Part shown: positions 1-64,000 of the stretch, in pieces | How positions within the stretch are numbered: position 1 is the first letter of the stretch | How the letters are laid out: every line of letters starts with the position of its first letter | Assembly (NCBI GenBank): GCA_021129515.1 | Contig: JAJOLD010000001.1 | Span: forward strand, 164,850 to 228,849 | DNA from: Minisyncoccota bacterium | GTDB lineage: Bacteria > Patescibacteriota > Minisyncoccia > Phycocordibacterales > UBA918 | DNA length: 64,000 nucleotides | Reading direction: 5' to 3' | Notes under the pieces: model-generated | What the model saw: only the letters and a program-made list of their open reading frames with translations | Told to the model about the DNA's origin: nothing | Database searches by the model: none | Made by a program: the position numbers and the translations under genes

Positions 1-427
1 CGGTTGCGCCAAAGAGTGCCAGGAAAGCCGTGAGGAGGAAGCTCCCACAGGCAGCACACCCAATACCAAAAAACCCACTTATCACACCCCCAAGACTTGT
101 TGCGCCTACCCCCTTGATACTGCGCACACCACCACGCATGGTACGTATGTAGTATGTGAGCAACGCCACATTGATACCAAAAAGTATCGCAATCAATATG
201 GTGTATGTAGCAGCTACTGTGGTGAAATTGGTTCCTATCACTCCATAGAGGCTGAGTAGGAATTTTGCCTTCATAACTACTGTGAACATAGGCGAAGCGA
301 GGACTGTGCCTACGAGCGCAAGGTTAGACAGCCACACAGAAAAGGTGAACACCACCAGCGAAACCACTGCCGCGAGTATCGCGTACAGTGGTTTCCTAAA
401 AACAGTGTGTAGTGTTGCCCACACCAT
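1..427 (-). CDS. integral membrane protein with TM-embedded CxxC, N-terminal part only (gene runs off left edge); possible redox partner of adjacent DsbA
   Basis: manual translation of rc 1-427 gives MVWATLHTVFRKPLYAILAAVVSLVVF...GIGCAACGSF, hydrophobic throughout; start 5 nt after dsbA-like stop. Confidence 0.4.
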   Translation of the reverse strand, partial: MVWATLHTVFRKPLYAILAAVVSLVVFTFSVWLSNLALVGTVLASPMFTVVMKAKFLLSLYGVIGTNFTTVAATYTILIAILFGINVALLTYYIRTMRGGVRSIKGVGATSLGGVISGFFGIGCAACGSFLLTAFLALFGAT

Positions 428-432
428 ACGTA

Positions 433-1176
433 TTACTGCTGTCGTGCTGCGTCGATAAGCTGCTGTACAGAAGGAAGCGGCAACGCACCATTAACAGGGA
501 GTGTGGTGCCATTTGGAGTCACAATAATACTCCATGGCGTACCGCGCCCGCCAGTTGCAATAGCGTTTTCAATATCTTCCTGAATGCGTGCATCGTGTCG
601 ATTGCTTTCATAACAATCATTAAACGCCACTCTATCAAGCCCCATCTCATCAACAATACGCGGAATCAATGTTTCAACATCGGTACGGTTGTTTGATGGT
701 GATAGCTCGAGATATCGGTCAGCAAAGGTCCAGAAACCATCGTTACCACCAAGTTCGGCAGCACATTCAGAAGCAAGGGCTGCTGCACGCGCTTTTACTG
801 GATGGAGTGATTCCAACGGAAACTGACGATACACCCAGGCTACGTCTGGATTGTCTTCGACAATAGTATACATGGTTGCATGAAATCGCTTACAGAACGG
901 ACACTCAAAGTCTGAGTATTCAACCACCTTAATTGGCGCATCAGGATCACCAAGAATGTGGTCACGCTCGTCGACTGCCCGAACGAGGTTAGTAGTGTCT
1001 TCTGGTTCAGCAGGTGCCGTTGGCTGTGCTGCTGCCGGATACGTTGGTGCTGCAGGTGGTGTCGTGCTGCCACCACTACTGAAGTATAGTCCACCTGCGA
1101 TGAATGCTCCTGCGATAACAATTGCAAGTGGGGTGAGGTATGGATTAGCTGTTTGTTTCATGATGTAGATTAACAA
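433..1176 (-). CDS. DsbA-like thioredoxin-fold thiol:disulfide oxidoreductase, membrane anchored
   Basis: N-terminal TM helix, CPFC active-site motif (SDFECPFCKRFH), 247 aa. Confidence 0.7.
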   Translation of the reverse strand: MLIYIMKQTANPYLTPLAIVIAGAFIAGGLYFSSGGSTTPPAAPTYPAAAQPTAPAEPEDTTNLVRAVDERDHILGDPDAPIKVVEYSDFECPFCKRFHATMYTIVEDNPDVAWVYRQFPLESLHPVKARAAALASECAAELGGNDGFWTFADRYLELSPSNNRTDVETLIPRIVDEMGLDRVAFNDCYESNRHDARIQEDIENAIATGGRGTPWSIIVTPNGTTLPVNGALPLPSVQQLIDAARQQ

Positions 1177-1199
1177 TTAGGTTAACTATGAGTAATGCG

Positions 1200-1580
1200 T
1201 TACGTCCGTTGCGTACTATCGTACAGTATAGGATGCAAGATACCACTTCCAAAAAATTCTGAAAGATAGCAATATCTCCGTATTGATGTACCTCTGTATA
1301 CTGCAGGCATTGTACTGTATACAGGCAACCGCACGAGCGCATATGGCACGATACTACCAAGCAACATTGCGCTCAAAAGCAATAATAATAACAATGTATG
1401 TGTATCGGTAATAGTAATTTCGGTGATGGTACCAATAATTGCACACGCACCATGCGTGTTGCCATCATCAGCAATGACTGGGTCGAGTGTGGTACATGCA
1501 ACAATAGTAATACTCAAGAGCATGATCAAAAAGACCATACTTCGTTCTATATACGCATTTGTGTGCCACCATCGTTTCAT
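1200..1580 (-). CDS. hypothetical small membrane protein (doubtful ORF, overlaps opposite-strand ORF)
   Basis: ORF track only; hydrophobic N-terminus; 3' part runs through palindrome-rich probable promoter region of dsbA-like gene. Confidence 0.15.
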   Translation of the reverse strand: MKRWWHTNAYIERSMVFLIMLLSITIVACTTLDPVIADDGNTHGACAIIGTITEITITDTHTLLLLLLLSAMLLGSIVPYALVRLPVYSTMPAVYRGTSIRRYCYLSEFFGSGILHPILYDSTQRT

Positions 1581-2022
1581 ACAATCACTCTATGATACCA
1601 AACAAACAGTATTACGCACACACTGCACTAGGCTTGAAAAAGTGCTCATACAGGGGTACTGTGTGAAGAGATGTGTTGATACGGAGAGTGCCATGAGCGT
1701 AATTTCACTTCCTAATCGAAACAAGTCACCAAGCGTATTGCAAATACGAGCTCAGCGATGTGGTGCATTCCACGAATTACTACAGGAGCTGCCTACATTA
1801 CTTCCCACTATACTAACCTTCGATAGTATAGTGGGGATATTATCTGTAGATGAAAAAGCAATGACTAATCTTTGGCGGGCATACACACATAATAAAACCG
1901 TTATACTTGTATGTGTGTCAGCATATGGTCTCCGCCTGTTTCTGGAGACACGAGCATCTTTTGATGCAGCAATAGAGAGAAACTATTTTATATGTGCAGA
2001 GTGTCAACAACGTTGTCGCTAA
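1423..2022 (+). CDS. hypothetical protein (weak); followed by a 41-aa ORF 2033-2158 and hairpin 2128-2160
   Basis: ORF track; no recognisable motifs. Confidence 0.2.
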   Translation: MMVPIIAHAPCVLPSSAMTGSSVVHATIVILKSMIKKTILRSIYAFVCHHRFIQSLYDTKQTVLRTHCTRLEKVLIQGYCVKRCVDTESAMSVISLPNRNKSPSVLQIRAQRCGAFHELLQELPTLLPTILTFDSIVGILSVDEKAMTNLWRAYTHNKTVILVCVSAYGLRLFLETRASFDAAIERNYFICAECQQRCR

Positions 2023-2247
2023 ACTCTTTCGGACGATGCCAAGCTTGACACTAGACGAAATACAGGCACTTCGTAAAAACAAACAAGCATTTGAGGATAT
2101 TCGGTACGTACTTGCAAGTGCTGCTGATGGCGAGCCACTTTCGTTCAACGTACTATAAGTGCGGACAAGTCACAGAAGACCCGCGGACAATGCGGGGTCT
2201 TTGCCTATCTGATTGTTTTAGTGCATAATCCTCTGGAATTTTGATCT

Positions 2248-2460
2248 TTGAAGGAGAAGCTGATGCAAAACACCTACATGGCACTGGTGCAGTTTGGTAA
2301 GAGCAAAACGGTGTGGATGTCATTTACTGACAGTACTGCATTTGAAGCGTGGCAAGCAATCAAACGCGCAGATATAGATGAGGGTAGGACTATAATACTC
2401 AAGAGAAATTGCACACTTGAGTATGCAAAAGCGAATCCCGTGTTTCCTGCTGCCGTATAA
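2248..2460 (+). CDS. hypothetical small protein
   Basis: GAAGGAGAAG Shine-Dalgarno 6 nt upstream of ATG; terminator hairpin follows. Confidence 0.4.
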   Translation: MKEKLMQNTYMALVQFGKSKTVWMSFTDSTAFEAWQAIKRADIDEGRTIILKRNCTLEYAKANPVFPAAV

Positions 2461-2476
2461 CAGTGCCTTACACACA

Positions 2477-2505
2477 AAAAAGGTCCGCAAGATTGCGGAC
2501 CTTTT
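2477..2505. terminator. bidirectional rho-independent terminator (aaaaggtccgcaa-gat-tgcggacctttt) shared by 2248 ORF and atpC
   Basis: 12-bp perfect stem flanked by A/T runs on both sides. Confidence 0.6.
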
Positions 2506-2519
2506 CAATATGTATCAAT

Positions 2520-2771
2520 TTAAATAAGCAGAATCGCGCGGTTGTTGCTGACCTCGAGGGTACCGTTTTTGAGGTCGTGGGTTTCTACGTCTCCGTCAGG
2601 CTTGGTGACTTTGATAGTGCCTTTACGGAGTGAGGTGATGATGGCTGCGTGGTGTGCGAGGATTTCCATGTCACCTTCGGTACCAGGCACTGAGAGTGAG
2701 ATTGCGTCACCATCAAAGACGGGACCGTCTACTTTGGTAACTGTTACGTGGAGAAGTTCTTGGTTTGACAT
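2520..2771 (-). CDS. atpC: F1 ATP synthase epsilon subunit (short form, beta-sandwich only)
   Basis: 83 aa, position at end of atp operon, epsilon-like N-domain sequence. Confidence 0.75.
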   Translation of the reverse strand: MSNQELLHVTVTKVDGPVFDGDAISLSVPGTEGDMEILAHHAAIITSLRKGTIKVTKPDGDVETHDLKNGTLEVSNNRAILLI

Positions 2772-2869
2772 GATAGTTAGCGCTTAGTACGTAGCTCATA
2801 GTACTTAAGTTTGCCTGCGGCAAAGTGGTACTGATTGCTGTGTTTTGTTGGTAATATTTTGGATTTTGT

Positions 2870-2895
2870 TGTCATCCTGAATTTAGTTCAGGATC
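2870..2895. repeat. REP-like hairpin repeat copy 1 (tgtcatcctgaa-N-ttcaggat)
   Basis: same palindromic element recurs at 4399-4428 and inverted at 41281-41310, with similar flanks (ttgcctgcggcaaagtggta / ttgcctttggcaaaaaagta). Confidence 0.6.
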
Positions 2896-2938
2896 TTATG
2901 AGATGCTGAAACGAGTTCAGCATGAGACGGTTTCGGGC

Positions 2939-4324
<1,386 letters not shown>

Positions 4325-4398
4325 TTAGCTCTTAGCACTTAGTTTTTGCCTTTGGCAAAAAAGTAATGAATAATGTAATTTAATAAATCTTGTCTTGC

Positions 4399-4428
4399 AT
4401 GTCATCCTGAATTCAGTTCAGAATGACA
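4399..4428. repeat. REP-like hairpin repeat copy 2 (tgtcatcctgaattcagttcagaatgaca)
   Basis: 12-bp arms, 5-nt loop; in 347-nt atpG-atpD spacer. Confidence 0.6.
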
Positions 4429-4665
4429 TCTAATTTGACTCTTTGTAATAACTCAACGTACTGCTGAGTATCTGAGGTAGGAGTGTTCCTGCTCCAGATA
4501 CTCGGCACTACATATTGTGTTTTCTCATGTCTCAAAACCTGAGATGTTTCCACCTTGGAGGCTTGAGTTGAGCATAATTCAAGGCGTGCGAGGAAAATAT
4601 TTTAAGGTGTATTGACTTATACAGTGCAAAATATTTTCCGAAGCACAACACAGAAGTATGCCAAA

Positions 4666-5574
4666 TCAAGTCTTCAAGGCTTCGATACCGCCCGTAATCT
4701 CTGATACCTCAGCGGTGATCACTGCCTGCCGTTCCTTGTTAAAGCGCAGTGTCAGTTCCTTTTCAATTTCCTTTGACTTGTCGGTTGCGCTCTTCATCGC
4801 AACCATACGCGCAGAGTGCTCTGAGGCTTTGCTCTCGAGCATCGCGCGGTAGACCATGATCTGCACCAATTTTGGAATAAGAGATTTGAGCACCTCTTCT
4901 GGGTTTGGTTCGATGGTGTAGGTATGCTCACCCAAATCCTTTTCTTCCTCACTGTAGCGACCGGTCTTCGGTAAGATATCGCGCACCATCACCTCAAGCA
5001 CGTTTGGCTCAAGCGGCAGTACCTGACGAGTAAGGGCGTTCTGTTCAAATGTTGAAACAAAGTTTTGATATGCAATCGATACCTTGATGTACGCACCCCG
5101 ATCGAACATGCTTGTCACAAAGTCGATGAGGTCGTACATGTCATCGAGTTCTACATTGTCACTAATGTTGGTATATGACTTGTCGAGCATGTACCCTTCA
5201 CGGCTACAAAACTCCACCGCTTTTCGACCAAAGGCAATCATGCGCATGCGCTCCTTTTCGCCTGCAAATGACTTCTCAAGGTTCTTGAGTACTGCACTAT
5301 TGAGACTTCCTGCAAGCCCTTTATCACTCGTGATAACAATACAGCAGTGGTGTCCCTCGGCAGTATCACTCGGGGTCTCAAAAAAATGCTTTCCGTCGAG
5401 ACTGTTGCTGATACGGTGCAGAATGCGGATTGCTGACTCAGCGTACGGTTTCCCCGCGATTGCGCGCTCCTGACTTTTGCGCATCTTAACCGCAGAAACA
5501 GACTCCATCGCCTTGGTCACCTTGCCAGTCTTTTTGGTTGAAACTATTTGGTTTTTAATTTGTTTGAGACCCAT
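4666..5574 (-). CDS. atpG: F1 ATP synthase gamma subunit
   Basis: 302 aa, gamma N- and C-terminal helices (MGLKQIKNQI...ITGGIEALKT). Confidence 0.9.
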   Translation of the reverse strand: MGLKQIKNQIVSTKKTGKVTKAMESVSAVKMRKSQERAIAGKPYAESAIRILHRISNSLDGKHFFETPSDTAEGHHCCIVITSDKGLAGSLNSAVLKNLEKSFAGEKERMRMIAFGRKAVEFCSREGYMLDKSYTNISDNVELDDMYDLIDFVTSMFDRGAYIKVSIAYQNFVSTFEQNALTRQVLPLEPNVLEVMVRDILPKTGRYSEEEKDLGEHTYTIEPNPEEVLKSLIPKLVQIMVYRAMLESKASEHSARMVAMKSATDKSKEIEKELTLRFNKERQAVITAEVSEITGGIEALKT

Positions 5575-5600
5575 AGTGGTGTGTAATGATTACTTGATCA

Positions 5601-7166
5601 TTAAGCTTGATAGAAGTTTGGATGCGCTTCTTTGAATGCTGGAATTGATTCGGTCAGTGCTTTTTCGGTTTCTTCAGAAATTGCTTTTTCTGACTCAATA
5701 CTTTCAAGTACGGTCCTGTGATCACGTTCGATGAAGCCTTGGTATGCTTCCTCAATTTCCTTCACTTGCTCCACTGCTGCACCATCAAAGATGCCGTTGT
5801 TTGCTGCAAAGAGAATGACTACCTGCTTGTAGAACGCAAGTGGCTGTCCCTGCACCTGCTTCAAGAGCTCGGTGAACTTACGACCGCTTTCGATACGTGC
5901 CTTGGTTTCTTCATCGAGGTCACTTGCAAACTGCATAAATGCTTCAAGTTCACGGAACTGTGCAAGTTCAAGACGAATCTTTCCTGACACCTTCTTCATT
6001 GCTTTGGTCTGTGCAGCACTACCGACACGAGATACGGAAATACCCACGTTCAGTGCAGGTCGAATACCTTTGTTGAAGAGATCGGTCTCAAGGAAAATCT
6101 GTCCATCGGTAATTGAAATCACATTGGTTGGAATGTATGCAGATACGTCACCTTCTTGTGTTTCAATGATTGGAAGTGCGGTAATAGAACCACCGCCAAG
6201 CTTTTCTGAAAGCTTGGCTGATCGTTCGAGGAGTCGTGAATGGAGGTAGAAAATGTCTCCCGGGTATGCTTCTCGTCCTGGAGGTCGTCGAAGCAAGAGT
6301 GACATTTGTCGATATGCAACCGCGTGTTTTGAAAGGTCATCAAAAATAACGAGCACATCCTTTCCTTGCTCCATGAAGTACTCACCAATAGCTGCTCCTG
6401 CAAATGGTGCGAGGAACAACAGTGGTGATGGCTCAAATGGAGAGGTCGTGATGACGGTGGTGTACTCCATTGCACCAGCTTCTTGGAGCTTACCAACGAT
6501 ACCAGCAGTTTTGGACTGCTTCTGTCCAATTGCAACATAAATACAGATTGGACGTGTCGCTTCAGGTTCGTACTTCTGGTTGATGATGGTGTCGATGGCG
6601 ACAGTTGTTTTACCGGTACCACGGTCACCAATAATAAGTTCGCGCTGCCCGCGACCAATAGGAATCATGGAATCCACTGATTTGATACCAGTGTGAATTG
6701 GTGTATCAACGCCTGAGCGCTCCATCACACCGTATGCAACGCGCTCAATTGGCATGTCTTTGTCAGTTTTGATGGTGCCCTGTCCATCAACAGCTTCACC
6801 AAGTGGATTGATGACACGTCCAACGATATCTTCACCAACCGGAATAGAAAGCAACTTTCCAGTTCGGCGCACCTGCATACCCTCCTGTACCGCAGTGGTG
6901 TCACCAAGGACAACCACCTTCACCGCATTTTCCTCAAGGTTGAGGATGAGTCCGTAGAGTACGGCGTCAGACGCAATGGTCTCTTCGAGTGTTTTACCGT
7001 CACCATCGTCAAAGACGACCATCTCCATCATCTGTGCAGATGCGAGACCATCGATCTCTGCGATACCGTCTCCGATACCGGTCACCACACCGATTTCCTC
7101 AGCTGCGACTGATGCATCGATGTTTTCGATTTCCTTTTTGATTCGTTCAATAATTGCTGTACTCAT
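5601..7166 (-). CDS. atpA: F1 ATP synthase alpha subunit
   Basis: P-loop GDRGTGKTT, 521 aa. Confidence 0.97.
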   Translation of the reverse strand: MSTAIIERIKKEIENIDASVAAEEIGVVTGIGDGIAEIDGLASAQMMEMVVFDDGDGKTLEETIASDAVLYGLILNLEENAVKVVVLGDTTAVQEGMQVRRTGKLLSIPVGEDIVGRVINPLGEAVDGQGTIKTDKDMPIERVAYGVMERSGVDTPIHTGIKSVDSMIPIGRGQRELIIGDRGTGKTTVAIDTIINQKYEPEATRPICIYVAIGQKQSKTAGIVGKLQEAGAMEYTTVITTSPFEPSPLLFLAPFAGAAIGEYFMEQGKDVLVIFDDLSKHAVAYRQMSLLLRRPPGREAYPGDIFYLHSRLLERSAKLSEKLGGGSITALPIIETQEGDVSAYIPTNVISITDGQIFLETDLFNKGIRPALNVGISVSRVGSAAQTKAMKKVSGKIRLELAQFRELEAFMQFASDLDEETKARIESGRKFTELLKQVQGQPLAFYKQVVILFAANNGIFDGAAVEQVKEIEEAYQGFIERDHRTVLESIESEKAISEETEKALTESIPAFKEAHPNFYQA

Positions 7167-7183
7167 ATGCGTTGCGTGAATAA

Positions 7184-7570
7184 TTAGCGGGTTGCGGCCC
7201 GATAGAGGTTAATAAGTGTACGTTTAAACGTGTTGTTAATAGTTTTTTGGTGTGCGGTTACCTGGTAGCCACCGATGAGCGTGTCGTCGATATGTGTTCG
7301 ATACTCCCCTTCGGCGCCAAGTGTTTTGAGTGCATCTTCAATCTGTGTTTTGTATTTTAAGGTATCAGTGTCGGTGCGGATTGATACCGTTGCAACAGCA
7401 GTTGCATTTTGCTGCTCGATATCAGTGACGAGCTGTGTGAGGATGTTACGAAGTAACCGCTCATGACCACGCTTTTTAAGGAGCGCAGTGAGCTTTGTAA
7501 GCACGGCATCAAACGAAGTGTCTTCGTTTAGCATGAGCAGTGCTGCTTTGCTGTAGTCGGTTACATTCAT
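7184..7570 (-). CDS. atpH: ATP synthase delta (OSCP) subunit, short
   Basis: 128 aa, operon position between atpF and atpA. Confidence 0.7.
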   Translation of the reverse strand: MNVTDYSKAALLMLNEDTSFDAVLTKLTALLKKRGHERLLRNILTQLVTDIEQQNATAVATVSIRTDTDTLKYKTQIEDALKTLGAEGEYRTHIDDTLIGGYQVTAHQKTINNTFKRTLINLYRAATR

Positions 7571-7585
7571 GTTTAATACAAAATA

Positions 7586-8032
7586 TTACTGTTTCTCGAT
7601 GAGAATGCGTTCAGCAGCAAGGACGGCAATTTTTGCCACTTCTGCTTCACTCTCCTTCTGTGCTTTTGCTGCGAGTTCTTCCCCTTTTTTCACAGCATCA
7701 GCGACGATATTCTCTGCACGAGACTCTGCGTTTTTCACGATGTCAGCACCCTGTGCTTCAGCGTGTGCGCGAGCATTCTGTGCAGTTGTTGCAGCTTCTT
7801 CATTTGCTGCAGCGACGATGCTGGCACGCTCTGCATCAGCGGCGGCACGTGCCTGCTTTGCAGCGTCTGCATCACGCACTCCTTCCTCGATCTTTGCTTG
7901 CCGCTCAGACAAAATTTTCAATACGGGAGTGTAGAGGAAATACCACAACCCCACCATGAGGATGAAGAAGTTTATGATCTGGATGACGATGAGTCGTGCA
8001 TCAACACCAAATGTGCTTATAATCTCGTGCAT
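7586..8032 (-). CDS. atpF: ATP synthase Fo subunit b
   Basis: single N-terminal TM then long Ala/Glu/Lys-rich coiled coil. Confidence 0.8.
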   Translation of the reverse strand: MHEIISTFGVDARLIVIQIINFFILMVGLWYFLYTPVLKILSERQAKIEEGVRDADAAKQARAAADAERASIVAAANEEAATTAQNARAHAEAQGADIVKNAESRAENIVADAVKKGEELAAKAQKESEAEVAKIAVLAAERILIEKQ

Positions 8033-8083
8033 ATAATGGTTTTTTAGTTACTGAACTGCCAAAGTCAGCCACGCTACGTAAAA

Positions 8084-8317
<234 letters not shown>

Positions 8318-8381
8318 TTATTTCTTACTAATAAATAAGTGAGAGGGACACACGGTTTAGTGGGGCTCCCTCACCTACCTA

Positions 8382-9155
8382 CTAGTGTGGTTCTTCTATC
8401 GCGAGCTTGATGAAGAATAACGTCAGCGTCGCAAAGATAAATGCCTGAATAAACCCAACAAATATCTCAAACGCCAACAATGGTACCGGTACAACGTACG
8501 GCACAAAGAAGAGTGCCACAAGAATAAGGGTTTTTCCAGCAAAAATATTTCCGAAGAGACGGAATGAAAACGACACAAGACGCGCCAACTCACTGATAAG
8601 CTCAATAATACCAATAAGGAACCCAAGTGGTGACTTGAAGTTGATAAACTTCCCTGCGTATTTCACAAATCCAAGCATCAACACACCGGCGATCTCAATG
8701 GTGAAGAACGCCACAATAGCAAACGCAATGGTGATATTGAGGTCAGTGTTACCTGGATACAGAAGTGGAATAAATTTCTCATGGCCGTGTGATTCTCCAT
8801 AGAATCCAATTGAGGTAACGCCGGGCAGGAGCCCCACCCAGTTAATCGCAAGTACAAAAATGAAAATAGTGAGAATGAGCGGGAAGAATTTATTTGCGAG
8901 CTTCTCGCTGCCGAGTGTGTCTTTAATGTATGAAAATGCCCCGCCTACCAATGTTTCCATAGCAGCCTGCCCCTTGCCTGGAATAAGCGCAATATTACGC
9001 TTAAACAAAAATGCACCCACTAACACAATGACCATAACGAACCATACGGTAATGAGTGTATTGGTGATAGGTACACCAAAGGCGTACCCGACTATTTCCG
9101 GGGCAAGGTGGATTGCAATACCATCTCCTGCGGCGTGTGCTGTTTCTACTGCCAT
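8382..9155 (-). CDS. atpB: ATP synthase Fo subunit a
   Basis: multi-TM, conserved Arg in SFSFRLFGNIFAGK. Confidence 0.9.
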   Translation of the reverse strand: MAVETAHAAGDGIAIHLAPEIVGYAFGVPITNTLITVWFVMVIVLVGAFLFKRNIALIPGKGQAAMETLVGGAFSYIKDTLGSEKLANKFFPLILTIFIFVLAINWVGLLPGVTSIGFYGESHGHEKFIPLLYPGNTDLNITIAFAIVAFFTIEIAGVLMLGFVKYAGKFINFKSPLGFLIGIIELISELARLVSFSFRLFGNIFAGKTLILVALFFVPYVVPVPLLAFEIFVGFIQAFIFATLTLFFIKLAIEEPH

Positions 9156-9172
9156 ATCAATCCGTGCAAGTA

Positions 9173-9385
9173 CTATTGCACGCGGGCAGTATATCCTAAC
9201 CTTTCAATCTCTTCAACAATGTTCTGTACGGAAACCTCGTTGAGATCTACTTCAAATATCCCCTTTTTATTATCGAGATCAATATGTACGAATTCCACAC
9301 CATGCAACATCTCGGTCATGGTTTGAATACCAACCACACAGTGGTTTGAGCGAATACCTGAAATGGAGATTTCAATCTTGTCCAT
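9173..9385 (-). CDS. small protein with HMA-like ferredoxin fold signature (no CxxC); longest ORF to 9457 uses TTG
   Basis: MDKIEISISGIRSNHCVVGIQT...; immediately upstream of atpB. Confidence 0.3.
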   Translation of the reverse strand: MDKIEISISGIRSNHCVVGIQTMTEMLHGVEFVHIDLDNKKGIFEVDLNEVSVQNIVEEIERLGYTARVQ

Positions 9386-9416
9386 GGGTATAGTATATAG
9401 TACGTTGAAAATATAC

Positions 9417-9445
9417 TTGACCTTCGAGTGCAAAACTCGTATTAT
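9417..9445 (+). promoter_or_regulatory. sigma70-like promoter TTGACC-17-TATTAT reading into the tRNA-Ala locus
   Basis: consensus -35 and -10 hexamers with 17-nt spacer; identical hexamers at 63547-63575 upstream of rpmG. Confidence 0.45.
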
Positions 9446-9482
9446 AGGCAGGTTCAATTTTTTGAACGCCCATTTTTTATAC

Positions 9483-9504
9483 GGGCCTGTAGCTCAGTTT
9501 GGCT
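9483..9504 (+). pseudogene. tRNA-Ala 5' fragment (acceptor 5' strand, D-stem 5' strand, D-loop), 22 nt, followed by hairpin 9509-9535
   Basis: GGGCCTGTAGCTCAGTTTGGCT matches first 22 nt of the full tRNA-Ala with one change. Confidence 0.7.
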
Positions 9505-9542
9505 GGGGTTGAAAAAGTCTGGGGGACTTTTTCAAAGTTTTG

Positions 9543-9583
9543 ATTTATAAATTAACAAATGAGTTTATTGTTCAGTGCACTGT
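9543..9583. repeat. left arm of ~45-bp imperfect inverted repeat flanking tRNA-Ala
   Basis: atttataaattaacaaatgagtt...ttcagtgcactg is the reverse complement of 9659-9704. Confidence 0.7.
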
Positions 9584-9658
9584 GGGCCCGTAGCTCAGTT
9601 TGGCTAGAGCACCTGTTTTGCACTCAGGAGGTCGCTGGTTCGAGTCCAGTCGGGTCCA
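9584..9658 (+). tRNA. tRNA-Ala (anticodon UGC)
   Basis: cloverleaf folds manually; G3:U70 Ala identity pair; T-loop TTCGAGT; CCA not encoded. Confidence 0.9.
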
Positions 9659-9704
9659 CAGTGCACTGAACTTCAAACGTGAACTCATTTGTTAATTTAT
9701 AAAT
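9659..9704. repeat. right arm of inverted repeat flanking tRNA-Ala
   Basis: reverse complement of 9543-9583 with one indel. Confidence 0.7.
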
Positions 9705-9722
9705 ACTCAGGAGGTCACTGGT
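9705..9722 (+). pseudogene. partial tRNA-Ala copy (anticodon-loop 3' side through T-stem 5' strand), 17/18 match
   Basis: actcaggaggtcactggt vs tRNA ctcaggaggtcgctggt. Confidence 0.6.
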
Positions 9723-10033
9723 GAGAAGCGAATACTTGGAGTGAGAAGTGCTGGGAGCACTTTGCAAGAGGTTAACTGCTGCGCAAGCAGCGACAACCTG
9801 AACAGCTTCAGTGTGAAGTCGCAAGACCTTGGGAGATATTTCTGGAAGCATGAACAGAAATATCCTCAAGGTTGAAACAGGATGTTTCAAGAGGTTGTCA
9901 GTCACGTAAGTGACGACAACCTATACTGCATTTGTAAAATGCACAGAATCTGTATGCAAGGCATTCTAAAACTGCATTCGTAATCCAGATAAAAGTAAAC
10001 TTTATATCTGGTTACTCATTTGTTTTAGTAAGA

Positions 10034-10055
10034 TTCGAGTCCAGTCGGGTCCACA
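10034..10055 (+). pseudogene. tRNA-Ala 3' fragment (T-loop through acceptor 3' strand and discriminator)
   Basis: ttcgagtccagtcgggtccaca identical to 3' 22 nt of tRNA-Ala; separated from 9705-9722 by ~310-nt hairpin-rich insert. Confidence 0.7.
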
Positions 10056-10123
10056 ACACATAAGAAAACCTGCCCTGCGGTAGGTTTTTGCGTTGTGGAA
10101 GGTAAAACTATATTTTTTCTATT

Positions 10124-10190
10124 CCTACATTAAAAAATATTTTTGCCCGGGCAGGTGCTAGTTATGAGCGTTAGCGTGAGAAATGACTTA
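10124..10190. repeat. copy A of tRNA-flank mosaic repeat (cctacat...aaaaata...cccgggcaggt)
   Basis: shares motif with 52776-52844 and 54848-54915. Confidence 0.55.
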
Positions 10191-10425
10191 ACGTCATTTT
10201 GCAAGACTCACTAAGATATTTGAAGTATGAGAAATATCTTAGTGAGTAGACAGTTCCTGTAAGGAATTACTAGCGAACGACACCAGAAGGTCTCGCTTTG
10301 CTTTCGTTTCTATGTGGAAGGCGAAGCGCTGTGAGTTGCCCCTTACCTAGGGTGACGAACCGAGGGTCCGAACAGGAGGTTCTTAGCAAACAAAGTGAAC
10401 TTAGAAACCTGACGTCATCAGAAAA

Positions 10426-10465
10426 GCGAAAAGAGCCCTCTCACTAGTGAGAGGGCTCTTTTCGC
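10426..10465. terminator. 19-bp perfect hairpin (gcgaaaagagccctctcac-tag-gtgagagggctcttttcgc), T-tract on minus-strand side
   Basis: seen directly; lies in the ~600-nt leader upstream of the cyclase gene. Confidence 0.4.
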
Positions 10466-10705
10466 TTAGAAAAACAAGATTATCAATGTCGTATTCAATC
10501 AAAATGTTCTCAGCCATTTTTTGAGCCTTGTCGTAGTTGGGAATTCCCATATATCTATAGTATCCACCTCCTCAGTAAAATGTAACTTATCCCCCATGCC
10601 CTCCTGACAACTTCCGTAAGAGGCATACCCTACGTATAGGACTCGTGCTTGCAGCGGGTTCGTTTTGGGTATAGGGTAGGAGGACATCCTTCACGTACGA
10701 GCAAC

Positions 10706-11287
10706 ATGTCAAAAAATCTGCACCAAGCGTCTATTCTTTTTTCTGACCTCTCTGGTTTCAGTAGGCTTTCTGAAAAAGAAATGGGGCTTTTTTTTGAAAT
10801 TGTACTCGACAGACTCACCCACATCATCACCAAAGAGAAACCGCTTGTTTCTAATACGTGGGGTGATGCACTCTACCTCGTTTTTGATAATACCGATGCA
10901 GCAGCACGCTGCGCACTGGCCATACGCGATACGGTCAAAAATACAGATTGGAAATCATGTCACATCACAAAAGATTTAAAAATGCGTATCGCACTGCATG
11001 CTGCCACCATAACGATGGTGACCGACCCAGTCACCCACAGAGATAATGCTGTTGGGGTTCAGGTAAATAAGGTTGCACGGCTCGAACCCGTGGTACCACC
11101 CAACGAAGTATTTGTCACCGAAGAATTTAAAAAAGCCACCAAACGTTCCAAGACCATACGTTTTGATGACATTGGGTTGGTGACCCTCGCAAAAAAATGG
11201 GGCAGTTCCCATATATACCGACTTCGCAGAAAAACTGATGCCGCATTACTCCCTACCGAGTACGTCGCACTCTTTCCAACGCAGTAA
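10706..11287 (+). CDS. minimal class III adenylate/guanylate cyclase catalytic domain protein (ORF extends to TTG at 10649)
   Basis: ILFSDLSGFSRL (metal Asp), WGDALYLVF, MRIALHAATI, GVQVNKVARLE cyclase-homology-domain motifs; no regulatory domain. Confidence 0.75.
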   Translation: MSKNLHQASILFSDLSGFSRLSEKEMGLFFEIVLDRLTHIITKEKPLVSNTWGDALYLVFDNTDAAARCALAIRDTVKNTDWKSCHITKDLKMRIALHAATITMVTDPVTHRDNAVGVQVNKVARLEPVVPPNEVFVTEEFKKATKRSKTIRFDDIGLVTLAKKWGSSHIYRLRRKTDAALLPTEYVALFPTQ

Positions 11288-11395
11288 AAGACAAAGGGCT
11301 ATACATGCACTTCTCTTCGCTTGTGTTGCATATAATGGAAAGGCCCCAGCATTACTGGAGCCCTTTGTTCTGTCGTGAGTACATGTGTGCTGCGC

Positions 11396-11626
11396 CTAGT
11401 CGATACTGAATGTAGGAACTTTAGGCATCGGCAGACCTCTCTCAAGCGCAGCTTCCAAAGATGGGCTAAATATACGACCCGCAGGATAAATCGTGAAAAA
11501 TGGACCTGTGCACTCTGCACCTGCTTGTACACATAGTGTATCGCGTATGTGCGGCGAATCTGCTTCATGTACACCTGTATCAGCATCATCTTCTGCTTCC
11601 AAACCCACAAAAAAAGTTTCACTCAT
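11396..11626 (-). CDS. hypothetical small acidic protein
   Basis: strong SD GGAGGTG 6 nt upstream of ATG; convergent with cyclase. Confidence 0.45.
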   Translation of the reverse strand: MSETFFVGLEAEDDADTGVHEADSPHIRDTLCVQAGAECTGPFFTIYPAGRIFSPSLEAALERGLPMPKVPTFSID

Positions 11627-11800
11627 GGCGCACCTCCAAAATCATTGAAGAACGTACTTACTCAGCCTACCATCAAATTACTCTACATGCCATATACCTA
11701 GTGCATATGGAGACGGAAAACCGTTACTGTGCCGTAACTTCAATCTGGTGATGAGGTTGTAAAAAAAGCTAGCAATCCCTTGCTAGCTTTTCTGTGCATA

Positions 11801-12160
11801 CTATGCCACCTGCAGCTCTTGGTTAATATCAGAACCAAACGATATAGATCGGTCTACAACGCGTGTTGTTATATAGTAAATCTGACTGGTATACAAGATA
11901 TGTGCTGCAGATTCACGTATACATTCACGCATCGCACGCCGTGCCACAACTGCTGCATACTCCATCGTAGAATGGGTGTCTTTTTGCTCTGGTTTTTGTA
12001 AGAATTGATCAGGATTCTCTACAATCCCTTTTTGTATATCCTCTTCTGAAGAATCTATTGGTAGAGTGAGTGTATGAACACTATATCCCAGTGGATACTC
12101 CTTATTTACGCGCGCATTTACGACCCACACAAACAGTGCTGCTGTGTCTTGTACTGACAT
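11801..12160 (-). CDS. hypothetical protein
   Basis: ORF track, 119 aa, no motif recognised. Confidence 0.35.
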   Translation of the reverse strand: MSVQDTAALFVWVVNARVNKEYPLGYSVHTLTLPIDSSEEDIQKGIVENPDQFLQKPEQKDTHSTMEYAAVVARRAMRECIRESAAHILYTSQIYYITTRVVDRSISFGSDINQELQVA

Positions 12161-12263
12161 ACGTTGTATAGTCTCCGTAGTATGTTTAAAAATGAACGAA
12201 ATTGTCCACCACAGAGTATACTGATAATTACCAGTATGTACAGTTTTTCTGTGGATAGCCGCT

Positions 12264-12566
12264 CTATGTCAACCGAAGTCGGTCAATCCGCTTTGCAAGA
12301 TCAAAATCTTTTGTGGTGAGCCCTTTCGGTTCATGGGTCGCTAGTTTCACCTTTACTTTGCCATAGGAGAGTTCAATGGTTGGATGATGGTCAATCACTT
12401 CAGCATGTACGGTAATCTTTGCAACAAAAGCAAGTGCCGTGATAAAAGATGGAAACGTAAATGTTTTAGAAAGTTGTGTATGCTTTTTGTTTGGCACCCA
12501 CTCAGAAAGTGCCTCAATGCGCTTTTGCACCTCCTTTTCTCCAAAGACCTTTGGTTTACACGGCAT
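12264..12566 (-). CDS. pterin-4a-carbinolamine dehydratase (PCD/DCoH) family
   Basis: 100 aa; AEVIDHHP and ATHEPKGLT motifs typical of PhhB. Confidence 0.6.
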   Translation of the reverse strand: MPCKPKVFGEKEVQKRIEALSEWVPNKKHTQLSKTFTFPSFITALAFVAKITVHAEVIDHHPTIELSYGKVKVKLATHEPKGLTTKDFDLAKRIDRLRLT

Positions 12567-12594
12567 ACTGTTTCACTCACTACAATACCACGAC

Positions 12595-13572
12595 TTAGTG
12601 CGCTGTATATAATGCATCTGTGAGTAGATGCTCAATTAATCCATCATACGTTCCACCAACCGCGTCGATAGCCCTAGGGACGAGCGATGCCGGCGTCAAT
12701 CCTGGCAAGGTATTTACTTCGAGAAAGTAGAGTGCATCATCAGCAACAATAAAATCAGAACGAGAATACTGTGACAATCCCAGTGTTTGATGAATATGTT
12801 GTGCTGCTTGTTCTATGTGCTGCTTTACCTCAGTATCAAAACGTGCCGGGCATATTTCCTCTGTCGCATCGTTATATTTCACCTCGTAGTCAAAAAAATC
12901 ACTGGTATGGGGCGGCACAATTTCAACTGGTGGGAGTGCGTAAAGTTGCTGTCCTCGATAACGCTCGATCACCCCGCAGGTTGCTTCGCGACCAATAATT
13001 CGCTGTTCCACAATCACCTCATCATAGGTCTCGAGTGCAGCTTTGAGCAGTTCAGGAAGATGTGCCGGACTCTCAACCATAACCGCACCAACCGAAGAGC
13101 CCAACGCCACCGGCTTAATGACGTAGCTTGGACCAAATGAATCAGCAATTCTATCGGTCACTGAAAACAGTGCCGGAAGCGAGCTGCGCGACACCAACAT
13201 ATGCGGAGCAAGCGCAAATGCAAGATCGGCAACATGATCCTTGGTGAGTGCTTTGTGCATCGCAAGTGCCGAGGCATACGCACCACTACCCGTATACGGA
13301 ACAGCGAGTCGGTCGAGTAATCGCTGTACCGTACCGTCTTCACCATAGGTGCCATGAAGTGCCACAAACACGACATCAACGCCTTGGAGGATTTGCTCTG
13401 GAAAGCGCACATACCCGTCAACGAGCCATTCTCCAGATTGCGTAATAACCACATCAATCGGGTCGTAGGTGGTTCTATCAATAGCAGCAAGCACTGAAGC
13501 GCCCGTTTGCATGGAAATATCGTATTCCACACTGGGACCTCCGCGAAGCACGGCTACACGAGTCTTTTGCAT
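12595..13572 (-). CDS. ddl: D-alanine--D-alanine ligase
   Basis: ATP-grasp; N-terminal VAVLRGGPSVEYDIS, C-terminal FLEVNTLPG motifs. Confidence 0.9.
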   Translation of the reverse strand: MQKTRVAVLRGGPSVEYDISMQTGASVLAAIDRTTYDPIDVVITQSGEWLVDGYVRFPEQILQGVDVVFVALHGTYGEDGTVQRLLDRLAVPYTGSGAYASALAMHKALTKDHVADLAFALAPHMLVSRSSLPALFSVTDRIADSFGPSYVIKPVALGSSVGAVMVESPAHLPELLKAALETYDEVIVEQRIIGREATCGVIERYRGQQLYALPPVEIVPPHTSDFFDYEVKYNDATEEICPARFDTEVKQHIEQAAQHIHQTLGLSQYSRSDFIVADDALYFLEVNTLPGLTPASLVPRAIDAVGGTYDGLIEHLLTDALYTAH

Positions 13573-13625
13573 ACCTAAATTCTAACACATGGCATAGGTG
13601 AAAAGTTGTATGCATCATGCGGTAG

Positions 13626-14864
13626 CTAGAATGTTCTTTTTTGTTTGTGATAGGTAATAGCAAAGCGATGCGACTCTGCATTTGCAAGCAAGATACTGTC
13701 TCGATGTGTCGTAATCAAGTCACCAGGACCGATAAACTTTTTAGGCTTGTGGTGTTTGTCTTTCACCACGCCCACCACGGGAATTGAAATATTCTGCGCC
13801 CTGAGCACTGCCTCCACAGCGTTTTTCTGCGCAGTGGCTCCATCCACCACAATAAGTTCGGGCAACGGCCATGCATCGTGCTTTAAGCGACGCTCAAGCA
13901 CCTCAGTGAGCGATGCAGGGTCGTTTGCATCTGTCAAAGTTTTGATTTTAAACTTTCTATACTCACTTTTTTCGGGTTGTCCGTGTTCAACCACAACCAT
14001 AACGCCCACCATATCTTTCCCACGCATATGTGAGATATCATACCCTTCAATACGAAATGTTTTTTCGTCCCGGCAGAACCGAGATTCCTTTTTAATCAAC
14101 GCGATATCTTGAATGTGTGTGAGCGCATGCACTTTTTTACGAATTGCAATTGCTTCTTCAAACCGCTCTGCTTTGGCAAGCTGCATCATATCTCGGTTCA
14201 GCTCCTTGATAATCTGCTTTTTCTTTCCTTGAAACAAAAGCCGTATGTGCCGAATTGTTTTTATATATTCCTCTTTGTTTTCTTCACTCGGGTAGAGTCC
14301 GATTTGCCGGTTGAAATCAATTTTTCCGCGTTCCATTTTTGATGACGCTTCAGTCACTGGTTTTTTCGTATCGTAGTATTGAAACAACTTACGCACAATG
14401 CGCAAGGCTTCTTTAAAGAGCATACCGTGTGGAAAGGGTCCAAACGTATACTTAATATCTTTTTCCTCATAGTGCTCCGTGAGGTCTTTGCCGCGCACGA
14501 CCAAGAGCCGTGGAAATTCCTCGTTGGTGATGATGAGGTGGTTGTAGCTTTTGTCGTCTTTTGAACGAGTATTGAAATGAGGTTTATGGGTTCGAATGAG
14601 GTTTGCCTCAAGAATAAGTGCTTCAAGCACTGAGTCAGTCTCTGTGTATTCAACCGTTTCTGCAGTCGCTACCATTTGCGCAATAAGCGCGCTACGTTTT
14701 TCTACAATATCATCAGCAAAGTAGCTCCGCACCCGACTACGGAGTGAGGTTGCTTTGCCAATATAGAGTATTTCTTTCTGACTGCCGAGAAAAAAATACA
14801 CCCCCGGTTTGTCAGGAATATCATTTGGGATGTCACACTTTTGCATAGAAAAACAATACCACAC
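13626..14864 (-). CDS. uvrC: excinuclease ABC subunit C, short form lacking C-terminal (HhH)2 domain
   Basis: GIY-YIG N-terminus (PGVYFF...ILYIGKA), UvrB-interaction region, RNase H-like domain ending ESHRFAITYHKQKR. Confidence 0.8.
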   Translation of the reverse strand: MWYCFSMQKCDIPNDIPDKPGVYFFLGSQKEILYIGKATSLRSRVRSYFADDIVEKRSALIAQMVATAETVEYTETDSVLEALILEANLIRTHKPHFNTRSKDDKSYNHLIITNEEFPRLLVVRGKDLTEHYEEKDIKYTFGPFPHGMLFKEALRIVRKLFQYYDTKKPVTEASSKMERGKIDFNRQIGLYPSEENKEEYIKTIRHIRLLFQGKKKQIIKELNRDMMQLAKAERFEEAIAIRKKVHALTHIQDIALIKKESRFCRDEKTFRIEGYDISHMRGKDMVGVMVVVEHGQPEKSEYRKFKIKTLTDANDPASLTEVLERRLKHDAWPLPELIVVDGATAQKNAVEAVLRAQNISIPVVGVVKDKHHKPKKFIGPGDLITTHRDSILLANAESHRFAITYHKQKRTF

Positions 14865-15171
14865 TCGTGATACGTGTGTGCATGTCTAGGCTTGCGCAAA
14901 AAGAACTTGCGCGTATACTGAGTGTGTAGGGTTAGGTTGTGTTCGCACTATACTAAGCCCTCCCAGGATGAAGTTGCGCCACGCGCAACACCAAATTTCC
15001 TATCTTGTTCTTTCACGGAATCACCATGATTCCCCCACTGTTCTTCTCTCGAAGAAATTTCTCTATAAGCCCGTCAATACGACGGTGCTTTTTATTATTC
15101 ATTCAGAGACACAAATAAAAGATTCCGTATACCATACGCCATACAGGGGTCCGACCCCTGTATGGACAGCA

Positions 15172-16599
15172 CTAATACAACTTGCGCATGACCGTCTTTG
15201 CAAAGGGTGTGAGCTTGTCTTTAAAGTACCCTGAGATGACCCGCTTATTAATACGCGTCGCAGCTGGATATGGATAGGTTTTATTGAACAACGCTGACAC
15301 ACGCAGCCCACTCGACATCGCGAGTATCAACTCTTGCACAAGCTCGCCCGCACCCCGCGCAACCATACTTCCTCCAAAGAGCGTCCCTTTCTTTGGGTGC
15401 ACCAAGAGCTTCACTCTGCCAGACGTTGCACCCTCGGTAATCGCTCGGTCATCATGAACAAACGACTCTTCGAGTACTCGATACGATATGTTCCGTTCTT
15501 TAAGCACTGCTTCACTGAGCCCGAAAGTTGCTATTTCAGGTGTGGTATACGTAACCCAGCTCATGTGGTCGGTGTTGAGCTTTTTTTTGAAAAACGGCAC
15601 AAAGAAGTTGCGGAGTATCACACCCGCATGTAGCTCTGCCGCATGGGTGAACTGGTGTTGCCCTGCAGCGTCACCACACACAAACACACGAGGATTCGAA
15701 GTGCGTAGATATTGGTCAAGGATAATTTTGCCACAATCATCAGTGTTAATGCCCGCATTCCCAAGCCCTAGTGTATCGACATTGAGCACACGACCAATAG
15801 AGACCAAAAGCGCATCAAAGGGCAATGCCGTTTCTTCGCTCCCCTCCGCATCACGCACAATCAGGTGCCCATCCTCAATACGCAGCACCTCCTTTTTAAA
15901 GTGCAATGCAACACCATCTTCGAGTAATTGCCCCAAGAGCACCTCAGACATAGCTTTGTCCTCACGTGCAAGTATTTGCGCGTCATTAGTCACCATAGAC
16001 ACCTCGCTCCCTAGTTGCCTGAATGCCTGACCAAGCTCTACACCAATAGGACCCGCACCAATCACCACGAGTTTCTTAGGCAGTGTTTTAAGATTGAAAA
16101 TAGTTTCATTGGTATGTATCACACCTGCGTCAGTCGCTTCTTTGATACCGGGAATGTCGAGTGTGCGTGACCTGGAGCCCGTTGCAATCACAATTTTTTT
16201 GCTGGTGTATTCCTTCCCGGCGACTGACACCGCATCTTTTGACCTAAAGGTTGCGTGTCCCAAAACCACATCAATACCCATACCGCGGAAATGCTCTGCA
16301 TTTTCATGCTCACGTATCGTCTCCCGCGCCCCGTTCACATGCGCCATCACCTTTTCCATATCCACCACACCCTCCTGCGTCACTCCATACTGCGTAGCTT
16401 GCTTCCCCGCAGCAACCGTGCGCGCTGCATGTATCAATGCCTTTGAAGGCACACAGCCATAGTTGAGACAATCACCGCCAATACTCGTGTCTGATTTGTC
16501 GATAAGGAGCACCCGACACCCAACCGTGTTCATAAACACCGCAATATTGAGTCCTCCTGCTCCTGCACCGATCACGATAATGTCATATATATCTTGCAC
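15172..16599 (-). CDS. FAD-dependent pyridine nucleotide-disulfide oxidoreductase (dihydrolipoyl dehydrogenase / mercuric reductase class I family)
   Basis: GAGAGG FAD fold, redox-active GGDCLNYGCVPSK, second Rossmann VVIGAGPIG, dimerisation domain. Confidence 0.85.
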   Translation of the reverse strand: MQDIYDIIVIGAGAGGLNIAVFMNTVGCRVLLIDKSDTSIGGDCLNYGCVPSKALIHAARTVAAGKQATQYGVTQEGVVDMEKVMAHVNGARETIREHENAEHFRGMGIDVVLGHATFRSKDAVSVAGKEYTSKKIVIATGSRSRTLDIPGIKEATDAGVIHTNETIFNLKTLPKKLVVIGAGPIGVELGQAFRQLGSEVSMVTNDAQILAREDKAMSEVLLGQLLEDGVALHFKKEVLRIEDGHLIVRDAEGSEETALPFDALLVSIGRVLNVDTLGLGNAGINTDDCGKIILDQYLRTSNPRVFVCGDAAGQHQFTHAAELHAGVILRNFFVPFFKKKLNTDHMSWVTYTTPEIATFGLSEAVLKERNISYRVLEESFVHDDRAITEGATSGRVKLLVHPKKGTLFGGSMVARGAGELVQELILAMSSGLRVSALFNKTYPYPAATRINKRVISGYFKDKLTPFAKTVMRKLY

Positions 16600-16697
16600 A
16601 GCATGAGTATAACAGGTAAAGCAGACTATACATTTACCCGCACCGTGTATAAAAAAAGACCCCAGGTTCCCCCCGGGATATTCAATGAATCATCGCA

Positions 16698-17276
16698 TTA
16701 CCAAATAATAGTCACACCAAGCAACAGCAGTGCACAGCAACTAGCAACGAGCTGACCGTTACTCACCGTAGTTGTGCGGGACACAATTTCATCCAATGAG
16801 CCAGCACCAGTGTTGTGTTTCTTTTGACGTGTATAGAATGCCAATACACCTTCATCAGGAACACGTCGTAACGTTCCATCTGACAAAGACCAGTGCGACC
16901 ACACAAACGGCGACAGCCAATGGAGCCCTTGTTTTTGTACAGAATCATGTACAAAATGTCCCATCAGACACGTAAGTGCAAGTACCGTGTAGTACTATTC
17001 AGCACCCTCTGGAGCTATGATATATGCACACAGCACACCCAACGGAATGATAGGAAGCGGATGGTGTCCAAACACCCAGTGCCCATTAGCCTTGTTTTTG
17101 CCCACAGCAAAGGAACCTTTATACTTTTTCCAGAGCAAGTATGGAATCATATCACCCTCAGGTGCATGCCCCATAAATACTGTAAAACAAAATGCCAGTA
17201 CACCAAATTCTTGCTGGAAGGCAAGCGCAACAATACCATATAGTATCACTGACATACTCATATCAACACCAAACAA
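16698..17276 (-). pseudogene. possible frameshifted membrane-protein gene (two adjacent ORFs 16698-16964 and 16995-17276 in different frames)
   Basis: both pieces hydrophobic; no motif; weak. Confidence 0.2.
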
Positions 17277-17390
17277 AATGCTGATGAGTGTTTTTTATAC
17301 CAGTTACCACTCTTATGTAACCCACATCTATCTCCTTGAAAAACCTGAAAGGATTATGCAACAAAAAAATATTATTTAGCAAGCTTCACC

Positions 17391-18386
17391 CTATAGTTTC
17401 CATACTACGCCATTATCCTGGTGATGCTGCACCCACGAGAACCACATTTCGTAATAACCAGGGACCGGGAAACCATCTTCAGTCACAACTATTGCACTGT
17501 TTTCTTTCTTTGCAGTATATGTTTTGCCTCCATGCTCAAACGTACTTGTACTTCCCTCCTTGAGTGCTTCCATGGCAAACACAATCGAGGCATTGGGGCG
17601 CGGAATCACATACATAATAGTCTTTCCAAAGAAGCGATTGTCTTCTATAGAAATTGGGAAATAGGTCCCTTCGGTTTCTTCGTAACCACTATATGGATTA
17701 CGTCCATAGTTGCGTCCATGCCCAGTATCAGTACTCAAAACACGCGCCTCGGAATGGTGTGCCTGTACCTCCGCAAAACTAAGCAGCTGCATAGGCAAGA
17801 TTTCGAGTTTGGTACCGGTACGCTCACCCACGACTGCCTCGCCTCGCGCTTGTGACCACAGCGATTCTCCCCCGCGGTCATACATCAACAAATTCGACTC
17901 GTAGAGCATGCCACTGACACCAAAGGTCACAATTGTGTCACCAAGGTCACGATTAAACACAATCCCCGACCCACAGAGCGGGCAGAAGGTCGCGGCAAAG
18001 TGCGTATCTCCTACAGTGTCGTTCACAATCTCATGCCATACCAAAATACTGTATGGGTAGTATCGTTTTTCTCCATCAAACTCGACCAAAATACCGAGTG
18101 TGTCCGGCAGCACGTCTGCCCCAGCAACACTCGTAAAGGCTGGTTCGTCAATCGACGGAATACCGTCTTTACCCGGACCACCACTAAATATGAGCGATTG
18201 GTCAATAGACGACTTTTCAGTATTGGTTAGCAACCCACGACCCAAAAATCCTTGCTCAAACGATGCCTCAGTACCCGCTGCAGGTGCATACCCTGTCACC
18301 TGTTCTGTGTCACGCGAGTGCAAAAAGAAATACACCCCACCAAGCAATAAAATGGTTATGCCAATGAATATCGAATATTGTTTCAT
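17391..18386 (-). CDS. DUF3179-family protein, N-terminal TM anchor
   Basis: pattern YPYSILVWHEIVND...FCPLCGSG...MLYESNLLMYD typical of DUF3179. Confidence 0.5.
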   Translation of the reverse strand: MKQYSIFIGITILLLGGVYFFLHSRDTEQVTGYAPAAGTEASFEQGFLGRGLLTNTEKSSIDQSLIFSGGPGKDGIPSIDEPAFTSVAGADVLPDTLGILVEFDGEKRYYPYSILVWHEIVNDTVGDTHFAATFCPLCGSGIVFNRDLGDTIVTFGVSGMLYESNLLMYDRGGESLWSQARGEAVVGERTGTKLEILPMQLLSFAEVQAHHSEARVLSTDTGHGRNYGRNPYSGYEETEGTYFPISIEDNRFFGKTIMYVIPRPNASIVFAMEALKEGSTSTFEHGGKTYTAKKENSAIVVTEDGFPVPGYYEMWFSWVQHHQDNGVVWKL

Positions 18387-18503
18387 ACTTTGTGTCGCTT
18401 AGTGTGTAATAGGTAAGTATGAGTATAGCATATATGTAAAGTAAAGTTTACATCTCCATACAAAAAAAAGCCCCTCGTGGCGGAGAAGCTTAAATCGGGT
18501 ATA

Positions 18504-18947
18504 TCAGGCACATACTCTTATTGTCTCATGAGCCTGTGCATGCATCGATTCCCTATATATGCGATGCAGAAATGATGCTGTTCTAAATTTCATTTCAAAA
18601 TCATCCGTGTCAAGTTCTTCATTGAGATACGTTCTATAGAACAGGGTCCCCGTCTGGATTGCTGACAGCGGAAACTCCCTCCCGACACACAACTCAGATA
18701 TACCTTGGGCGTCACGGACTTTAATCAGTAGTGTGCTTCTTGAAACTTTCCAAACAGCACACTCACAGCCCCATGTTCTATCAGTGATAAAAAAGAATAC
18801 ACGCTGAGGCAATTCCTGCATCAGACCATCAATGTAGCGTCGTAGTGCTTGCGGCTTTTTTAACACGGTCCTTACTCGTCTCATGAAATACACCTCTCTA
18901 AAGATCGTTTGCTTTAGACTGCAGGAAAACAAGGACTTTGTCAACAC
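18504..18947 (-). CDS. hypothetical protein
   Basis: ORF track, 147 aa. Confidence 0.3.
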   Translation of the reverse strand: MLTKSLFSCSLKQTIFREVYFMRRVRTVLKKPQALRRYIDGLMQELPQRVFFFITDRTWGCECAVWKVSRSTLLIKVRDAQGISELCVGREFPLSAIQTGTLFYRTYLNEELDTDDFEMKFRTASFLHRIYRESMHAQAHETIRVCA

Positions 18948-19025
18948 AAAACCACGGCTGGACCATGGCTTTGTGTATTGTCTTTTTTCTTGTTGTAGGC
19001 TATGAGGTTGTAGTGAAATATACAG

Positions 19026-19544
19026 CTAGTCTTGTGAACCAAATCCGCGACCTTCACCTCCCCTGTGTGCACCCTTGCCCTTCTTGTGTTCAGGTCGTTC
19101 GAGTCCTAGCTCTTCAAAAATTTCCTTGGCACCCTCTCGGTCACCCGCTTCTTTGAGCTCATGTGCTTCTACAATTTTTTTGAAATCACTTTCTGAGTTG
19201 ATTGTATCTTCCAGTCGCGTTCCTTCAATGGCGTCTTGGAATGCATCGTAGTCTTCGTCATCAATCGCTGCATGGATTTCCTCGCGCATTGTCGTGCGGT
19301 ACTCACGAGCGGCAGTCCGGATTTCATGCATTGTTTCTCGGTCAAGGTCAGCATCGTCGAGCACTGCAATAATTTCTGTCCGGTCAGCACCTTCCATACG
19401 GAGTTCGTGTACCGCTTCGAGCGCTGCTACTTGATCACTTGAGAGGTCAACGTCGATTTTGTCGAGTATATCAGTATTAAATGCACTGACACTTGTTGCA
19501 GTCACAGCAAACGCGGCAACGGGAATAAATAATTGTTTCATCAT
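19026..19544 (-). CDS. secreted acidic alpha-helical protein (signal peptide MMKQLFIPVAAFAVTATSVSAF)
   Basis: signal peptide plus charged helical body; palindromic motif upstream. Confidence 0.5.
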   Translation of the reverse strand: MMKQLFIPVAAFAVTATSVSAFNTDILDKIDVDLSSDQVAALEAVHELRMEGADRTEIIAVLDDADLDRETMHEIRTAAREYRTTMREEIHAAIDDEDYDAFQDAIEGTRLEDTINSESDFKKIVEAHELKEAGDREGAKEIFEELGLERPEHKKGKGAHRGGEGRGFGSQD

Positions 19545-19766
19545 ATGTTAGTTGTTAGTACGTAATAAGTAGTACGTTGTTGGTAATAGAGCTATCATTG
19601 CAATGTGTTCCAGAGGCGACCGCACATGCGCCCGCCTCACCTATTACTACATCACCACCGCATACTTATTTCAAAAAACACTCCAGAGATATCTAAAGTG
19701 CGCTGTGTTGTATTGCAGATAGCTATATCAGTGGTGTATACAAAACTTTTTGTATATCAAAAATAC

Positions 19767-19792
19767 AGTATGACGTTACATTGTATCATACT
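19767..19792. promoter_or_regulatory. 26-bp imperfect palindrome AGTATGACGTTACATTGTATCATACT (site 1)
   Basis: identical at 35742-35767, 1 change at 41715-41740; all intergenic. Confidence 0.6.
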
Positions 19793-19829
19793 AGTATAGT
19801 GGCGTCGGTTATACTCAAAAACGATGTAC

Positions 19830-20048
19830 CTATACGAGATACCGCTCAATTTCCTCAACCGCTTCTGCCACAATCTCGGCATCAGCGTCATCGATGAGTC
19901 CTTGCTGGAGTGTCTCAAGTACACGATGAATCTCTGCAGGGTTATATCCCCGCTCCTTTATTTTCAATGCTTCTTTGAGTACAAAATTTTCTTCATACGT
20001 ACTCTTCTTGAGTGCAGTATCAAATAGTTTGGTGAATGGATGTGGCAT
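19830..20048 (-). CDS. hypothetical small helical protein
   Basis: 72 aa ORF. Confidence 0.3.
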   Translation of the reverse strand: MPHPFTKLFDTALKKSTYEENFVLKEALKIKERGYNPAEIHRVLETLQQGLIDDADAEIVAEAVEEIERYLV

Positions 20049-20160
20049 AGTGTCTCGAGTAATTACCCTACCGATGGAAAAAGAAATCTTTTTTCTTAAT
20101 TAATTTTTGCACCAACGACTCCCAATACGGCACCACTGCTGCTGAAAGTGCTATTTTATC

Positions 20161-20655
20161 TTACTTATTGGTGACCAACGTATCAAAGGAGATGTCATAC
20201 TCTTTCCACATTGACTGCTTTGTTTCCATACTAATGTTCAACGGGTCAACGAGTTTATCGACCGCATATACAAATGCAGCCTCTGGTGTATTGCGTGCAT
20301 GGTACTCATGAATCGCTGCCACAAGTTCCGGGAATTCTGCATATTCCTTTTCTATACGCTGCAGTGCTTTTGCTTCACGAGCATCTTTGGTCTTCTTTGC
20401 TTCTTCATCATAAGCAAACGTATCACCAGCATATACCTCAACAATGTCGTGTGCGAGTGCATACTTCAACACACGCTCATGATCTAAGTCAAGCCGCTCA
20501 ACAGTCATGAGGCACCAACAATGCATCGCCAACTCAAATGTATGCTCAGCAGTATTAGTCTGTGCATGTTCATCGGGTCGCCGCGCAACACGCGTAACGC
20601 GCTCCACGTCATGCAGCAGGCGCGCAAAATGTTCTAGTTTTTCGAGCGAGGACAT
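20161..20655 (-). CDS. HD-domain phosphohydrolase (YfbR-like 5'-deoxynucleotidase family)
   Basis: H...HD...D metal motif (HTFELAMH, AHDIVEVYAGD). Confidence 0.6.
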   Translation of the reverse strand: MSSLEKLEHFARLLHDVERVTRVARRPDEHAQTNTAEHTFELAMHCWCLMTVERLDLDHERVLKYALAHDIVEVYAGDTFAYDEEAKKTKDAREAKALQRIEKEYAEFPELVAAIHEYHARNTPEAAFVYAVDKLVDPLNISMETKQSMWKEYDISFDTLVTNK

Positions 20656-20731
20656 ATGCCGAGTATAGCAAGAAATAAAAAAATCGGCACAGCAGCGCCG
20701 ATTTTTTTATATGTATGGAGTAGCTATCCGT

Positions 20732-21415
20732 TTATATTGCAGTCTGTGCAATGATTGAGAACTGCAATTGCACCATATCAGCAACGATATTGTCAGCAAG
20801 GTTATCGAAGAATGACCCCGAGCCCGCAGTAATACCCCACTTGGTTCGGTCAAATGCAAATTGCGCCTCACCACGAAGCACCCCATCGCTCAGCTGTGTC
20901 ACCCTAACCGGGAATGTCACTGCATGTGTTTCTCCTTTCATGGTAAGGTCGCCGGTGACCTCGTAGACACCAGACGCATCAGGTGCCGCAAATGACTCCG
21001 TCACAGTAAAGGTGGCCTGTGGGTACGTATCTACATCAAACCACCGACTTCCCTTTAAGTGTTCTTCGAGCGCGGACTCCTTCCCTGGCTTCTTGGGTGT
21101 TTCAGACACCGAAAGTGTATTCATGTCGATGGCAAACGAACCATTCACAGCCTCCTCAGAAATAGTAAAGTCACCACCACTCAAGGCAAGCGCACCTGCA
21201 TTGATATACCCTTCAACAAGCGGCTTCTGCCCTGCCCAGCGCACGGTGCTTTCGGTCACATCGACCGTGTATGTACCAAACACAATCTCATACACTTCGG
21301 ACACACCCGCAGTGTCAGCGGTTTGCACTTGCTCTGACTGCGGCGTGTTGTTCTGATTCATAAAGAGGAACCACGCAAGCCCCACCACAACAATAATTCC
21401 TATAATATATCGCAT
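20732..21415 (-). CDS. YceI-like domain protein, membrane anchored
   Basis: N-terminal TM, YceI-like beta-barrel signature incl. DVDTYPQATF...GDLTMKGETHAVTFPV. Confidence 0.55.
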   Translation of the reverse strand: MRYIIGIIVVVGLAWFLFMNQNNTPQSEQVQTADTAGVSEVYEIVFGTYTVDVTESTVRWAGQKPLVEGYINAGALALSGGDFTISEEAVNGSFAIDMNTLSVSETPKKPGKESALEEHLKGSRWFDVDTYPQATFTVTESFAAPDASGVYEVTGDLTMKGETHAVTFPVRVTQLSDGVLRGEAQFAFDRTKWGITAGSGSFFDNLADNIVADMVQLQFSIIAQTAI

Positions 21416-21582
21416 ACTATGTATATTTTTAATGTCTATTACTAATGTTCACATGACACACACGTGTCGGTCAAAATTCGTCGATGTAGTATACTAAAGA
21501 AAAAACCGCTGTTCGCATTTTGCTACTAAACGGCTTTGAATCGAGCGCATCAGGACCATACTTTCACTCTATATGCCTCGAA

Positions 21583-22041
21583 TTACCTTCTCCAGAAACC
21601 TTCACTGTCCTGGAGCTGTTTTATTTGTACGTCTGAAGGGGACGATCTGCCATAGATGGGGTTGAGTATGCGATTCATGGCGCTTTGCGCCCTTCTCACT
21701 TCACCAACCATGTGTTTACATTGTTGTTGCCGGAAATTAACATACCTCTCAGCACATTGACGTGAGACGTGCTCTAGAGCGTCTGTCGTAGGTATTGCAA
21801 ACACCAGTTCTGACACAACCACCCTTCTTACGTGTGTTTCCCCCTCGGGCAATACAAGACATTCGGCACACGGTGCCGCTGCGGCAACTGCTTGACCTTC
21901 GTCCATATGCTCCGTTTGCGTTTCGGCAACTGGAACAGTCTGTACCGTGTCTGCCTGGAGCACAAACGTGTCACAAAACCACAATAGACCTGCAGTTAAA
22001 ACCACCACAATGAGAGGTTCTTCAGCTTTACGACTTAACAT
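21583..22041 (-). CDS. hypothetical membrane-anchored protein
   Basis: ORF track, N-terminal hydrophobic segment. Confidence 0.3.
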   Translation of the reverse strand: MLSRKAEEPLIVVVLTAGLLWFCDTFVLQADTVQTVPVAETQTEHMDEGQAVAAAAPCAECLVLPEGETHVRRVVVSELVFAIPTTDALEHVSRQCAERYVNFRQQQCKHMVGEVRRAQSAMNRILNPIYGRSSPSDVQIKQLQDSEGFWRR

Positions 22042-22160
22042 GAGATACTCCCTTTCTGTTGACTCAAAACCTTATAGGAAAATACGATACAAAACAGAAT
22101 ATGTCAATGTATCGCACCTGGCATCTCTTAATTTCAAAACCACACATCGGTTTCCTGAGA

Positions 22161-23540
22161 CTACATCGACTTAAGAAACACATGCAGCTCCTTTTTCTTT
22201 GCTTCAGCGAGCTCCTTCTCGGGAGCTTCTACTACAAACTTCAGTGCGTCTTCCGTCACGCTTTGCTTTACCACAAACCAATAGTCTTTGAAGGTCACGG
22301 TCACCCCGTCAAATTTCTTCACCGTACAGGATTTCATCTTTCCGTATTTTGCTGCTACTTTCTCAAGGGCTTTCTTTTTATCGGGTACCTTCACCAAAAT
22401 CTCTTCCGTCTGGTGATACACCCCAAATTCCGCAATCATCTCTGAGAATGTCTGTCCTTCTTTTGCTGCCTCAGTGTACGCAGCCAACACCTGCAAGAAC
22501 GCAAGAATACCGGAGTCCGCATAGAAGTTGTCTTTAAAATAGAAGTGCGCTGAGTGCTCACACCCAAAGAATGCGTCGTGCTTACGCATTTGCTCTTTGA
22601 TAAACGCATGCCCTACCCGAGCGCGAACTGCTTTGCCACCGTATTGCTTAATGGTCTCCTCGTATATTTTGCTTGTGAACACCGTGTATACAAACGGCAA
22701 CCCTTTCTTTTTCTGGAGCGCATACTTCGCGAGCATTGCGCCAATCACCGCACTATTTATATACCACCCCTTCTCATCGAAGAACGCCACGCGGTCTACA
22801 TCGCCATCAAAGGAAACGCCAAAGCCATACTTCCCGGTCTTGAGCTCAGCAACAATTGCCTTTTGGTTTTTCTTGAGTGTTGGGTTGGAATCACGATTTG
22901 GAAACGAGCCATCGAGCTTGAAGAAAAGCTTTTTTGTTGTGACAGGCAGTGTGTCAGTGAGTACCGACTTGAAGGTTGTTGCCATACCATTTCCGGCATC
23001 CATCACCACTCGAACCTTTCTATCTGATTTTACCTTCACCTTCCCTGCAACATACTTCTTATATGCAGGAAATACATCTGTCTTGGTCACCCTTCCTTTT
23101 TTCTTGGATGCAGCAAAGGTTCCACGCTCCACTAGCTTCAAAATAGCCTTGAGTCCCGATGCATTGGTGACCGGCACCGCGCCTGGCAGCACGAGCTTGA
23201 GTCCATTGTATTCCTTAGGATTATGTGAGGCGGTAATAACCACACCATGCGCTTTCATGGTCCCCGATGCGTAATACATCGCAGGCGTGCCCACCATACC
23301 GATATCGATTGCTTCCGCCCCAGCGTCAGTCACGCCTTGCACAAATGCATTCCGAAGCGCTGGTGAGGACACACGCATATCACGCGCCACAATCACCTTC
23401 TTTAGCCCAAAATGCTGTACAAATGCCCGCGCCGTGCGATACGTGGTTACTTCGTTAATCTGCGTTGGGTAGACACCGCGAATATCTGCATCTTTAAATG
23501 CTTTTTTATATTCCTTAGGCAATGTATCAGCAATCTTCAT
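22161..23540 (-). CDS. phosphoglucomutase/phosphomannomutase
   Basis: active-site TASHNPKEYNG, four-domain length 459 aa. Confidence 0.9.
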   Translation of the reverse strand: MKIADTLPKEYKKAFKDADIRGVYPTQINEVTTYRTARAFVQHFGLKKVIVARDMRVSSPALRNAFVQGVTDAGAEAIDIGMVGTPAMYYASGTMKAHGVVITASHNPKEYNGLKLVLPGAVPVTNASGLKAILKLVERGTFAASKKKGRVTKTDVFPAYKKYVAGKVKVKSDRKVRVVMDAGNGMATTFKSVLTDTLPVTTKKLFFKLDGSFPNRDSNPTLKKNQKAIVAELKTGKYGFGVSFDGDVDRVAFFDEKGWYINSAVIGAMLAKYALQKKKGLPFVYTVFTSKIYEETIKQYGGKAVRARVGHAFIKEQMRKHDAFFGCEHSAHFYFKDNFYADSGILAFLQVLAAYTEAAKEGQTFSEMIAEFGVYHQTEEILVKVPDKKKALEKVAAKYGKMKSCTVKKFDGVTVTFKDYWFVVKQSVTEDALKFVVEAPEKELAEAKKKELHVFLKSM

Positions 23541-23711
23541 ACTGGGTGAAAGGTAAATTTACTATGCATGCAGTATACCAAATTGCTGACTCTGAATTTG
23601 ATACATCCCAGTAGCATATCTCAAAACACTCGATTGCTTCGTCGTTTCATTGCATTCCACTCCTCGCAAAGACGGAAAACCTACGGTTTTCCGTCTTTAT
23701 TTGTATATAAA

Positions 23712-23745
23712 AACAGACTCGCTGAATATCAGCGAGTCTCAGTGA
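23712..23745 (-). terminator. rho-independent terminator after HAD nucleotidase gene (gactcgctga-ata-tcagcgagtc + T run on minus strand)
   Basis: 10-bp stem followed by TTTTTATAT in minus sense. Confidence 0.55.
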
Positions 23746-23764
23746 GTCGTATGCAGTGAGTATA

Positions 23765-24379
23765 TTACCCATTTTTATGGAGCCAATTGTAGGCAGGATC
23801 CCACATAGATTCCTCGTTACCTTCTTCTGGAATAAGGGGTGTAACACAGTCAATGTTTACATCCTCATTCCACCTTATCTGAGGCATAAAGCCCTGCATA
23901 CCAAGCTGTGCAATACCTTCAAAATGTCCCGGCGCGTCATCAAACATCAGTGTTGCATCATAGTGCTTAGCGATATCAAGTTTTGTGACCTCATCAGTAC
24001 CATCATGCCGATGCCCAAGATAATGATGAGCTACAAACTTGTCAGCAAGGTATTTTTCATACAACATCGATACATATGACTGATGTGATTCTGGTCTACT
24101 TGTCACCATCACCAGTTGCCATTCTCGCTCGAGGAAGTGATCGATTAATCGTGCAACCCCAGGCAGCGGTTTGATGCGTTGCTGATGCTTAGACTGCGTA
24201 AACACATGTACTCGGTGGTACAGCTCTTTAAATGAGCAACCAAAGACTTCATGCCACCGATAATGTATGAAATCGCTGATATGTGCACTCGTGCCATACT
24301 TATCATTATGAAAGTTAATGAACGGGACACCAAAAGGAAATAAGGTGTCGTCGTTATCAAATAAAACTACTTTTCTCAC
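23765..24379 (-). CDS. HAD-superfamily 5'(3')-deoxyribonucleotidase (NT5C-like)
   Basis: motif I FDNDDTL; NT5C family architecture. Confidence 0.6.
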   Translation of the reverse strand: MRKVVLFDNDDTLFPFGVPFINFHNDKYGTSAHISDFIHYRWHEVFGCSFKELYHRVHVFTQSKHQQRIKPLPGVARLIDHFLEREWQLVMVTSRPESHQSYVSMLYEKYLADKFVAHHYLGHRHDGTDEVTKLDIAKHYDATLMFDDAPGHFEGIAQLGMQGFMPQIRWNEDVNIDCVTPLIPEEGNEESMWDPAYNWLHKNG

Positions 24380-24514
24380 AGAAATCTCCTCTATGTTCCT
24401 ATTCTGCGTCGCAGCGTATCAACAAACACACCACAATTCAAGCAACCACCTACACCCTTGTGGTATATAATTTATTATGAAATAAGTTGTGTCATTGATT
24501 TGTACTAAATAGAT

Positions 24515-25513
24515 ATGCAAACAAATGCTCATCCTGCTCTGGTCGGACGCATAGGCCTTGGCACCATATTGACCATCGTGGTACTGACGACCATCACCAC
24601 CCTGCTGGTATTGTGGTTCATCGTTACTAAACTTCCCGCGGAGTATCTCCCCCAGTCCCTCACCACACGCGAAGAGGTGCAAAACATTCCCCTAGTCACC
24701 CGTGACCTCGTTTCAGACACTATTCCCGATATGGTCGAGCGGGTCTCGCCTGCAGTCGTGTCGGTGGTTATTTCTGCTGACGTACCTATCATTGAACAAT
24801 ACTACGAGTCATACAGTCCTTTTGACTTCTTCTTTGGGCAAGGATTTGGTGGATTCAATGTGCCCCGCCAGCGGCAAATCGGTACCGAGAAGCGTGAAAT
24901 TGGAGGTGGCTCAGGATTCTTTGTCTCCCCCGAAGGGTTTATCGTGACCAACCGGCATGTCGTTGACCTCGACGATGTTGAGTATTCAGTCGTCACCAAC
25001 GACGGCACCTCATACGAGGCAGTCGTGGTCGCCAAGGACCCGTCGCTCGATATTGCTATTTTAAAGGTTGAAGGTGCCGAAGCATTCCCCTTCCTCGAGT
25101 TTGGTGACACCGAGCAAGTGCGCCGGGGTGAAACCGTTGTCGCTATCGGTAATGCGCTTGCTGAGTTCCCCAATAGTGTGTCGGTTGGTGTGGTGTCAGG
25201 ACTTTCGCGCGACATTGTCGCAGGTGATGGACGCGGGTTTATGGAGTCGCTCGAAGGCGTGATTCAGACCGATGCAGCGATTAACCAAGGCAACTCGGGT
25301 GGACCCCTCCTCAATACCGCTGGCGAAGTGATTGGGGTTAACGTTGCGGTTGTGGGCGGAAGCGAGAATATCGGTTTTGCCCTTCCCTCAGACTCCGTAC
25401 AAAATGTCTATGAAAGTGTGAAGGAGTATGGAGAAATCTCGATGTCTGCTTTGACCAGAACTTTGTTGGGTGGGGACCTGAGGATGCTGAGTTCTGTTAC
25501 CGAATGTGTGTGA
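24515..25513 (+). CDS. HtrA/DegP-family trypsin-like serine protease with N-terminal TM, apparently lacking PDZ domain
   Basis: GSGFFVSPEGFIVTNRHVV (His), D..., GNSGGPLLN (Ser) catalytic motifs; C-terminus ends abruptly. Confidence 0.8.
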   Translation: MQTNAHPALVGRIGLGTILTIVVLTTITTLLVLWFIVTKLPAEYLPQSLTTREEVQNIPLVTRDLVSDTIPDMVERVSPAVVSVVISADVPIIEQYYESYSPFDFFFGQGFGGFNVPRQRQIGTEKREIGGGSGFFVSPEGFIVTNRHVVDLDDVEYSVVTNDGTSYEAVVVAKDPSLDIAILKVEGAEAFPFLEFGDTEQVRRGETVVAIGNALAEFPNSVSVGVVSGLSRDIVAGDGRGFMESLEGVIQTDAAINQGNSGGPLLNTAGEVIGVNVAVVGGSENIGFALPSDSVQNVYESVKEYGEISMSALTRTLLGGDLRMLSSVTECV

Positions 25514-25815
25514 AGCATCAACTGACTCCAGTCTACGATAAGCCCATCGGTGCCTACCACCTTGAAAGCCCAGACGCTGTTGGGAACGTATTTCGAAGAA
25601 AAGATCATGAGTCAATCGTGAATTACATTCGAAACACTTTCCGTTTTTACAACAACTGTCCTGGTCTTGAGATGGAAGAGGTATTCTATGGATTTCCCCG
25701 ACTACGTCTTGAACCTTCGACGAATACTTGGACCGTGATCTCTCGCACCGAAGCTGGTAATGTTAACCTACGCGAAGCAGTTGAGTTCGCGAGACGCTGG
25801 ATGCGGTCGAACTAA
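25504..25815 (+). CDS. glycosyltransferase C-terminal domain fragment (GT7/GT2-type W-G-x-G-x-ED motif), start overlaps htrA stop
   Basis: NFVGWGPEDAEFCYRM aligns with beta4GalT NYWGWGGEDDDIFNRL; frame is closed upstream so catalytic N-domain absent. Confidence 0.4.
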   Translation: MCVKHQLTPVYDKPIGAYHLESPDAVGNVFRRKDHESIVNYIRNTFRFYNNCPGLEMEEVFYGFPRLRLEPSTNTWTVISRTEAGNVNLREAVEFARRWMRSN

Positions 25816-25819
25816 GCCC

Positions 25820-25853
25820 TTCCCCGACCGCTTTGGTCGGGGAACTTTTTGTT
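25820..25853 (+). terminator. rho-independent terminator (ccccgaccgctttggtcgggg + TTTTTGTTT)
   Basis: 8-bp GC stem and T tract. Confidence 0.6.
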
Positions 25854-26013
25854 TCTTAAGCTTCTCTCTAGTCTCTAGCAACTTTTACTTTCTCACGATG
25901 TAATCTATAATTTCTCTACTTTTTCCTGAAGTTCTTTCTCTCGCTGATTCCAGCCCTAACACTGATACGGTATACTATAGGTCACTTCTATAATAGTAGT
26001 ATTCTCATAGCGT

Positions 26014-26394
26014 ATGTATACAGGAAATTGGACATGTAGTTCATGCGGTGGCGGCGTCACCGAGCTCCCATTTGAGCCACGAAGCGAAAAAGGGCTCACC
26101 TGCCGCAGTTGTTGGAGTAAGCAAAAGAAAAAAGAAAGCGCACAGGCACCCGAAATGGAGAGTGCGTCGGTAGAAGCACCCAACGACATCCCTGACGACG
26201 CAGGACTCGCAGGTGAACAAGAACCTGTAGATGATCTCGGCATGGACGCAGTGCCTGCCTCAAATGAAAAACCCACCTTCACAGGTGACTGGAAATGCTC
26301 AAGCTGTGGCGCAGCCATTACCACCCTCCCCTTTGAGCCACGCGGTGCTGCAGGTTTGAAATGTATTGACTGCTTCAAAAAGAGCAAGGCGTAG
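26014..26394 (+). CDS. tandem zinc-ribbon protein (two CxxC-x14/15-CxxC repeats with acidic linker)
   Basis: GNWTCSSCGG...LTCRSCW and GDWKCSSCGA...LKCIDCF. Confidence 0.5.
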   Translation: MYTGNWTCSSCGGGVTELPFEPRSEKGLTCRSCWSKQKKKESAQAPEMESASVEAPNDIPDDAGLAGEQEPVDDLGMDAVPASNEKPTFTGDWKCSSCGAAITTLPFEPRGAAGLKCIDCFKKSKA

Positions 26395-26592
26395 CAGGGT
26401 TGCACTCTGTATGATAGAGCGGTAGTCTACAGACAGAAGAGCATACACACAACGAGGACAACTGGCGCCATTGGCGTTTTGCAGATATGCACCATTGAGG
26501 ATACGACATACTACAAAACATATGTCACTAATGTGTAGCACAGACCCTATACCACAAGCCCCGGGGCTTTTCTGATACAAATCGGACCTATA

Positions 26593-26922
26593 TTATTTTC
26601 TATATTTTGCTGTTTTTCTTGCTATTGCCTCTGGTTGCTTGACCCACTGCTGTCCACGTTTGGTTCCTCGATTTTTAGCGCGACTTGTTGCCGCCTTCTC
26701 GCCTGGCGTGAGACTCGCGCGTGCTTTTTTAGGCAGATATCGACTCTGTTTTTTCTCTCCAACATAGTCCCAATTTTCCTGAGTCCATTTTTGTAAATCA
26801 TTATCCGCACGCTTTGGACCAATATATGTACCACCAGCATCTTTGTATAATTTCACAGCATACTGCATAGCACGCGCTGAAAAGACTCCGCCCATAAACA
26901 AACAAAAGTCGATTGGAATCAA
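26593..26922 (-). CDS. hypothetical basic protein
   Basis: 109 aa ORF; Lys/Arg-rich C-terminus. Confidence 0.35.
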   Translation of the reverse strand: MIPIDFCLFMGGVFSARAMQYAVKLYKDAGGTYIGPKRADNDLQKWTQENWDYVGEKKQSRYLPKKARASLTPGEKAATSRAKNRGTKRGQQWVKQPEAIARKTAKYRK

Positions 26923-27227
26923 TCGTGCATGATATTGAGGTATTTCTTAAAGAAAAACTTCAGTTATCACTACACCCCAACAAAGTATCTATTCGGAATG
27001 TTAATCAGGGTGTCGACTTTTTAGGGTACGTAGTATTGCCACACTACTGCGTGCTCCGTACCAGTACCAAGAAACGGATGTTTAGAAATGTACGAAAGTT
27101 AAAACATGCTCATACCAAAGATACTATTTCTTTTGAACGTCTGAATGCTTCGCTCAATTCATATCGAGGAATACTCACCCATTGCAAAGGACATACGCTC
27201 GCGAAACAGCTCGATGAGCCGTCCTAG
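26898..27227 (+). pseudogene. reverse transcriptase C-terminal relic (RT domain 6-7 and thumb/X region, group II intron / retron-like)
   Basis: VFLKEKLQLSLHPNKVSIRNVNQGVDFLGYVV matches the post-YxDD region of RTs; in-frame stop at 26895 so palm/fingers absent. Confidence 0.5.
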
Positions 27228-27332
27228 AGTACCATGCATACTATGATTAGCATATTACTGTGTGAAAAAATAAAAAAATTTCGCCACGAACCGAAGTTCG
27301 TGGCGAAGGGTTAAAGGGAAAAGGTGCAAGGG

Positions 27333-28034
27333 TTAGGAAACCACTGCACGAGCACGCAGGTTGACATCCGAGTTGTCGGGGTAGGACCAGCCGGCGCGCA
27401 CCTTGCAGTGGCCGGGGGTCCAGCAGACGTGCGGAACGTTGCCGTCAGCGTCACGCGAACCCGTGCAGAGCGTGAGACATTTCACATCGAGAGGTTTCCC
27501 TGTCTCAGTGAAGTACATCAACTCGTACAAGAGTCGCTCCAAGACTGTGATACCGTCGATTCCCTGCTCAGCGATCTGCTTGGCGGACATGTTTTTGTAT
27601 TCTTCGTCCGCTTCAATGCGATCACGCACCCAGATGGCGTAGACCGCCTTTTTGTTCGAGCGATCATTCTTCGTGATCGCCTTATCCAAATCGTCGGCGT
27701 AGAGCCAGACGTCGCATTTGGTACGCAAGATTTCGACTGTCTTGTTCATCGTCAACCCTTTCGGAATGATGATGAGACGGTCGAAACCAGGCTGTTGGTC
27801 AGGAATTTTCACCTTTGACGTGTCACAGGTAATATCTGCTTCGTCAAAGATCGACTGCCAGCGTGCGAGGTGGTCGGCAAGCTCCATCGATGGACCAGCG
27901 AAAGGATCGCGATGCTCCAGCAGTGCTTGTATGTGACGACCACCGAGACTTCCGTCGTCAATTTGACGGAAGAGATCTTTGAGTTGAGAAGCCGAAACAC
28001 TCGACCCCTTGACGACTACTTTTTGCATAGCCAT
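27333..28034 (-). CDS. hypothetical protein, visibly GC-richer than surroundings
   Basis: 233 aa; no motif recognised; divergent from XRE regulator. Confidence 0.5.
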   Translation of the reverse strand: MAMQKVVVKGSSVSASQLKDLFRQIDDGSLGGRHIQALLEHRDPFAGPSMELADHLARWQSIFDEADITCDTSKVKIPDQQPGFDRLIIIPKGLTMNKTVEILRTKCDVWLYADDLDKAITKNDRSNKKAVYAIWVRDRIEADEEYKNMSAKQIAEQGIDGITVLERLLYELMYFTETGKPLDVKCLTLCTGSRDADGNVPHVCWTPGHCKVRAGWSYPDNSDVNLRARAVVS

Positions 28035-28190
28035 GAGATTTTCCTCTTAGTTTGTTGAAAGGACTAGGCGCTAACGGAGTGTTAAAACACGAAATCATCA
28101 TATCATAGCTTATCTAGTTTGTCAAACACAACCGCTAACTATAGTCTGTAGAGCTATAGTTAGCGTTTATCTACACTCTTAGGTGTAGAT

Positions 28191-28400
28191 ATGCGAAATA
28201 AAACACTTACAAGATTTGGTAATAAGGTACGAGCCGAGCGACTACGTCAGGGCATTTCGCAAGAGAGACTAGGAGAGCTTGCGAAGGTTCATCGGACATA
28301 TATTGGAATGATTGAACGTAGCGAGAAAAATATTACGCTTTCTAATATTGAAAAAGTTGCTAAGGCACTCAAAATACGAATGTCTGATTTGGTTGATTAG
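28191..28400 (+). CDS. XRE-family helix-turn-helix transcriptional regulator
   Basis: RAERLRQGISQERLGELAKVHRTYIGMIERSEKNITLSNIEKVAKAL. Confidence 0.8.
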   Translation: MRNKTLTRFGNKVRAERLRQGISQERLGELAKVHRTYIGMIERSEKNITLSNIEKVAKALKIRMSDLVD

Positions 28401-28410
28401 TGCATAAGAG

Positions 28411-28437
28411 AAAAACCACCCTACTGGGTGGTTTTTC
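28411..28437 (+). terminator. rho-independent terminator (aaaaaccaccc-tact-gggtggttttt)
   Basis: perfect stem + T run. Confidence 0.6.
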
Positions 28438-28525
28438 TCTCTGGATTAGCCTGCGGCGTCTTCTGTGGCTGTGTAGTACTTCGAGCTAGCTGTGAGAGGG
28501 TCATTTTGACCCGTCTCGGGCTAGT

Positions 28526-28548
28526 CGTAAGTGGCTGCCGGAGGGACT
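28526..28548 (-). pseudogene. degenerate tRNA-Gln 3'-end copy (minus sense gacgagtccctccggcagcc)
   Basis: compare tRNA-Gln 3' end ttcgagtccctgtccggcagc; a second, inverted T-arm copy lies at 28601-28626 on the plus strand. Confidence 0.45.
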
Positions 28549-28642
28549 CGTCCTGACGGTTTCTAAACTCACTTCGTTCGTTAAGAACCGCGGGACACGG
28601 CTCGCAGACCCAAAGGGTCCCCTGCTCCGGCGGTTCGAGTCC

Positions 28643-28670
28643 CAAGAAAGGTGCGCAGGCACCTTTCTTG
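28643..28670. other. perfect 12-bp hairpin caagaaaggtgc-GCAG-gcacctttcttg
   Basis: seen directly; adjacent to tRNA-Gln fragments. Confidence 0.6.
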
Positions 28671-28680
28671 TCCAGTAGCA

Positions 28681-28705
28681 TGAGAAAAAGCGCATAAAGC
28701 GCTTT
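28681..28705 (-). terminator. terminator after tRNA-Gln (aaagcgc-tttat-gcgcttt + TTTCTC in minus sense)
   Basis: 7-bp stem and U tract downstream of the tRNA. Confidence 0.5.
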
Positions 28706-28716
28706 AGACTCTCGTG

Positions 28717-28787
28717 CTGCCGGACAGGGACTCGAACCCCGATATCGACGACCAAAACGTCGCGTCCTACCATTAGACGATCCGGCA
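28717..28787 (-). tRNA. tRNA-Gln (anticodon UUG)
   Basis: manual cloverleaf: acceptor UGCCGGA/UCCGGCA, anticodon loop UUUUGGU, T-loop TTCGAGT. Confidence 0.85.
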
Positions 28788-28791
28788 ATAT

Positions 28792-29481
28792 TTACTTTTG
28801 CGTGGCGATTATAGCATATATCCACCCCATAATGCGACGATTCATAGCTGTACTCTTCTTAACTCGCACTGATACCAAGCCTATGTACGAATCATCAACT
28901 TTCTTTCTAACAGTTTTGGGATTATGTTTCTTATATATGGTACGACCAAAGCTGTTTGCAGGAATGCTCAGTGCATCTGACCAAATCTTTATTATCTTTT
29001 TCTCTCTGGATTTATGATTCTCGTGCAAGTGCAATCGCAGAACAATATCTTGCTCACAGACCTCCGTAAACTTATATAGCCATGCAATAAACAACTTGAG
29101 CATATGAGGATCTGAATTACCGAAGTCAACCATAATACCTGTTCTGTCAGCACTTTTCTTCGCTCCTTCAGCCCAGTACAATGCAATACCAATGAAGAAT
29201 AGTTCTCTGTCAGTGAGGTGTGAGATATCTTCTTTACACATCTTATTAATCTTTTCAGTTTCCGCTATTCGTATCTCCCGTTTCCGAGCAGCTCCACGCA
29301 ATTGCGCAGCACGCTTCTTGTCCGTCAGCCGTTGCTTTTGCTTTTGACCTAAACCAACATCACGCAGCCAAAGAGAGAGCGTGGATTTTGATACTGGCAC
29401 AATGCGCAATATCTCATTGTATGTTTTACCCTGCTTGCGCAACGCGACTGCTTTCTGTTTCTCTTTCTCTTTTAGAGTCAT
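28792..29481 (-). CDS. HTH (resolvase/IS630-type) + LAGLIDADG-like homing endonuclease candidate
   Basis: N-terminal KQGKTYNEILRIVPVSKSTLSLWLRD HTH; FIGIALYWAEGAKKS as LAGLIDADG variant with acidic residue; stop 4 nt from tRNA-Gln 5' end. Confidence 0.4.
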   Translation of the reverse strand: MTLKEKEKQKAVALRKQGKTYNEILRIVPVSKSTLSLWLRDVGLGQKQKQRLTDKKRAAQLRGAARKREIRIAETEKINKMCKEDISHLTDRELFFIGIALYWAEGAKKSADRTGIMVDFGNSDPHMLKLFIAWLYKFTEVCEQDIVLRLHLHENHKSREKKIIKIWSDALSIPANSFGRTIYKKHNPKTVRKKVDDSYIGLVSVRVKKSTAMNRRIMGWIYAIIATQK

Positions 29482-30138
29482 CGAACTTAGTATGCCATGT
29501 ACAGTACCTATATTCTTAATATTCGTCTAATACATCTCATGGGGCATGGGGCAGACAAAGTAAAAAGGGTTGCGAAACGCAGCCCCGGTGAAAATGGGAA
29601 GTTCCCAATCGGCGATTGACCTTATGTAACAGCTCACACGAAACCGGACTTCCAGCGCCGGCTCGTCAATACTTTACTGACATTGGATTTCACTACTGAA
29701 TGATGCGGGTTCAAGACCCTTCGAACGCCACACTTGGCAGTGCAGCCAAAATTCAGCGATATTCCACACGGAACCAATGTCAATTGTGCACAAGCACATT
29801 AAAGTGATATGCGACCCCAGGGAACAAACCCATGTTCGATAGCACTCTATACATACAAACTATCAAGAACATATCGCTTCCTGTCCGCCATATTTTGAAT
29901 CTATGGAAATACTTAGTGAGCTACGCCGATTCCCTGTCAAAAAAGCAGGGTCGATTCAAAAAAATAGAAAATGGTGCCTGACTCCATCTTCCATTTTCTG
30001 GTGACCCCATTTTCCACTAAAATCCCACGAGGTGGAGGCTGCAGACTTGGACAGATTCTTGGATATAAAGCACACACTGCTTAGGAATAGTGTTCCTTTG
30101 TAAAAAATTCTCAGCTCACCCCATGCTACAATTCCCCC

Positions 30139-30495
30139 ATGGCACAACTACGAACACAAAAGCTTGCTGAAGAATACACGACCTACCGAAACACTTGGAC
30201 CGAAGAAACTGGTTGCGTGCTCTGTACCTGCGATGTCGCCAAGGAATTTACGTATTGGAAAATTTGTCCGGCGAAGTTCCCCTACGACCTCATTGCGTCT
30301 CGTCACGACATGCTCCTCCCGAAACGACACGTGACTGAGAACGGACTCACCGATGCAGAGCATGCAGAATATCTCGACATTAAACGCAACCATCTCAGCG
30401 ACTACGAGTTTGTTGTTGAAGGCACCTCACATACGCAAACCGTGCCGCAGCATTTTCACCAACATCTCCTCGTCATGAAAAAGATACCCGAATAA
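30139..30495 (+). CDS. HIT-family hydrolase
   Basis: histidine triad HFHQHLL near C-terminus, Cys-rich N-terminal CVLCTC. Confidence 0.55.
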   Translation: MAQLRTQKLAEEYTTYRNTWTEETGCVLCTCDVAKEFTYWKICPAKFPYDLIASRHDMLLPKRHVTENGLTDAEHAEYLDIKRNHLSDYEFVVEGTSHTQTVPQHFHQHLLVMKKIPE

Positions 30496-30530
30496 GAAAA
30501 AGAGTCGCAATTGCAACTCTTTTTCTTGCT

Positions 30531-31793
30531 CTACAACGTCCCCCGCAATTTCTCCGCCTCCACAATGCGTTCTATTGCGACTTCGTATGAAATGTCACGG
30601 AGGTTTTTTTCAGTGTCCTCCATGGCTGCAAGGAGCGCATCAAACGCTTGAATGATTTGTTTCTCTAATTTATCGTTGACCTCCTCCTCGCTCCACGATA
30701 CATGCTGGGTATTTTGTACCCATTCGTAGTAGCTCACAATCACACCACCCGCATTGGCAAGAATATCGGGAATGACCGTAATGCCCCGCTGCTCGAGGAT
30801 TGCGTCAGCCTCTTGGGTTACTGGTGCATTTGCCATTTCAAGAATGACCTTTGCGTTGATGCGTTCAGCATTTTCTTCCGTGATTTGGTGTGCGAGTGCT
30901 GAAGGAATCAAGATATCGACATCAAGCTCAAGTAGCTCTTCGTTTGAAATTTCTTCAACGTTCCCTACATCTGCAAGTGGCTCCCGTGCTGCCTGTGCTG
31001 CACGGAGTGCCGGCACATCGAGTCCGTCTTTGTTGTATACCCCACCCTTTGAGTTACTGACCACAACTACTCTGTATCCCCAATCAGTGAGAATACGCGC
31101 AATATGCCCACCCACGTTACCAAACCCTTGAATCGCAACGGTGAGTCCTTTTCCTTCTGCGTTCATCCCTTTCTTTTCGACAAAGTGCCGCAGCACAAAC
31201 GCACCACCCATTGAGGTAGCGGCATCACGCCCCAAAGAACCACCAAGCACAATCGGCTTCCCCGTCACGACTCCCGGCTGGAACTTCCCTTTTATTTTTG
31301 AATACTCGTCTACAATCCACGCCATGACTTGCGCGTTGGTGTTGACGTCAGGTGCGGGAATGTCGATATCAGGACCGATGAAGTTGTGTGCCTCTTCTAC
31401 AAACCCTCTGGTTAGTCGCTCAAGCTCCCCCATTGAGAGTTCGCGTGGATCTACGGCAATACCCCCCTTTGCACCACCAAGTGGCAGCCCCACCAATGAA
31501 CACTTGAGTGCCATAAGGAATGAGAGTGTCTTCACCTCATCGAGGTCAACTTCATGATGAAACCGGATACCGCCTTTGGTTGGACCAAGCGCATCGTTGT
31601 ATTGCACCCGGTACGCACTGAAGATTTTGACCGAACCATCGTCCATGCGAAGCGGGATACTGAAGGTCAATATACGTCGTGGTTGGTGGAGAATATCGTG
31701 CCCATTCGCTTCCAGATTCAGTTTTGCTGCAAGTGCTTCCATTCTACTTTTGCAGTCAATGCATACATTTTGATTTTCTTTGTGCTGGTCCAT
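30531..31793 (-). CDS. gdh: Glu/Leu/Phe/Val dehydrogenase family, glutamate dehydrogenase
   Basis: LGGAKGGI catalytic Lys motif, GFGNVG Rossmann, 420 aa. Confidence 0.95.
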   Translation of the reverse strand: MDQHKENQNVCIDCKSRMEALAAKLNLEANGHDILHQPRRILTFSIPLRMDDGSVKIFSAYRVQYNDALGPTKGGIRFHHEVDLDEVKTLSFLMALKCSLVGLPLGGAKGGIAVDPRELSMGELERLTRGFVEEAHNFIGPDIDIPAPDVNTNAQVMAWIVDEYSKIKGKFQPGVVTGKPIVLGGSLGRDAATSMGGAFVLRHFVEKKGMNAEGKGLTVAIQGFGNVGGHIARILTDWGYRVVVVSNSKGGVYNKDGLDVPALRAAQAAREPLADVGNVEEISNEELLELDVDILIPSALAHQITEENAERINAKVILEMANAPVTQEADAILEQRGITVIPDILANAGGVIVSYYEWVQNTQHVSWSEEEVNDKLEKQIIQAFDALLAAMEDTEKNLRDISYEVAIERIVEAEKLRGTL

Positions 31794-31959
31794 AGTATTG
31801 TCTGTTTAGGGAGTAATTCTACTAGAATACCACCGAGTATACTGTTCGGACAAATAAACCTATGTATGTATAGGTAATTTGGACAACATAGATTGACCTA
31901 ATCCGCACACTGCGATATTGTCAGGTTCGGTAGCACACAATTACAGCGGGGATATACTC

Positions 31960-32427
31960 ATGCATACACCATTCAAGCTGCTTTGCACACTTCCTGTTCC
32001 AACCACTGCCAATCAACATTTCTTGAAGCAAGTGTTTCATACGTTAGCAGATACATATATACCACGCAGAGAACAAGGTCTGCGTGTCGCGAGAGTTTCA
32101 GGTGCACTTACTTCTTTTGGAGACTTTGCAGAAAACCTGGAATTGTTCGAGTCAGGAGAACGATACTTTGAAGCCAAAGGATATATTGTCTGCAAGCTCT
32201 CCTATTGGGAAGAGAAAATTCACAAACGTGGTATTTCTGGCAAAGACGCCATGGAGCATTTACACGAACCTTTGTTGCGCTCAGGTATTATCACCGACCT
32301 AGGGTCATTGCCCAATTGGCACAAATCAAGAGGCGCACAAACTGAACACAAGATTGCATCTGAGCCAGACGTACCCGTTACAATCACCTATCTGGAATAC
32401 CAACAACTCCGTACACAAGTTGCATAA
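31960..32427 (+). CDS. hypothetical protein (longest ORF from 31918)
   Basis: GGGGA SD before ATG 31960; terminator follows. Confidence 0.4.
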   Translation: MHTPFKLLCTLPVPTTANQHFLKQVFHTLADTYIPRREQGLRVARVSGALTSFGDFAENLELFESGERYFEAKGYIVCKLSYWEEKIHKRGISGKDAMEHLHEPLLRSGIITDLGSLPNWHKSRGAQTEHKIASEPDVPVTITYLEYQQLRTQVA

Positions 32428-32446
32428 ATTCCTGTATAGAGGTGAA

Positions 32447-32478
32447 AAAAACCGCCGAACGTTTGTCGGTGGTTTTTT
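32447..32478 (+). terminator. rho-independent terminator (aaccgccgaacg-tttg-tcggtggtt + TTTTT)
   Basis: stem plus T tract. Confidence 0.55.
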
Positions 32479-32555
32479 CATGCAATGCGGTAGTGCCATA
32501 GGCTATACACGGCACACAACCACCGCACACACTATTCCATGGGACTGGGTGATTT

Positions 32556-33089
32556 GTGTATATCTGCCATACTTTCTATATGGACATACGCCCTGAGGGC
32601 ACAAAAGACTATGGTGCGATTCAGCACATACACGACCATGCATTTGGCAGTGCAGAGGAGAGCGCCCTTGTGCACACACTACGACAACATCCACTCTTTC
32701 TACCTGAACTCTCGCTTGTCGCTTCAGTGGAAGGAAAACTTGTTGGGCACATACTACTCTTTCCAGTCATCATTAAGAACAAGCACCAGAAACACCCAGC
32801 ACTTGCACTGGCGCCGATGGCAGTACTCCCCGCACACCAAAATGAGGGCATTGGCAGTGCACTTACACAACACGCCACCGAAGCAGCGCGCGCTGTTGGC
32901 TACACCGCTATCGTGGTACTTGGGTATCCCCAATATTACCCCCGTTTTGGGTTTAAACCTGCTGCATCGTTTAATATATTTCCCCCAGCGCGCGAGTGGT
33001 CAAGCGCTTTTTTTGTACTGGAACTTACCGGCGGTGCATTGGCTGATGTAAGTGGTGTGGTGCAATACCCGCCTGAGTTCGGTATCTAA
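32556..33089 (+). CDS. GNAT-family N-acetyltransferase
   Basis: acetyl-CoA binding QNEGIGSALTQHATEAARAVGY. Confidence 0.75.
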   Translation: MYICHTFYMDIRPEGTKDYGAIQHIHDHAFGSAEESALVHTLRQHPLFLPELSLVASVEGKLVGHILLFPVIIKNKHQKHPALALAPMAVLPAHQNEGIGSALTQHATEAARAVGYTAIVVLGYPQYYPRFGFKPAASFNIFPPAREWSSAFFVLELTGGALADVSGVVQYPPEFGI

Positions 33090-33271
33090 CAGTATAGAGA
33101 TAGCAAACACGCAGAACATGCAGTACATGCTATATGTATGTTGTACAGGTGCCTGTACGGGCACCTATGCTCATTACATTTCTGGATCGCCTGTCTGTTT
33201 GCCTGTGCGTATAGTTGACTTTTTGTAGTATATATTTCATAATTTTGTGCAGAACATATGAGGACAGCCAC

Positions 33272-33913
33272 ATGAATCCAAGGATCTATACCCCACTCCT
33301 ATTTGTGGGGATACGCCCTGGCGTTATAGAAAACAACAACGCCATACTCACTCTCGCTAAAATGTATCAACCAAAAGCAATTGCCTTTGATTGGCCCACT
33401 GCCTGGCAAACACTCTTCGAACAGCACAGAGATTGGATGGTCCCTGCATCAATAACAAACCATCCATGCAACGACGGACACTTAATCCACCAGTGCCAAA
33501 CGCTCATTGCAGCACTACAAGAAACACACGAGCTCCTATGCCTTGACGACTCGGTAGAGACGAGTAGGACACCTGACATGGCATTACGAAGGAACATATA
33601 TGCCTGCGAGAGGTACGAACGAACACTGGTGGTTATAGACTACGCGCAGGCGTCTAAAAAACTATTTCCATTACAAAACCGTCCTGCTCCGATAGCCTCA
33701 TTCTTTCGACATAAGGCAACATCGGTCGGTGTACACTACGCCGGCGGTTCGTATTACAAACAGGGTGAGCGGCAACCATTTTTACCAACACAAGCGTCAT
33801 GTCCCAGCAACACACTCATACCGTGCAATGGTGATACTGGCTATGATTATGCTTTTCAGATTCCATTTGGTACGGCAGGCACCATACCCACTGCAGCCTC
33901 GCAGCTCTTTTAA
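33272..33913 (+). CDS. hypothetical protein (longest ORF from 33215)
   Basis: AGGA SD 10 nt upstream of ATG 33272. Confidence 0.4.
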   Translation: MNPRIYTPLLFVGIRPGVIENNNAILTLAKMYQPKAIAFDWPTAWQTLFEQHRDWMVPASITNHPCNDGHLIHQCQTLIAALQETHELLCLDDSVETSRTPDMALRRNIYACERYERTLVVIDYAQASKKLFPLQNRPAPIASFFRHKATSVGVHYAGGSYYKQGERQPFLPTQASCPSNTLIPCNGDTGYDYAFQIPFGTAGTIPTAASQLF

Positions 33914-33944
33914 CACCCAGCCCCTCTTCTATGAGGGGCTGTGC

Positions 33945-34604
33945 TTATACTATATGGGACACATCATTTTCACGTACTAATTCCCAGTCGCATGTGCCAG
34001 GTTTTGCATCATCGTCATAGAAGAGTGTGGTCACCGCAGTGTTGGGCACACGAGAAAATGGAGAAAAAATCGGTATATAGTCGAGCCACTTCCGCGGACC
34101 GATACTACACAGTGCCCCACGCAATATTTCAATAAAAAGGGCATGTGAAAATACCGCGATACTGGTTGGTCTGTTTTTGCGTTTACGCGACAACTGCTCA
34201 AGCTGCGCCACGACGTCCTCTGCCCGTTTACGCACCTCAAAAATAGATTCACCATCTTCAAAGTGCCATTGTGGGTCTGTTCTATGTTTCAATGATTGCA
34301 ACACATATCGCACTGTTTTGGGACGAAAATGTGAGGTACCAAAAAGTGCAGACGGTCTGCGGAGTTCTCGCAACGTATCGGTATAGGTGATAGGCACGTC
34401 AAGAGTATGGGTTGCAATTTCAGCTGTTTGTCGCGCACGCGCAAGATCACTCGAAAGCACCAAATCAACTTCAAGCGACTCCAACACAGGCGCCAATGCA
34501 CGCGCTTGTTTTTGCCCCACCGCTGATAGCTCAGACTGTGCGGGTTGATGTATATGCTTTTGGTTCAGCTCAGTTTCACCGTGACGAATAAGATGCACCC
34601 TCAT
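33945..34604 (-). CDS. histidine phosphatase (phosphoglycerate mutase family)
   Basis: RHGE catalytic motif at N-terminus (VHLIRHGETELN). Confidence 0.75.
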   Translation of the reverse strand: MRVHLIRHGETELNQKHIHQPAQSELSAVGQKQARALAPVLESLEVDLVLSSDLARARQTAEIATHTLDVPITYTDTLRELRRPSALFGTSHFRPKTVRYVLQSLKHRTDPQWHFEDGESIFEVRKRAEDVVAQLEQLSRKRKNRPTSIAVFSHALFIEILRGALCSIGPRKWLDYIPIFSPFSRVPNTAVTTLFYDDDAKPGTCDWELVRENDVSHIV

Positions 34605-34622
34605 AGATAGCTCTATAGTACG

Positions 34623-35678
34623 CTATGCAGCAGACTTTTCACCCAAGATATCTACAATCGCAATTTCAAGTGGTAGTTGCGGCAGGAACGACTTCCCTGT
34701 TTGCTCAGCCGCTTCAAGCAAACGCAGCAGCAGGTGTGAGTGAATATGTGAACCGGTCTTCTCTGCATATGCCTTGAGGAGTGCACGGTCGTCTTCTGCG
34801 TACTGCTCAAGCAGCATGTCGGCATCGGCTTGGTTATGGCGAATGAGTATGACTGCGCGCACACGTTCTAAAAGGAGTTTCATAAAAAGCTTCATATCAA
34901 CGTGTGCTGACACCGCGCTTCCCACAGCATGCAGTGCTTTTTCTGTACTACCGCTATCAAATGCTTCGAGAATATCCATTAAGAGCACATTCTTTGGCGC
35001 ACCGAGAATTGACGCTACTTCATCTGCACCAGCGAGCTTGTCGCCTGAGGCAAGCATGACCTTCTGTGTAATGCCGAGCGCGTCACGAAACGACCCATCC
35101 GCTGCAATCGCAACCATGTCAGCTGCCTGTGGGTCCATGTTGAATTTCTCTTTACGTGCAATATCAAACACGGTATCGCGAAGTACCGCACGGGTCGGCG
35201 CACGAAACTGAAATACCTGACACCGAGAAGTGATGGTATCGAGCAACTTGTCTTGCTCGGTTGTCGCAAGGATAAAGACGACGTGTGCAGGAGGTTCCTC
35301 AAGGGTCTTCAGCAGTGCATTGAATGCCTCTTTGGTGAGCATGTGCACCTCGTCAATAATGTATACCTTGTATGGCGATTCGTATGGGAGTGTATGCACG
35401 GCGTCGCGCAGCTCGCGGATGTCATCGATACCACGGTTAGATGCAGCGTCAATTTCATAAATATCAACCTCAGCAACGCCTATTTCTCGTGCAAAAATGC
35501 GTGCCACTGAGGTCTTTCCGGTACCTCGAGAGCCGGTAAACAAGAGCGCATGCGGAATAGTCTTCTTGGCAATTGCTCCTTCTAAGATAGAAACAATATG
35601 GTCTTGATTACGCACGTCCGCAAATGCCTCCGGACGATACTTTCTATACAATGCAGTCGGTTCATTATTCATGCCCAT
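34623..35678 (-). CDS. dnaX: DNA polymerase III subunit gamma/tau, short
   Basis: AAA+ Walker A GSRGTGKTS, DEVHML Walker B, SRC motif TITSRCQ. Confidence 0.9.
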   Translation of the reverse strand: MGMNNEPTALYRKYRPEAFADVRNQDHIVSILEGAIAKKTIPHALLFTGSRGTGKTSVARIFAREIGVAEVDIYEIDAASNRGIDDIRELRDAVHTLPYESPYKVYIIDEVHMLTKEAFNALLKTLEEPPAHVVFILATTEQDKLLDTITSRCQVFQFRAPTRAVLRDTVFDIARKEKFNMDPQAADMVAIAADGSFRDALGITQKVMLASGDKLAGADEVASILGAPKNVLLMDILEAFDSGSTEKALHAVGSAVSAHVDMKLFMKLLLERVRAVILIRHNQADADMLLEQYAEDDRALLKAYAEKTGSHIHSHLLLRLLEAAEQTGKSFLPQLPLEIAIVDILGEKSAA

Positions 35679-35741
35679 CAGTATACCAGAGCATAGCGGT
35701 ATCGAATATCCTCACCCGCTCTTTGTCACATCTAGCATATT

Positions 35742-35767
35742 AGTATGACGTTACATTGTATCATACT
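35742..35767. promoter_or_regulatory. 26-bp palindromic motif site 2, in dnaX upstream region
   Basis: identical to site 1. Confidence 0.6.
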
Positions 35768-35806
35768 ATCGAGATGTGGAGATGTAGTGCCTTTGTATAT
35801 TTTGTT

Positions 35807-36643
35807 TCACGGTACAGAAACCACTTCCTCGCCCAGAAGCACGCGCGCATCGCGTACGAGGTCACTACTCCCAAGCAATACAAGCACCACCTCGGCGCCA
35901 TCAGGCATATGGAATATGCCTACAAACGTACGGCCTGCAGCACTGGTGAAGCCGTGTTTCCCACCTTGATATCCTATCGATGTATAGAGCGGGCTATTGT
36001 TGCGCCAGCCATTGTCTTCCCCAACGTACAGTGAGAGTCGCGTAATGTCGAGTACATAGGGATATGCATCATGCATGTGCTGCACGAACGACGCCACGTC
36101 AGCAACGGAAGAAACGTTATTGTTACTGAGCCCTGATGCATCTGCAATTGTTGTGGCGTCCAAACTTATGTCATCTGCCACCTGCGCAACACGCGCTGCA
36201 AAGCGATTGCCGAGGATACGCGCAATTGCTTCTCCGGCATCATTTGAAGACTCGAGCAGTAGCGGAAACAATAGTTCACGGAGTGTGAACGTATCGCCAT
36301 GCGCAAACCTTCCCGCGCGCCCGTGTGTTTCTAAATCATGCCAGTTAATGATCACCGTCTCGTCATAGCTGTCGGTTGCGGCAACTGCGTATGCGGTAAA
36401 CAACTTTGTGATAGATGCAATAGGCAGCACTGCTTCTGTGTTATGTCCTGAAAGCAGTTTGTTTGTGCGTGCATCATAGAGCCCCCACGCTGTAGCACTT
36501 ACCGGCAACTCGGCTCTGTCTTCGTACAGCGCGTACGGATTGGATGGCGTAGGCACTGCATAGGTGTCACTACTCGCAAGAAAAAAGAATCCTGTCCCGA
36601 GCATGAGTGTGAAAACCAGTAACCATTTGAAGAAGCCGTGCAT
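35807..36643 (-). CDS. D-alanyl-D-alanine carboxypeptidase (S11 penicillin-binding protein)
   Basis: signal peptide, SxxK motif SITKLFTAY, SxN, KTG-like. Confidence 0.8.
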   Translation of the reverse strand: MHGFFKWLLVFTLMLGTGFFFLASSDTYAVPTPSNPYALYEDRAELPVSATAWGLYDARTNKLLSGHNTEAVLPIASITKLFTAYAVAATDSYDETVIINWHDLETHGRAGRFAHGDTFTLRELLFPLLLESSNDAGEAIARILGNRFAARVAQVADDISLDATTIADASGLSNNNVSSVADVASFVQHMHDAYPYVLDITRLSLYVGEDNGWRNNSPLYTSIGYQGGKHGFTSAAGRTFVGIFHMPDGAEVVLVLLGSSDLVRDARVLLGEEVVSVP

Positions 36644-36695
36644 ATTAAAAGCATACCGCGCCCGAAGGGCGCGGTATGCTTGGTGTGTTAATTAT

Positions 36696-37199
36696 TTATT
36701 TCTTTGCCTTTTTCTTGCTTGTCCGTGCAGCCTTGGCTGCTTTAGGAGTAGTCTTCTTTGCTGATTTTTTAGCCGCTTTTTTGGTTGCCTTTTTTGCAGC
36801 CTTTTTCTTTACTGTCTTCTTGGCTGTTTTCTTTCCAGAAGCCTTTGCCTTCCGCTTTGGACCACTCTTCATAATGCCATTCCAGTGTCCACGCATTTCT
36901 TCTTCAAATTCTTTAAGCTCTTTCTTAGTCAATGACTGTGCCTTACCGTAGGTCTTCATAACCCCACCGATGAGCGCCTGATACTCTTCTTCAGTAATCT
37001 GCTCTGCATTTTCAAGCGCTTCAAGCACCTCAGCCTTTGCCTTGAGCATCCAGCTCTTTACCTTCTTTCGATTCTTCTTTGCATCCTTACTCCCGTACAA
37101 AAAATACGCACCTGCTGCTGCCACGGCAGCGGTGGTGAGTCCTACACCAATACCAATTTTTTGTACTGATGACATTTCGTCCTTAGCCTTACGAGCCAT
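36696..37199 (-). CDS. histone H1-like Lys/Ala-rich protein with N-terminal membrane-anchored helical domain
   Basis: C-terminal KKAAKKATKKAAKKSAKK repeats. Confidence 0.5.
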   Translation of the reverse strand: MARKAKDEMSSVQKIGIGVGLTTAAVAAAGAYFLYGSKDAKKNRKKVKSWMLKAKAEVLEALENAEQITEEEYQALIGGVMKTYGKAQSLTKKELKEFEEEMRGHWNGIMKSGPKRKAKASGKKTAKKTVKKKAAKKATKKAAKKSAKKTTPKAAKAARTSKKKAKK

Positions 37200-37212
37200 A
37201 GTGTATTTAAAT

Positions 37213-37539
37213 TTAGTCTTCGTCTTTTATAACTAATCGTGTACCAGAGGAGTGCTTCTTTGAATCACTTTTTTTTGTAAATCCAATGTGCGCACCACGG
37301 TTTAAGATAAATGAGAACAGTTGTGAGACAAAACCGCCATTTGCAACAAACGAACGGAGGTTGCTCACATCTTCGGCAATTACTTCACTCCCTGCTTCAA
37401 TGCGATCAATAATATTCTGTACTGATTTAAGAATTTTAATGACATGGTAGATTGCGATACAAAGCAGGAGCGTAAAAACAATCACTGCAATGCTTGTCAC
37501 AAAGAAAAATATATTTGCATGAAGTACCTCACTCATCAC
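37213..37539 (-). CDS. small membrane-anchored coiled-coil protein (DUF948-like)
   Basis: N-terminal TM + helical region. Confidence 0.35.
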   Translation of the reverse strand: MMSEVLHANIFFFVTSIAVIVFTLLLCIAIYHVIKILKSVQNIIDRIEAGSEVIAEDVSNLRSFVANGGFVSQLFSFILNRGAHIGFTKKSDSKKHSSGTRLVIKDED

Positions 37540-38620
37540 TATTTAGTGTACCAGAGGAATTGAGAATGTCGCGAGGTACCTGTTGAACAAACCGATCAAC
37601 GATTGCAGCAACCTCATCAGGTGTATTGGTCTCCATGAGTGCCGCACGCAACTGACTCGCTCCGGGGAACCCATGCACATATGCTTTATAGTGTTTCTTC
37701 ATGATTGCAAAATTTTTAAACGGTAGGAGTTCCACAAAAAGAGCGGTATGTTCGACCATGACGCGGAGGCGTTCACGGAGAGAGATTACCTCATGTTCAG
37801 TTTCGTTTGTCGACGCCGTCGACAAAGCCATGTGCTCAGGAAGGCACTTTGAGGGGTGGAAAAGCCACGGGTTGCCGAATATAGCCCTCCCCAACATCGC
37901 GCCATCAGCACCACTCTCAGCAATTCGTGTATGCGCATCCTCGAGTGAAGTAACATCACCATTACCAAAAATAAGTGTCTCGCTGCCGAGTGCGTCACGA
38001 ATCTCAACCGCTCGAGCAATGCGCTCCCATCGAGCAGGTACCTTCGAAAGTTCTTTACGGGTCCGGGCATGGAGTGTGAGTACTGCTGGTTCTTCTGCCA
38101 AGATCTCGGGTACCCAGGTTTCGATTTCGTCAACGTTGTATCCCAAGCGTGTTTTGACCGACACCGGAAGCGAACCCGCGCCGCGCTTTGCTGCACGAAT
38201 GACTGCTCGTGCTTTCTTAGGGCCTTTAATCATTGCTGAGCCACACCCTTGTTTTTCTATCGTACGCGCAGGGCACCCCATATTTAAGTCGATACCATCA
38301 AATCCAAGATCAGCAGCAAGTTTTGCAGCCGCTTCCATATATTCCTCATTACTGGAAAAGAGCTGTGCCACAATTGGTCGCTCTTCCTCCGTATACATAA
38401 GGTCTGCCATGAGTTTCTCCTTCCCCTCAGGGGTCGCACGCATAAGCCCATCAGCCGCAACAAACTCAGTCCAGGTAACATCGGGACCACCAACAGTGCC
38501 GTCTTTCCGTGTGTGTGCTGAGTACTTTGCGATCATACGCCTAAATGGCGCGTCGGTGACGTCTGCCATCGGCGCAAGAACCATAATCGGTTTTGGGAGT
38601 TTCTTCCAGAAATGAGACAT
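37529..38620 (-). CDS. dus: tRNA-dihydrouridine synthase
   Basis: TIM-barrel FMN motifs; MGCPA active-site Cys region. Confidence 0.85.
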   Translation of the reverse strand: MSHFWKKLPKPIMVLAPMADVTDAPFRRMIAKYSAHTRKDGTVGGPDVTWTEFVAADGLMRATPEGKEKLMADLMYTEEERPIVAQLFSSNEEYMEAAAKLAADLGFDGIDLNMGCPARTIEKQGCGSAMIKGPKKARAVIRAAKRGAGSLPVSVKTRLGYNVDEIETWVPEILAEEPAVLTLHARTRKELSKVPARWERIARAVEIRDALGSETLIFGNGDVTSLEDAHTRIAESGADGAMLGRAIFGNPWLFHPSKCLPEHMALSTASTNETEHEVISLRERLRVMVEHTALFVELLPFKNFAIMKKHYKAYVHGFPGASQLRAALMETNTPDEVAAIVDRFVQQVPRDILNSSGTLNSDE

Positions 38621-38693
38621 AGATTAGATATTGCACAACAATATATCGTGTAGTACTGTACCCTAGGCAACCAGAAACTCAAGAGGTTGGGTT

Positions 38694-38930
38694 ATGAAAA
38701 ACACAGCATTCACCTATTTTATAACGAGCTTTCTCCTCATGATGGTGTTTGTATTTCGGTTTGTATGCTGCAATGAAGACATGCAGCTTATCGAAAAACT
38801 GTTGGCAGTGGTTTCCATGAGTATTGTATGCTTAGCTATGCCTCGCATTGCCTATGTATACGTCGAAGCACGAAGGAATCGCACACACGTATGTGCGCCC
38901 CCAAGCACACACGAAAAACCAACATCATAG
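38694..38930 (+). CDS. hypothetical small membrane protein
   Basis: AGAGGTTGG SD; two hydrophobic helices. Confidence 0.35.
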   Translation: MKNTAFTYFITSFLLMMVFVFRFVCCNEDMQLIEKLLAVVSMSIVCLAMPRIAYVYVEARRNRTHVCAPPSTHEKPTS

Positions 38931-38943
38931 TACAGAGACAGCA

Positions 38944-39831
38944 TTAGTTATCTGCCGCTTCATCTGCATTCATTGCCTCCACACTACTGGAGGCAATTTC
39001 TTCTTCTATACCTTCATGTACAAACACTTTGTTACCAAAGCGAAGATCAATATAATCAAAATTTCCAGGAGCAATATGCGCAAACTCAGGTGCGGAGAGT
39101 AGTGCAACTATATTTTCAAATACTGCTGTTGCCGGCATGGTGTTATTAACCAAAAATTGCCCGCCACCACTGAGTCGATAGGCTATGTCTGTTTCGTTAC
39201 TATGCGTAGCACCAAGCACGCGAAAAGGATACTGCGATTCTAGCAGCGCAATAAATGTCTCCATGTTTTCAAGCGAGGCAGCATCAAATATATGGGTACG
39301 GTTTGTCAGCTCCGCTGCTTCTACCACATGGCGCATAAACGCACCGCCGCGCATTGGGGGTGCTGGCGAGAACGCATAGCCCGTGTCATCGACAAAGAGA
39401 CACCGTGCGGTGCGCGTTTCATTTTCACACCACAATGCATACGGTATGTATTCTTCAAAAGAAATAGCAAGCGTGTTGTTGCCCTCGCGCTGTATCACCA
39501 GCGAGTGAATGCGAGTCTCGTGACGCAAGGCTTCCTGTATCTGTTCATGCGGATAGAGATACGTAAACGTACGGGGTACGACTAAAAAATAGGTACCCGC
39601 AAGCTGCGCTTCAACCATACCTCGGATTTTTGTGTGTGAGACGGTCTCACCTCCCGTAATATGGATATCGGTAATGGTAAAGAATGGCAGGCGAGTCACA
39701 TACCACGTACCCACACACAACAACAGGAGCAGGCTCATACCAAGACCTCCCCATAACAACTGACGCCCCATACTCGGTGCTGTGGTACGCCGTGCTCGAC
39801 CCGTATGCTGTCTACGCCATAGTCGCTGCAT
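38944..39831 (-). CDS. FtsQ/DivIB-like cell-division protein (TM + POTRA)
   Basis: N-terminal basic tail, TM, POTRA-like FFTITDIHITGGETVSHTKI. Confidence 0.45.
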   Translation of the reverse strand: MQRLWRRQHTGRARRTTAPSMGRQLLWGGLGMSLLLLLCVGTWYVTRLPFFTITDIHITGGETVSHTKIRGMVEAQLAGTYFLVVPRTFTYLYPHEQIQEALRHETRIHSLVIQREGNNTLAISFEEYIPYALWCENETRTARCLFVDDTGYAFSPAPPMRGGAFMRHVVEAAELTNRTHIFDAASLENMETFIALLESQYPFRVLGATHSNETDIAYRLSGGGQFLVNNTMPATAVFENIVALLSAPEFAHIAPGNFDYIDLRFGNKVFVHEGIEEEIASSSVEAMNADEAADN

Positions 39832-39837
39832 TACCTT

Positions 39838-41139
39838 CTATTGTATCGTATCGTGCGCCTCTTTTGAGCGTGTTGGCGCGGCGATTGTGTCTTTTCCAAT
39901 ATACTGTTGCAAGACTTCGGGGATACGTACTGAGCCGTCAGCCTGTTGGAAGTTTTCAACGAGCGACACAAGCACCCGCGGTGTTGGGATTGCTGTACAG
40001 TTGAGTGAGTGCGCGTATTTTACCTTGCCATCTTCGTCTCGATAGCGAATGTTAAATCGACGTGTCTGGAAGTCATGGAAGTATGACGCTGAACTGATTT
40101 CTCGATACTTCTTTTCAAGTGGCACCCAGAGTTCAACGTCATACTTCTTCACCTGCCCTTGCCCTAGGTCGCCACCACAGTTAAGTACCGTTCGGTATGG
40201 AATGCCCAGTGATTCAATAAACTCTTCCGTGTTTTTATTCAGCCATTCGTGCCACGTCACCGATTCTTCATGACTTGCTTCGCAGAGAATCACCTGCTCG
40301 AGCTTGAAGAACTCATGCACTCGAATAAGCCCCTTTGTGTCTTTCCCATGACTTCCCGCCTCACGACGAAAACATGGTGAAAATGAAAGCCACTTACTAG
40401 GCAGCTCTTTTTTGTCCAAGACTTCATCTGAGCGATAGCCCATGGTTGAAACCTCAGAGGTACCGATGAGATAATCGTTATCCTGGGTGTGGTATACATC
40501 TTCTGCTTCGTTCGGAAGATGTCCAGTACCATAGAGATTGCTCTGTCGCACAATTGCCGGCACAAGCATTGGGTCAAACCCACGCTTTGTGAAGAAATCA
40601 AGCGCGTAGTTCCAGATAGCCCAAGAGAGTCGTGCGCCATCACCCATGAGATAATACCCGCGGAATCCATGCACCTTGGCGCCCCGCTCAAAATCAACCA
40701 TACCGAGCTTCGTCATAATGTCGACATGGTCTTTTGGTTCAAACTCAAATGCCGTCTTTTCACCCCACGTCTTATGCTCAACATTATCCTCGTCACTCTT
40801 TCCGTCAGGGACTGACATATCGGGAATATTAGGTACCTGGAGCATGAGTGTCTGCCACTCGGTCATAATCTCCTTGAGTGACGCTTCGTCTTTCTGGATG
40901 TCTTCCTTGAGCGTCTTCACCCCCGCGATAAGCTCATTACGCGCAGCAGCATCGGTCGTCTGTGCAACCTCAGCCGATACCCGGTTTTGCTCGGCTTTCT
41001 TTTCTTCCATTTCCGCAATCAAGCCCTTACGCTTATCGTCAAGTTCAACCAATCGGTCAAGGTCGACCTCCATATTTTTCTTCTTTGCACCCATCTTTAC
41101 GAGGTCCAAATTCTCGCGAATAAATTTAATGTCTAACAT
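39838..41139 (-). CDS. serS: serine--tRNA ligase
   Basis: N-terminal coiled coil, class II motifs (FRREAGSHGKDTKGLIRVHEF). Confidence 0.95.
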   Translation of the reverse strand: MLDIKFIRENLDLVKMGAKKKNMEVDLDRLVELDDKRKGLIAEMEEKKAEQNRVSAEVAQTTDAAARNELIAGVKTLKEDIQKDEASLKEIMTEWQTLMLQVPNIPDMSVPDGKSDEDNVEHKTWGEKTAFEFEPKDHVDIMTKLGMVDFERGAKVHGFRGYYLMGDGARLSWAIWNYALDFFTKRGFDPMLVPAIVRQSNLYGTGHLPNEAEDVYHTQDNDYLIGTSEVSTMGYRSDEVLDKKELPSKWLSFSPCFRREAGSHGKDTKGLIRVHEFFKLEQVILCEASHEESVTWHEWLNKNTEEFIESLGIPYRTVLNCGGDLGQGQVKKYDVELWVPLEKKYREISSASYFHDFQTRRFNIRYRDEDGKVKYAHSLNCTAIPTPRVLVSLVENFQQADGSVRIPEVLQQYIGKDTIAAPTRSKEAHDTIQ

Positions 41140-41280
41140 GTTTAGTGATTAGTTACTTGGTACTCAGTACTTCGTTATCAATACATTAACTGTACCGTCA
41201 TTCTAAATTGACCCATTTTTCTTATGACTGAAAGGAATTAGAAACAATGGTAATACCCCTGTGGTGCATTTCAGAATCTC

Positions 41281-41310
41281 ATAAGATCCTGAAACAAGTT
41301 CAGGATGACA
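41281..41310. repeat. REP-like hairpin repeat copy 3 (inverted orientation)
   Basis: ataagatcctgaaacaagttcaggatgaca. Confidence 0.6.
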
Positions 41311-41351
41311 TACCCTGTTTTGTTGGCAACGCTCATGATTATACATCAGAA

Positions 41352-41385
41352 ACCCCGCACTTCGTGCGGGGTTTCTTGGTTACAT
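41352..41385. terminator. GC hairpin aaaccccgcac-ttcg-tgcggggttt with T-rich flank
   Basis: seen directly in serS-dprA intergenic region. Confidence 0.4.
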
Positions 41386-41714
41386 CAAAATCTCCCGCAC
41401 TAGCATCTACTAGAAGAAGATGATGATGACACACGTGTATGCATATAATCGAGCATAGCATAGCGAGCACACCCGTCAATTATAAAAGGCCCAGAATCTA
41501 TCACATACGTACTATGTGTGATCCTTGGGCCCTGTTGACCGTATTGGTCCATGACCATGAAATGGTCTCTTTTGAATACGCCGCATTAAACAGCGTCTGG
41601 GGTACATACTTGACTGGATTTTTAAAGAAAGAGCATTTTAAAGAGCATGTTTATTGTAGCAAAAACTATGTACACCATCCACAGCCTGGTCTTATGGCAT
41701 TGTTTCGTGACAAT

Positions 41715-41740
41715 AGTATGATGTTACATTGTATCATACT
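41715..41740. promoter_or_regulatory. 26-bp palindromic motif site 3 (C-to-T variant), 45 nt upstream of dprA
   Basis: AGTATGATGTTACATTGTATCATACT. Confidence 0.6.
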
Positions 41741-41785
41741 ATACATCCATACATGCTCGTGTCTTCTATATTGCCGTAGAGTGAT

Positions 41786-42664
41786 ATGATTACATGTATG
41801 AGCACCTTCCCTATTCATACGCTTTCCAAAAATGAATTTCCCAAGCAACTTTTGGAAATCCCCAAGCCTCCCGAAGTGCTTACCTACCGAGGTGCACTGC
41901 CACCCGACACCGCCAAGTGCTTAGCGGTTGTTGGCTCACGCAACTACACCAACTACGGCAAGCAAGCACTCGAGTATTTGATACGCAGTCTCCGTGGACA
42001 CAACATCGCGATTATTTCGGGCCTCGCACTCGGCATCGACAGCCTCGCACATAAAGCAGCACTCGACGCGGAGCTCTATACCCTCGCGGTCCCCGGTTCG
42101 GGTATCGACGACTCAGTCATTTACCCCCGTCGTCACAAAGGACTCGCCTACGAAATACTGGGAGCTGGTGGCGGACTCCTCTCAGAATTCGAACCGACTT
42201 TCAAAGCGACCACCTGGTCCTTCCCGCAGCGCAACAGAATTATGGCAGGGCTTGCAGACGCAGTACTCGTGGTAGAAGCAACACAAAAATCAGGCACGCT
42301 GATTACCGCGCGCCTCGCAACTGACTACAACCGTGATGTGCTCACGATTCCGGGTGATATATTTTCCGCTTCGAGCGAAGGCCCACATATGCTCATTAAG
42401 CTGGGCGCAACCCCGGTGACAACACCTGAAGATATTCTTGAAGCACTCCATATTGATACTGAGCCTACTACCGCACCCCTCCCAATCGACGACCTACCAC
42501 AAGAAGAAGCGTCTATACTCGCACTCCTTAGCGCTCCAACTGAGCGAGATACACTCGTACGTGCCGCGAATATGGACACACAAACCTGCACAACAACCCT
42601 TACCATGATGGAGATTAAGGGACTTATTAGTATCGACGGCAATGTTGTGCGGAGATTGCGGTAA
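41786..42664 (+). CDS. dprA: DNA processing protein DprA
   Basis: Rossmann-like DprA core (AVVGSRNYTNYG...SGLALGIDS...). Confidence 0.85.
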   Translation: MITCMSTFPIHTLSKNEFPKQLLEIPKPPEVLTYRGALPPDTAKCLAVVGSRNYTNYGKQALEYLIRSLRGHNIAIISGLALGIDSLAHKAALDAELYTLAVPGSGIDDSVIYPRRHKGLAYEILGAGGGLLSEFEPTFKATTWSFPQRNRIMAGLADAVLVVEATQKSGTLITARLATDYNRDVLTIPGDIFSASSEGPHMLIKLGATPVTTPEDILEALHIDTEPTTAPLPIDDLPQEEASILALLSAPTERDTLVRAANMDTQTCTTTLTMMEIKGLISIDGNVVRRLR

Positions 42665-42848
42665 TTGTTTCTTAGCTTGCACAAGATTGAGGAATACTAG
42701 CAAAATAGTGTGCAATGTATATGGATATACATTGCACACTACGTTTGCGCCGTGTGACAAAAATATTGTGTGAGCTAAAGACAATTACTAGCTGTTATTT
42801 GACATATGTGTCAATACCTAGTATTTATGTGTGGAATAACCTATATAT

Positions 42849-45203
42849 ATGTCTACACTCGTTATCGTTGAGTCACCCGCAAAGGCAAAAACCATTGGGA
42901 AATATCTTGGAAAGGGATACAAGGTGGTTGCCTCTGTCGGTCATGTGCGTGACCTCCCTAAGAGTAATAAAGATGCCGTCGATGTTGACGGTGGTTTTGT
43001 GCCGCGATATATCAACTCACCCGGCAAAGAAAAAGTGATCAAAGAGCTGCAAGATGCAGCCAAAAAAGCAGATGCGGTACTCCTCGCACCCGACCCTGAC
43101 CGCGAAGGTGAAGCAATTGCGTGGCATGTTGCTGAGCTCATAAAAGATCAGAACAAAAACATCAAGCGTATCGCCTTTCATGAAATTACCGAACCCGCGG
43201 TACAAGAAGCACTCAAGCATCCCCGCAAAATTGACCTCAACCTCAAGCAGGCACAGGAAGCGCGTCGTGTGCTCGACCGCTTGGTAGGCTACGACCTCTC
43301 GGGACTTATCTGGAAGAAGGTTCGGTATGGACTCTCAGCAGGCCGTGTACAATCTCCAGCCCTTCGCATTATTATGGAACGCGAGCGTGAAATCCGCGCG
43401 TTTATTCCCGAAGACTACTGGGTACTCACCGCACATACTAAAACACAGCAAAAAACCGATCTCCCGCTGGTGTGCTCGGTAGAACCACGTGAAGAGAAGG
43501 AAATGCAGCGCATCGTGAAGCTTGGTGAAAAGCATAACTGGGCAATCACAAGTATCAAGGAGACGGAACAAAAGCGAGCTCCCCGCCCACCCTTTACGAC
43601 TTCAACACTGCAACAGACGGCATCGACACGCCTTGGATTCTCACCATCGCGCACCATGGGGGCAGCACAGAAACTCTACGAAGCAGGACACATTACCTAC
43701 ATGCGTACCGATTCAACGTCGATGAGTGATATTGCACAAAAGCAAATTATTGCACTGCTTCATGATGACTTCGGCAAAGACTATGTTGCACCGCGCACTT
43801 TTAAAACAAAAAGCAAATCGGCACAGGAGGCGCACGAAGCAGTCCGTCCGAGTAACTTTGCAAAGCGTGACGCAGGACTCACGCAAGACCAAAAAGCCCT
43901 CTACGAACTTATCTGGAAGCGTGCCGTCGCCTCACAAATGGCAGACGCAAAAATCAAGCGCACGAAGATAAGCGCCAATATTACTGACAGCAAAGCTAAA
44001 ATTCCTGATTTTGCAACGACTGGTTCGCGCGTTATGTTTGACGGATGGCTTAAGGTAGACACCGCAGCGCGTGGTGAAGATATAGAAGTACCACAACTCG
44101 CTGAAGGTGATGCGCTCACCCTCAAAAAAATGGAGGTGGAAGCAAAACAAACCCAACCACCAAACCGGTACACTGAAGCAGGACTCATTAAGGAACTCGA
44201 AAAACGCGGCATTGGTCGCCCATCGACCTATGCGTCGATTATGAAAACTATTATTGACCGTGGGTATGTCGAGAAAGAAGGACGCACCTTGCTTCCAACC
44301 GACACAGGGGACGTGGTTTCCACCTTCCTTGAAGAACACTTTAAGGACTATATTGATGACGATTTCACGAGTGAGATGGAAGACGAACTCGATGACATTG
44401 CCGAGGGCAAACGTGAATATGTCAAAACACTCAAGGAGTTCTATACCCCATTCACCAAAGCCGTCGACTCAAAAGAAAATATTGAAAAACTGACCAATCT
44501 TGGTCCTGGTCCCAAAGAATTTCCGTGTCCAAAATGTGGCAAGGACATGGTCGTGAAACTGGGTCGCGCGGGCAAGTTTCTCTCGTGCAGCACCTTCCCT
44601 GAGTGCGATGGTGCCCGTATGATTGACGGCTCTGAAATCAAAGATGACGAGCCGATTGGCAAGCATCCGGATAGCGGCGAAGACATCTACATCCTTAATG
44701 GTCGCTTTGGTCCCTATGTACAGCTTGGTCCCACACCAGAAAAAGTGAAGGGTAAAAAAACACCTTCACCACGACGTGCCAGTATTCCGAAAGACGTGAG
44801 CGTGAGTGATGTTACCCTCGAGATGGCAGTAAAACTACTTATACTCCCCCGCGAACTTGGCGAACACCCTGATACAGGCGAACCTATCAGTGCAAACGTT
44901 GGTCGCTTTGGACCATACATTGTGCACGCCGGTGACTTCCGTTCCCTCAAAGGTGACGACGACCCGTATACGATTACCTACGAACGTGCAATGGAGATTC
45001 TTAAAGAACCAAAGAAGCTCCGTGCTGGTGAAAAACTGGTGAAGGAAGTGGGTATTCACCCAAAGACTAAAAATATGATTAAAGTCTTTGAATCAAAATC
45101 AGGACGCTATCTGAAGCGAGGATTCAAGCGCATTTGGCTTCCTGACAAAACCAACATCGACAAGTTCACGGTTGAAGATGCACTTGAGTTGTATAAACAG
45201 TAA
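42849..45203 (+). CDS. topA: DNA topoisomerase I with C-terminal zinc ribbons
   Basis: Toprim MSTLVIVESPAKAKTI, active-site region, CPKCG Zn ribbon, 784 aa. Confidence 0.95.
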   Translation: MSTLVIVESPAKAKTIGKYLGKGYKVVASVGHVRDLPKSNKDAVDVDGGFVPRYINSPGKEKVIKELQDAAKKADAVLLAPDPDREGEAIAWHVAELIKDQNKNIKRIAFHEITEPAVQEALKHPRKIDLNLKQAQEARRVLDRLVGYDLSGLIWKKVRYGLSAGRVQSPALRIIMEREREIRAFIPEDYWVLTAHTKTQQKTDLPLVCSVEPREEKEMQRIVKLGEKHNWAITSIKETEQKRAPRPPFTTSTLQQTASTRLGFSPSRTMGAAQKLYEAGHITYMRTDSTSMSDIAQKQIIALLHDDFGKDYVAPRTFKTKSKSAQEAHEAVRPSNFAKRDAGLTQDQKALYELIWKRAVASQMADAKIKRTKISANITDSKAKIPDFATTGSRVMFDGWLKVDTAARGEDIEVPQLAEGDALTLKKMEVEAKQTQPPNRYTEAGLIKELEKRGIGRPSTYASIMKTIIDRGYVEKEGRTLLPTDTGDVVSTFLEEHFKDYIDDDFTSEMEDELDDIAEGKREYVKTLKEFYTPFTKAVDSKENIEKLTNLGPGPKEFPCPKCGKDMVVKLGRAGKFLSCSTFPECDGARMIDGSEIKDDEPIGKHPDSGEDIYILNGRFGPYVQLGPTPEKVKGKKTPSPRRASIPKDVSVSDVTLEMAVKLLILPRELGEHPDTGEPISANVGRFGPYIVHAGDFRSLKGDDDPYTITYERAMEILKEPKKLRAGEKLVKEVGIHPKTKNMIKVFESKSGRYLKRGFKRIWLPDKTNIDKFTVEDALELYKQ

Positions 45204-45237
45204 CCATACGTATTCAGAATAAGTAGTTAGTATGAGT

Positions 45238-45267
45238 AAACGCGGGGTCGGAACGACCCCGCGTTTA
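45238..45267 (+). terminator. rho-independent terminator (aaacgcggggtcg-gaa-cgaccccgcgttt)
   Basis: 13-bp perfect stem + T tract. Confidence 0.65.
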
Positions 45268-45271
45268 CTGA

Positions 45272-46906
45272 TTGGATGGAGCCTGCCCGCATAATTATTC
45301 GTGCGGGCTTGTCGGCACAGAAGACAGAGAGTACAATCAAATGATGTACACTGCCGAAGACATCATCACCTATCTACCATCACCAACGCAAGCTGATCGC
45401 GAACTTATTACCGCTGCCTATGAGTTTGCACGCGAAGCTCACGAGGGACACACACGCTACTCTGGCGAACCGTACCTCTCGCACCTTGCATCGGTCGCAA
45501 AAATGCTTGCTGAAATGGGTTTTGGTACCCGCACGATTTCAGCCGGATTACTTCATGACTCCATAGAAGACACTGGTGTGACTGAGAACGAAATCAGGAA
45601 GCTCTTTGGAGAAGAAATTCTCTTCTTGGTGCAAGGTGTCACCAAGCTGGGTTCCGTACGGTACTACGGGAGTGATAGACACAATGAAAGTTTGCGCAAA
45701 CTCTTTGTGGCAACGAGTCAGGATATTCGAGTTCTTATCATCAAGCTTGTCGACCGGCTGCACAACATGCAGACCTTTGCACATGTACCGGCACACAAGC
45801 AGAAACGTATTGCCCGAGAAACACTTGAAATATACGCCCCCGTTGCGCATCGCCTTGGTATGGGACGCATTCGCAAAGACCTCGAAGATATGGCATTTCC
45901 CTATGTGTATCCCGACGAATACAAACGCGTGCAAGAAATCATTACCCCACTTGCCAAAAAGGCTGACACCGACCTTGAAAAAATACGCAAAACGATTCAA
46001 CGCAAGTTAGTCGAAGATGGTATGCGTGACTTTAAGACCCACACACGTATCAAGGGAACGTATAGTCTCTATCACAAACTCCGTCGTCGTGATTGGGATA
46101 TTGATAAAATCTACGATTACCTTGCTATTCGTGTCATTGTAAAAAACGTAGAAGATTGCTACCAGGTCCTTGGTATCATTCATAAATTTTGGCGACCAAT
46201 GCCAAATAGACTCAAAGATTATATCGCCAACAAAAAACCAAACGGCTATCAATCAATCCACACGACGGTATGCATTCCAACCGACACTATTCTTGAGATT
46301 CAAATTCGTACTGATGACATGCATCGAGAAGCAGAGTTCGGTATCGCATCACACATGATTTATAAAGAAGCACAACAAGGACGCGGCGTATCAAAAGCAA
46401 GCAATAAGCCTTGGTTCACTTCACTCATTCCATCACTCTTTCGTCCTTTTGCGTGGCGCACCACACTCCAAGCACCACGTGAGGAGGAAGAACTTTTTTC
46501 AGAGCGCAGTCCAAAAGAAAAAATACCGCACTGGATTCAAGAAGTTGCAGAAGCACACAAGAGCACCAAGGCACCACATGGATTTATGGAAGATCTGAAA
46601 AACGACTTCTTCTCATACCGCATCTTTGTATTCACCCCTGAGGGTGACGTGGTTGACCTTCCGGTTGATGCGAGCCCTATTGATTTTGCCTATGCAATTC
46701 ACTCAGAAATCGGCAACCATGTATCAGGTGCACGGGTAAACAACAAACTCGTGGGGCTTGATACGGGTCTGAAAAACGGTGACATTGTTGAAATCTTGAC
46801 CAAGGACAGCAGCCGCCCAACACAAAAATGGATGGAATACGCAAAAACCACCCTCGCGCAACGCAAGATTCGCGCATCAATTGAAGCTACAGCGAAAAGT
46901 GCTTAA
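45272..46906 (+). CDS. RelA/SpoT-family (p)ppGpp synthetase/hydrolase (likely start at ATG 45341)
   Basis: HD motif LLHDSIEDT, RelA/SpoT synthetase region, TGS-like C-terminus. Confidence 0.9.
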   Translation: MDGACPHNYSCGLVGTEDREYNQMMYTAEDIITYLPSPTQADRELITAAYEFAREAHEGHTRYSGEPYLSHLASVAKMLAEMGFGTRTISAGLLHDSIEDTGVTENEIRKLFGEEILFLVQGVTKLGSVRYYGSDRHNESLRKLFVATSQDIRVLIIKLVDRLHNMQTFAHVPAHKQKRIARETLEIYAPVAHRLGMGRIRKDLEDMAFPYVYPDEYKRVQEIITPLAKKADTDLEKIRKTIQRKLVEDGMRDFKTHTRIKGTYSLYHKLRRRDWDIDKIYDYLAIRVIVKNVEDCYQVLGIIHKFWRPMPNRLKDYIANKKPNGYQSIHTTVCIPTDTILEIQIRTDDMHREAEFGIASHMIYKEAQQGRGVSKASNKPWFTSLIPSLFRPFAWRTTLQAPREEEELFSERSPKEKIPHWIQEVAEAHKSTKAPHGFMEDLKNDFFSYRIFVFTPEGDVVDLPVDASPIDFAYAIHSEIGNHVSGARVNNKLVGLDTGLKNGDIVEILTKDSSRPTQKWMEYAKTTLAQRKIRASIEATAKSA

Positions 46907-48392
46907 GTGAGTATAAATCAGTATCATCTTCTTTCTTTGTTTCTGAAGATTCAGAAGGAGCCACAGATTTCTCCGGCGCATGCTCTGGCGATGCTACCGT
47001 CTCAACATCGTCATGTACGGGTGGATGCGCGGGTGCTGCATGAATACCCTGCTTTGCGGCAACTGGTTCCGCAGTAGGTGGTGTCGGCTGTGTTTGTACG
47101 TGTGCTTCGGTAGTGTGCCCCGCGTGGTGTTCGGTACGAAGGTCCTCAACGCGTGTCAGCGGAAATGCATCAGCCACGCTTTCCGTTGCCTGCTGTGGTT
47201 CAGAGACTCCTGATTCTGGTGTTGCTGTGTGCTCTGCCTCAGTAGCTGCGTCAGCAGCGGGTGCTGGAGTCGCTTCAGTAGCATTACGGTATGCGGCAAA
47301 TTCGGGTGCCATGTATATTGGTGCTGCCGTTTCGGGTTCCGCGTCTACGGGTTGCTCGTGCACAGCTACTGACGCTTGTGTGTGCAGGTCCTCCACCTCG
47401 ACAGGATCATCATCACCATTGCGGTACACCTCAAACTGTGACTCCACTGGTGTAGGCGCTGCCGCAATGTTATTTTCTGCAGCAGCCAGCGGTGTTGCCG
47501 CTGCAATTTTTGCAATAGTTGTACCTCCCTCCTGCTCGTTATGCATCACAATATTTGCATCATCATGATTCACCAATTGATACAATTTTTCCAAGTCATC
47601 TTGCGAGAAATAATCAATCGTCACTTTACCCCCATAATCAGTCTTGGTGATTTGCACCCGAGTACCAAGTGTTTCTGTAAATTGCTTTTCAATTTCAATA
47701 ATTTCTGGGTCCACACCCCAATCTTTCTTCCGCACCTTATCAGTCGCAATCTTGCGTGCAATACGCTCCACCTCACGGACCGAGAGTTTCTTCAGGAGAA
47801 TTTCGCGAAAAAGGGTGTCTTGCTCTTCTGGTCGGTCGTTAAGCATCAAGAGTGTGCGGGCATGCCCGTCAGAAATATCCCCCACTTTGAGCGCGTTCAA
47901 GATACTACTCGGCAACTGCAACAGACGAATCGAGTTGGACACATACTCACGTGAACGTCCCATCTTCTTCGCAACCTGCGCATGCGACAGTTTAAATTGT
48001 TCTGCAAGTTGCTTAAATGCCATCGCACGGTCGACCGCATTGAGATCTTCACGTTGGAGATTTTCAATAATCGCAAGCTCGAACTTCATTTGTTCGCTCT
48101 CTTCTTCAGAACGAATAATAACCGGCACCTGCTGCAAGCCAGCGAGTTTCGATGCACGCAATCGGCGCTCACCTGCAATCAACTCATATTGGGTAGTAAA
48201 GGCGCCTTCTTCACCAATGATTTCCTTCCGTGTCACCACCAACGGCTGCAATACGCCATACATGCGGATAGATTCCGCAAGTTCACTAAGCTTTTCTTCG
48301 CTGAATTCCCGCCGCGGCTGGAATGGGTTTGGTACCACTTTTTCAACCTCCACCCAAAAAATAGAATCTCCTTCGTATGCCATGTCGGACAT
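46887..48392 (-). CDS. parB: ParB-family partition protein with ~230-aa acidic low-complexity C-terminal tail (longest ORF to 48527 overlaps tRNA-Leu)
   Basis: ParB box VVPNPFQPRREF, GERRLRASKLAG; start reassigned to MSDMAYEG. Confidence 0.8.
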   Translation of the reverse strand: MSDMAYEGDSIFWVEVEKVVPNPFQPRREFSEEKLSELAESIRMYGVLQPLVVTRKEIIGEEGAFTTQYELIAGERRLRASKLAGLQQVPVIIRSEEESEQMKFELAIIENLQREDLNAVDRAMAFKQLAEQFKLSHAQVAKKMGRSREYVSNSIRLLQLPSSILNALKVGDISDGHARTLLMLNDRPEEQDTLFREILLKKLSVREVERIARKIATDKVRKKDWGVDPEIIEIEKQFTETLGTRVQITKTDYGGKVTIDYFSQDDLEKLYQLVNHDDANIVMHNEQEGGTTIAKIAAATPLAAAENNIAAAPTPVESQFEVYRNGDDDPVEVEDLHTQASVAVHEQPVDAEPETAAPIYMAPEFAAYRNATEATPAPAADAATEAEHTATPESGVSEPQQATESVADAFPLTRVEDLRTEHHAGHTTEAHVQTQPTPPTAEPVAAKQGIHAAPAHPPVHDDVETVASPEHAPEKSVAPSESSETKKEDDTDLYSLKHFSL

Positions 48393-48441
48393 TGTAGCAT
48401 ATCGCCCATTGTGGACGCTGTTTATAATTATCGATAAATTT

Positions 48442-48470
48442 GCTACACTCGTAAGCGCACTTATATATAT
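48442..48470 (+). promoter_or_regulatory. candidate promoter TTGCTA-17-ATATAT for tRNA-Leu
   Basis: hexamers with 17-nt spacer ending 7 nt before tRNA +1. Confidence 0.3.
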
Positions 48471-48475
48471 TTGAT

Positions 48476-48560
48476 GGGCGTGTGGCGGAATTGGTATACG
48501 CGTACGACTCAAAATCGTATGGAGCAATCCATGAGGGTTCGACCCCCTCCACGCCCACCA
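48476..48560 (+). tRNA. tRNA-Leu (anticodon CAA), long variable arm, CCA encoded
   Basis: manual fold; anticodon loop CUCAAAA; T-arm GAGGG-TTCGACC-CCCTC. Confidence 0.9.
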
Positions 48561-48571
48561 AATATATGTGA

Positions 48572-48650
48572 GTAGGAATTGGTAGGTAAAACAGTACGGG
48601 GTACTGTTTTACCTCAAAATCATATGGAGCAATCCATGAGGGTTTGACCT
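48572..48650 (+). pseudogene. tRNA-Leu pseudo-copy with hairpin (48585-48613) replacing D-stem 3' and anticodon-stem 5' strands
   Basis: ggaattggta + hairpin + cctcaaaatcatatggagcaatccatgagggtttgacc parallels the tRNA. Confidence 0.55.
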
Positions 48651-48664
48651 CAATACAGACAAAA

Positions 48665-48700
48665 AGTACACAAAAAAAGCGCCGATTGACCGGCGCTTTT
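48665..48700. terminator. bidirectional terminator aaaaaagcgccg-attgac-cggcgctttttt
   Basis: perfect stem with T/A runs both sides. Confidence 0.65.
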
Positions 48701-48715
48701 TTAATAATGACAGCA

Positions 48716-49018
48716 TTATCGCTTGCCGTGAAATGTTTCAGCTGTACTGGCTAATACCTTGCCCAATTGCCGCTCGACATGACGCTGTTGGTGTGTAGTA
48801 TCTGGTGCCTTAAGAATCGACACAAAGAGTGCAATGGCAAGAAACACACAACCGACAATGAGACCTATAGCAACAAGAGAGGTACGAGTATCAAAATTGG
48901 TACTAGTACCAAGCAGTATCGCCACGCCACCAGCAATACACAGCAAGAAGAGTGCAAAAAACACCCATTGTATTTTTTCTGTTGTTTTCATAGCGCGTCC
49001 TCCACGCACAAATCCCAT
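48716..49018 (-). CDS. hypothetical small membrane protein
   Basis: two TM helices. Confidence 0.4.
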   Translation of the reverse strand: MGFVRGGRAMKTTEKIQWVFFALFLLCIAGGVAILLGTSTNFDTRTSLVAIGLIVGCVFLAIALFVSILKAPDTTHQQRHVERQLGKVLASTAETFHGKR

Positions 49019-49157
49019 ATATATTTATAGGATACGAACTATTGATTGTCAAACATACGCATGCGTAGTTTATATAACGCAGAAAAGACACCCACTCACC
49101 CATTGGACGCCTTTTCTCATAATCAATACTTACTGCTGATACTCCTTCGCAGCACGT

Positions 49158-49757
49158 TTAAATTTTTCCTACCAAATCAAGTCCTGGGGTAAGCGTATCA
49201 TCCCCTTCGTCCCAACTTGCTGGGCAGACATTTGAAGGATTTTCAGATACATACTTCGCTGCCTTAAACTTGCGGAGTGTTTCCTTTGCTGAACGACCAA
49301 TTGAGTTGTCATTGATTTCAACTCCCTTAATCACACCCTCAGGGTCGATAATGAAGGTTCCGCGGAGCGCAACACCTTCGTCCTCTATCAAAACACCAAA
49401 GAGGTCTGACAGCTCGTGTGAAGGGTCTGCCGCCATTGGGTACTCAATCTGCTTGATAGTTGGAGACTCATCGTGCCACGCTTTGTGCACAAATGGGGTA
49501 TCGGTTGAGACTGAAACCACCTCCGCATTTTCTCCTTTAAATGCTTCATAATGTTTTGCCATTTCTTCGAGTTCTGTCGGGCATACGAAGGTGAAGTCTG
49601 CAGGATAGAAGAAGAGAATGGTCCATTTGCCACGCAAGTCCTTAAAACTCATTTTCTTAATTTCTTCGTTCTGGAATACTTCAAAGTCGATATCCTCCGG
49701 TACCGTGTCGCCAACAGAAAGTGGTGCAAAGATTGGCTCGTATGATAGTTCGTCCAT
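49158..49757 (-). CDS. peroxiredoxin (AhpC/TSA family)
   Basis: peroxidatic Cys motif FTFVCPTE; start taken at MDELSY. Confidence 0.85.
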   Translation of the reverse strand: MDELSYEPIFAPLSVGDTVPEDIDFEVFQNEEIKKMSFKDLRGKWTILFFYPADFTFVCPTELEEMAKHYEAFKGENAEVVSVSTDTPFVHKAWHDESPTIKQIEYPMAADPSHELSDLFGVLIEDEGVALRGTFIIDPEGVIKGVEINDNSIGRSAKETLRKFKAAKYVSENPSNVCPASWDEGDDTLTPGLDLVGKI

Positions 49758-49822
49758 AGTAGTGCTCGTTAATTGTTTACTTAATGAGCCATAATGATAC
49801 CATGCGCAATACAAGACTGCAT

Positions 49823-50719
49823 ATGAAACCAAAAGTTATTGTTATTGTGGGACCAACCGCCTCGGGAAAGACCATGCTCTCTATTGAAATCGCTACATTA
49901 TGTGATGGTGAGGTAGTGTCTGCTGACTCGCGGCAAGTGTACCGAGGACTCGATATAGGTACCGGCAAAGTCACCCCTGAGGAGATGAACGGCATCCCCC
50001 ATCATCTGCTCGATGTCGCTGACCCTATGGATGTATACACCGCAGCAGACTTTGCGCGCGACGGACAAGCAGCAATCAATGGGATTCTAGAGCAAAATCA
50101 TCTTCCTATTATTGCCGGCGGCACCTTTTTCTATGTGGATGCACTCTTGGGTACCGTCGCCGTTCCTGAAGTACCGCCTAACCCTGCCTTGCGTGCATCT
50201 CTTGAAAAGCGAACGGCAGAAGCATTATTTGCAGAACTACAAGAAAAAGATGCTGCGCGGGCAGAAACTATAGATCCACACAACAAAGTGCGGCTCGTGC
50301 GTGCACTCGAACTTATCGATGCACTTGGCAGTGTGCCAACACCAACTTCTGAACCGCTCTATGATGCGCTGTTTCTTGGTATTGAAATTACTGAAGCGCA
50401 ACTCCATCACAATATATACAAACGCATCATCGACCGCCTTGACCACGGCATGATAGAAGAGGTAGTGCAGCTGCATGCAAACGGCATGACCTACGAGCGC
50501 ATGGAGGAGCTCGGGCTCGAGTATCGATACATCTCCCGCCACCTCAAAGGTGAGCTCACGAAGGAAGCAATGATTGACGAACTCAATACCAAAACCCGCC
50601 AATTTGCAAAACGCCAACTAACCTGGCTGAAGCGATACACAGCGGTGCAATGGGTCGCACCTGACGCAGTTACAGAAGCACGTGCGCTCGTGCACCACCA
50701 TACACAGACGCATTCCTAA
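49823..50719 (+). CDS. miaA: tRNA dimethylallyltransferase
   Basis: P-loop VGPTASGKT; DSRQVY motif. Confidence 0.9.
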   Translation: MKPKVIVIVGPTASGKTMLSIEIATLCDGEVVSADSRQVYRGLDIGTGKVTPEEMNGIPHHLLDVADPMDVYTAADFARDGQAAINGILEQNHLPIIAGGTFFYVDALLGTVAVPEVPPNPALRASLEKRTAEALFAELQEKDAARAETIDPHNKVRLVRALELIDALGSVPTPTSEPLYDALFLGIEITEAQLHHNIYKRIIDRLDHGMIEEVVQLHANGMTYERMEELGLEYRYISRHLKGELTKEAMIDELNTKTRQFAKRQLTWLKRYTAVQWVAPDAVTEARALVHHHTQTHS

Positions 50720-50800
50720 GCATCAGTCTCAAGTCATATCCCCATAGACATATATTTTGCACACAGACTATACACCTACATACGGTATCATGGTCATATT

Positions 50801-52150
50801 ATGCAGCGTGTCGATTTTGCATACCCTCTGGTACACAAGTACGCACTACAATTAATTATTATGGTGGGATTGCTGCTTTCGTATAGCACAACCGCACATG
50901 CCGCACCCTGTCATACCTATACGTATGCAAACACACCACAGAGCACACTTGGTGCACCCTATGACGTGTTTGATAGTGCGCACCGCACACTCGTGCGTGT
51001 AGACTGCTCCGACAACACCATCCAACTCACCTTAGGAAACACCGGGCGCAAACACCTCATACACACAACTGGGTATATAGAGTTCTCGCCAGGCGTGTTT
51101 ACCCCTTTTTCCATTACTCCCGCTACTGCTGCCGTTACCCTTGATGCTTCATGGATAGTTGCGCACGCAGCGCAAGGCACAATCACGGTACCGCCCACCG
51201 CATATGGCACCACTGCGTATATCTATACATACCTCTGCCAAGTACGCAGCGGTGCTGAGGGCAAGAGCCTCAAGTGTGGATGTAATGCTACCTCGCAACA
51301 TTCGTGTACACAAACACACGGCACGTATGCAGGAAGCTGGACACTGCAAAAAGTAACCATTCCAACACCAACCACATCCACACACAATACCGAAAAAGGA
51401 TTCCGTATTCTTATCGGCACTAACCAGCTCTATCCAGAAGAAGCAGCGCAAGCACATCGCTTTGCAGCAGATGGTGCGTGGGTACTACATCGTAATAGTC
51501 CTCCAGGAATTAATTGGAAGCAAACACTCAAAACACTCAATGCAGATACCTGGACCGTTTCTGAAAACAATCCCGGAGGGACTGGCGGTGTGACAAACTT
51601 CACCGTTGCACATACCGGAAAAATGGTTGATGCTGCCATGTTTTATGAGGAGATACCCATGAAGACAATACTTCCTGATACCCTGATTGATCATTTTGCC
51701 GCACATACCGTGGCAGGATATGGCAGCATCGGAAAACGTATGGTGGTACTCACTCGTAGCTTTGGAGTCAGTGACCCCCGCCGTGCAGAGCTCATACATG
51801 CACTCTCACACCCAATGGTTGTGGGTGCAACCTTCGAGTTTAACCCGAGCATACTGAATCCTGCATGGAAGATACCCGAAGGCTGTGCTTATGTGCTCAG
51901 TCTTGGCAAGCAGTGTTACCTCCTTATGCCACCAATACGAGATGGCAATACCGATTTCCTCAGTAGCATACAACAGGCACTCAAAAAGTTTGAGCCAAGT
52001 GGTGTCCTCCGCAATCCCAACACCTATCTCATTCCCGCGGTCTATGCACGCCCCAATAATCAACACTTCCTCAGCACCAGCCCATCCGATAGAAATAGTA
52101 TTGAAGCAATTGTGACATGGCTCAAAGCATATCGAAGAGAATTCCAATAA
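50801..52150 (+). CDS. secreted hypothetical protein
   Basis: N-terminal signal peptide ...STTAHAAP; 449 aa no motif. Confidence 0.5.
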   Translation: MQRVDFAYPLVHKYALQLIIMVGLLLSYSTTAHAAPCHTYTYANTPQSTLGAPYDVFDSAHRTLVRVDCSDNTIQLTLGNTGRKHLIHTTGYIEFSPGVFTPFSITPATAAVTLDASWIVAHAAQGTITVPPTAYGTTAYIYTYLCQVRSGAEGKSLKCGCNATSQHSCTQTHGTYAGSWTLQKVTIPTPTTSTHNTEKGFRILIGTNQLYPEEAAQAHRFAADGAWVLHRNSPPGINWKQTLKTLNADTWTVSENNPGGTGGVTNFTVAHTGKMVDAAMFYEEIPMKTILPDTLIDHFAAHTVAGYGSIGKRMVVLTRSFGVSDPRRAELIHALSHPMVVGATFEFNPSILNPAWKIPEGCAYVLSLGKQCYLLMPPIRDGNTDFLSSIQQALKKFEPSGVLRNPNTYLIPAVYARPNNQHFLSTSPSDRNSIEAIVTWLKAYRREFQ

Positions 52151-52215
52151 CAATCATATACAGGAATCCGTTTGACCTTCTTCTCAGTTTGCCCTACCAT
52201 ATGGGGCATTGATTA

Positions 52216-52287
52216 GGGTCTATAGTTTAATTGGTAAAACAGCGGTCTCCAAAACCGCCGTTCTCAGTTCAAGTCTGAGTGGACCCG
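52216..52287 (+). tRNA. tRNA-Trp (anticodon CCA)
   Basis: manual fold; anticodon loop CUCCAAA. Confidence 0.9.
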
Positions 52288-52312
52288 CAGTGATTCAACA
52301 TTCTGTAATAGT

Positions 52313-52397
52313 CTTCTTACAGAAGCAGTATACCTTTTGGACATTCTTCATAATATCTCAAAAGGTCTTGCAAAAGTGCTTTGGCACTTTCTCACCC
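52313..52397. repeat. mosaic repeat piece (cttcttacagaagcagtatacc...ggtcttgcaaaagtgc), homologous to 54782-54850
   Basis: direct comparison. Confidence 0.55.
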
Positions 52398-52408
52398 AGA
52401 CTGTTTAA

Positions 52409-52449
52409 GTCCAAAACCAGCGGCCGTGGTTCGAGTCCACGTGGGCCCG
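52409..52449 (+). pseudogene. diverged tRNA 3' half (anticodon CCA onward: gtccaaaacc...cgtggttcgagtccacgtgggcccg)
   Basis: same layout as tRNA-Trp 3' half but different T-arm/acceptor sequence. Confidence 0.5.
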
Positions 52450-52456
52450 CTATCAG

Positions 52457-52489
52457 AAAATACCCAGCTTTTGCTGGGTATTTTCTTTT
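52457..52489 (+). terminator. rho-independent terminator aaaatacccagc-tttt-gctgggtatttt + cttttac
   Basis: perfect stem + T tract. Confidence 0.65.
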
Positions 52490-52693
52490 ACCCGAAGTTA
52501 AGTTTCAGAACTTTTTATTGTATTTTTTATTTTTTTATTGCATAGTTGAAATCAACCTGGGTACAAGTATGTGTTTGGAGTACTCCTGCTCATTACTCTA
52601 CTTTTCGTCAAGTTCAAGTGACGGTAACAAACCGCTTTCCCTTTCTGGGTGAGCGGTGTTTTTATACAACCAACTCCTGCAATATTTGAATGT

Positions 52694-52844
52694 TTGATTT
52701 GATATACTCCCTTTCTTTATACAGTTCTGAAAGCCACGTTTCTTGCCCGAAAAGAATTTGTATATTTTTGCTATACCTACATGCAAAAATACAAATTCTC
52801 GGGCAGGTAATTCTTATGAATGTAATGAATTAGAATTGGACGCC
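52694..52844. repeat. mosaic repeat copy B (R1 piece + cctacatgcaaaaataca...cgggcaggtaa...ttggacgcc)
   Basis: aligned to copies at 10124, 53669, 54782. Confidence 0.6.
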
Positions 52845-53127
52845 GAGTCCTCACGAACAAATCCTTTACCAAGAATCTTGCGCCGCCCGAGCAAACTGCT
52901 TTGCTTTTACTCGAGCGGGAGCCGCAGACAGATTTCTGGCTTCTGACATAGAGCCAGAAACAGTCGAGACGGGGTCGAGAGTACTTAGTGCTCACAACTA
53001 GCGAAGCGAATGAAAACACTTAGTCACTCGTGACCGCAATGAAATATTTAATAGTTACTGGTTATTTTTATGTACCCTACGTTTAAGTTCAGAACCTTCA
53101 TCAGCACTGTAGAGTTACAAAACCTAT

Positions 53128-53635
53128 ATGCAAATCATTTTATTTAGAGGGCGACCTGGTGTTGGAAAAACAACACCAACTAACGCATTTATAAAAAAGC
53201 ACCCTTACTTTCTCATTCGTAAGGACGACTTGTATGACGTAGCATCAGAGGTGCTCACTGAGCATCATGCCAGAAACAAAATCGCCTATGATGGCCTTTA
53301 TACACTGTTAGCAAGTAATGTGATGTACTCTAAGAGTGATTTTAGATTATCCGTTCCAGCACGATGGAGACATACACATCATGAGAAACTGGTGTCATCA
53401 AAACAATGTTGTTTTTAAATCAATTTTGGTGACCTGCTCTGACACACACGTTTGGTCAGAACGGCTAGCTGCCAGGTCTACAAACCCCAAACCAAATCAG
53501 TTGGTAACTGACTATGATGCATTTGAAAAAATGTACGGCACGATGCAGCTTGAAGCAGACACTGGTGAACTGGTTGTCGACAGCATACACCCAATTGAAA
53601 CAATCATACAGCAGGTTCGTAGTTTTGTGGCATAA
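53128..53635 (+). pseudogene. P-loop NTPase/kinase (AAA_33-like) split by a frameshift near 53340-53420
   Basis: Walker A GRPGVGKTT in ORF 53128-53418; continuation in ORF 53336-53635. Confidence 0.45.
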
Positions 53636-53668
53636 GCATCAATCGATACAAACTGTAGTGAGACCTGA

Positions 53669-53745
53669 ACGCTGGATTTGATACACTCCCGCTCCTCATG
53701 CAATTCTGAAAGCCACATTTTTTGCTCGAGAGTTGAAAATATGAA
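53669..53745. repeat. mosaic repeat piece R2 (ctggatttgatacactccc...ttctgaaagccac)
   Basis: ~60-nt similarity to 52694-52760; begins with inverted tRNA-Tyr T-arm-like ctggatttga. Confidence 0.55.
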
Positions 53746-53764
53746 GTTGCTGAGACATTCCCTA

Positions 53765-54139
53765 TTAACACTTCAATGTATTCCACCCACCCGTCTGTAA
53801 GAAGGATTGGTCAACAAGCATAGAGAGGATAGTGTCAATAATAAGCCATGCAGCAAGCATAATGATGAACCCTATCAGCACATTTGAAAAAATACCCTTC
53901 CCTTTCTGTATTTGGCTCATATTACCAGCAGCCGTAATCATCAAAAAACCTGCCCATGCAAATGCGATGCCAGCAAGTACTGTCGAGAATTTAATAATGA
54001 AGGTCAACATACGGTCAACCAATTCAAGCAGGTGACAAAAGTTACAATTTACTCCATTACACGGTACTAATTGTGCAAATGCCAAAGTAGGCACCAAGTA
54101 CCCTACCACCATTAAGATTGTCAACATGTAGAATCTCAT
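53765..54139 (-). CDS. VirB2/TrbC-like pilin candidate
   Basis: signal peptide, Cys-rich VPCNGVNCNFC, two hydrophobic helices, ~120 aa. Confidence 0.3.
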   Translation of the reverse strand: MRFYMLTILMVVGYLVPTLAFAQLVPCNGVNCNFCHLLELVDRMLTFIIKFSTVLAGIAFAWAGFLMITAAGNMSQIQKGKGIFSNVLIGFIIMLAAWLIIDTILSMLVDQSFLQTGGWNTLKC

Positions 54140-54248
54140 GCCTCAATAGTAGCACACCTTTTCTATCCACTTTCATACTTCAGTGAGTTATGGTACGGTA
54201 TACCCTGCGTTTTGTATTGCAATTTATGCAGAATACAGTTTCACACAT

Positions 54249-54594
54249 GCGTCGGTGGCAGAGTGAGAAAGCGTGGGACGCTTTCGCAAGACCTTGCCCG
54301 ATATTTTTTGAGGCGAATGCCGACAGTAAAATATCGACAAGGTGTACAGCGTCTGTAAGACGGAAAGGATGTCGGGACACTCTTCTAAGAAAAAGCGTTC
54401 TAACAAAAGAATAATTATGCGTCGGTGGCAGAGTGGATGAGAAGTGAACTACTTCACTTCTCATCTGGTCTTCGAGCGAATGCGAGAAGATTGGTCGTTA
54501 TGAGTATTTGCGCAGCTTATACGAATAGACCAAAGGAGGAAACGCGGTCGAACGCCCGCCAGAGAAAATGCGTTCTTACTAAAATCGGATACTT
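54249..54594 (+). repeat. two tandem ~170-176-bp units each containing leader + tRNA-Tyr 5' 17-18 nt + perfect hairpin (54267-54284; 54437-54464)
   Basis: GCGTCGGTGGCAGAGTG at 54249 and 54419 equals tRNA-Tyr 5' end; upstream leaders also similar. Confidence 0.7.
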
Positions 54595-54678
54595 GCGTCG
54601 GTGGCAGAGTGGTCAATTGCATCAGACTGTAAATCTGACGGGCTTCGCCCTACGCTGGTTCAAATCCAGCCCGGCGCA
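54595..54678 (+). tRNA. tRNA-Tyr (anticodon GUA), long variable arm
   Basis: manual fold; anticodon loop CUGUAAA; T-arm GCTGG-TTCAAAT-CCAGC. Confidence 0.9.
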
Positions 54679-54680
54679 CA

Positions 54681-54712
54681 AATAAAAACACCCCGGATGG
54701 GGTGTTTTTATT
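54681..54712 (+). terminator. rho-independent terminator aaaacaccccggatggggtgttttt
   Basis: perfect stem + T tract. Confidence 0.65.
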
Positions 54713-54759
54713 TGTGCGCCGGGAGCACGTGACCTGCGTCACGTGCGGCTGGATTTGAA
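54711..54759 (-). pseudogene. inverted copy of tRNA-Tyr 3' end interrupted by 23-nt palindromic hairpin (agcacgtgacctgcgtcacgtgc)
   Basis: tttgtgcgccggg[...]ggctggatttgaa is the reverse complement of ttcaaatccagcccggcgcacaaa. Confidence 0.6.
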
Positions 54760-54781
54760 AGGAATTCATATATTTTTCCTA

Positions 54782-54915
54782 CTTCTTATAGAAGCAGTAC
54801 ACCTTTGTAAACAAAGGTCTTGCGAAAGTCTCCAAGACTTTTTCACCTACATGGAAAAATATGAATTCCCGGGCAGGTAACTCTTGAGAGCGTAAGCGAA
54901 CTAGAGTTGGACGCC
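54782..54915. repeat. mosaic repeat copy C (complete version)
   Basis: cttcttatagaagcag...cctacatggaaaaatatgaattcccgggcaggtaactc...ttggacgcc. Confidence 0.6.
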
Positions 54916-55036
54916 AAATTCAGTCCCTATACTCACTCCCCTATCTAGCTGACAAACTCCAAAATCAGTCCTGCGTTTTTCAAAACAATGTAATAAAGAA
55001 ACCGCCCGACAGCGCAGGCGGCTCTCGGGCGTCATT

Positions 55037-55360
55037 TTAGTTTTCTCCTTGTTTCATGAGAACAGTAACTGCTTCGTATGCTTTTGGACACTCGTCGCGC
55101 ACCACAGATAGAAATACCTCAATCAGCAGATCTAGATTGCGTGCCATACCAGCTGCAACTCTTGGAGATATGCAGTGGGAGTAGTCGTCAAACAAGGACC
55201 ACGACACATCTTCCCAGGGTATTTGCTTGTCCGCCTCTTCGAGAGCAGCCGCATAGACATCAAAATGCGTTCGGTGGTCAGCTTTGATAAGAGGAGAGAT
55301 GGTTCCCAAAGGGCGATTTCTCCGTTGAAACCAACGTCGATATCCCAACCTTGCCTGCAA
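55037..55360 (-). CDS. hypothetical protein
   Basis: 107 aa ORF; hairpin + T tract downstream in minus sense. Confidence 0.3.
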   Translation of the reverse strand: MQARLGYRRWFQRRNRPLGTISPLIKADHRTHFDVYAAALEEADKQIPWEDVSWSLFDDYSHCISPRVAAGMARNLDLLIEVFLSVVRDECPKAYEAVTVLMKQGEN

Positions 55361-55773
55361 CTAAGATCTACACGCCGTACGGTAAGCCGGATTCCCCAAG
55401 CACTAACGCCCTTGTCCTTGAGTGTATCCTCGAACAACCACGCTTTGATGGTAAGCAAATTAGGGGCTTCTTGGCACCGCAAATCATCGCAACCGGACTC
55501 TCACTCAAAGAGCTATGGCAAAACCGACACAGTGATGATATCGATTTCCGCACCCACATCGTGAGAAATACGTTACTCTGGTGCGCTGCGATACTCTAGT
55601 TCTGGGGATTTTGGCTTGTCATATTCCCTTCCATTTCATACTTCATGTATAACTTTCTCATATAGCAGTTGATGTCTTTCATTAGCTGCTATTCTTATTG
55701 AAACACGCTACAATACTGACCCTATACCAAAGGGTTGTAGAGCATGTGTGTAGAGGGAGTCTCTGACCACACC

Positions 55774-55817
55774 TAAATTATCCGACTAATTAAGTACTTA
55801 ATTAGTCGGATAATTTA
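55774..55817. promoter_or_regulatory. 44-bp perfect palindrome taaattatccgactaattaagt|acttaattagtcggataattta
   Basis: 22-bp arms, no spacer; 58 nt upstream of metalloprotease gene. Confidence 0.5.
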
Positions 55818-55874
55818 AGTCTTGTAGGATTTTGAAATAATGCACACTCACAAACAGTACTATATACTGTACCC

Positions 55875-56786
55875 ATGCATGGTATGAACACCAACATAAT
55901 CACACGATTTGTCACTCCGCTCTTTCTAGCGCTGGCGTTCTTATTGCCACACGCTTCTTTTGCATACACTCCGTATGAGACACAGTATCGAGCACAGCTG
56001 ATAGCAACCATACAACTCCTCCAACAACAGATTCAGGCACTTCAAGCCATCGTTGATGCACGCAATGAAGTAGCGCCTGCAACCAGCCGAAGTCATGTTG
56101 GACGGAGTACTGATCGAGTTGCTGATGTTGATTTTTATGATGGAGACTACCGCGCAATTTACAAAGTCCAGTCCTATAGCGATATTGACCTCATACATGG
56201 ACGTACAGGCTCATATGATGACATCATGTGGGATCGCTTGGTTGCTATTGCAAGTGCAGACTTCATTGAAGACTATGTGCGTGAATTTAGAACATACAAT
56301 GATGCTGATGCACCGCATGATGCGTTTGTATATCGATATAATACCGAAGCATGGGTGTTTGCTATAAATCTTCATATCATCACACCGATGCAGACACACA
56401 CCGACTATGAACGACTTCGTGACTTATTACTCCATGAATTTGCCCATATTTTGTTTACCGAAGAGTATCAATGGGCTGAAGAACAGTTTGCTGACATTTT
56501 TTGGGACGCAGGCGACTATCGACATGCAAAAAAGGTAGCTGCAGAAACGGACAATGACGAGCGATGGGATAGACTCGACAACTACTATAAAAAAAATGAG
56601 GACGAATTTGTATCTGCTTATGCTACCTCTAACTATCACGAGGATGTGGCAGAAACGTTTGTACACTTTGTGCTCAGAAATAGACCACAGAGCGATGACC
56701 GTATAGAAGAAAAAATAGACTTCATGTATGACATTGATGGACTCCGTGAGTTACGCAAGGACATACGAGATGATTTGGATATATAG
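55875..56786 (+). CDS. secreted putative zinc metallopeptidase (HExxH)
   Basis: signal peptide; HEFAHILF; downstream NYHEDVAETF. Confidence 0.5.
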   Translation: MHGMNTNIITRFVTPLFLALAFLLPHASFAYTPYETQYRAQLIATIQLLQQQIQALQAIVDARNEVAPATSRSHVGRSTDRVADVDFYDGDYRAIYKVQSYSDIDLIHGRTGSYDDIMWDRLVAIASADFIEDYVREFRTYNDADAPHDAFVYRYNTEAWVFAINLHIITPMQTHTDYERLRDLLLHEFAHILFTEEYQWAEEQFADIFWDAGDYRHAKKVAAETDNDERWDRLDNYYKKNEDEFVSAYATSNYHEDVAETFVHFVLRNRPQSDDRIEEKIDFMYDIDGLRELRKDIRDDLDI

Positions 56787-56828
56787 CTGCACCCGTATTC
56801 TGTTTAAGGCATAGTACGTCTATAGATT

Positions 56829-57302
56829 TTGCTCTTTTGGAGGAGATATACAATGGCTAAAAGCACACGTTCCCGAGTTGTACTCGTAACCCGATGCTTC
56901 GTTGTAAGGAAAAAGAAAATCCTCGTAATGCAGAGGGCGAAAAATGACACATATCTTCCTGGAAAGTCGGAGTGTCCGGGTGGAAAACTGGACCCTGAGC
57001 AAACGCTCACTAATGCATTCGTGAGAGAGATGTTGGAAGAGACGGGACTGTACGTCAATCTGGTCACGTCTCACACACTCATTCATGATGAGATTGTTAC
57101 AAAAGGAAAACATAAGCGTTTAGCATACCTGGTCTTTTTCAGTGTTGGTGTTATACAGGCTGGAACATTACATCGAAACGACGAACATGATGCCGCAAAA
57201 TTCGTGAATTATAACAAACTCTTAAAGCTAGACTTAACATATGAGTCTGAATTAGCAGCAACATTGCTCAAAAAACAAATTTGCGACACGATGCGCTCGT
57301 AA
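56829..57302 (+). CDS. NUDIX hydrolase
   Basis: Nudix box GGKLDPEQTLTNAFVREMLEETGL. Confidence 0.75.
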   Translation: MLFWRRYTMAKSTRSRVVLVTRCFVVRKKKILVMQRAKNDTYLPGKSECPGGKLDPEQTLTNAFVREMLEETGLYVNLVTSHTLIHDEIVTKGKHKRLAYLVFFSVGVIQAGTLHRNDEHDAAKFVNYNKLLKLDLTYESELAATLLKKQICDTMRS

Positions 57303-57326
57303 TTACAAACAAATTGGCTGCCCCCT

Positions 57327-58181
57327 GTGGGCAGTTTTTTTATTTGCTATACTCACTCCATGTCATCATTTCCGCCATATGCGACTATTGAAAAATATAT
57401 TGGGGAGACTCCTCTTGAGGCTTCTAAGCGGTTGCGTGAGAATTTGCACATCCCCAAAAACATACCGCTTGCGTACGCTGGCAGACTCGACCCGATGGCA
57501 TCGGGCACGCTTCTCATACTCATTGGTGACGAGTGCAAACGGCAAACCGAGTATCACTCGCTCGACAAGACCTATACATTTGAAATACTCTTTGGTGCGC
57601 AGTCAGATACTGGCGATGTTCTAGGATTAGTACAACCATGTAGTACTGACACTGGCATTGCTGCACATGCTTTGCAAAAAACACTTCGTACCCTATGCGG
57701 AAATATCGAACTCTCCTATCCACACTTTTCCTCAAAGACAGTGAACGGAAAACCCCTGCATACATGGACACTTGAAGGGAGACTCAGTGAAATCGATATC
57801 CCAACCAAGCAGTCGACGATATATGTACTAACACTTTTAGAACTTCGTACCGTTTCCGCAAAGGAGGTAGAAGCATATGTGATGGAGAAAATAGAGACAC
57901 CAACGACTGTAACTGCTGATTCGAAGAAACTTGGTGCGAACTTCAGACGCGATGACGTGCGCGCTTCTTGGAAGACCTTTTTTAAAACCGCTGAGCATAC
58001 TGAGTTTCAGATAGCGGGCATACGCTGTACTGCGTCATCGGGTACCTATATGCGCTCGCTTGCGGAAGAAATAGCGGAGCGGTTCGGAACCTGTGGGCTT
58101 GCATACAGCATCCACCGTACTACCATCGGTAGGTATCAAAAAATATTTGGGGATGTTGGGTTTTGGAGGAAGAAGTTCTAA
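57327..58181 (+). CDS. truB: tRNA pseudouridine(55) synthase TruB-like
   Basis: catalytic Asp motif AGRLDPMASG, 284 aa. Confidence 0.65.
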   Translation: MGSFFICYTHSMSSFPPYATIEKYIGETPLEASKRLRENLHIPKNIPLAYAGRLDPMASGTLLILIGDECKRQTEYHSLDKTYTFEILFGAQSDTGDVLGLVQPCSTDTGIAAHALQKTLRTLCGNIELSYPHFSSKTVNGKPLHTWTLEGRLSEIDIPTKQSTIYVLTLLELRTVSAKEVEAYVMEKIETPTTVTADSKKLGANFRRDDVRASWKTFFKTAEHTEFQIAGIRCTASSGTYMRSLAEEIAERFGTCGLAYSIHRTTIGRYQKIFGDVGFWRKKF

Positions 58182-58379
58182 ACTCAGCATACAACGGTCA
58201 TCGGGTGAGCTATGGTCGTACCGCAACCGATGACCTCACTGAAATCCTGAATCAGGTTCAGGATGACAACCACCCAAAACATGTTTCAAAAGTGTTCAGA
58301 TTCGCAGTGAGATATGCTGGGAGCACTGTTACACCTAAACAGCTCCTGTAAGGAGGCAAGCAAGTACTTCTTGAGTGCA

Positions 58380-60353
58380 TCAGAATGAATGATATTTTTT
58401 GAGATACTCATCAACCGTAATCACAAACTCCGCATGACTCCACACAAGTGGTGCCGTTGAGAGGTGCGCGCCGGTATGTGGGTGAATTTGTTCCGGCAAT
58501 ACGCCACTGATACCCGCCCTATCAATCACCCAGCGCATAATGGCATGCGCTTCATGCAAGTCTTGCACACTGGTTGCTGCCTTAATACGATACTGTGCAA
58601 TCCAAAGTGTAGTGATGATCCATGCATTTGGAGGTTCTGTACTACTGGTTCGATAGTATGCATCTTCCTGATAGCGCATATATCCTCCTAATGAAGTCGG
58701 CACATGGAGCGCTGCATGGACTGCCTCAAAGGTTTTTTTCACACGCATGTCGTGCGGCAAGAGTATTTCAAAATACAGCACCCCATGCAAACTACTGATG
58801 TCGATGGTTTTGTCGTACTCAAGACGATCACCATCATGCCGCACCAACTTCACAAATGCACCTAATTGGGGATCATACAAGTGTCCAAGAATACCTTCAC
58901 GGATACGTTCTGCGCTGGTACGGTATCGCTTTGCATTGGCACGCTTTCCCAGCAATGCTGAAATTTCTGCTGCCGCATTGAGCGCGCCACAGACCGCAGC
59001 GGCGGTATAGGTGGACGTACCATATTTCTCCTCCCAGAGATCGTACGAACTCTTTGGAAGACCGGTGTCTGGCTCAATATGGCGACACATAAACTCTGCA
59101 GCGGGTTCTACAAACTTGTTATACATTGATTCTAGGAACTCAAGGTCATGCGCAAGCTCGTAATGTTTCCAGAGCACATACACCACTAGTGCCGTTTCAT
59201 CTTCTTGAATCGGGAGTTCGGGCTTGCCATTATGCATCCATGGATGCCAGGAGCTCCCGAGCACGCCATCGACACGATACTTATGCATAAGGTAGCCGTC
59301 AGCCTCGAGCTTGTCTGCCATAAATTCAAAAAATCGTTGCGTGGTATCGACATAGCCAGCTCTATCAAGTGCATTGGCATTGATTGCTGCATCACGCGGC
59401 CATACGTAGCTATAGGTATCGCGACCTTGGTTCAACATGTCTGAATCACTCGACGCAATAATGCCTCCTCGATTATCTGCATGCACTCGAATAATGGCGA
59501 GCGATTGTGTATACAACTGCTCAATATCTTTTTCTAATGGGGCAAACGACCGAGATTCTTTTGCTGCCCATGCTTTCCAATAGTTTTCGGTTGAACGCAC
59601 CAGCTGTTCTGGTGTTTCTGCAAGTACATAGGCATTGAGCGCATGCGCGTCTGAGATAGAGGTACCTGCCGCAATCCAATAGTGAATCACCTTTTTTTCA
59701 CGACTCCCCATAGCGAGGTCCACACCAATGACCGAATCAACTGAACCGTGTTCAATGGGGTTTTTAGAGAGGACACCATCTTCTGCATCAGCATAGGTGC
59801 CACGCTTCCCCTCGATACCAAAAATACCAATACTATATTCGGTAAATTGTGCACCATCGACACAGGCATTGATGAGAAATGCATCGTGCCCTTTGTAGTG
59901 CACGACGGCATTGACACGCGGGTCATAAAAGGCTGTGTCACCGCGTCGTGATTCAGATATACGAAATTCCTGCCCAAAAAATACCCGGATAGTGCGGTCA
60001 ATGTCGGATTCATTGATAACTACGATGGAGCGAATGAAGATATCTTTTTCGTTATGCACCACATCAGTACACTGCAGCGATATCCCGAGCGCATGATTCG
60101 ACGCAACAATATTACTCGCTGCAGAGGTATCGCTCGCGCGCACCTCAACCGTCCACGAGTCATCAGAAATCCATGCAAAGACGCCATCAACCCACACACC
60201 AATACGGTGCTTGTATGATCCACTTGCCCCACTGACGTGGTTTGCATGTCCTGCATAGGGAAAATAAAAATCACGAACCTGACCATGATAGTCAAGCCCA
60301 ATGAGTAAGTTGCCGTTTCCTATGGTGACTGCTTTTGACATATGAGAAAACAA
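58380..60353 (-). CDS. glycoside hydrolase family 15 (glucoamylase / glucodextranase-like)
   Basis: N-terminal beta-sandwich + (alpha/alpha)6; YSYVWPRDAA motif. Confidence 0.8.
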   Translation of the reverse strand: MFSHMSKAVTIGNGNLLIGLDYHGQVRDFYFPYAGHANHVSGASGSYKHRIGVWVDGVFAWISDDSWTVEVRASDTSAASNIVASNHALGISLQCTDVVHNEKDIFIRSIVVINESDIDRTIRVFFGQEFRISESRRGDTAFYDPRVNAVVHYKGHDAFLINACVDGAQFTEYSIGIFGIEGKRGTYADAEDGVLSKNPIEHGSVDSVIGVDLAMGSREKKVIHYWIAAGTSISDAHALNAYVLAETPEQLVRSTENYWKAWAAKESRSFAPLEKDIEQLYTQSLAIIRVHADNRGGIIASSDSDMLNQGRDTYSYVWPRDAAINANALDRAGYVDTTQRFFEFMADKLEADGYLMHKYRVDGVLGSSWHPWMHNGKPELPIQEDETALVVYVLWKHYELAHDLEFLESMYNKFVEPAAEFMCRHIEPDTGLPKSSYDLWEEKYGTSTYTAAAVCGALNAAAEISALLGKRANAKRYRTSAERIREGILGHLYDPQLGAFVKLVRHDGDRLEYDKTIDISSLHGVLYFEILLPHDMRVKKTFEAVHAALHVPTSLGGYMRYQEDAYYRTSSTEPPNAWIITTLWIAQYRIKAATSVQDLHEAHAIMRWVIDRAGISGVLPEQIHPHTGAHLSTAPLVWSHAEFVITVDEYLKKYHSF

Positions 60354-60821
60354 TTACACGTCGTAGTAGCGCAGATGCCGCACCACAACAGTACGTGCCG
60401 ATGATGGCTTGCGTGACCGCCGCAGCGCCGCCCCGAGCTCAATATCATCAAGTACCGACTCTACCCAATCGGCAAAGTCATTTTTTTCTTTAGTGACATG
60501 GTATGCGTAGACCTCGTCCATCATATTCGCAAGTGAGTCACGAAGGTCAGTCAGTGACGCAAGAATTTGACCATCGGTTGTCCAGAAACAGTGTTCGCCG
60601 TTTGCACATACCAACACACGCTTCCCTGCCTGCGTGCCCGCGCGCGCCGTGCTCTTGGGAGCGGTTTTTGCCGCTTTCCGGCTGGCAGTTTTCTTTTTAG
60701 AAGTAGATTTTGTGCGTGTCTTTTTCTTGCTGACACGAGCAGCCTTTGCTGCTTTTACAGCTACTTTTTTAGCAACTCTCTTTTTCGCAGAAGCTTTTTT
60801 TGTTGTTTTTTTCAATGGCAT
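60354..60821 (-). CDS. Lys-rich histone-like N-terminus + unknown C-terminal domain
   Basis: KKASAKKRVAKKVAVKAAKA repeats. Confidence 0.4.
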   Translation of the reverse strand: MPLKKTTKKASAKKRVAKKVAVKAAKAARVSKKKTRTKSTSKKKTASRKAAKTAPKSTARAGTQAGKRVLVCANGEHCFWTTDGQILASLTDLRDSLANMMDEVYAYHVTKEKNDFADWVESVLDDIELGAALRRSRKPSSARTVVVRHLRYYDV

Positions 60822-60838
60822 AAGAACGTAATGAACTG

Positions 60839-62152
60839 TTATGACGTATGTGTGTGTATGCGTCTGTTAATAAATGGCAATCGTGCGCAGCGCTTCTTTA
60901 GCCACACCACAAACTGCTCCCAGAGACTTTGCTCCGCCTCCACATGCCGCCGCTTCAGTGCTTCAGTTACCCTTAATTGTAAATCACTCATGGCGTTCAT
61001 AAAAGCGATATATGCATCATATGGGGATTCATAGGGGGAGAAGTATGCGTGCACATCGCCATCGTTGGACCACTTAGTACACATGTAGTAGAAGTGGTCT
61101 GAGGTCTGGAGTTTCCGCCACGCTTCAATAAGCGCTGGGTCGCCCGCACGCATCACGTCTTTCTCAAGCTCATATGTTTTGTGGATTGCATCTTTCTGAA
61201 TATCGTTGCCAATCCAGGCGGTGAGGTCGCGATCGGTATCAGCCCAGGTGAGAATATGTGGTACATCAAGCTCGCCCACCGAATCATACTCATTGATGGT
61301 TTCTGATGGTGTTTTGAAGGTAATGTCACCCTCTTGCATGAGCATTCCTGGCAATGCACCCAAAAATTGAAAGATACCCGTATCCTCCCATTGGTGCTCA
61401 CCAAACGTCTCGTAATCCATGAACAGATTGATGGTGTTGCCATTGCCATGGTGTGAACGCACCCATTCGGTATATGTCTCTGCAGCGAGCGGGAAGCTTG
61501 CCCATTCCCGGTTCCCAAAGCGAAATGCTATGTCGTCAGAAAGTCGGTAATTCTTGAGGAGTACTTTTATATTGGAACAGCCCGTTGGTGTGTAGAGAAA
61601 GTTGGGACTGCGCCACTCGAGAATGGGATCCCACCCTTCAGCCATGATGCCGAGGTACCCGTTGTCCTCACACCACTTTGCGAGATCGTTGTTGTATGAA
61701 AGTTCTGTGTTACGAAACACACGCGGGGTGACCCCAAATAATTCATGAATACGTTGTTGGTGTTTTGCAACTTGTCGCTCAAACTCAGGTACGGAGTAGA
61801 AGAATGCAAGCGAGTGGTAATAGGTATCTGCCAAAATCTCAACACGACCCGTCGCGACAATCTCTTGAAACGATTCCAACACCTCAGGCGCATACATTTC
61901 AAACTGGTCGAGTACGGTTCCTGAAAAAGAAAGTGCAAACCGAAACTCAGGATGGGTGTCGAGCAATTCTTTTAACACTTTGTTTGTTGGAATATACGAC
62001 TTCTCGGCAACTTTGCGTACAATACGTCCATTGTTTAAATCGGTTTCATCACTTGCGTTGAAATATTCACTATCGTTTCCTATATCAAAAACTCGATACC
62101 GTTTCACACGATGTGGTTGATGGACATGAAAATACGGACAGATGGTAAGCAT
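60839..62152 (-). CDS. glycoside hydrolase family 57 (alpha-amylase / branching-type)
   Basis: N-terminal FHVHQP motif; GH57 length and acidic catalytic region. Confidence 0.75.
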   Translation of the reverse strand: MLTICPYFHVHQPHRVKRYRVFDIGNDSEYFNASDETDLNNGRIVRKVAEKSYIPTNKVLKELLDTHPEFRFALSFSGTVLDQFEMYAPEVLESFQEIVATGRVEILADTYYHSLAFFYSVPEFERQVAKHQQRIHELFGVTPRVFRNTELSYNNDLAKWCEDNGYLGIMAEGWDPILEWRSPNFLYTPTGCSNIKVLLKNYRLSDDIAFRFGNREWASFPLAAETYTEWVRSHHGNGNTINLFMDYETFGEHQWEDTGIFQFLGALPGMLMQEGDITFKTPSETINEYDSVGELDVPHILTWADTDRDLTAWIGNDIQKDAIHKTYELEKDVMRAGDPALIEAWRKLQTSDHFYYMCTKWSNDGDVHAYFSPYESPYDAYIAFMNAMSDLQLRVTEALKRRHVEAEQSLWEQFVVWLKKRCARLPFINRRIHTHTS

Positions 62153-62161
62153 AGCTATATA

Positions 62162-63388
62162 TTATCTTCGAAGTGTCACCCACGCGAGTAATCGTCGATA
62201 GAGCGTCATAACTTTGTCTGCAGCACGGCGCCACGACAGTGTTTGAAGCTCTTTCTGACTCTCGGACACCAGTTGTTGGTTGAGGACTCCATAGGTGACC
62301 ACAGCAAGCATCTTGTTTGCCATTTCCTCAATGTCCCAAAAATCAACCTTGAGTGCGTGGGCAAGCACTTCTGACACCCCCGACTGCTTGGAAATTAATA
62401 CTGGCGTACCATGTTGAATAGCTTCAAGTGGCACCAGTCCAAATGGCTCTGAGACTGACGGCATGACGAGTAGGTCGACGCTCTGGTAGAGACGGTCACG
62501 CTCAACACCCCACAACTCACCCGCAAACAAGACATGGTTTGAGAGTCCCAACTCCCCAACAAGATGCATGATTTGCGGTTTCATATCACCATACCCTGAG
62601 ATGACAAACAGAACATTCGGGTTGGTATCGACCACCCTACGCGCTGCGCGCACAAAATAGTCCACTCCCTTCTGCACCGTAATGCGCCCGTGGTAGAGAA
62701 TGATTTTTTTACCCTCAAGTCGATGTGCGACTAAGGTAGGCTCATGCTGTGGTGGCGCATGCACTTCATTGCCGTTATGTACCACTTCCACTTTCTCCGG
62801 GTCAACATTGTGTTTATCGACAATCACATTTTTGGTGAATTGACTCACGGTCACGATACAGTCTGCTTCACGAAACGCCGCGTATTCAATAGCGCAAATA
62901 TCAGAGTCAACACAATCACTCGCAGCCTGGTCATACGAGGTCGCATGCACATGGAGAATAAGTTTCTTGCCACTCACCCGCTTCGCGGCGATACCGGCAA
63001 GGTATGATACCCAGTCATGTGCATGGATGAGGTCAAAGGTTTCCTGCTTGGCAATGTCTGCTGCCTTTGCTGCATAGCGATGGACCTCTTCAATGACGGT
63101 ACGAGAGAGACGTACCCGCCTACCGTCTGGCGTAACAACCTCAAGGAGTGACTGCGCATGCTGGTATGGTCGCAGCGGCGAGTCAATTTCATACAGTTTT
63201 GCAGGATGCTGTGAACCAATATCAGCAAAAATAAAACGCATGGACGAATCCACGCTCTGTGTCCGCGGCAGCACAAAAACCACCTCAGCACCTTGCATCA
63301 TAAGCTCTGCAGTCAGCCCCTGACAGGCTTTGCCGAGACCACCTACATTTACGGGTGGAAATTCCCACCCAAACGTCAAAATCCGCAT
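62162..63388 (-). CDS. GT4/GT5 glycosyltransferase, glycogen-synthase-like
   Basis: N-terminal FPPVNVGGLG; C-terminal EPFGLVPLEAIQHGTPVL. Confidence 0.8.
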   Translation of the reverse strand: MRILTFGWEFPPVNVGGLGKACQGLTAELMMQGAEVVFVLPRTQSVDSSMRFIFADIGSQHPAKLYEIDSPLRPYQHAQSLLEVVTPDGRRVRLSRTVIEEVHRYAAKAADIAKQETFDLIHAHDWVSYLAGIAAKRVSGKKLILHVHATSYDQAASDCVDSDICAIEYAAFREADCIVTVSQFTKNVIVDKHNVDPEKVEVVHNGNEVHAPPQHEPTLVAHRLEGKKIILYHGRITVQKGVDYFVRAARRVVDTNPNVLFVISGYGDMKPQIMHLVGELGLSNHVLFAGELWGVERDRLYQSVDLLVMPSVSEPFGLVPLEAIQHGTPVLISKQSGVSEVLAHALKVDFWDIEEMANKMLAVVTYGVLNQQLVSESQKELQTLSWRRAADKVMTLYRRLLAWVTLRR

Positions 63389-63546
63389 GTCCTTCTATAC
63401 CACCGTGTAGAAATAAAGCGCAGAAACAAAGGATAGATGTATATCACACGGCTCAGCTCAATAATAGCACGCAGTGCATTTTACAATATATGAAAGACAT
63501 ACAAAAAGTGCATAACTTGTATGACAAATCAACCATACATTGCGGG

Positions 63547-63575
63547 TTGACCCAGCAGAAACCTTCTGGTATTAT
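63547..63575 (+). promoter_or_regulatory. sigma70-like promoter TTGACC-17-TATTAT for rpmG
   Basis: consensus hexamers, 17-nt spacer; -10 ends 9 nt before ATG 63585 (leaderless, or true start ATG 63609). Confidence 0.45.
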
Positions 63576-63584
63576 CGTGCCACT

Positions 63585-63758
63585 ATGTCACAGGACAAAC
63601 TAATCAAGATGGTCTCGCAAGGCGACGAAACTGGCGCTGGAAAGGGTCACGTCTACTACACACGAAAAAATAAGAAAAAGCTTGCTGAACACAAGTTTGA
63701 ATTTAAGAAATTCAATCCACTTGTACGAAAGCATACTGTTTATAAGGAGAAGAAATAA
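63585..63758 (+). CDS. rpmG: 50S ribosomal protein L33
   Basis: [14 protein letters not shown]...[10 protein letters not shown] matches L33 consensus. Confidence 0.8.
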
Positions 63759-63799
63759 ACTGACCGTCCGCAAGGGCGGTTTAGTTTTTATATATCTGT

Positions 63800-63840
63800 A
63801 AAACAAAATACAGGGGTTAAACCCCTGTATTTTGTTTTTT
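63800..63840. terminator. bidirectional terminator aaaacaaaatacagggg-ttaa-acccctgtattttgtttt
   Basis: 17-bp stem flanked by T/A runs. Confidence 0.7.
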
Positions 63841-63852
63841 CTTGATTGCACC

Positions 63853-64000
63853 CTAATCCTGACTGCCTGTTTTCACACTACTCTTTTTAGCTTGAACATC
63901 TCGTTTAGGGTTGTACTTTCCTTGCTGTGCAAGTCCATTCATTTTTGCGCGATACAAGAGCGCTTTTTGCGCCATTGCAGTATTTTCTTCCTTGCCCTGC
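63853..64000 (-). CDS. C-terminal end of a gene continuing beyond right edge (…MAQKALLYRAKMNGLAQQGKYNPKRDVQAKKSSVKTGSQD*)
   Basis: manual translation of reverse complement; stop at 63853-63855. Confidence 0.35.
   Translation of the reverse strand, partial: QGKEENTAMAQKALLYRAKMNGLAQQGKYNPKRDVQAKKSSVKTGSQD

Follow-up and report, generated by a model that had tools for sequence, protein, structure and literature searches.

A family of three-hairpin repeat elements, some anchored at tRNA genes, scattered through small Paceibacteria-type (CPR) genomes

What are the mosaic repeats that lie beside the tRNA-Trp, tRNA-Tyr and tRNA-Ala genes of this DNA? The window analysed here is the whole stretch of 64 kb. 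A preliminary description of it had listed repeat pieces beside the three loci, and all of them were present (repeat search; BLAST E 1e-7 to 1e-11). The repeat search of the window paired 52313-52337 with 54782-54806 (92% identity), 52361-52377 with 54813-54829 (94%), 52749-52773 with 54757-54781 (84%), 52775-52825 with 54845-54895 (82%), 52827-52844 with 54898-54915 (89%), and 52687-52750 with 53666-53729 (80%, BLAST E 8e-10). BLAST aligned 52775-52844 with 54845-54915 (E 3e-11) and 10109-10167 with 52761-52819 (76% identity, E 8e-7). The last of the repeat-search pairs, the "second piece", does open with gctggatttga (53672-53682), the tRNA-Tyr T arm in reverse complement. Low sequence complexity in the A/T-rich hairpin arms (52753-52799, 54761-54869) would suit similarity by chance or by A/T-rich composition. 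The probability of such an origin is vanishingly small: it is refuted by BLAST E-values down to 1e-11, by a motif pattern derived from the copies that matched the window four times and 100 shuffles not once, and by at least 142 covariance-model matches at 30-88 bits in other genomes. These matches establish a real family, with further copies, and not merely A/T-rich similarity.

The composition of the repeats differs from the first account. The segment 54782-54915, taken there for one complete element of about 135 nt, is a nested composite. Its proximal half is a three-hairpin module, best read on the opposite strand, and this inverted module (minus strand, 54777-54851) sits in the loop of a second, A/T-rich hairpin unit with arms 54761-54775 and 54855-54869. 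The hairpin copy at 52753-52799 is the same hairpin without the insert. The copies listed earlier are real, but the list was incomplete and lacked 54258-54367, 9736-9823, 9867-9946, 10171-10271 and 58302-58360 (all on the plus strand). Absent from it were also tRNA fragments: tRNA-Tyr 5' parts (54249-54265, 54419-54436), a tRNA-Trp 3' part (52410-52450) and an inverted tRNA-Tyr 3' end (54714-54759). Its piece 52313-52397 is module copy c2, read on the minus strand, and its copy 10124-10190 is the host unit at 10108-10280. The DNA between the Trp and Tyr loci contains a pseudogene and a T4SS pilin gene. The features are collected in Table 1.

Table 1. Features of the repeat family in the window. 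R1, covariance model built from six window copies; L-numbers, loci from other genomes.
Feature	Position	Strand	Basis and details
tRNA-Ala locus	9484..10056	+	Sequence; R1; direct repeat; BLAST. 5' fragment 9484-9505, then H1-like hairpin; intact tRNA-Ala 9584-9659 within inverted repeat 9543-9590 / 9651-9704; middle fragment 9706-9723; tandem modules 9736-9823, about 9815-9880, 9867-9946 (R1 86.4 and 67.7 bits); junction domain 9947-10035; 3' fragment from T loop 10036-10056 (direct repeat 21/21); 9940-10031 68% identical to L071 2731-2641 (BLAST)
Host unit (A/T hairpin with cctacat, then cgggcaggt) carrying c5	10108..10280	+	BLAST vs. 52761-52819, 54846-54898; layout also at L110 362-551; L126 5146-5253 90% identical
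Module copy c5, at tip of the host unit's GCTAGT..ACTAGC hairpin	10171..10271	+	R1 73.4 bits
tRNA-Trp(CCA), intact	52216..52288	+	ARAGORN; Rfam tRNA 65.9 bits
Module copy c2, GUGAGAA-H1-UUUGCAAGA-H2-UAUAC-UG-H3	52308..52400	-	R1 85 bits; alignment, pair counts
Diverged tRNA-Trp 3' part, second copy, anticodon loop to 3' end	52410..52450	+	71% identical direct repeat; followed by terminator hairpin 52455-52486
Second piece, copy 1, decayed reverse-complement T-arm remnant gtttgatttga at start	52687..52750	+	Repeat search 80%; BLAST E 8e-10
Host unit without nested module	52753..52858	+	Repeat search. A/T-rich hairpin arms 52753-52767 / 52785-52799, loop ..cctacat..; cgggcaggta (52800-52809); hairpin ATTCT..AGAAT; ttggacgcc (52836-52844); T-loop-like remnant gagtcctcacgaac (52845-52858). 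Stem arms covary with the 54761/54855 copy; equivalent in L141 and L110 ends directly on tRNA 3'-end direct repeat
Conserved GGTCGAGA-GTACTTAG-hairpin-CTTAGTCACTCGTGAC segment	52973..53034	+	Pattern also in L075, L116, L129, L146; in other genomes ends directly on tRNA 3'-end direct repeat
Second piece, copy 2, opens gctggatttga	53666..53729	+	Repeat search, sequence
tRNA-Tyr 5' fragment A (acceptor strand + D arm to D loop), fused to c1	54249..54265	+	Repeat search; flanking direct-repeat score 19; tRNA-Tyr 5' part in three copies, spaced 170 and 176 nt
Module copy c1	54258..54367	+	R1 85.9 bits; 84-87% identical to L110 13-109
tRNA-Tyr 5' fragment B (54419-54436) fused to second, related hairpin-rich insert	54419..54590	+	Repeat search. 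Insert starts GATGAGAAG; hairpin 54422-54479; 54426-54478 79% identical to L129 4555-4607 (BLAST); no such insert upstream of tRNA-Tyr in relatives L128, L107, L143, L118
tRNA-Tyr(GTA), intact	54595..54679	+	ARAGORN; Rfam
Perfect palindrome, 25-nt arms	54670..54723	+	100% complementary (repeat search); tRNA-Tyr acceptor 3' strand, terminator hairpin, complement segA (gtgcgccggg, 54714-54723)
Hairpin H1 (54724-54747, loop CCUGCG) + segB gctggatttgaa (54748-54759)	54724..54759	+	Sequence; segB is reverse complement of tRNA-Tyr T-stem 3' strand + T loop
Host unit with nested module	54761..54927	+	Repeat search; RNAfold. A/T hairpin arms 54761-54775 / 54855-54869; cgggcaggta (54870-54879); hairpin ACTCT..AGAGT (54880-54907); tggacgcc (54908-54915); aaattcagtccc (54916-54927), decayed tRNA-Tyr T-loop/3'-end direct repeat. 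With segA and segB one closed structure: RNAfold 54712-54932, -75.5 kcal/mol, z -5.7, closing helix GGCUGGAUUU:AAAUUCAGUC
Module copy c3, short H2, inserted in A/T hairpin loop	54777..54851	-	R1 72 bits; flanked by CTAC/CTAC (GTAG on module strand); uninterrupted loop for comparison 52768-52784
Partial module (H1 + H3, no H2), truB / GH15 intergenic	58302..58360	+	R1 31.8 bits, E 2e-5

The module measures 75-110 nt and consists of three hairpins in the order GUGAGAA-H1-UUYGCAAGA-H2-URNAC-WG-H3, with an H2 of variable length that bulges an A and an H3 of 5 bp with a GUA loop. Once copies were aligned, information content fell to zero immediately outside GG/GTGAG and past H3; the module is a sharply bounded scaffold. 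In the six window copies 93.9% of cells were paired and 18 of 24 pairs had changed on both sides (slid controls about 45%). The covariation analysis suggested earlier for a non-coding RNA gave compensatory changes at all 22 pairs among 93 copies from other genomes, with 92.9% of cells paired (slid controls 40-50%). G.U outnumbered A.C by 71 to 25 on one strand (one systematic internal-loop position excluded, p = 3e-6), and the fold is favoured on that strand; G.U made up only about 2.5% of module pairs. Closest or positional-ortholog pairs of copies differed by 67 double compensatory, 13 G.U-preserving and 22 breaking changes, and two loci with a common gene-start duplication (L052 and L068) by 6 compensatory and 2 breaking changes. 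Judged from these comparisons, the module fold is maintained by compensatory substitutions, including those between same-position copies of different species. Such evolution of resident copies agrees no less well with a host-selected RNA than with a mobile element. Of the small non-coding RNA considered in the preliminary description, the structure thus stands, as a three-hairpin fold with very strong covariation, while the folded strand may be RNA or single-stranded DNA.

The search of genomes and relatives that had also been suggested was run with a DNA pattern and the covariance model. Among 185,579 species genomes the pattern matched at least 119 stretches, nearly all from Patescibacteria, where by our own estimate about 5 chance matches were expected. 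R1 then identified at least 142 further copies in 116 of the 119 loci among the pattern matches listed, almost all in Patescibacteria MAGs; the search pattern itself accounts for part of the conservation of single-stranded linkers in these copies. The family is scattered through small genomes of Paceibacteria-type (CPR) bacteria. A pattern scan of 2.9 million viral contigs gave no real matches. Rfam did not match the module in sequences from the window or from other genomes, and no paper describing it was found in the literature; the three-hairpin element has apparently been undescribed so far. Copies from one genome had diverged about as far from each other as from copies in other genomes (0.68 vs. 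0.66), and 86 of 98 copies had their best match in another genome. None of the copies compared were near-identical within one genome, which gives no indication that the family is active at present. Seven copies in the 64-kb window extrapolate, roughly, to tens per genome.

Among the matches listed, copies were intergenic, in either orientation and beside unrelated housekeeping genes. Orientation relative to the upstream gene was the same for 50 and opposite for 50, and gene contexts were tandem, convergent and divergent in 58, 16 and 16 cases (copies among the matches listed). Around module copies we found no -10/-35 signal, T-run or terminator at a fixed position, and pairing was 0.92 in copies sense to their neighbours vs. 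0.925 in antisense copies. The idea of a conserved promoter-leader did not survive this random orientation, the lack of positional -10/-35 or T-run signals and the equally intact fold; the proposed comparison of conserved promoter hexamers likewise gave no positional -10/-35 signal flanking the copies. A cis-regulatory element or a stand-alone gene was rejected on random orientation, unrelated neighbours and the lack of promoter or terminator. At orthologous sites (rpsI, fusA, trmD) copies at times differed in orientation, which requires independent insertions or inversions. No transposase, integrase or reverse transcriptase adjoined any copy among the matches listed or in the window, and a mobilising activity is therefore hypothetical.

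The flanks of the copies look as if the element arrived by insertion. In 22 of 137 copies (16%, loci among the matches listed) the sequence abutting the 5' end recurred as a direct repeat of 17-76 nt, placed 0-280 nt downstream as the start of an intact tRNA, 5S rRNA or protein gene (the 5S rRNA identity of one target was confirmed with Rfam). The duplicated segment begins a few nt ahead of the start codon or the mature tRNA 5' end and runs up to the exact 5' end of the module, which it joins at a G-rich junction; the 3' extent of the inserted segment varies. Copies also lie nested inside other hairpins and inside the flanks of one another, some with short duplications (GTAG at window 54776/54852, GG in L141 and L107), so that target duplications range from 2-4 nt to 17-76 nt. 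Paralogous sites at 52768-52784 and 52810-52836 of the window are empty, and upstream of tRNA-Tyr the window has two inserts and its relatives nothing. Duplications this variable in length and found in 16% of copies are, to our knowledge, made by no known transposase.

Association with tRNA genes was pronounced. Among the loci in the matches listed, 36 of 142 copies lay within 300 nt of a tRNA vs. 9.8 expected (about 3.7-fold), and about 75% were more than 300 nt from any ARAGORN-called tRNA gene. The tRNA-proximal copies were on the tRNA strand in 26 of 36 cases and downstream of the tRNA in 24. An inverted copy of the tRNA's own 3' end followed 27 of 78 tRNAs, a direct 3' repeat 17 of 78, and a direct 5' repeat preceded 12 of 79 (about 1% expected for each, loci among the matches listed); because these loci were chosen for containing the module, the repeat statistics are not an unbiased genome-wide estimate. 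The direct 3' repeats start at T-loop position 56/57, are most commonly 18-19 nt long and mostly 100% identical, and lack CCA. Anchored units run from the tRNA through a terminator hairpin, segA (complement of the acceptor 3' strand), H1, segB (complement of the T-stem strand and T loop) and H2-GUAC-H3 or a longer insert to the direct repeat. In predicted folds the unit is closed by pairing of segA and segB to the direct repeat, giving a closing helix plus H1, H2 and H3 (z -6.9, -6.9, -4.5, -5.7, -3.6). The layout of H1 followed by segB recurs in other genomes, at 12 or more tRNAs. In five species, tRNA-Tyr loci show joint changes of the tRNA 3' end, its complement and, where recognisable, the direct repeat. 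In L107 the complement is about 650 nt from the tRNA and still next to the direct repeat, and the tRNA-Tyr insert there contains a cargo ORF. Inserts at tRNAs are about 110-280 nt long, carry no integrase and keep the same internal order at many different tRNAs; occupancy varies among orthologous tRNA loci.

We consider evenly poised the proposition that the repeats are an old family of small, non-coding, non-autonomous, insertion-derived structured elements that act as a folded strand (RNA or DNA) and are under selection. Such elements would be mobilised in trans by a hypothetical protein recognising the folded strand, with a behaviour like that of REP/REPIN or integron attC. At tRNA genes the closing stem would be a double-stranded replica of the gene's T-loop-to-3'-end segment, so that recombination within the T loop would restore an intact tRNA, with the displaced 3' end staying behind as the direct repeat. 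The tRNA-Tyr 5' fragments, the tRNA-Trp and tRNA-Ala 3' fragments and the inverted T-arm pieces of the window may be by-products of such insertions. Long persistence and compensatory evolution suggest that the host has also come to make use of resident copies. A possible, if rather unlikely, alternative is that the scaffold is a multi-copy structured non-coding RNA: anchored units would be co-transcribed with the tRNA and freed by tRNA-processing enzymes as a closed tRNA-like body. The acceptor/T-type stem of this body would pair the tRNA 3'-end complement with the direct repeat of that end, and the body might serve as tRNA mimic, decoy or protein-binding RNA, dispersed copies being orphan versions. 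The strong covariation, the G.U over A.C asymmetry on one strand, the compensatory changes between positional orthologs, the strand and downstream bias of tRNA-proximal copies (26 and 24 of 36), the closed folds (z -3.6 to -6.9), the joint changes at tRNA-Tyr in five species and the long retention in very small genomes all agree with an RNA. That reading is opposed by half of the dispersed copies being antisense to both neighbours and equally well folded, by the terminator hairpin between tRNA and unit and by direct repeats without CCA; moreover, no promoter or terminator is conserved at a fixed distance, G.U at about 2.5% of pairs is low for RNA, and the model alone leaves the 17-76-nt gene-start duplications unexplained.

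The leading idea of the preliminary description, att or arm sites of tRNA-targeting integrative elements, fared well in one part: direct 3' repeats of 18-19 nt from the T loop are a classical att signature, and the tRNA 5' fragments of the window can be read as target duplications beside inserted modules. The short inserts of about 110-280 nt without integrase and the roughly 75% of copies more than 300 nt from an ARAGORN-called tRNA gene do not fit it. In its strict form, the repeats would be functionless, decaying attL/attR and arm scars of integrase-carrying islands or prophages since deleted from tRNA genes. Repeats that begin where integrases classically cross over, in the T loop or anticodon loop, variable occupancy at orthologous loci, the cargo ORF in L107 and the pseudogene and pilin gene between the Trp and Tyr loci speak for this; we think it improbable, as scars would not retain a three-hairpin fold by compensatory changes across more than 100 genomes, about 75% of copies lie more than 300 nt from any ARAGORN-called tRNA gene, no integrases are nearby, the short inserts keep a constant order at many tRNAs, and 2.9 million viral contigs held no real pattern matches. 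It is also hardly probable that the module is a SINE-like retroelement RNA copied in trans by a reverse transcriptase, with a switch of template to cellular RNAs, or target-primed synthesis in which the second-strand nicks vary, producing gene 5'-module chimeras and thereby duplications of variable length. Such a route would account for duplications of 2 to 76 nt that run from just upstream of a tRNA 5' end or start codon to the module's exact 5' end at a G-rich junction, for abundant RNAs as targets (tRNA, 5S rRNA, mRNA 5' ends) and for the variable 3' extent of the inserted segment; however, no reverse transcriptase was seen near any copy (loci among the matches listed), a 3' tail, poly-A or other, is absent, the lack of CCA shows that the tRNA 3' repeats were not copied from mature tRNA, and the route leaves the inverted tRNA 3'-end copy unexplained.

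Several known systems resemble the insertion-derived element in part. REP/REPIN/BIME sequences are proteobacterial and mobilised by RAYT transposases; a REP is a palindrome of 20-40 nt with a 5' GTAG, in hundreds of copies per genome. Like the module, they are short, non-coding, sharply bounded and extragenic in either orientation, often form inverted pairs and mosaics with other motifs, keep their hairpin by compensatory changes, bear a conserved single-stranded motif at its foot and persist very long alongside host functions. The module, however, comprises three hairpins in 90-110 nt with conserved linkers rather than a single short palindrome, has no known RAYT gene, reaches only tens per genome by the rough extrapolation above and carries long target duplications in some copies, and its tRNA-anchored form, with a stem that replicates the target, is not known from REPs. 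Pneumococcal BOX elements (boxA-boxB(n)-boxC) are likewise modular, mosaic intergenic repeats that vary in how many internal modules they have, are predicted to fold stably, encode no protein and lack a known mobilising enzyme, but they are known from one genus only, whereas the module spans many candidate orders; there is no sequence relation, and BOX has no known link to tRNA genes or target duplications. Among tRNA-like RNAs, tmRNA, YrlA-type Y RNAs and mascRNA include some that adjoin tRNAs or are processed like them, and in these too an acceptor/T-type stem closes a larger structured body. In the anchored unit, by contrast, the T loop is paired and not free, and the stem perfectly complements the tRNA 3' strand and is not a tRNA 5' strand; ARAGORN and the Rfam tRNA, tmRNA and Y-RNA models gave no match to the element.

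In integron attC sites and CTX-phi attP(+) structure rather than sequence is conserved and one strand is functional, as in the module, and integron cassettes include small non-coding ones. By folding, the attP(+) strand reproduces its chromosomal target dif as a duplex, much as segA and segB with the direct repeat reproduce the T-loop-to-3'-end duplex of the tRNA gene. The module differs in its target, a tRNA gene rather than attI or dif, and its recombination is a proposal; R/L boxes (GTTRRRY), cassette arrays or intI were not noticed nearby on informal inspection. From tRNA-targeting integrative elements it is set apart by inserts of 110-280 nt with a conserved fold and no integrase, by the inverted copy of the att segment within the unit and by scaffolds far from tRNA genes with protein-gene-start duplications. 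Shared with them is the order of intact tRNA, insert and direct 3' repeat from the T loop or anticodon loop. CIME-type miniatures accrete at tRNA or other att sites, and the window has similar tandem accumulations, with two units upstream of tRNA-Tyr and three modules at tRNA-Ala.

The preliminary description held that a family of related repeats lies beside the Ala, Trp, and Tyr tRNA loci, and a repeat search recovered all of its pairs at 80-94% identity (BLAST E 8e-7 to 3e-11). A motif pattern derived from the copies matched the window 4 times compared to 0 matches in 100 shuffles, placing the repeats beyond chance. The stretch concerned covers 2.9 kb between gene ends at 52150 and 55037. 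It contains tRNA-Trp, tRNA-Tyr, a pilin gene and, between the two tRNA loci, overlapping ORFs of 96 and 99 aa that resemble one frameshifted AAA_33-type kinase gene and are probably a pseudogene. The window resembles a Paceibacteria-type (CPR/Patescibacteria) chromosome. Its gene content includes miaA, truB, a peroxiredoxin gene and a T4SS-type pilin gene, and ARAGORN identified five tRNA genes (Ala, Gln, Leu, Trp, and Tyr) and no tmRNA. Among the loci fetched from other genomes for comparison (L numbers), L126 from a Paceibacterota MAG is syntenic with the window at 65-72% identity; L128 and L107, which like L126 were retrieved by the DNA pattern described below, were the other syntenic loci used. 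A search with a 449-aa neighbour protein returned only the same strain (99.97% identical) and distant homologues at no more than 57% identity, and an exact match to the window pilin protein was absent from the records searched.

Once both strands are read, the "135-nt element" previously placed at 54782-54915 is a nested composite. Positions 54782-54850 and 52313-52397 are copies of one module, and a further copy on the opposite strand at 54263-54365 had been overlooked. The module strand reads GUGAGAA, hairpin H1 (6-8 bp), UUYGCAAGA, hairpin H2, URNAC-WG, and hairpin H3 (5 bp with a GUA loop), where H2 is CCUUG..CAAGG, carries a bulged A, and varies in the length of its apex. In the six window copies both sides change in 18 of 24 pairs and 93.9% of cells pair; slid controls were paired at approximately 45%, and 0 of 500 shuffles matched the observed values. 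The module at 54777-54851 is inverted and nested within the loop of an A/T-rich hairpin, with CTAC on both sides, and the paralogous hairpin at 52753-52799 is uninterrupted. The distal half of the composite is a second unit (cctacat hairpin, cgggcaggta, hairpin, ttggacgcc). The tip of its second hairpin bears a module at 10171-10271, in L110, and in L126, and is without one at 52810-52836 and 54880-54907. At the tRNA-Ala locus the intact gene lies exactly between the arms of an inverted repeat (48-54 nt, 85% complementary), and both are enclosed by a dismembered second tRNA-Ala copy.

One-genome-per-species GTDB contigs were searched with a DNA pattern that required the linkers and the H3 loop and left the stems free. 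At least 119 stretches matched, where we estimate that approximately 5 would do so by chance. The matches listed come from genomes labelled Kaiserbacteria, Zambryskiibacteria, Taylorbacteria, or Paceibacterota/Parcubacteria and from many MAGs with a "Saccharibacteria" label. On the matches listed, a covariance model built from the six window copies (R1) found 142 copies, scoring 30-88 bits and spread over 116 loci. In a 93-sequence alignment, which was fitted to the model and in which linker conservation is partly forced by the search pattern, compensatory changes occurred at 22 of 22 modelled pairs and 92.9% of cells were paired, compared to 40-50% when slid. Units spotted by eye in the fetched loci, outside the pattern, retain GUAC-WG and the CUGUAAG hairpin. 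At the gathering threshold Rfam 15 reported only tRNA in the window, and only tRNA, 5S rRNA, LSU rRNA, and group I introns in 34 related loci; its E-value mode gave only sub-threshold chance matches over 52100-55100 and 9300-10600. Full-text literature searches found no description of the family, which is absent from Rfam and the searchable literature. The 42 matches to the core pattern in viral contigs were all attributable to chance (best R1 score 18.8 bits), and the pattern for the tRNA-anchored form described below had 0 matches there, so these searches provide no evidence of a phage-borne element.

Module copies lie between genes (median gap 367 nt), randomly oriented to their neighbours. 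In 150 neighbouring ORFs we found matches to 132 different Pfam families with at most three members each, from housekeeping genes without relation to one another (for example rpsI, ftsZ, tig, nusG, parB, and secY); no recurrent neighbour gene, integrase, or transposase was present among them, nor an integrase in the window flanks. Some positions are shared between species, on the 3' side of rpsI, fusA, trmD, and ftsZ and on the 5' side of a GH1 gene, parB, and an unannotated protein gene (L124/L152), with differing orientation at some of them. The boundaries are sharp: information content is zero directly outside GG|GUGAG and directly after H3, and beside the modules there was no positional enrichment of TANNNT, TTGNNN, or T-runs. 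Of the roles proposed in the preliminary description, a conserved promoter-leader module is not supported, given this lack of promoter and terminator signals and the random orientation; the structured element and the att-like repeats held up.

Comparisons of closest or positionally orthologous copies revealed 67 double compensatory, 13 G.U-preserving, and 22 breaking stem differences; L052 and L068, which share one insertion, showed 6 compensatory versus 2 breaking. G.U exceeded A.C by 71 to 25 (p = 3e-6, one systematic C.A internal-loop position excluded). These data demonstrate that the fold is under selection and that it is strand-specific. Divergence was about equal within and between genomes (0.68 vs. 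0.66) and the closest relative of a copy usually sits in another genome; the family is therefore old, with no sign of recent bursts. Inverted module doublets occur in L068, L127, L151, L056, and L131. In L131 and L056, which represent two species, such pairs closely follow the 5S rRNA gene that ends the rRNA operon, and next to the L131 module 26 nt of 5S sequence are present in duplicate.

A tRNA gene was located within 300 nt of 36 of the 142 copies, compared to 9.8 expected had the copies been placed at random within these loci. For 22 of 137 copies, 17-76 nt abutting the module 5' end recur 0-280 nt downstream, where they form the beginning of an intact gene. The duplicated targets include tRNA-Asn, Tyr, Gly, and Arg, part of a 5S rRNA (confirmed by Rfam), and the first 30-45 nt of protein genes, among them a GH1 gene shared by two species. 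The left duplicate always terminates in ..GG or ..GAG right before UGAGAA. In three loci the right duplicate starts at most 2 nt from H3, which makes the module by itself the minimal inserted unit. A three-fold gcgtcggtggcagagtg repeat in the window at 54249, 54419, and 54595 is explained by two successive inserts, each duplicating the first 17-19 nt of tRNA-Tyr, and in four related species the corresponding place upstream of tRNA-Tyr is bare. Remaining insertions are clean or carry duplications of 2-4 nt; the short duplication GTAG lies at 54776/54852, and in L141 and L107, with GG duplications, the inverted module entered a direct repeat at the acceptor/T-stem junction.

The same unit order recurs 3' of at least 12 tRNAs of different specificity: tRNA, terminator hairpin, segA (complement of the acceptor 3' strand), H1, segB (complement of the T-stem 3' strand and T loop, ..GGAUUCGAA), then either AAG-H2-GUAC-WG-H3 or a longer insert, and finally a direct repeat that copies the 3' end of that very tRNA. 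Longer inserts are of two types, CGGAGC...GGUCGAGA-ACUUAG-hairpin-CUUAGUNACUYGUGAC and the cgggcaggta...ttggacgcc unit. Inserts at tRNAs measure 110-280 nt, and 916 nt in L107. In the module-selected loci, whose 79 tRNAs do not give genome-wide fractions, an inverted copy of the tRNA's own 3' end followed 27/78 tRNAs, a direct 3' repeat 17/78, and a direct 5' repeat 12/79, with approximately 1% expected for each. The direct 3' repeat is most often 18-19 nt long, beginning at T-loop position 56/57, and is usually 100% identical, never including CCA; in the window that of tRNA-Ala matches 21/21, and those of Trp and Leu have diverged.

Segments segA and segB pair with the direct repeat, so that the closing stem is a replica of the tRNA end, in a closed four-arm fold predicted by RNAfold. 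Short units gave z-scores of -6.9, -6.9, and -4.5 for the closed fold, window 54712-54932 gave -5.7, and the window tRNA-Gln unit gave -3.6. In L107 the complement lies approximately 650 nt from the tRNA, past a small ORF, yet adjoins the direct repeat, which makes the repeat the relevant pairing partner. Around dispersed modules a closing helix was rejected since complementarity of their 5' and 3' flanks did not exceed that of controls; closure is confined to the tRNA-anchored form. Two anchored units are picked up by R1 as weak modules (L128 2682, L151 3980), and in the L107 tRNA-Leu unit CGCAAGAG follows H1 and continues into the tRNA complement. These sequence resemblances give the dispersed module the look of an orphan derived from the anchored form.

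Features of the window and of loci from other genomes, with their coordinates
Feature	Location	Detail
segA-H1-segB of tRNA-Tyr	54714-54759	
Body of tRNA-Tyr unit	54761-54915	with nested inverted module
Decayed direct repeat of tRNA-Tyr unit	54916-54927	
Older units of this kind	52687-52858, 53666-53729	tRNA lost
Inverted module and displaced 3' part of earlier tRNA-Trp	52308-52400, 52410-52450	
Dismembered tRNA-Ala copy around intact gene	9484-10056	three modules in its T loop
Inverted-repeat arms around intact tRNA-Ala	9543-9590 / 9651-9704	
Module copies at tRNA-Ala locus	9736-9823, 9867-9946, 10171-10271	
Partial module copy	58302-58360	
Anchored units		window Tyr; L110 Ser; L141 His; L128 Leu/Trp/Tyr; L126 Leu; L145 Val; L149 Gly; L151 Phe; L143 Tyr; L077 Asn
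Closed unit 3' of tRNA-Gln	28525-28685 (minus)	tRNA-Gln 28716-28787
229-aa protein adjoining tRNA-Gln	28792-29481 (minus)	
tRNA-Leu(CAA), hairpin, and 3' fragment	48561-48650	
H1 hairpins with CCUGCG loop	54724-54747; 28643-28668; L110 323-346	also L145 tRNA-Val unit
Overlapping ORFs, probable pseudogene	53128-53635	
LAGLIDADG_3 ORF	L126 5306-5905	
Group I introns in tRNA-Asn	L064 7290-7600; L071 3170-2860 (minus)	
Inverted module pairs 3' of 5S rRNA	L131 6459-6794; L056 3450-3632	

A module or closed unit is present at 4 of the 5 window tRNAs. The tRNA-Gln unit is complete, with segA gctactggac, H1, segB gggactcgaa, a CCGGAGC.. body, and the direct repeat gagtccctccggcagc; the adjoining protein has an N-terminal HTH_23 or resolvase-type HTH and a remainder with no Pfam match. 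The fifth, tRNA-Leu(CAA), has a displaced 3' fragment only: a 47-nt terminator hairpin is followed by its own diverged 3' part (tcaaaatcatatggagcaatccatgagggtttgacc), which begins in the anticodon loop, with no module. The orthologous tRNA-Leu bears full units in L126, L128, and L107. The CCUGCG loop shared by several H1 hairpins is complementary to GCAGG of the downstream cgggcaggta, making a loop-strand tertiary pairing possible. In L126 a free-standing LAGLIDADG_3 ORF (Pfam E 1e-7) starts 29 nt past the direct repeat that ends the tRNA-Leu unit and could link homing endonucleases to these loci. Two Patescibacteria MAGs have group I introns in the tRNA-Asn anticodon loop (RF00028, 88 and 77 bits), owing to which ARAGORN missed these genes.

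The element departs from every known family considered in the features that define that family, and behaves most like REP-type and folded-att elements. REP/REPIN sequences are single imperfect palindromes of 20-40 nt with a 5' GT(A/G)G, whereas the module has three hairpins in 75-110 nt and a different conserved start, GG|GUGAGAA; like them, it is extragenic, dispersed in both orientations, and found as inverted doublets. REP/REPINs have a cognate RAYT (Y1 transposase) gene, flanked by repeats, in the genome, and no recurrent transposase family was detected among the 150 neighbour ORFs in 8-kb blocks around the copies. Integron attC sites are recognized by R''/L''-L'/R' boxes with GTTRRRY, cassette arrays, and a nearby intI; neither arrays nor intI were noticed when reading the loci. 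Unlike MITEs, the module has no terminal inverted repeats (flank complementarity does not exceed that of controls) and its duplications vary from 2 to 76 nt. A direct repeat of a tRNA 3' segment bounds the insert as in tRNA-targeting integrative elements, but the inserts contain no integrase and no kb-scale cargo. We rejected a riboswitch or cis-regulatory leader given the random orientation, the non-recurrent neighbours, and a fold equally intact when antisense (pairing 0.925 in copies antisense to both neighbours vs. 0.92 in sense copies), and a stand-alone sRNA gene given no promoter or terminator at conserved distances and zero information content outside the element. Neither ARAGORN nor Rfam called the anchored units as tRNA or tmRNA. 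Judged by sequence reading and Rfam, we set aside tmRNA, hammerhead and other ribozymes, group II intron ends, T-boxes, CRISPR/TIGR arrays, TnpB/IscB guide RNAs, and IS110 bridge RNAs, whose defining motifs, arrays, or neighbouring protein genes are absent.

We give about an even chance to an old element of the REP/REPIN or attC kind that would be mobilised in trans as a folded strand, DNA or RNA, and whose anchored form would recombine in the T loop, thereby restoring the tRNA gene. The main rival, a structured RNA that would be transcribed together with tRNAs and undergo the same processing, we consider rather unlikely. Plain integrase scars and a SINE-like retroelement would each account for part of the data; both leave the conserved fold and the inverted copy of the tRNA end unexplained, and we regard either as quite improbable.

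A further proposal, which we offer as tentative and doubtful, is that the anchored units are a new kind of folded-strand mobile element matched to its target, with a conserved H1-H2-H3 scaffold and arms rewritten to complement the adjacent tRNA 3' end. The folded strand would display a duplex replica of its own target and thereby guide recombination or processing by tRNA enzymes, with the dispersed modules as orphans derived from it. It is likewise an unlikely, speculative suggestion that a mechanism without any described precedent lies behind the target-matched closing stem. If target matching is true, tRNA 3' ends would be the building blocks of an "address label" system that is protein-free, occurs widely in CPR bacteria, and is absent from the RNA and mobile-element resources checked.

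CPR/Patescibacteria genomes are very small, are thought to contain little non-functional DNA, and belong to organisms that depend on DNA uptake; to our knowledge their non-coding repertoire is almost unexplored. A fold of approximately 100 nt with statistical support comparable to good Rfam families, present in more than 100 species-level genomes, clearly deserves the attention of specialists in RNA and in mobile elements. Should the folded strand serve as a recombination substrate, it would offer organisms reliant on DNA uptake a new route of genome plasticity; if it is RNA, it would be a new abundant RNA class tied to tRNA biology. The family accounts for a lineage-wide oddity: across the sampled loci, approximately one tRNA gene in three has its own 3' end inverted downstream, and smaller fractions have direct partial copies. 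Such partial tRNA copies can mislead predictors of tRNAs, att sites, and islands. Public short-read contigs of the window's strain (L001 and L002, 99.95-99.97% identical) end exactly at the tRNA-Tyr palindrome (window 54680) and at the window module copy c2 (52400), indicating that these repeats break assemblies.

Follow-up and report, generated by a model that had tools for sequence, protein, structure and literature searches.

What surrounds the tRNA-Tyr gene of this Minisyncoccota bacterium, and why do pieces of that gene recur on both sides of it? Patescibacteria have some of the smallest genomes among bacteria, and their tRNA genes are mostly single-copy. In the window, by which we mean the whole analysed stretch of 64,000 nucleotides, a single tRNA-Tyr (anticodon GTA) was called at 54595-54679 by both ARAGORN and Rfam (61.2 bits), and neither called a tRNA in the two units that precede it. 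The gene lies on the forward strand, as do the parts of the locus described below, and it is intact, with a long variable arm and no encoded CCA. A reading as a split, trans-spliced tRNA was therefore rejected; the archaeal tRNA splicing endonuclease is not known from bacteria. The gene is followed at 54680-54713 by a terminator-like symmetric segment (A-tract, GC hairpin and T-tract), which is the apex of a long palindrome. The genes that adjoin the arrays are housekeeping genes, encoding a pilin-like protein, MiaA, a NUDIX protein, TruB and a peptidase. The tRNA-Tyr locus is not alone in its fragments: all five tRNAs of the window carry them, and each of the five loci holds 0.2-1.5 kb of tRNA-derived structured sequence.

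Known families do not account for this sequence. With Rfam 15 only tRNAs were returned, both for the whole window at the gathering threshold and for the locus and eight related loci at E<=10 or E<=1. When positions 52100-55100 were searched at E<=10, the matches besides tRNAs were sub-threshold chance matches, for example mir-3165 with 27.7 bits against a gathering score of 90, and no T-box or other cis-regulatory RNA was among them. The inserts of the units (150-160 nt) contain no ORF of note. A phage or plasmid origin of the window was considered and rejected, as megablast gave no match and the distant mode matched phage tRNA-Tyr genes in the tRNA body only.

The repetition upstream of the gene is regular in its ends and irregular in its middle. 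The exact 17-mer GCGTCGGTGGCAGAGTG occurs three times, at 54249, 54419 and 54595, the third being the start of the real tRNA-Tyr, with start-to-start spacings of 170 and 176 nt. When these heads were tested, none of 100 dinucleotide shuffles gave three matches with three or fewer mismatches. A U stands at position -1 before nearly every head and tRNA. Units 1 and 2 have in common a head of 17-19 nt and a tail of about 55 nt, which corresponds to the tRNA leader, while their cores are unrelated. The leaders of units 2 and 3 (54388-54436 and 54563-54612) are 81% identical over 52 nt, and the tails (54365-54418 and 54530-54594) align with a score that beats all 1000 shuffles. For the unit interiors, 239 of 1000 shuffles scored equally well, so that their likeness is not above that of shuffled sequence. 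Tandem Repeats Finder reported no array at the locus. The original prediction of a periodic series headed by the first 17-18 nt of tRNA-Tyr, with the gene as its last element, with related leaders and with a break directly after the GG of the D-loop in units 1 and 2, is thus borne out, and the same breakpoint is also seen in Ala and Leu pseudo-copies of the window. Its term "tandem array" holds for the heads and tails; a homogeneous tandem repeat was rejected with the negative Tandem Repeats Finder result and the unrelated interiors. A guide array of the CRISPR or TIGR type was likewise rejected on the period of 170-176 nt, the same negative result and the neighbourhood of the locus, in which no Cas or Tas-like gene was found.

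Unit 2 (54419-54594) folds at -47.8 kcal/mol (z -5.0). Its head, 54419-54436, equals nucleotides 1-18 of tRNA-Tyr and is followed by the hairpins P1 (54436-54465), P2 (54469-54490) and P3 (54491-54533), and then by the tail and leader (54534-54594), which begin with AGGAGG at 54534-54539. The perfect hairpin atgagaagtgaa-ctac-ttcacttctcat that had been predicted here is present at 54437-54464. The same prediction called this hairpin and that of unit 1 unrelated sequence, and this part did not stand: the unit 2 hairpin is P1 of a structured RNA family, here called the U family, that is conserved upstream of tRNA-Tyr in many genomes.

About 20 other Patescibacteria contigs carry a member of the family ahead of their tRNA-Tyr. 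In six related loci a U unit stands at this place with 70-79% identity, and a search pattern restricted to the core recovered 13 further metagenome contigs. A MAFFT alignment of 7 sequences contains compensatory changes in 13 of 31 pairs. In a larger alignment of 23 distinct U sequences the count rises to 23 of 31, with 98.1% paired, and these pair counts are inflated by the fitting of the alignment to the model. The observed values were reached by none of 500 shuffles, and controls with slid partners were near zero. Conservation extends to the unpaired segments. We built a covariance model of the family (R1) from 7 sequences, including unit 2 of the window; against it 54419-54539 scores 124.6 bits (E 6e-37), the sequence itself being among the seven. 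Its three hairpins keep the conserved order and the conserved linkers (CTGG and AAAGGAGG). Of the two strands, the sense strand gives the more stable fold in 20 of 21 U units, with a mean difference of 11.4 kcal/mol.

The structure may have more than one state. The minimum-free-energy fold of the window's own sequence is an alternative helix, P1ext, which two changes make perfect in one relative. RNAalifold proposed an extended P1 as the sole fold; as this conflicts with the compensated P2, we kept it as an alternative conformer. In several genomes the AGGAGGACAAT segment of the U unit is paired instead with a downstream ATTGTCCTCC. A leader peptide was also considered, as AGGAGG is followed by ATG in some U units (including a start-stop ATG-TAA), and rejected, the ATG not being conserved.

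The heads follow the gene that they copy. In U units collected with a search pattern that left out the head, 19 of 23 heads differ from the cognate tRNA by 0-1 mismatch, and the D-stem variants CA, TG and CG shift in parallel in unit and tRNA across four loci. A head of about 18 nt from the cognate tRNA-Tyr, with the next head 158-186 nt further on, is characteristic of the family and is found in both units of the window (17 and 18 nt; 170 and 176 nt). As to the main explanation given below, such identity of head and tRNA is also explicable by recombinational homogenisation without function. Comparison with relatives, which had been suggested for dating the duplications, revealed units conserved in many related genomes, in arrays of 1-3 units whose order varies (four loci).

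Unit 1 (54249-54418; -42.4 kcal/mol, z -3.6) has the same ends and another core. Its head (54249-54265) equals nucleotides 1-17 of tRNA-Tyr, and its tail (54364-54418) is homologous to the tRNA leader, a score reached by none of 1000 shuffles. Between them lies a core that we call module A (54263-54363), composed of a hairpin at 54267-54285, GCAAGA, a long hairpin CCTTG...CAAGG, TGTAC and a hairpin with a GUAA loop. The predicted perfect hairpin gaaagcgt-ggg-acgctttc is the first of these, at 54267-54285, and belongs to a module repeated in at least five copies in the 64-kb window, in both orientations. Judged by its sequence, unit 1 is not a core member of the family of unit 2: 54249-54342 scores 20.6 bits against R1, mostly through the head, and does not have the three conserved hairpins. 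The CTGTAAG loop of unit 1 first resembled the Tyr anticodon, and this candidate mimic was dropped, as the GUAA loop is also found in Leu- and Trp-attached units; it is better read as a GNRA-type tetraloop. A filled and an empty site for the module can be compared within the window, as the core of the downstream unit at 54760-54927 contains it and a paralog at 52745-52860 does not. The presence of the module in both orientations and its filled and empty sites are typical of selfish DNA and weigh against our main explanation.

Downstream of the terminator, the inverted and hairpin-split tRNA 3' end that had been predicted is real. Positions 54714-54723 and 54747-54759 are together the exact reverse complement of 54659-54679, and the 23-nt insert that separates them (54724-54746) holds a 9-bp palindrome. 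A perfect 25-nt inverted repeat joins 54670-54694 to 54699-54723, and for 54655-54762 the predicted folding energy is -78.5 kcal/mol (z = -13). The inverted copy does not stand alone: it is the 5' arm of a unit, here called the D unit, that is conserved after many Patescibacteria tRNAs. The arm (54714-54759) is antisense to the acceptor 3' strand in its first part and to the T-stem 3' strand and T-loop in its second, and the side hairpin H0 (54725-54746, loop CTGC) stands between the two. The same arrangement with a similar side hairpin was found at eight other loci, and in the window the D unit of tRNA-Gln has it too. Core and 3' arm follow at 54760-54927. The stems of hairpin A (54761-54779 and 54853-54869) enclose a loop that carries an inverted module A (54780-54846); then come CGGGCAGG (54870-54877), hairpin B (54878-54908) and GGACGCC (54909-54915), and last AAATTCAGTCCC (54916-54927), a degenerate direct copy of the tRNA T-loop and T-stem. 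Homologous cores were found at three further loci. A reading of the core as a hammerhead or a kink-turn was rejected, as the patterns do not fit.

The order of a D unit is terminator, antisense arm, structured core and direct copy of the tRNA 3' end. We collected 43 examples, after Tyr, Trp, Leu, Cys and Gln tRNAs. An antisense arm follows 52 of the 171 tRNAs examined, compared with 16 of 171 in the mismatched control. The arm follows each tRNA's own T-loop and T-stem, and for each of at least six T-loop variants it contains the fitting complement. As with the U units, the sense strand usually gives the more stable fold (6 of 7 D units). Among mismatches between arm and tRNA, G-U is not favoured over A-C, an observation that does not favour our main explanation. 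The 3' arm of the D unit in the window is decayed and unit 1 lacks the conserved U core, which speaks against the maintenance of every piece.

Among described systems the nearest is the E. coli tyrT locus with its 178-bp repeats and the rtT RNA, for which a role in the processing of the tyrT transcript has been described (10.1101/2024.07.17.603846). In both cases a tRNA-Tyr is accompanied by tandem units of near-equal period (178 bp in E. coli; 170/176 in the window, 158-186 among its relatives), a terminal fragment of the tRNA is part of each unit, and unequal crossover serves as an explanation. In E. coli K-12 the tyrTV repeats, spaced 178/178 and annotated as the sRNA RttR, overlap the tRNA 3' end, that of tyrV. 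The E. coli units follow the tRNA gene, contain its 3' 19 nt and share 95% identity among themselves, whereas the array of the window stands upstream and carries the 5' 17-18 nt and the leader around unrelated cores. In E. coli the tRNA transcript sets the unit free as a small RNA, whereas for the units of the window release is presumed. The Patescibacteria units have antisense arms and compensated hairpins in addition. The units gave no match to Rfam rtT (RF00391) at the gathering threshold or at E<=10. GOLLD and ROOL are ornate, hairpin-rich and GNRA-rich non-coding elements that habitually lie beside tRNA genes (PMC5737381). The units of the window resemble them in hairpins, GNRA loops and tRNA-adjacent position, but are much smaller and have no Rfam match, and their copies and antisense copies of neighbouring tRNA ends have not been reported for GOLLD or ROOL. 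In the same phylum, self-splicing group I introns sit in the anticodon loop of tRNA genes that otherwise escape detection (PMC13011429). They share with our units the phylum and the tie of structured RNA to tRNA genes; here, in contrast, the tRNA-Tyr is uninterrupted, the inserts interrupt partial pseudo-copies in their D-loop or T-loop, and Intron_gpI had no match in the Rfam searches of window and locus.

On the anatomy of the locus, its conservation, the covariation within the units and between head and tRNA, and its reproducibility in other assemblies, we base the following explanation, to which we give a probability of about one half: tRNA-Tyr would lie in a composite non-coding locus of tRNA-derived satellite units that modulate the folding or processing of pre-tRNA-Tyr, with transcription, processing and regulatory effect being the parts that we infer. 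An upstream unit would have come from a partial tandem duplication that took in some 50 nt of leader and nucleotides 1-18 of the tRNA, with a structured core inserted at the variable part of the D-loop after GG. Unit 2 would be the local copy of a vertically conserved three-hairpin U RNA, always upstream of tRNA-Tyr, and in unit 1 the U core would have been replaced by the repeated hairpin module. The D unit is predicted to be Y-shaped, its closing helix pairing the direct copy of the last ~20 nt of the tRNA with the antisense arm just after the terminator. Unequal crossover between repeated heads and tails could generate the arrays, change their length and keep the heads identical to the tRNA. 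The units would be transcribed in the orientation of the tRNA, within its precursor or by read-through; the D unit would be made by read-through only, because a terminator-like hairpin and T-tract lie between the tRNA and the antisense arm. Since the units would act as competitors or replacements for strands of the tRNA itself, the flanks may modulate the folding and processing of the precursor. The U head could pair with the tRNA 3' partners as acceptor and D stems, or be sequestered by P1ext, and the D arm would have two possible partners, the 3' end of the tRNA and the 3' arm of the unit itself. Release would be by tRNA-processing enzymes, in the way that E. coli rtT RNA is freed from the transcript of tyrT. 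Most likely the units arose when part of the locus was duplicated in tandem, and selection then acted on the structure of the RNA.

A wider claim can be made tentatively, as a possibility clearly below the explanation itself. Patescibacteria may carry an undescribed class of tRNA-anchored structured RNAs, in which upstream units reuse the 5' strand of the acceptor and D stems, giving either the normal tRNA-Tyr or a long isoform with the unit at the D-loop elbow, and downstream units are closed by a mimic of the tRNA minihelix. Both would borrow the tRNA maturation machinery and tune the supply of the single-copy tRNA, and the cores (P1-P3 of U units, the three-way junction of D units and module A) would be cargo exchangeable between tRNA loci. 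The flanking units are folded RNA-like elements that many related genomes conserve, and the pattern seems to be undescribed. They could represent an unrecognised layer that controls how tRNAs fold and mature, a novel route by which small RNAs exploit the processing of tRNAs, or a new kind of tRNA-targeted selfish element, and each of these would be of interest for RNA biology and for the annotation of Patescibacteria genomes, where tRNA finders can be misled by such fragments and Rfam has no entry for the units. The E. coli tyrT/rtT arrangement, known for long and little understood, thereby gains a second natural counterpart of far greater breadth.

The alternative that survives best, possible though rather unlikely, is that the units are neutral or selfish by-products: slippage or unequal crossover made partial duplicates, which mobile hairpin modules (MITE-like or REP-like) colonised, and structure was kept for propagation with no role for the cell. 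The copy number and orientations of module A and its filled and empty sites agree with this, as do the variable number and order of units, the fragments at all five tRNAs of the window and the decay of arms, in the window at the 3' arm of the D unit and in a relative at the acceptor part. It does less well with the U2-type unit, which is a single-locus element, always upstream of tRNA-Tyr across lineages with otherwise unrelated flanks, or with the compensated pairs and conserved unpaired segments of its family. D arms stay complementary through the T-loop variants, and small, streamlined host genomes still keep 0.5-1.5 kb of such sequence at tRNA loci.

Integration is an unlikely source. Site-specific recombination into the tRNA gene would have duplicated an att core around a tiny non-autonomous insert, leaving scars or miniature derivatives of integrative elements, with the arms perhaps a folded single-strand att site. 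Each unit is indeed bracketed by direct repeats of tRNA segments, and the integration of elements is known to leave fragments of tRNA genes behind, a partial tRNA copy lying in a direct repeat beside the intact gene (PMC9897764), as it does here. The displaced 3' half after tRNA-Trp in the window differs from the resident tRNA, and copies of the D core were found in one predicted viral contig. However, inspection of the gene neighbourhood turned up neither an integrase nor any other gene of a mobile element within the arrays or next to them, where housekeeping genes lie, and the locus has neither recombinase nor cargo genes. The inserts consist of conserved structured sequence and measure 100-230 nt; fragments of the 5' end are found in addition to those of the 3' end, and an antisense arm accompanies the latter. 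The upstream repeats reach about 50 nt into the leader at 80% identity with no sharp core end. The same core families occur at five tRNA species, each time with arms that fit the tRNA in question, and a fixed attP could not account for this; the U core is absent from IMG/VR.

Still less probable is the proposal behind the original prediction's word "decoy", for which we found no evidence, namely that the tRNA-like heads soak up a protein that binds tRNA, for example an anticodon nuclease or an enzyme of tRNA processing or modification. In its favour, the heads retain identity with the first 17-18 nt of the tRNA, including the conserved GG, and are nearly always preceded by U, as are the tRNAs. 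Against this, the units have no anticodon arm, and the GUAA loop of module A, shared with Leu and Trp units, is no mimic of the Tyr anticodon. A lone 18-nt 5' strand that lacks its 3' partner is not known to be recognised by RNase P, synthetases or anticodon nucleases.

Assembly collapse or chimera, named in the original prediction as a possible refutation, has a negligible chance: two of five independent contigs do end inside the locus (at 54597 and 54680), as is common for assemblers at repeats or palindromes, but the other three, from different samples, span all three heads with 0-1 substitutions in the array, and dozens of unrelated assemblies, complete chromosomes among them, contain homologous arrays. 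Contigs of three ENA assemblies and two Logan runs match 50-58 kb of the window at 99.8-100% identity without gaps. The source environments are those of the BRAZ22-1 samples, and the runs SRR27899015 and SRR16916497 stem from the same population. They were reached through the adjacent pilin-like protein, for which the 124-aa call had no match and a shorter 81-aa call led to the independent contigs. A syntenic relative of 46% identity has no tRNA-Tyr at the corresponding position, and one other related locus contains an exact, recent duplication of about 85 nt.

The tRNA-Tyr locus exemplifies, on good evidence, a wider and apparently undescribed pattern, in which tRNA-derived, structurally conserved units flank Patescibacteria tRNA genes. 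It has a defined anatomy, conservation with compensatory change, co-variation of unit heads with the tRNA and a variable array length, and the original observation as a whole was confirmed. A single tRNA-Tyr(GTA) is called by ARAGORN and Rfam at 54595-54679, and the 17-mer GCGTCGGTGGCAGAGTG occurs in the whole window, with up to three mismatches allowed, only at 54249, 54419 and 54595. Three matches were reached by 0 of 100 dinucleotide-preserving shuffles, which bears out the original prediction of three heads made of the tRNA-Tyr 5' end at steps of about 170-176 nt; successive heads start 170 and 176 nt apart, and beyond each head copy the identity runs 2-4 nt further upstream. No ARAGORN or Rfam call was obtained at the upstream heads (54249 and 54419), even at E<=10. 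A misassembly, the artefact that the prediction had allowed for, can be set aside, since five independent contigs (three ENA assemblies and two Logan runs, found via a recorded 81-aa call of the neighbouring pilin-like gene) are all colinear with window 50-58 kb, gap-free and at 99.8-100% identity, and three of them cover the locus from end to end, including each of the three heads. The other two stop at 54597 (repeat) and 54680 (palindrome), and the substitutions within the array number four in total across all contigs.

Unit 1 (at 54249) and unit 2 (at 54419) have only the head (17-19 nt; 17 nt in unit 1) and a tail of about 55 nt in common. The unit 1 tail is homologous to the unit 2 tail, and the tail is also homologous to the leader of tRNA-Tyr itself, with a score reached by 0 of 1000 shuffles, in agreement with the claim of related leaders. 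Both hairpins described for the two units are present. The likeness of the unit interiors is at shuffle level (239 of 1000 shuffles equal the score), and Tandem Repeats Finder reported nothing at the array. The tandem array thus holds for heads and tails but not for the interiors, and its reading as a set of decoys is only partly supported.

Unit 2 is a conserved structured element. When the locus was compared by BLAST with 119 loci retrieved by the 17-mer, unit 2 together with tRNA-Tyr showed 70-79% identity in six of them (L037, L068, L082, L056, L032 and L041), and the sequence further upstream of the unit was unrelated in the same six. A MAFFT alignment of seven structured units of this kind (U units, unit 2 being the window's member) contains three hairpins, P1, P2 and P3, with 98.6% of base-pair cells paired and both-sided changes at 13 of 31 pairs; these values were reached by 0 of 500 shuffles, and the slid-partner controls were near zero. 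R1, a covariance model of the family, scores unit 2 at 124.6 bits and also detects units in L049/L089, L005 and L112; in L068 it picks up a second unit that is a paralogue of the first. A metagenome scan with a pattern of P2 and the start of P3 only, the head being left out, returned 13 further contigs, each with the unit upstream of tRNA-Tyr. Among 23 distinct U sequences, double changes are found at 23 of 31 pairs and 98.1% of cells are paired, counts that are inflated by the fitting of this alignment to the model. For 20 of 21 U units, folding favours the sense over the antisense strand, by a mean of 11.4 kcal/mol. Rfam 15 gave no match to the U unit, and its core is absent from IMG/VR.

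In the minimum-free-energy fold of unit 2, a helix, P1ext, forms between the head and 54466-54483 and competes with the compensated P2, and two head substitutions in L049 render P1ext a perfect 20-bp helix. In many U units (e.g. L068 and L126-L133), P3 is followed by ATTGACCAC, which is exactly antisense to the D-loop GTGGTCAAT of tRNA-Tyr; this segment partly overlaps a fourth hairpin and is absent from the window and from L037. Position 54370, together with 54348, 54541 and 54560, is a population variant among the independent assemblies, and T54370G (two contigs) converts the unit 1 tail AAAGGATG to AAAGGAGG, a conserved motif of the U family.

The first 18 nt of the unit differ from the cognate tRNA-Tyr by 0-1 nt in 19 of 23 units, and the first 10 nt are kept in nearly all. 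Where the D-stem strand of the tRNA reads GTGG or GCGG rather than GCAG (L127, L133, L129 and L131), the unit carries the matching variant. U arrays consist of one, two or three units per tRNA-Tyr; two or three stand before a single tRNA-Tyr in L068, L126, L130 (9550-10162, minus strand), L135 and L137. The order of two U subfamilies, with P2 TCTTCGAGCGAATGCGAGAAGA or TCTGTCGCTTGCGACAGA, differs between arrays, and a tRNA leader of about 35 nt is repeated before a unit in several genomes (L128 and the window). The head tracking, variable arrays and repeated leaders fit repeated unequal crossover between heads and leaders, which would create arrays, alter their length and homogenise their junctions. 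Selection for identity of the head with the tRNA is possible beside homogenisation, and the two are not separable on these data.

The inverted 3' end of tRNA-Tyr is an arm of a conserved downstream unit. It is a split copy, as had been predicted, at 54714-54723 and 54747-54759, and the 23-nt insert between the two parts contains a 9-bp palindrome. The inverted 3' end and a terminator-like hairpin make up a perfect 25-nt inverted repeat (54670-54694 and 54699-54723), and the surrounding 108-nt region folds at -78.5 kcal/mol (z = -13). Among the loci compared there are 43 such downstream units (D units), after Tyr, Trp, Leu, Cys and Ala tRNAs. They consist, in order, of a terminator-like hairpin, the acceptor 3' strand in antisense, in many cases a side hairpin whose loop is CTGC, and the T-stem 3' strand with the T-loop, likewise in antisense. 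A structured core (100-130 nt) comes next, then the last ~20 nt of the tRNA in direct orientation and a second terminator. The cores sort into a few families, among them a three-way junction in which GAAAG, CGAGNCGGGGTCG and GTGACC are conserved, and a repeated hairpin module, module A. The window's tRNA-Tyr D unit is complete as far as GGACGCC, and its 3' arm has decayed to AAATTCAGTCCC (54916-54927). A complete D unit of tRNA-Gln lies at 28680-28532 on the minus strand, with antisense and direct arms that match tRNA-Gln; as its side hairpin has the CTGC loop of the Tyr-attached units, the core family is shared between tRNA species.

An antisense T-arm copy at most 160 nt downstream was found for 52 of 171 non-redundant tRNAs, compared to 16 in a mismatched control. 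Each T-loop variant is met by its own complement in the arm: TTCGAAT by ATTCGAA (22 cases), TTCAAAT by ATTTGAA (13), TTCGATT by AATCGAA (4), TTCGAGT by ACTCGAA (3), TTCGAAC by GTTCGAA (2), TTCGACT by AGTCGAA (1) and TTCAAGT by ACTTGAA (1). Therefore, the arms form a maintained helix, with either the unit's own 3' arm or the tRNA 3' end. Of seven D units tried, six have their better fold in the tRNA orientation, and mismatches in the D arms show no G-U bias. Two-unit downstream arrays occur in L041 and L071, and an exact duplication of ~85 nt in L019, with terminator and antisense arm inside it, speaks for an unequal crossover of recent date.

A CTGC tetraloop in a long hairpin after an acceptor-like strand is found in most upstream and most downstream units, which suggests a common ancestral 5' part; in the window the loops are CTAC in P1 of the U unit (54449-54452) and CTGC in the D side hairpin (54734-54737). 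A predicted viral contig, L140 (IMGVR_UViG_3300033463_005745), has two D-type cores with terminator, antisense arm and CTGC hairpin, and no tRNA by ARAGORN in the stretch examined; it may come from a CPR phage or be a CPR fragment that was wrongly classified. In L057, an oriented upstream unit at -195 contains a pseudo-tRNA-Tyr that is whole up to the anticodon GTA, followed by a ~105-nt interruption with a D-core-like hairpin, perhaps left over from an intron-like insertion at the anticodon loop.

Module A is composed of GTGAGAA-hairpin-GCAAGA, a long hairpin CCTTTG...CAAAGG, TGTAC and a hairpin with a GUAA loop, in this order. It is the core of unit 1, an element other than the core of unit 2, and is also found in six relatives (L037, L060, L068, L112, L128 and L130). 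The window has at least five copies, on the plus strand at 54263-54363 (unit 1), 10176-10262 and 9741-9800, and on the minus strand at 54780-54846 (inside the tRNA-Tyr D unit) and 52296-52396 (after tRNA-Trp). In the tRNA-Tyr D unit the inverted module occupies the loop of a 17-bp hairpin, and the paralogous hairpin at 52757-52805 has an 11-nt loop only; the two are a filled and an empty site. Given copies in both orientations and a filled versus an empty site, the behaviour of module A is that of a small cassette, mobile or exchangeable.

The Ala and Leu pseudo-copies of the window share the D-loop breakpoint just after GG, as originally stated. tRNA-Ala (9584-9659) is nested in a broken pseudo-tRNA-Ala (region 9483-10100), which comprises a 5' fragment (9483-9504) with a hairpin, a ~43-nt inverted repeat around the real gene (9541-9583 and 9660-9706), a middle fragment (9707-9724), a T-loop insertion of ~310 nt made up of hairpin modules, and an exact 22-nt 3' fragment (10034-10055) with a terminator. 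Past this locus, at 10100-10470, a further D-type core (CCCGGGCAGG...CTAGCGAACGACACC) contains a module A copy and ends in a perfect 44-nt palindrome (10424-10467). Directly 3' of tRNA-Leu lies a partial pseudo-tRNA-Leu (48576-48650), with a D-loop piece, a 13-bp hairpin in place of the D-stem 3' strand and anticodon-stem 5' strand, and finally a 37-nt copy, 94.6% identical, from anticodon loop to T-loop. In the region 52289-52490, tRNA-Trp has after it the inverted module A, then a diverged tRNA-Trp 3' half with another T-arm (52397-52451) and finally a terminator; relatives also have D units after tRNA-Trp (L004, L067, L068, L069 and L135). D-type cores without an attached tRNA are present at ~52790-52850 and 52880-53030.

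The closest known case is the E. coli tyrTV locus, in which we confirmed three 178-bp repeats, the last one overlapping the tyrV 3' end, and the annotated sRNA RttR and tpr. RttR is reportedly linked to tyrT transcript processing (10.1101/2024.07.17.603846). The window array differs in that the tRNA fragment is the 5' end instead of the 3' end, the units lie upstream instead of downstream, their cores are heterogeneous and antisense arms are present in the Patescibacteria locus; the units have no rtT homology. The arrangement is akin to the tyrT/rtT kind, as a variant of it. Integrative elements are well known to leave tRNA fragments (PMC9897764), but the recombinase and cargo genes that define such scars are absent at the window locus, and no recombinase genes were found among the neighbours of the units. 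Group I introns, which are frequent in the tRNA genes of Patescibacteria (PMC13011429), lie in the anticodon loops of real genes and match Rfam, and the window units do neither. The large RNAs GOLLD and ROOL, found near tRNAs (PMC5737381), do not match the window units. A full-text literature search gave no description of these units.

The D-loop and T-loop form the outer corner of a tRNA. The units probably originated from partial tandem duplication of a tRNA gene plus its leader or trailer, and structured cores would then have been exchanged or inserted, either directly behind the conserved GG of the D-loop or in the T-loop. If the units are transcribed together with the tRNA, the U head could form acceptor and D stems with the tRNA 3' partners or be hidden in P1ext, and the D arm could pair with the tRNA 3' end (the long hairpin of -78.5 kcal/mol in the window) or close its own stem, giving a tRNA-minihelix-like end. 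The folding and processing of pre-tRNA-Tyr would be altered as a consequence, and the units might be released by tRNA-processing enzymes. The main objections are that a terminator-like hairpin stands between tRNA-Tyr and the antisense arm, and that the behaviour of module A and the decayed arms look selfish. That the units exist and are conserved is firmly supported; any regulatory role is putative.

The window encodes TopA, RelA/SpoT, ParB, TruB, MiaA, an ATP synthase subunit, GH57 and GH15 enzymes and a PF18895 pilin-like protein, and no phage match to it was found. The tRNA-Tyr head occurs almost exclusively in Patescibacteria MAGs. The stretch thus belongs to the chromosome of a member of the Patescibacteria (CPR). 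The sole neighbour hinting at a mobile-element link is a 229-aa ORF just upstream of tRNA-Gln (28792-29481, minus strand), with only weak HTH_23/HTH_7 (resolvase-/transposase-type helix-turn-helix) matches. At 53128-53635, two overlapping ORFs (96 and 99 aa) with a P-loop start and a weak AAA_33 match look like a frameshifted kinase gene; in L125, a syntenic relative, their place is taken by an intact gene of the SKI family. This kinase pseudogene region is flanked by a 64-nt repeat (52687-52750 and 53666-53729), whose copies are 80% identical.
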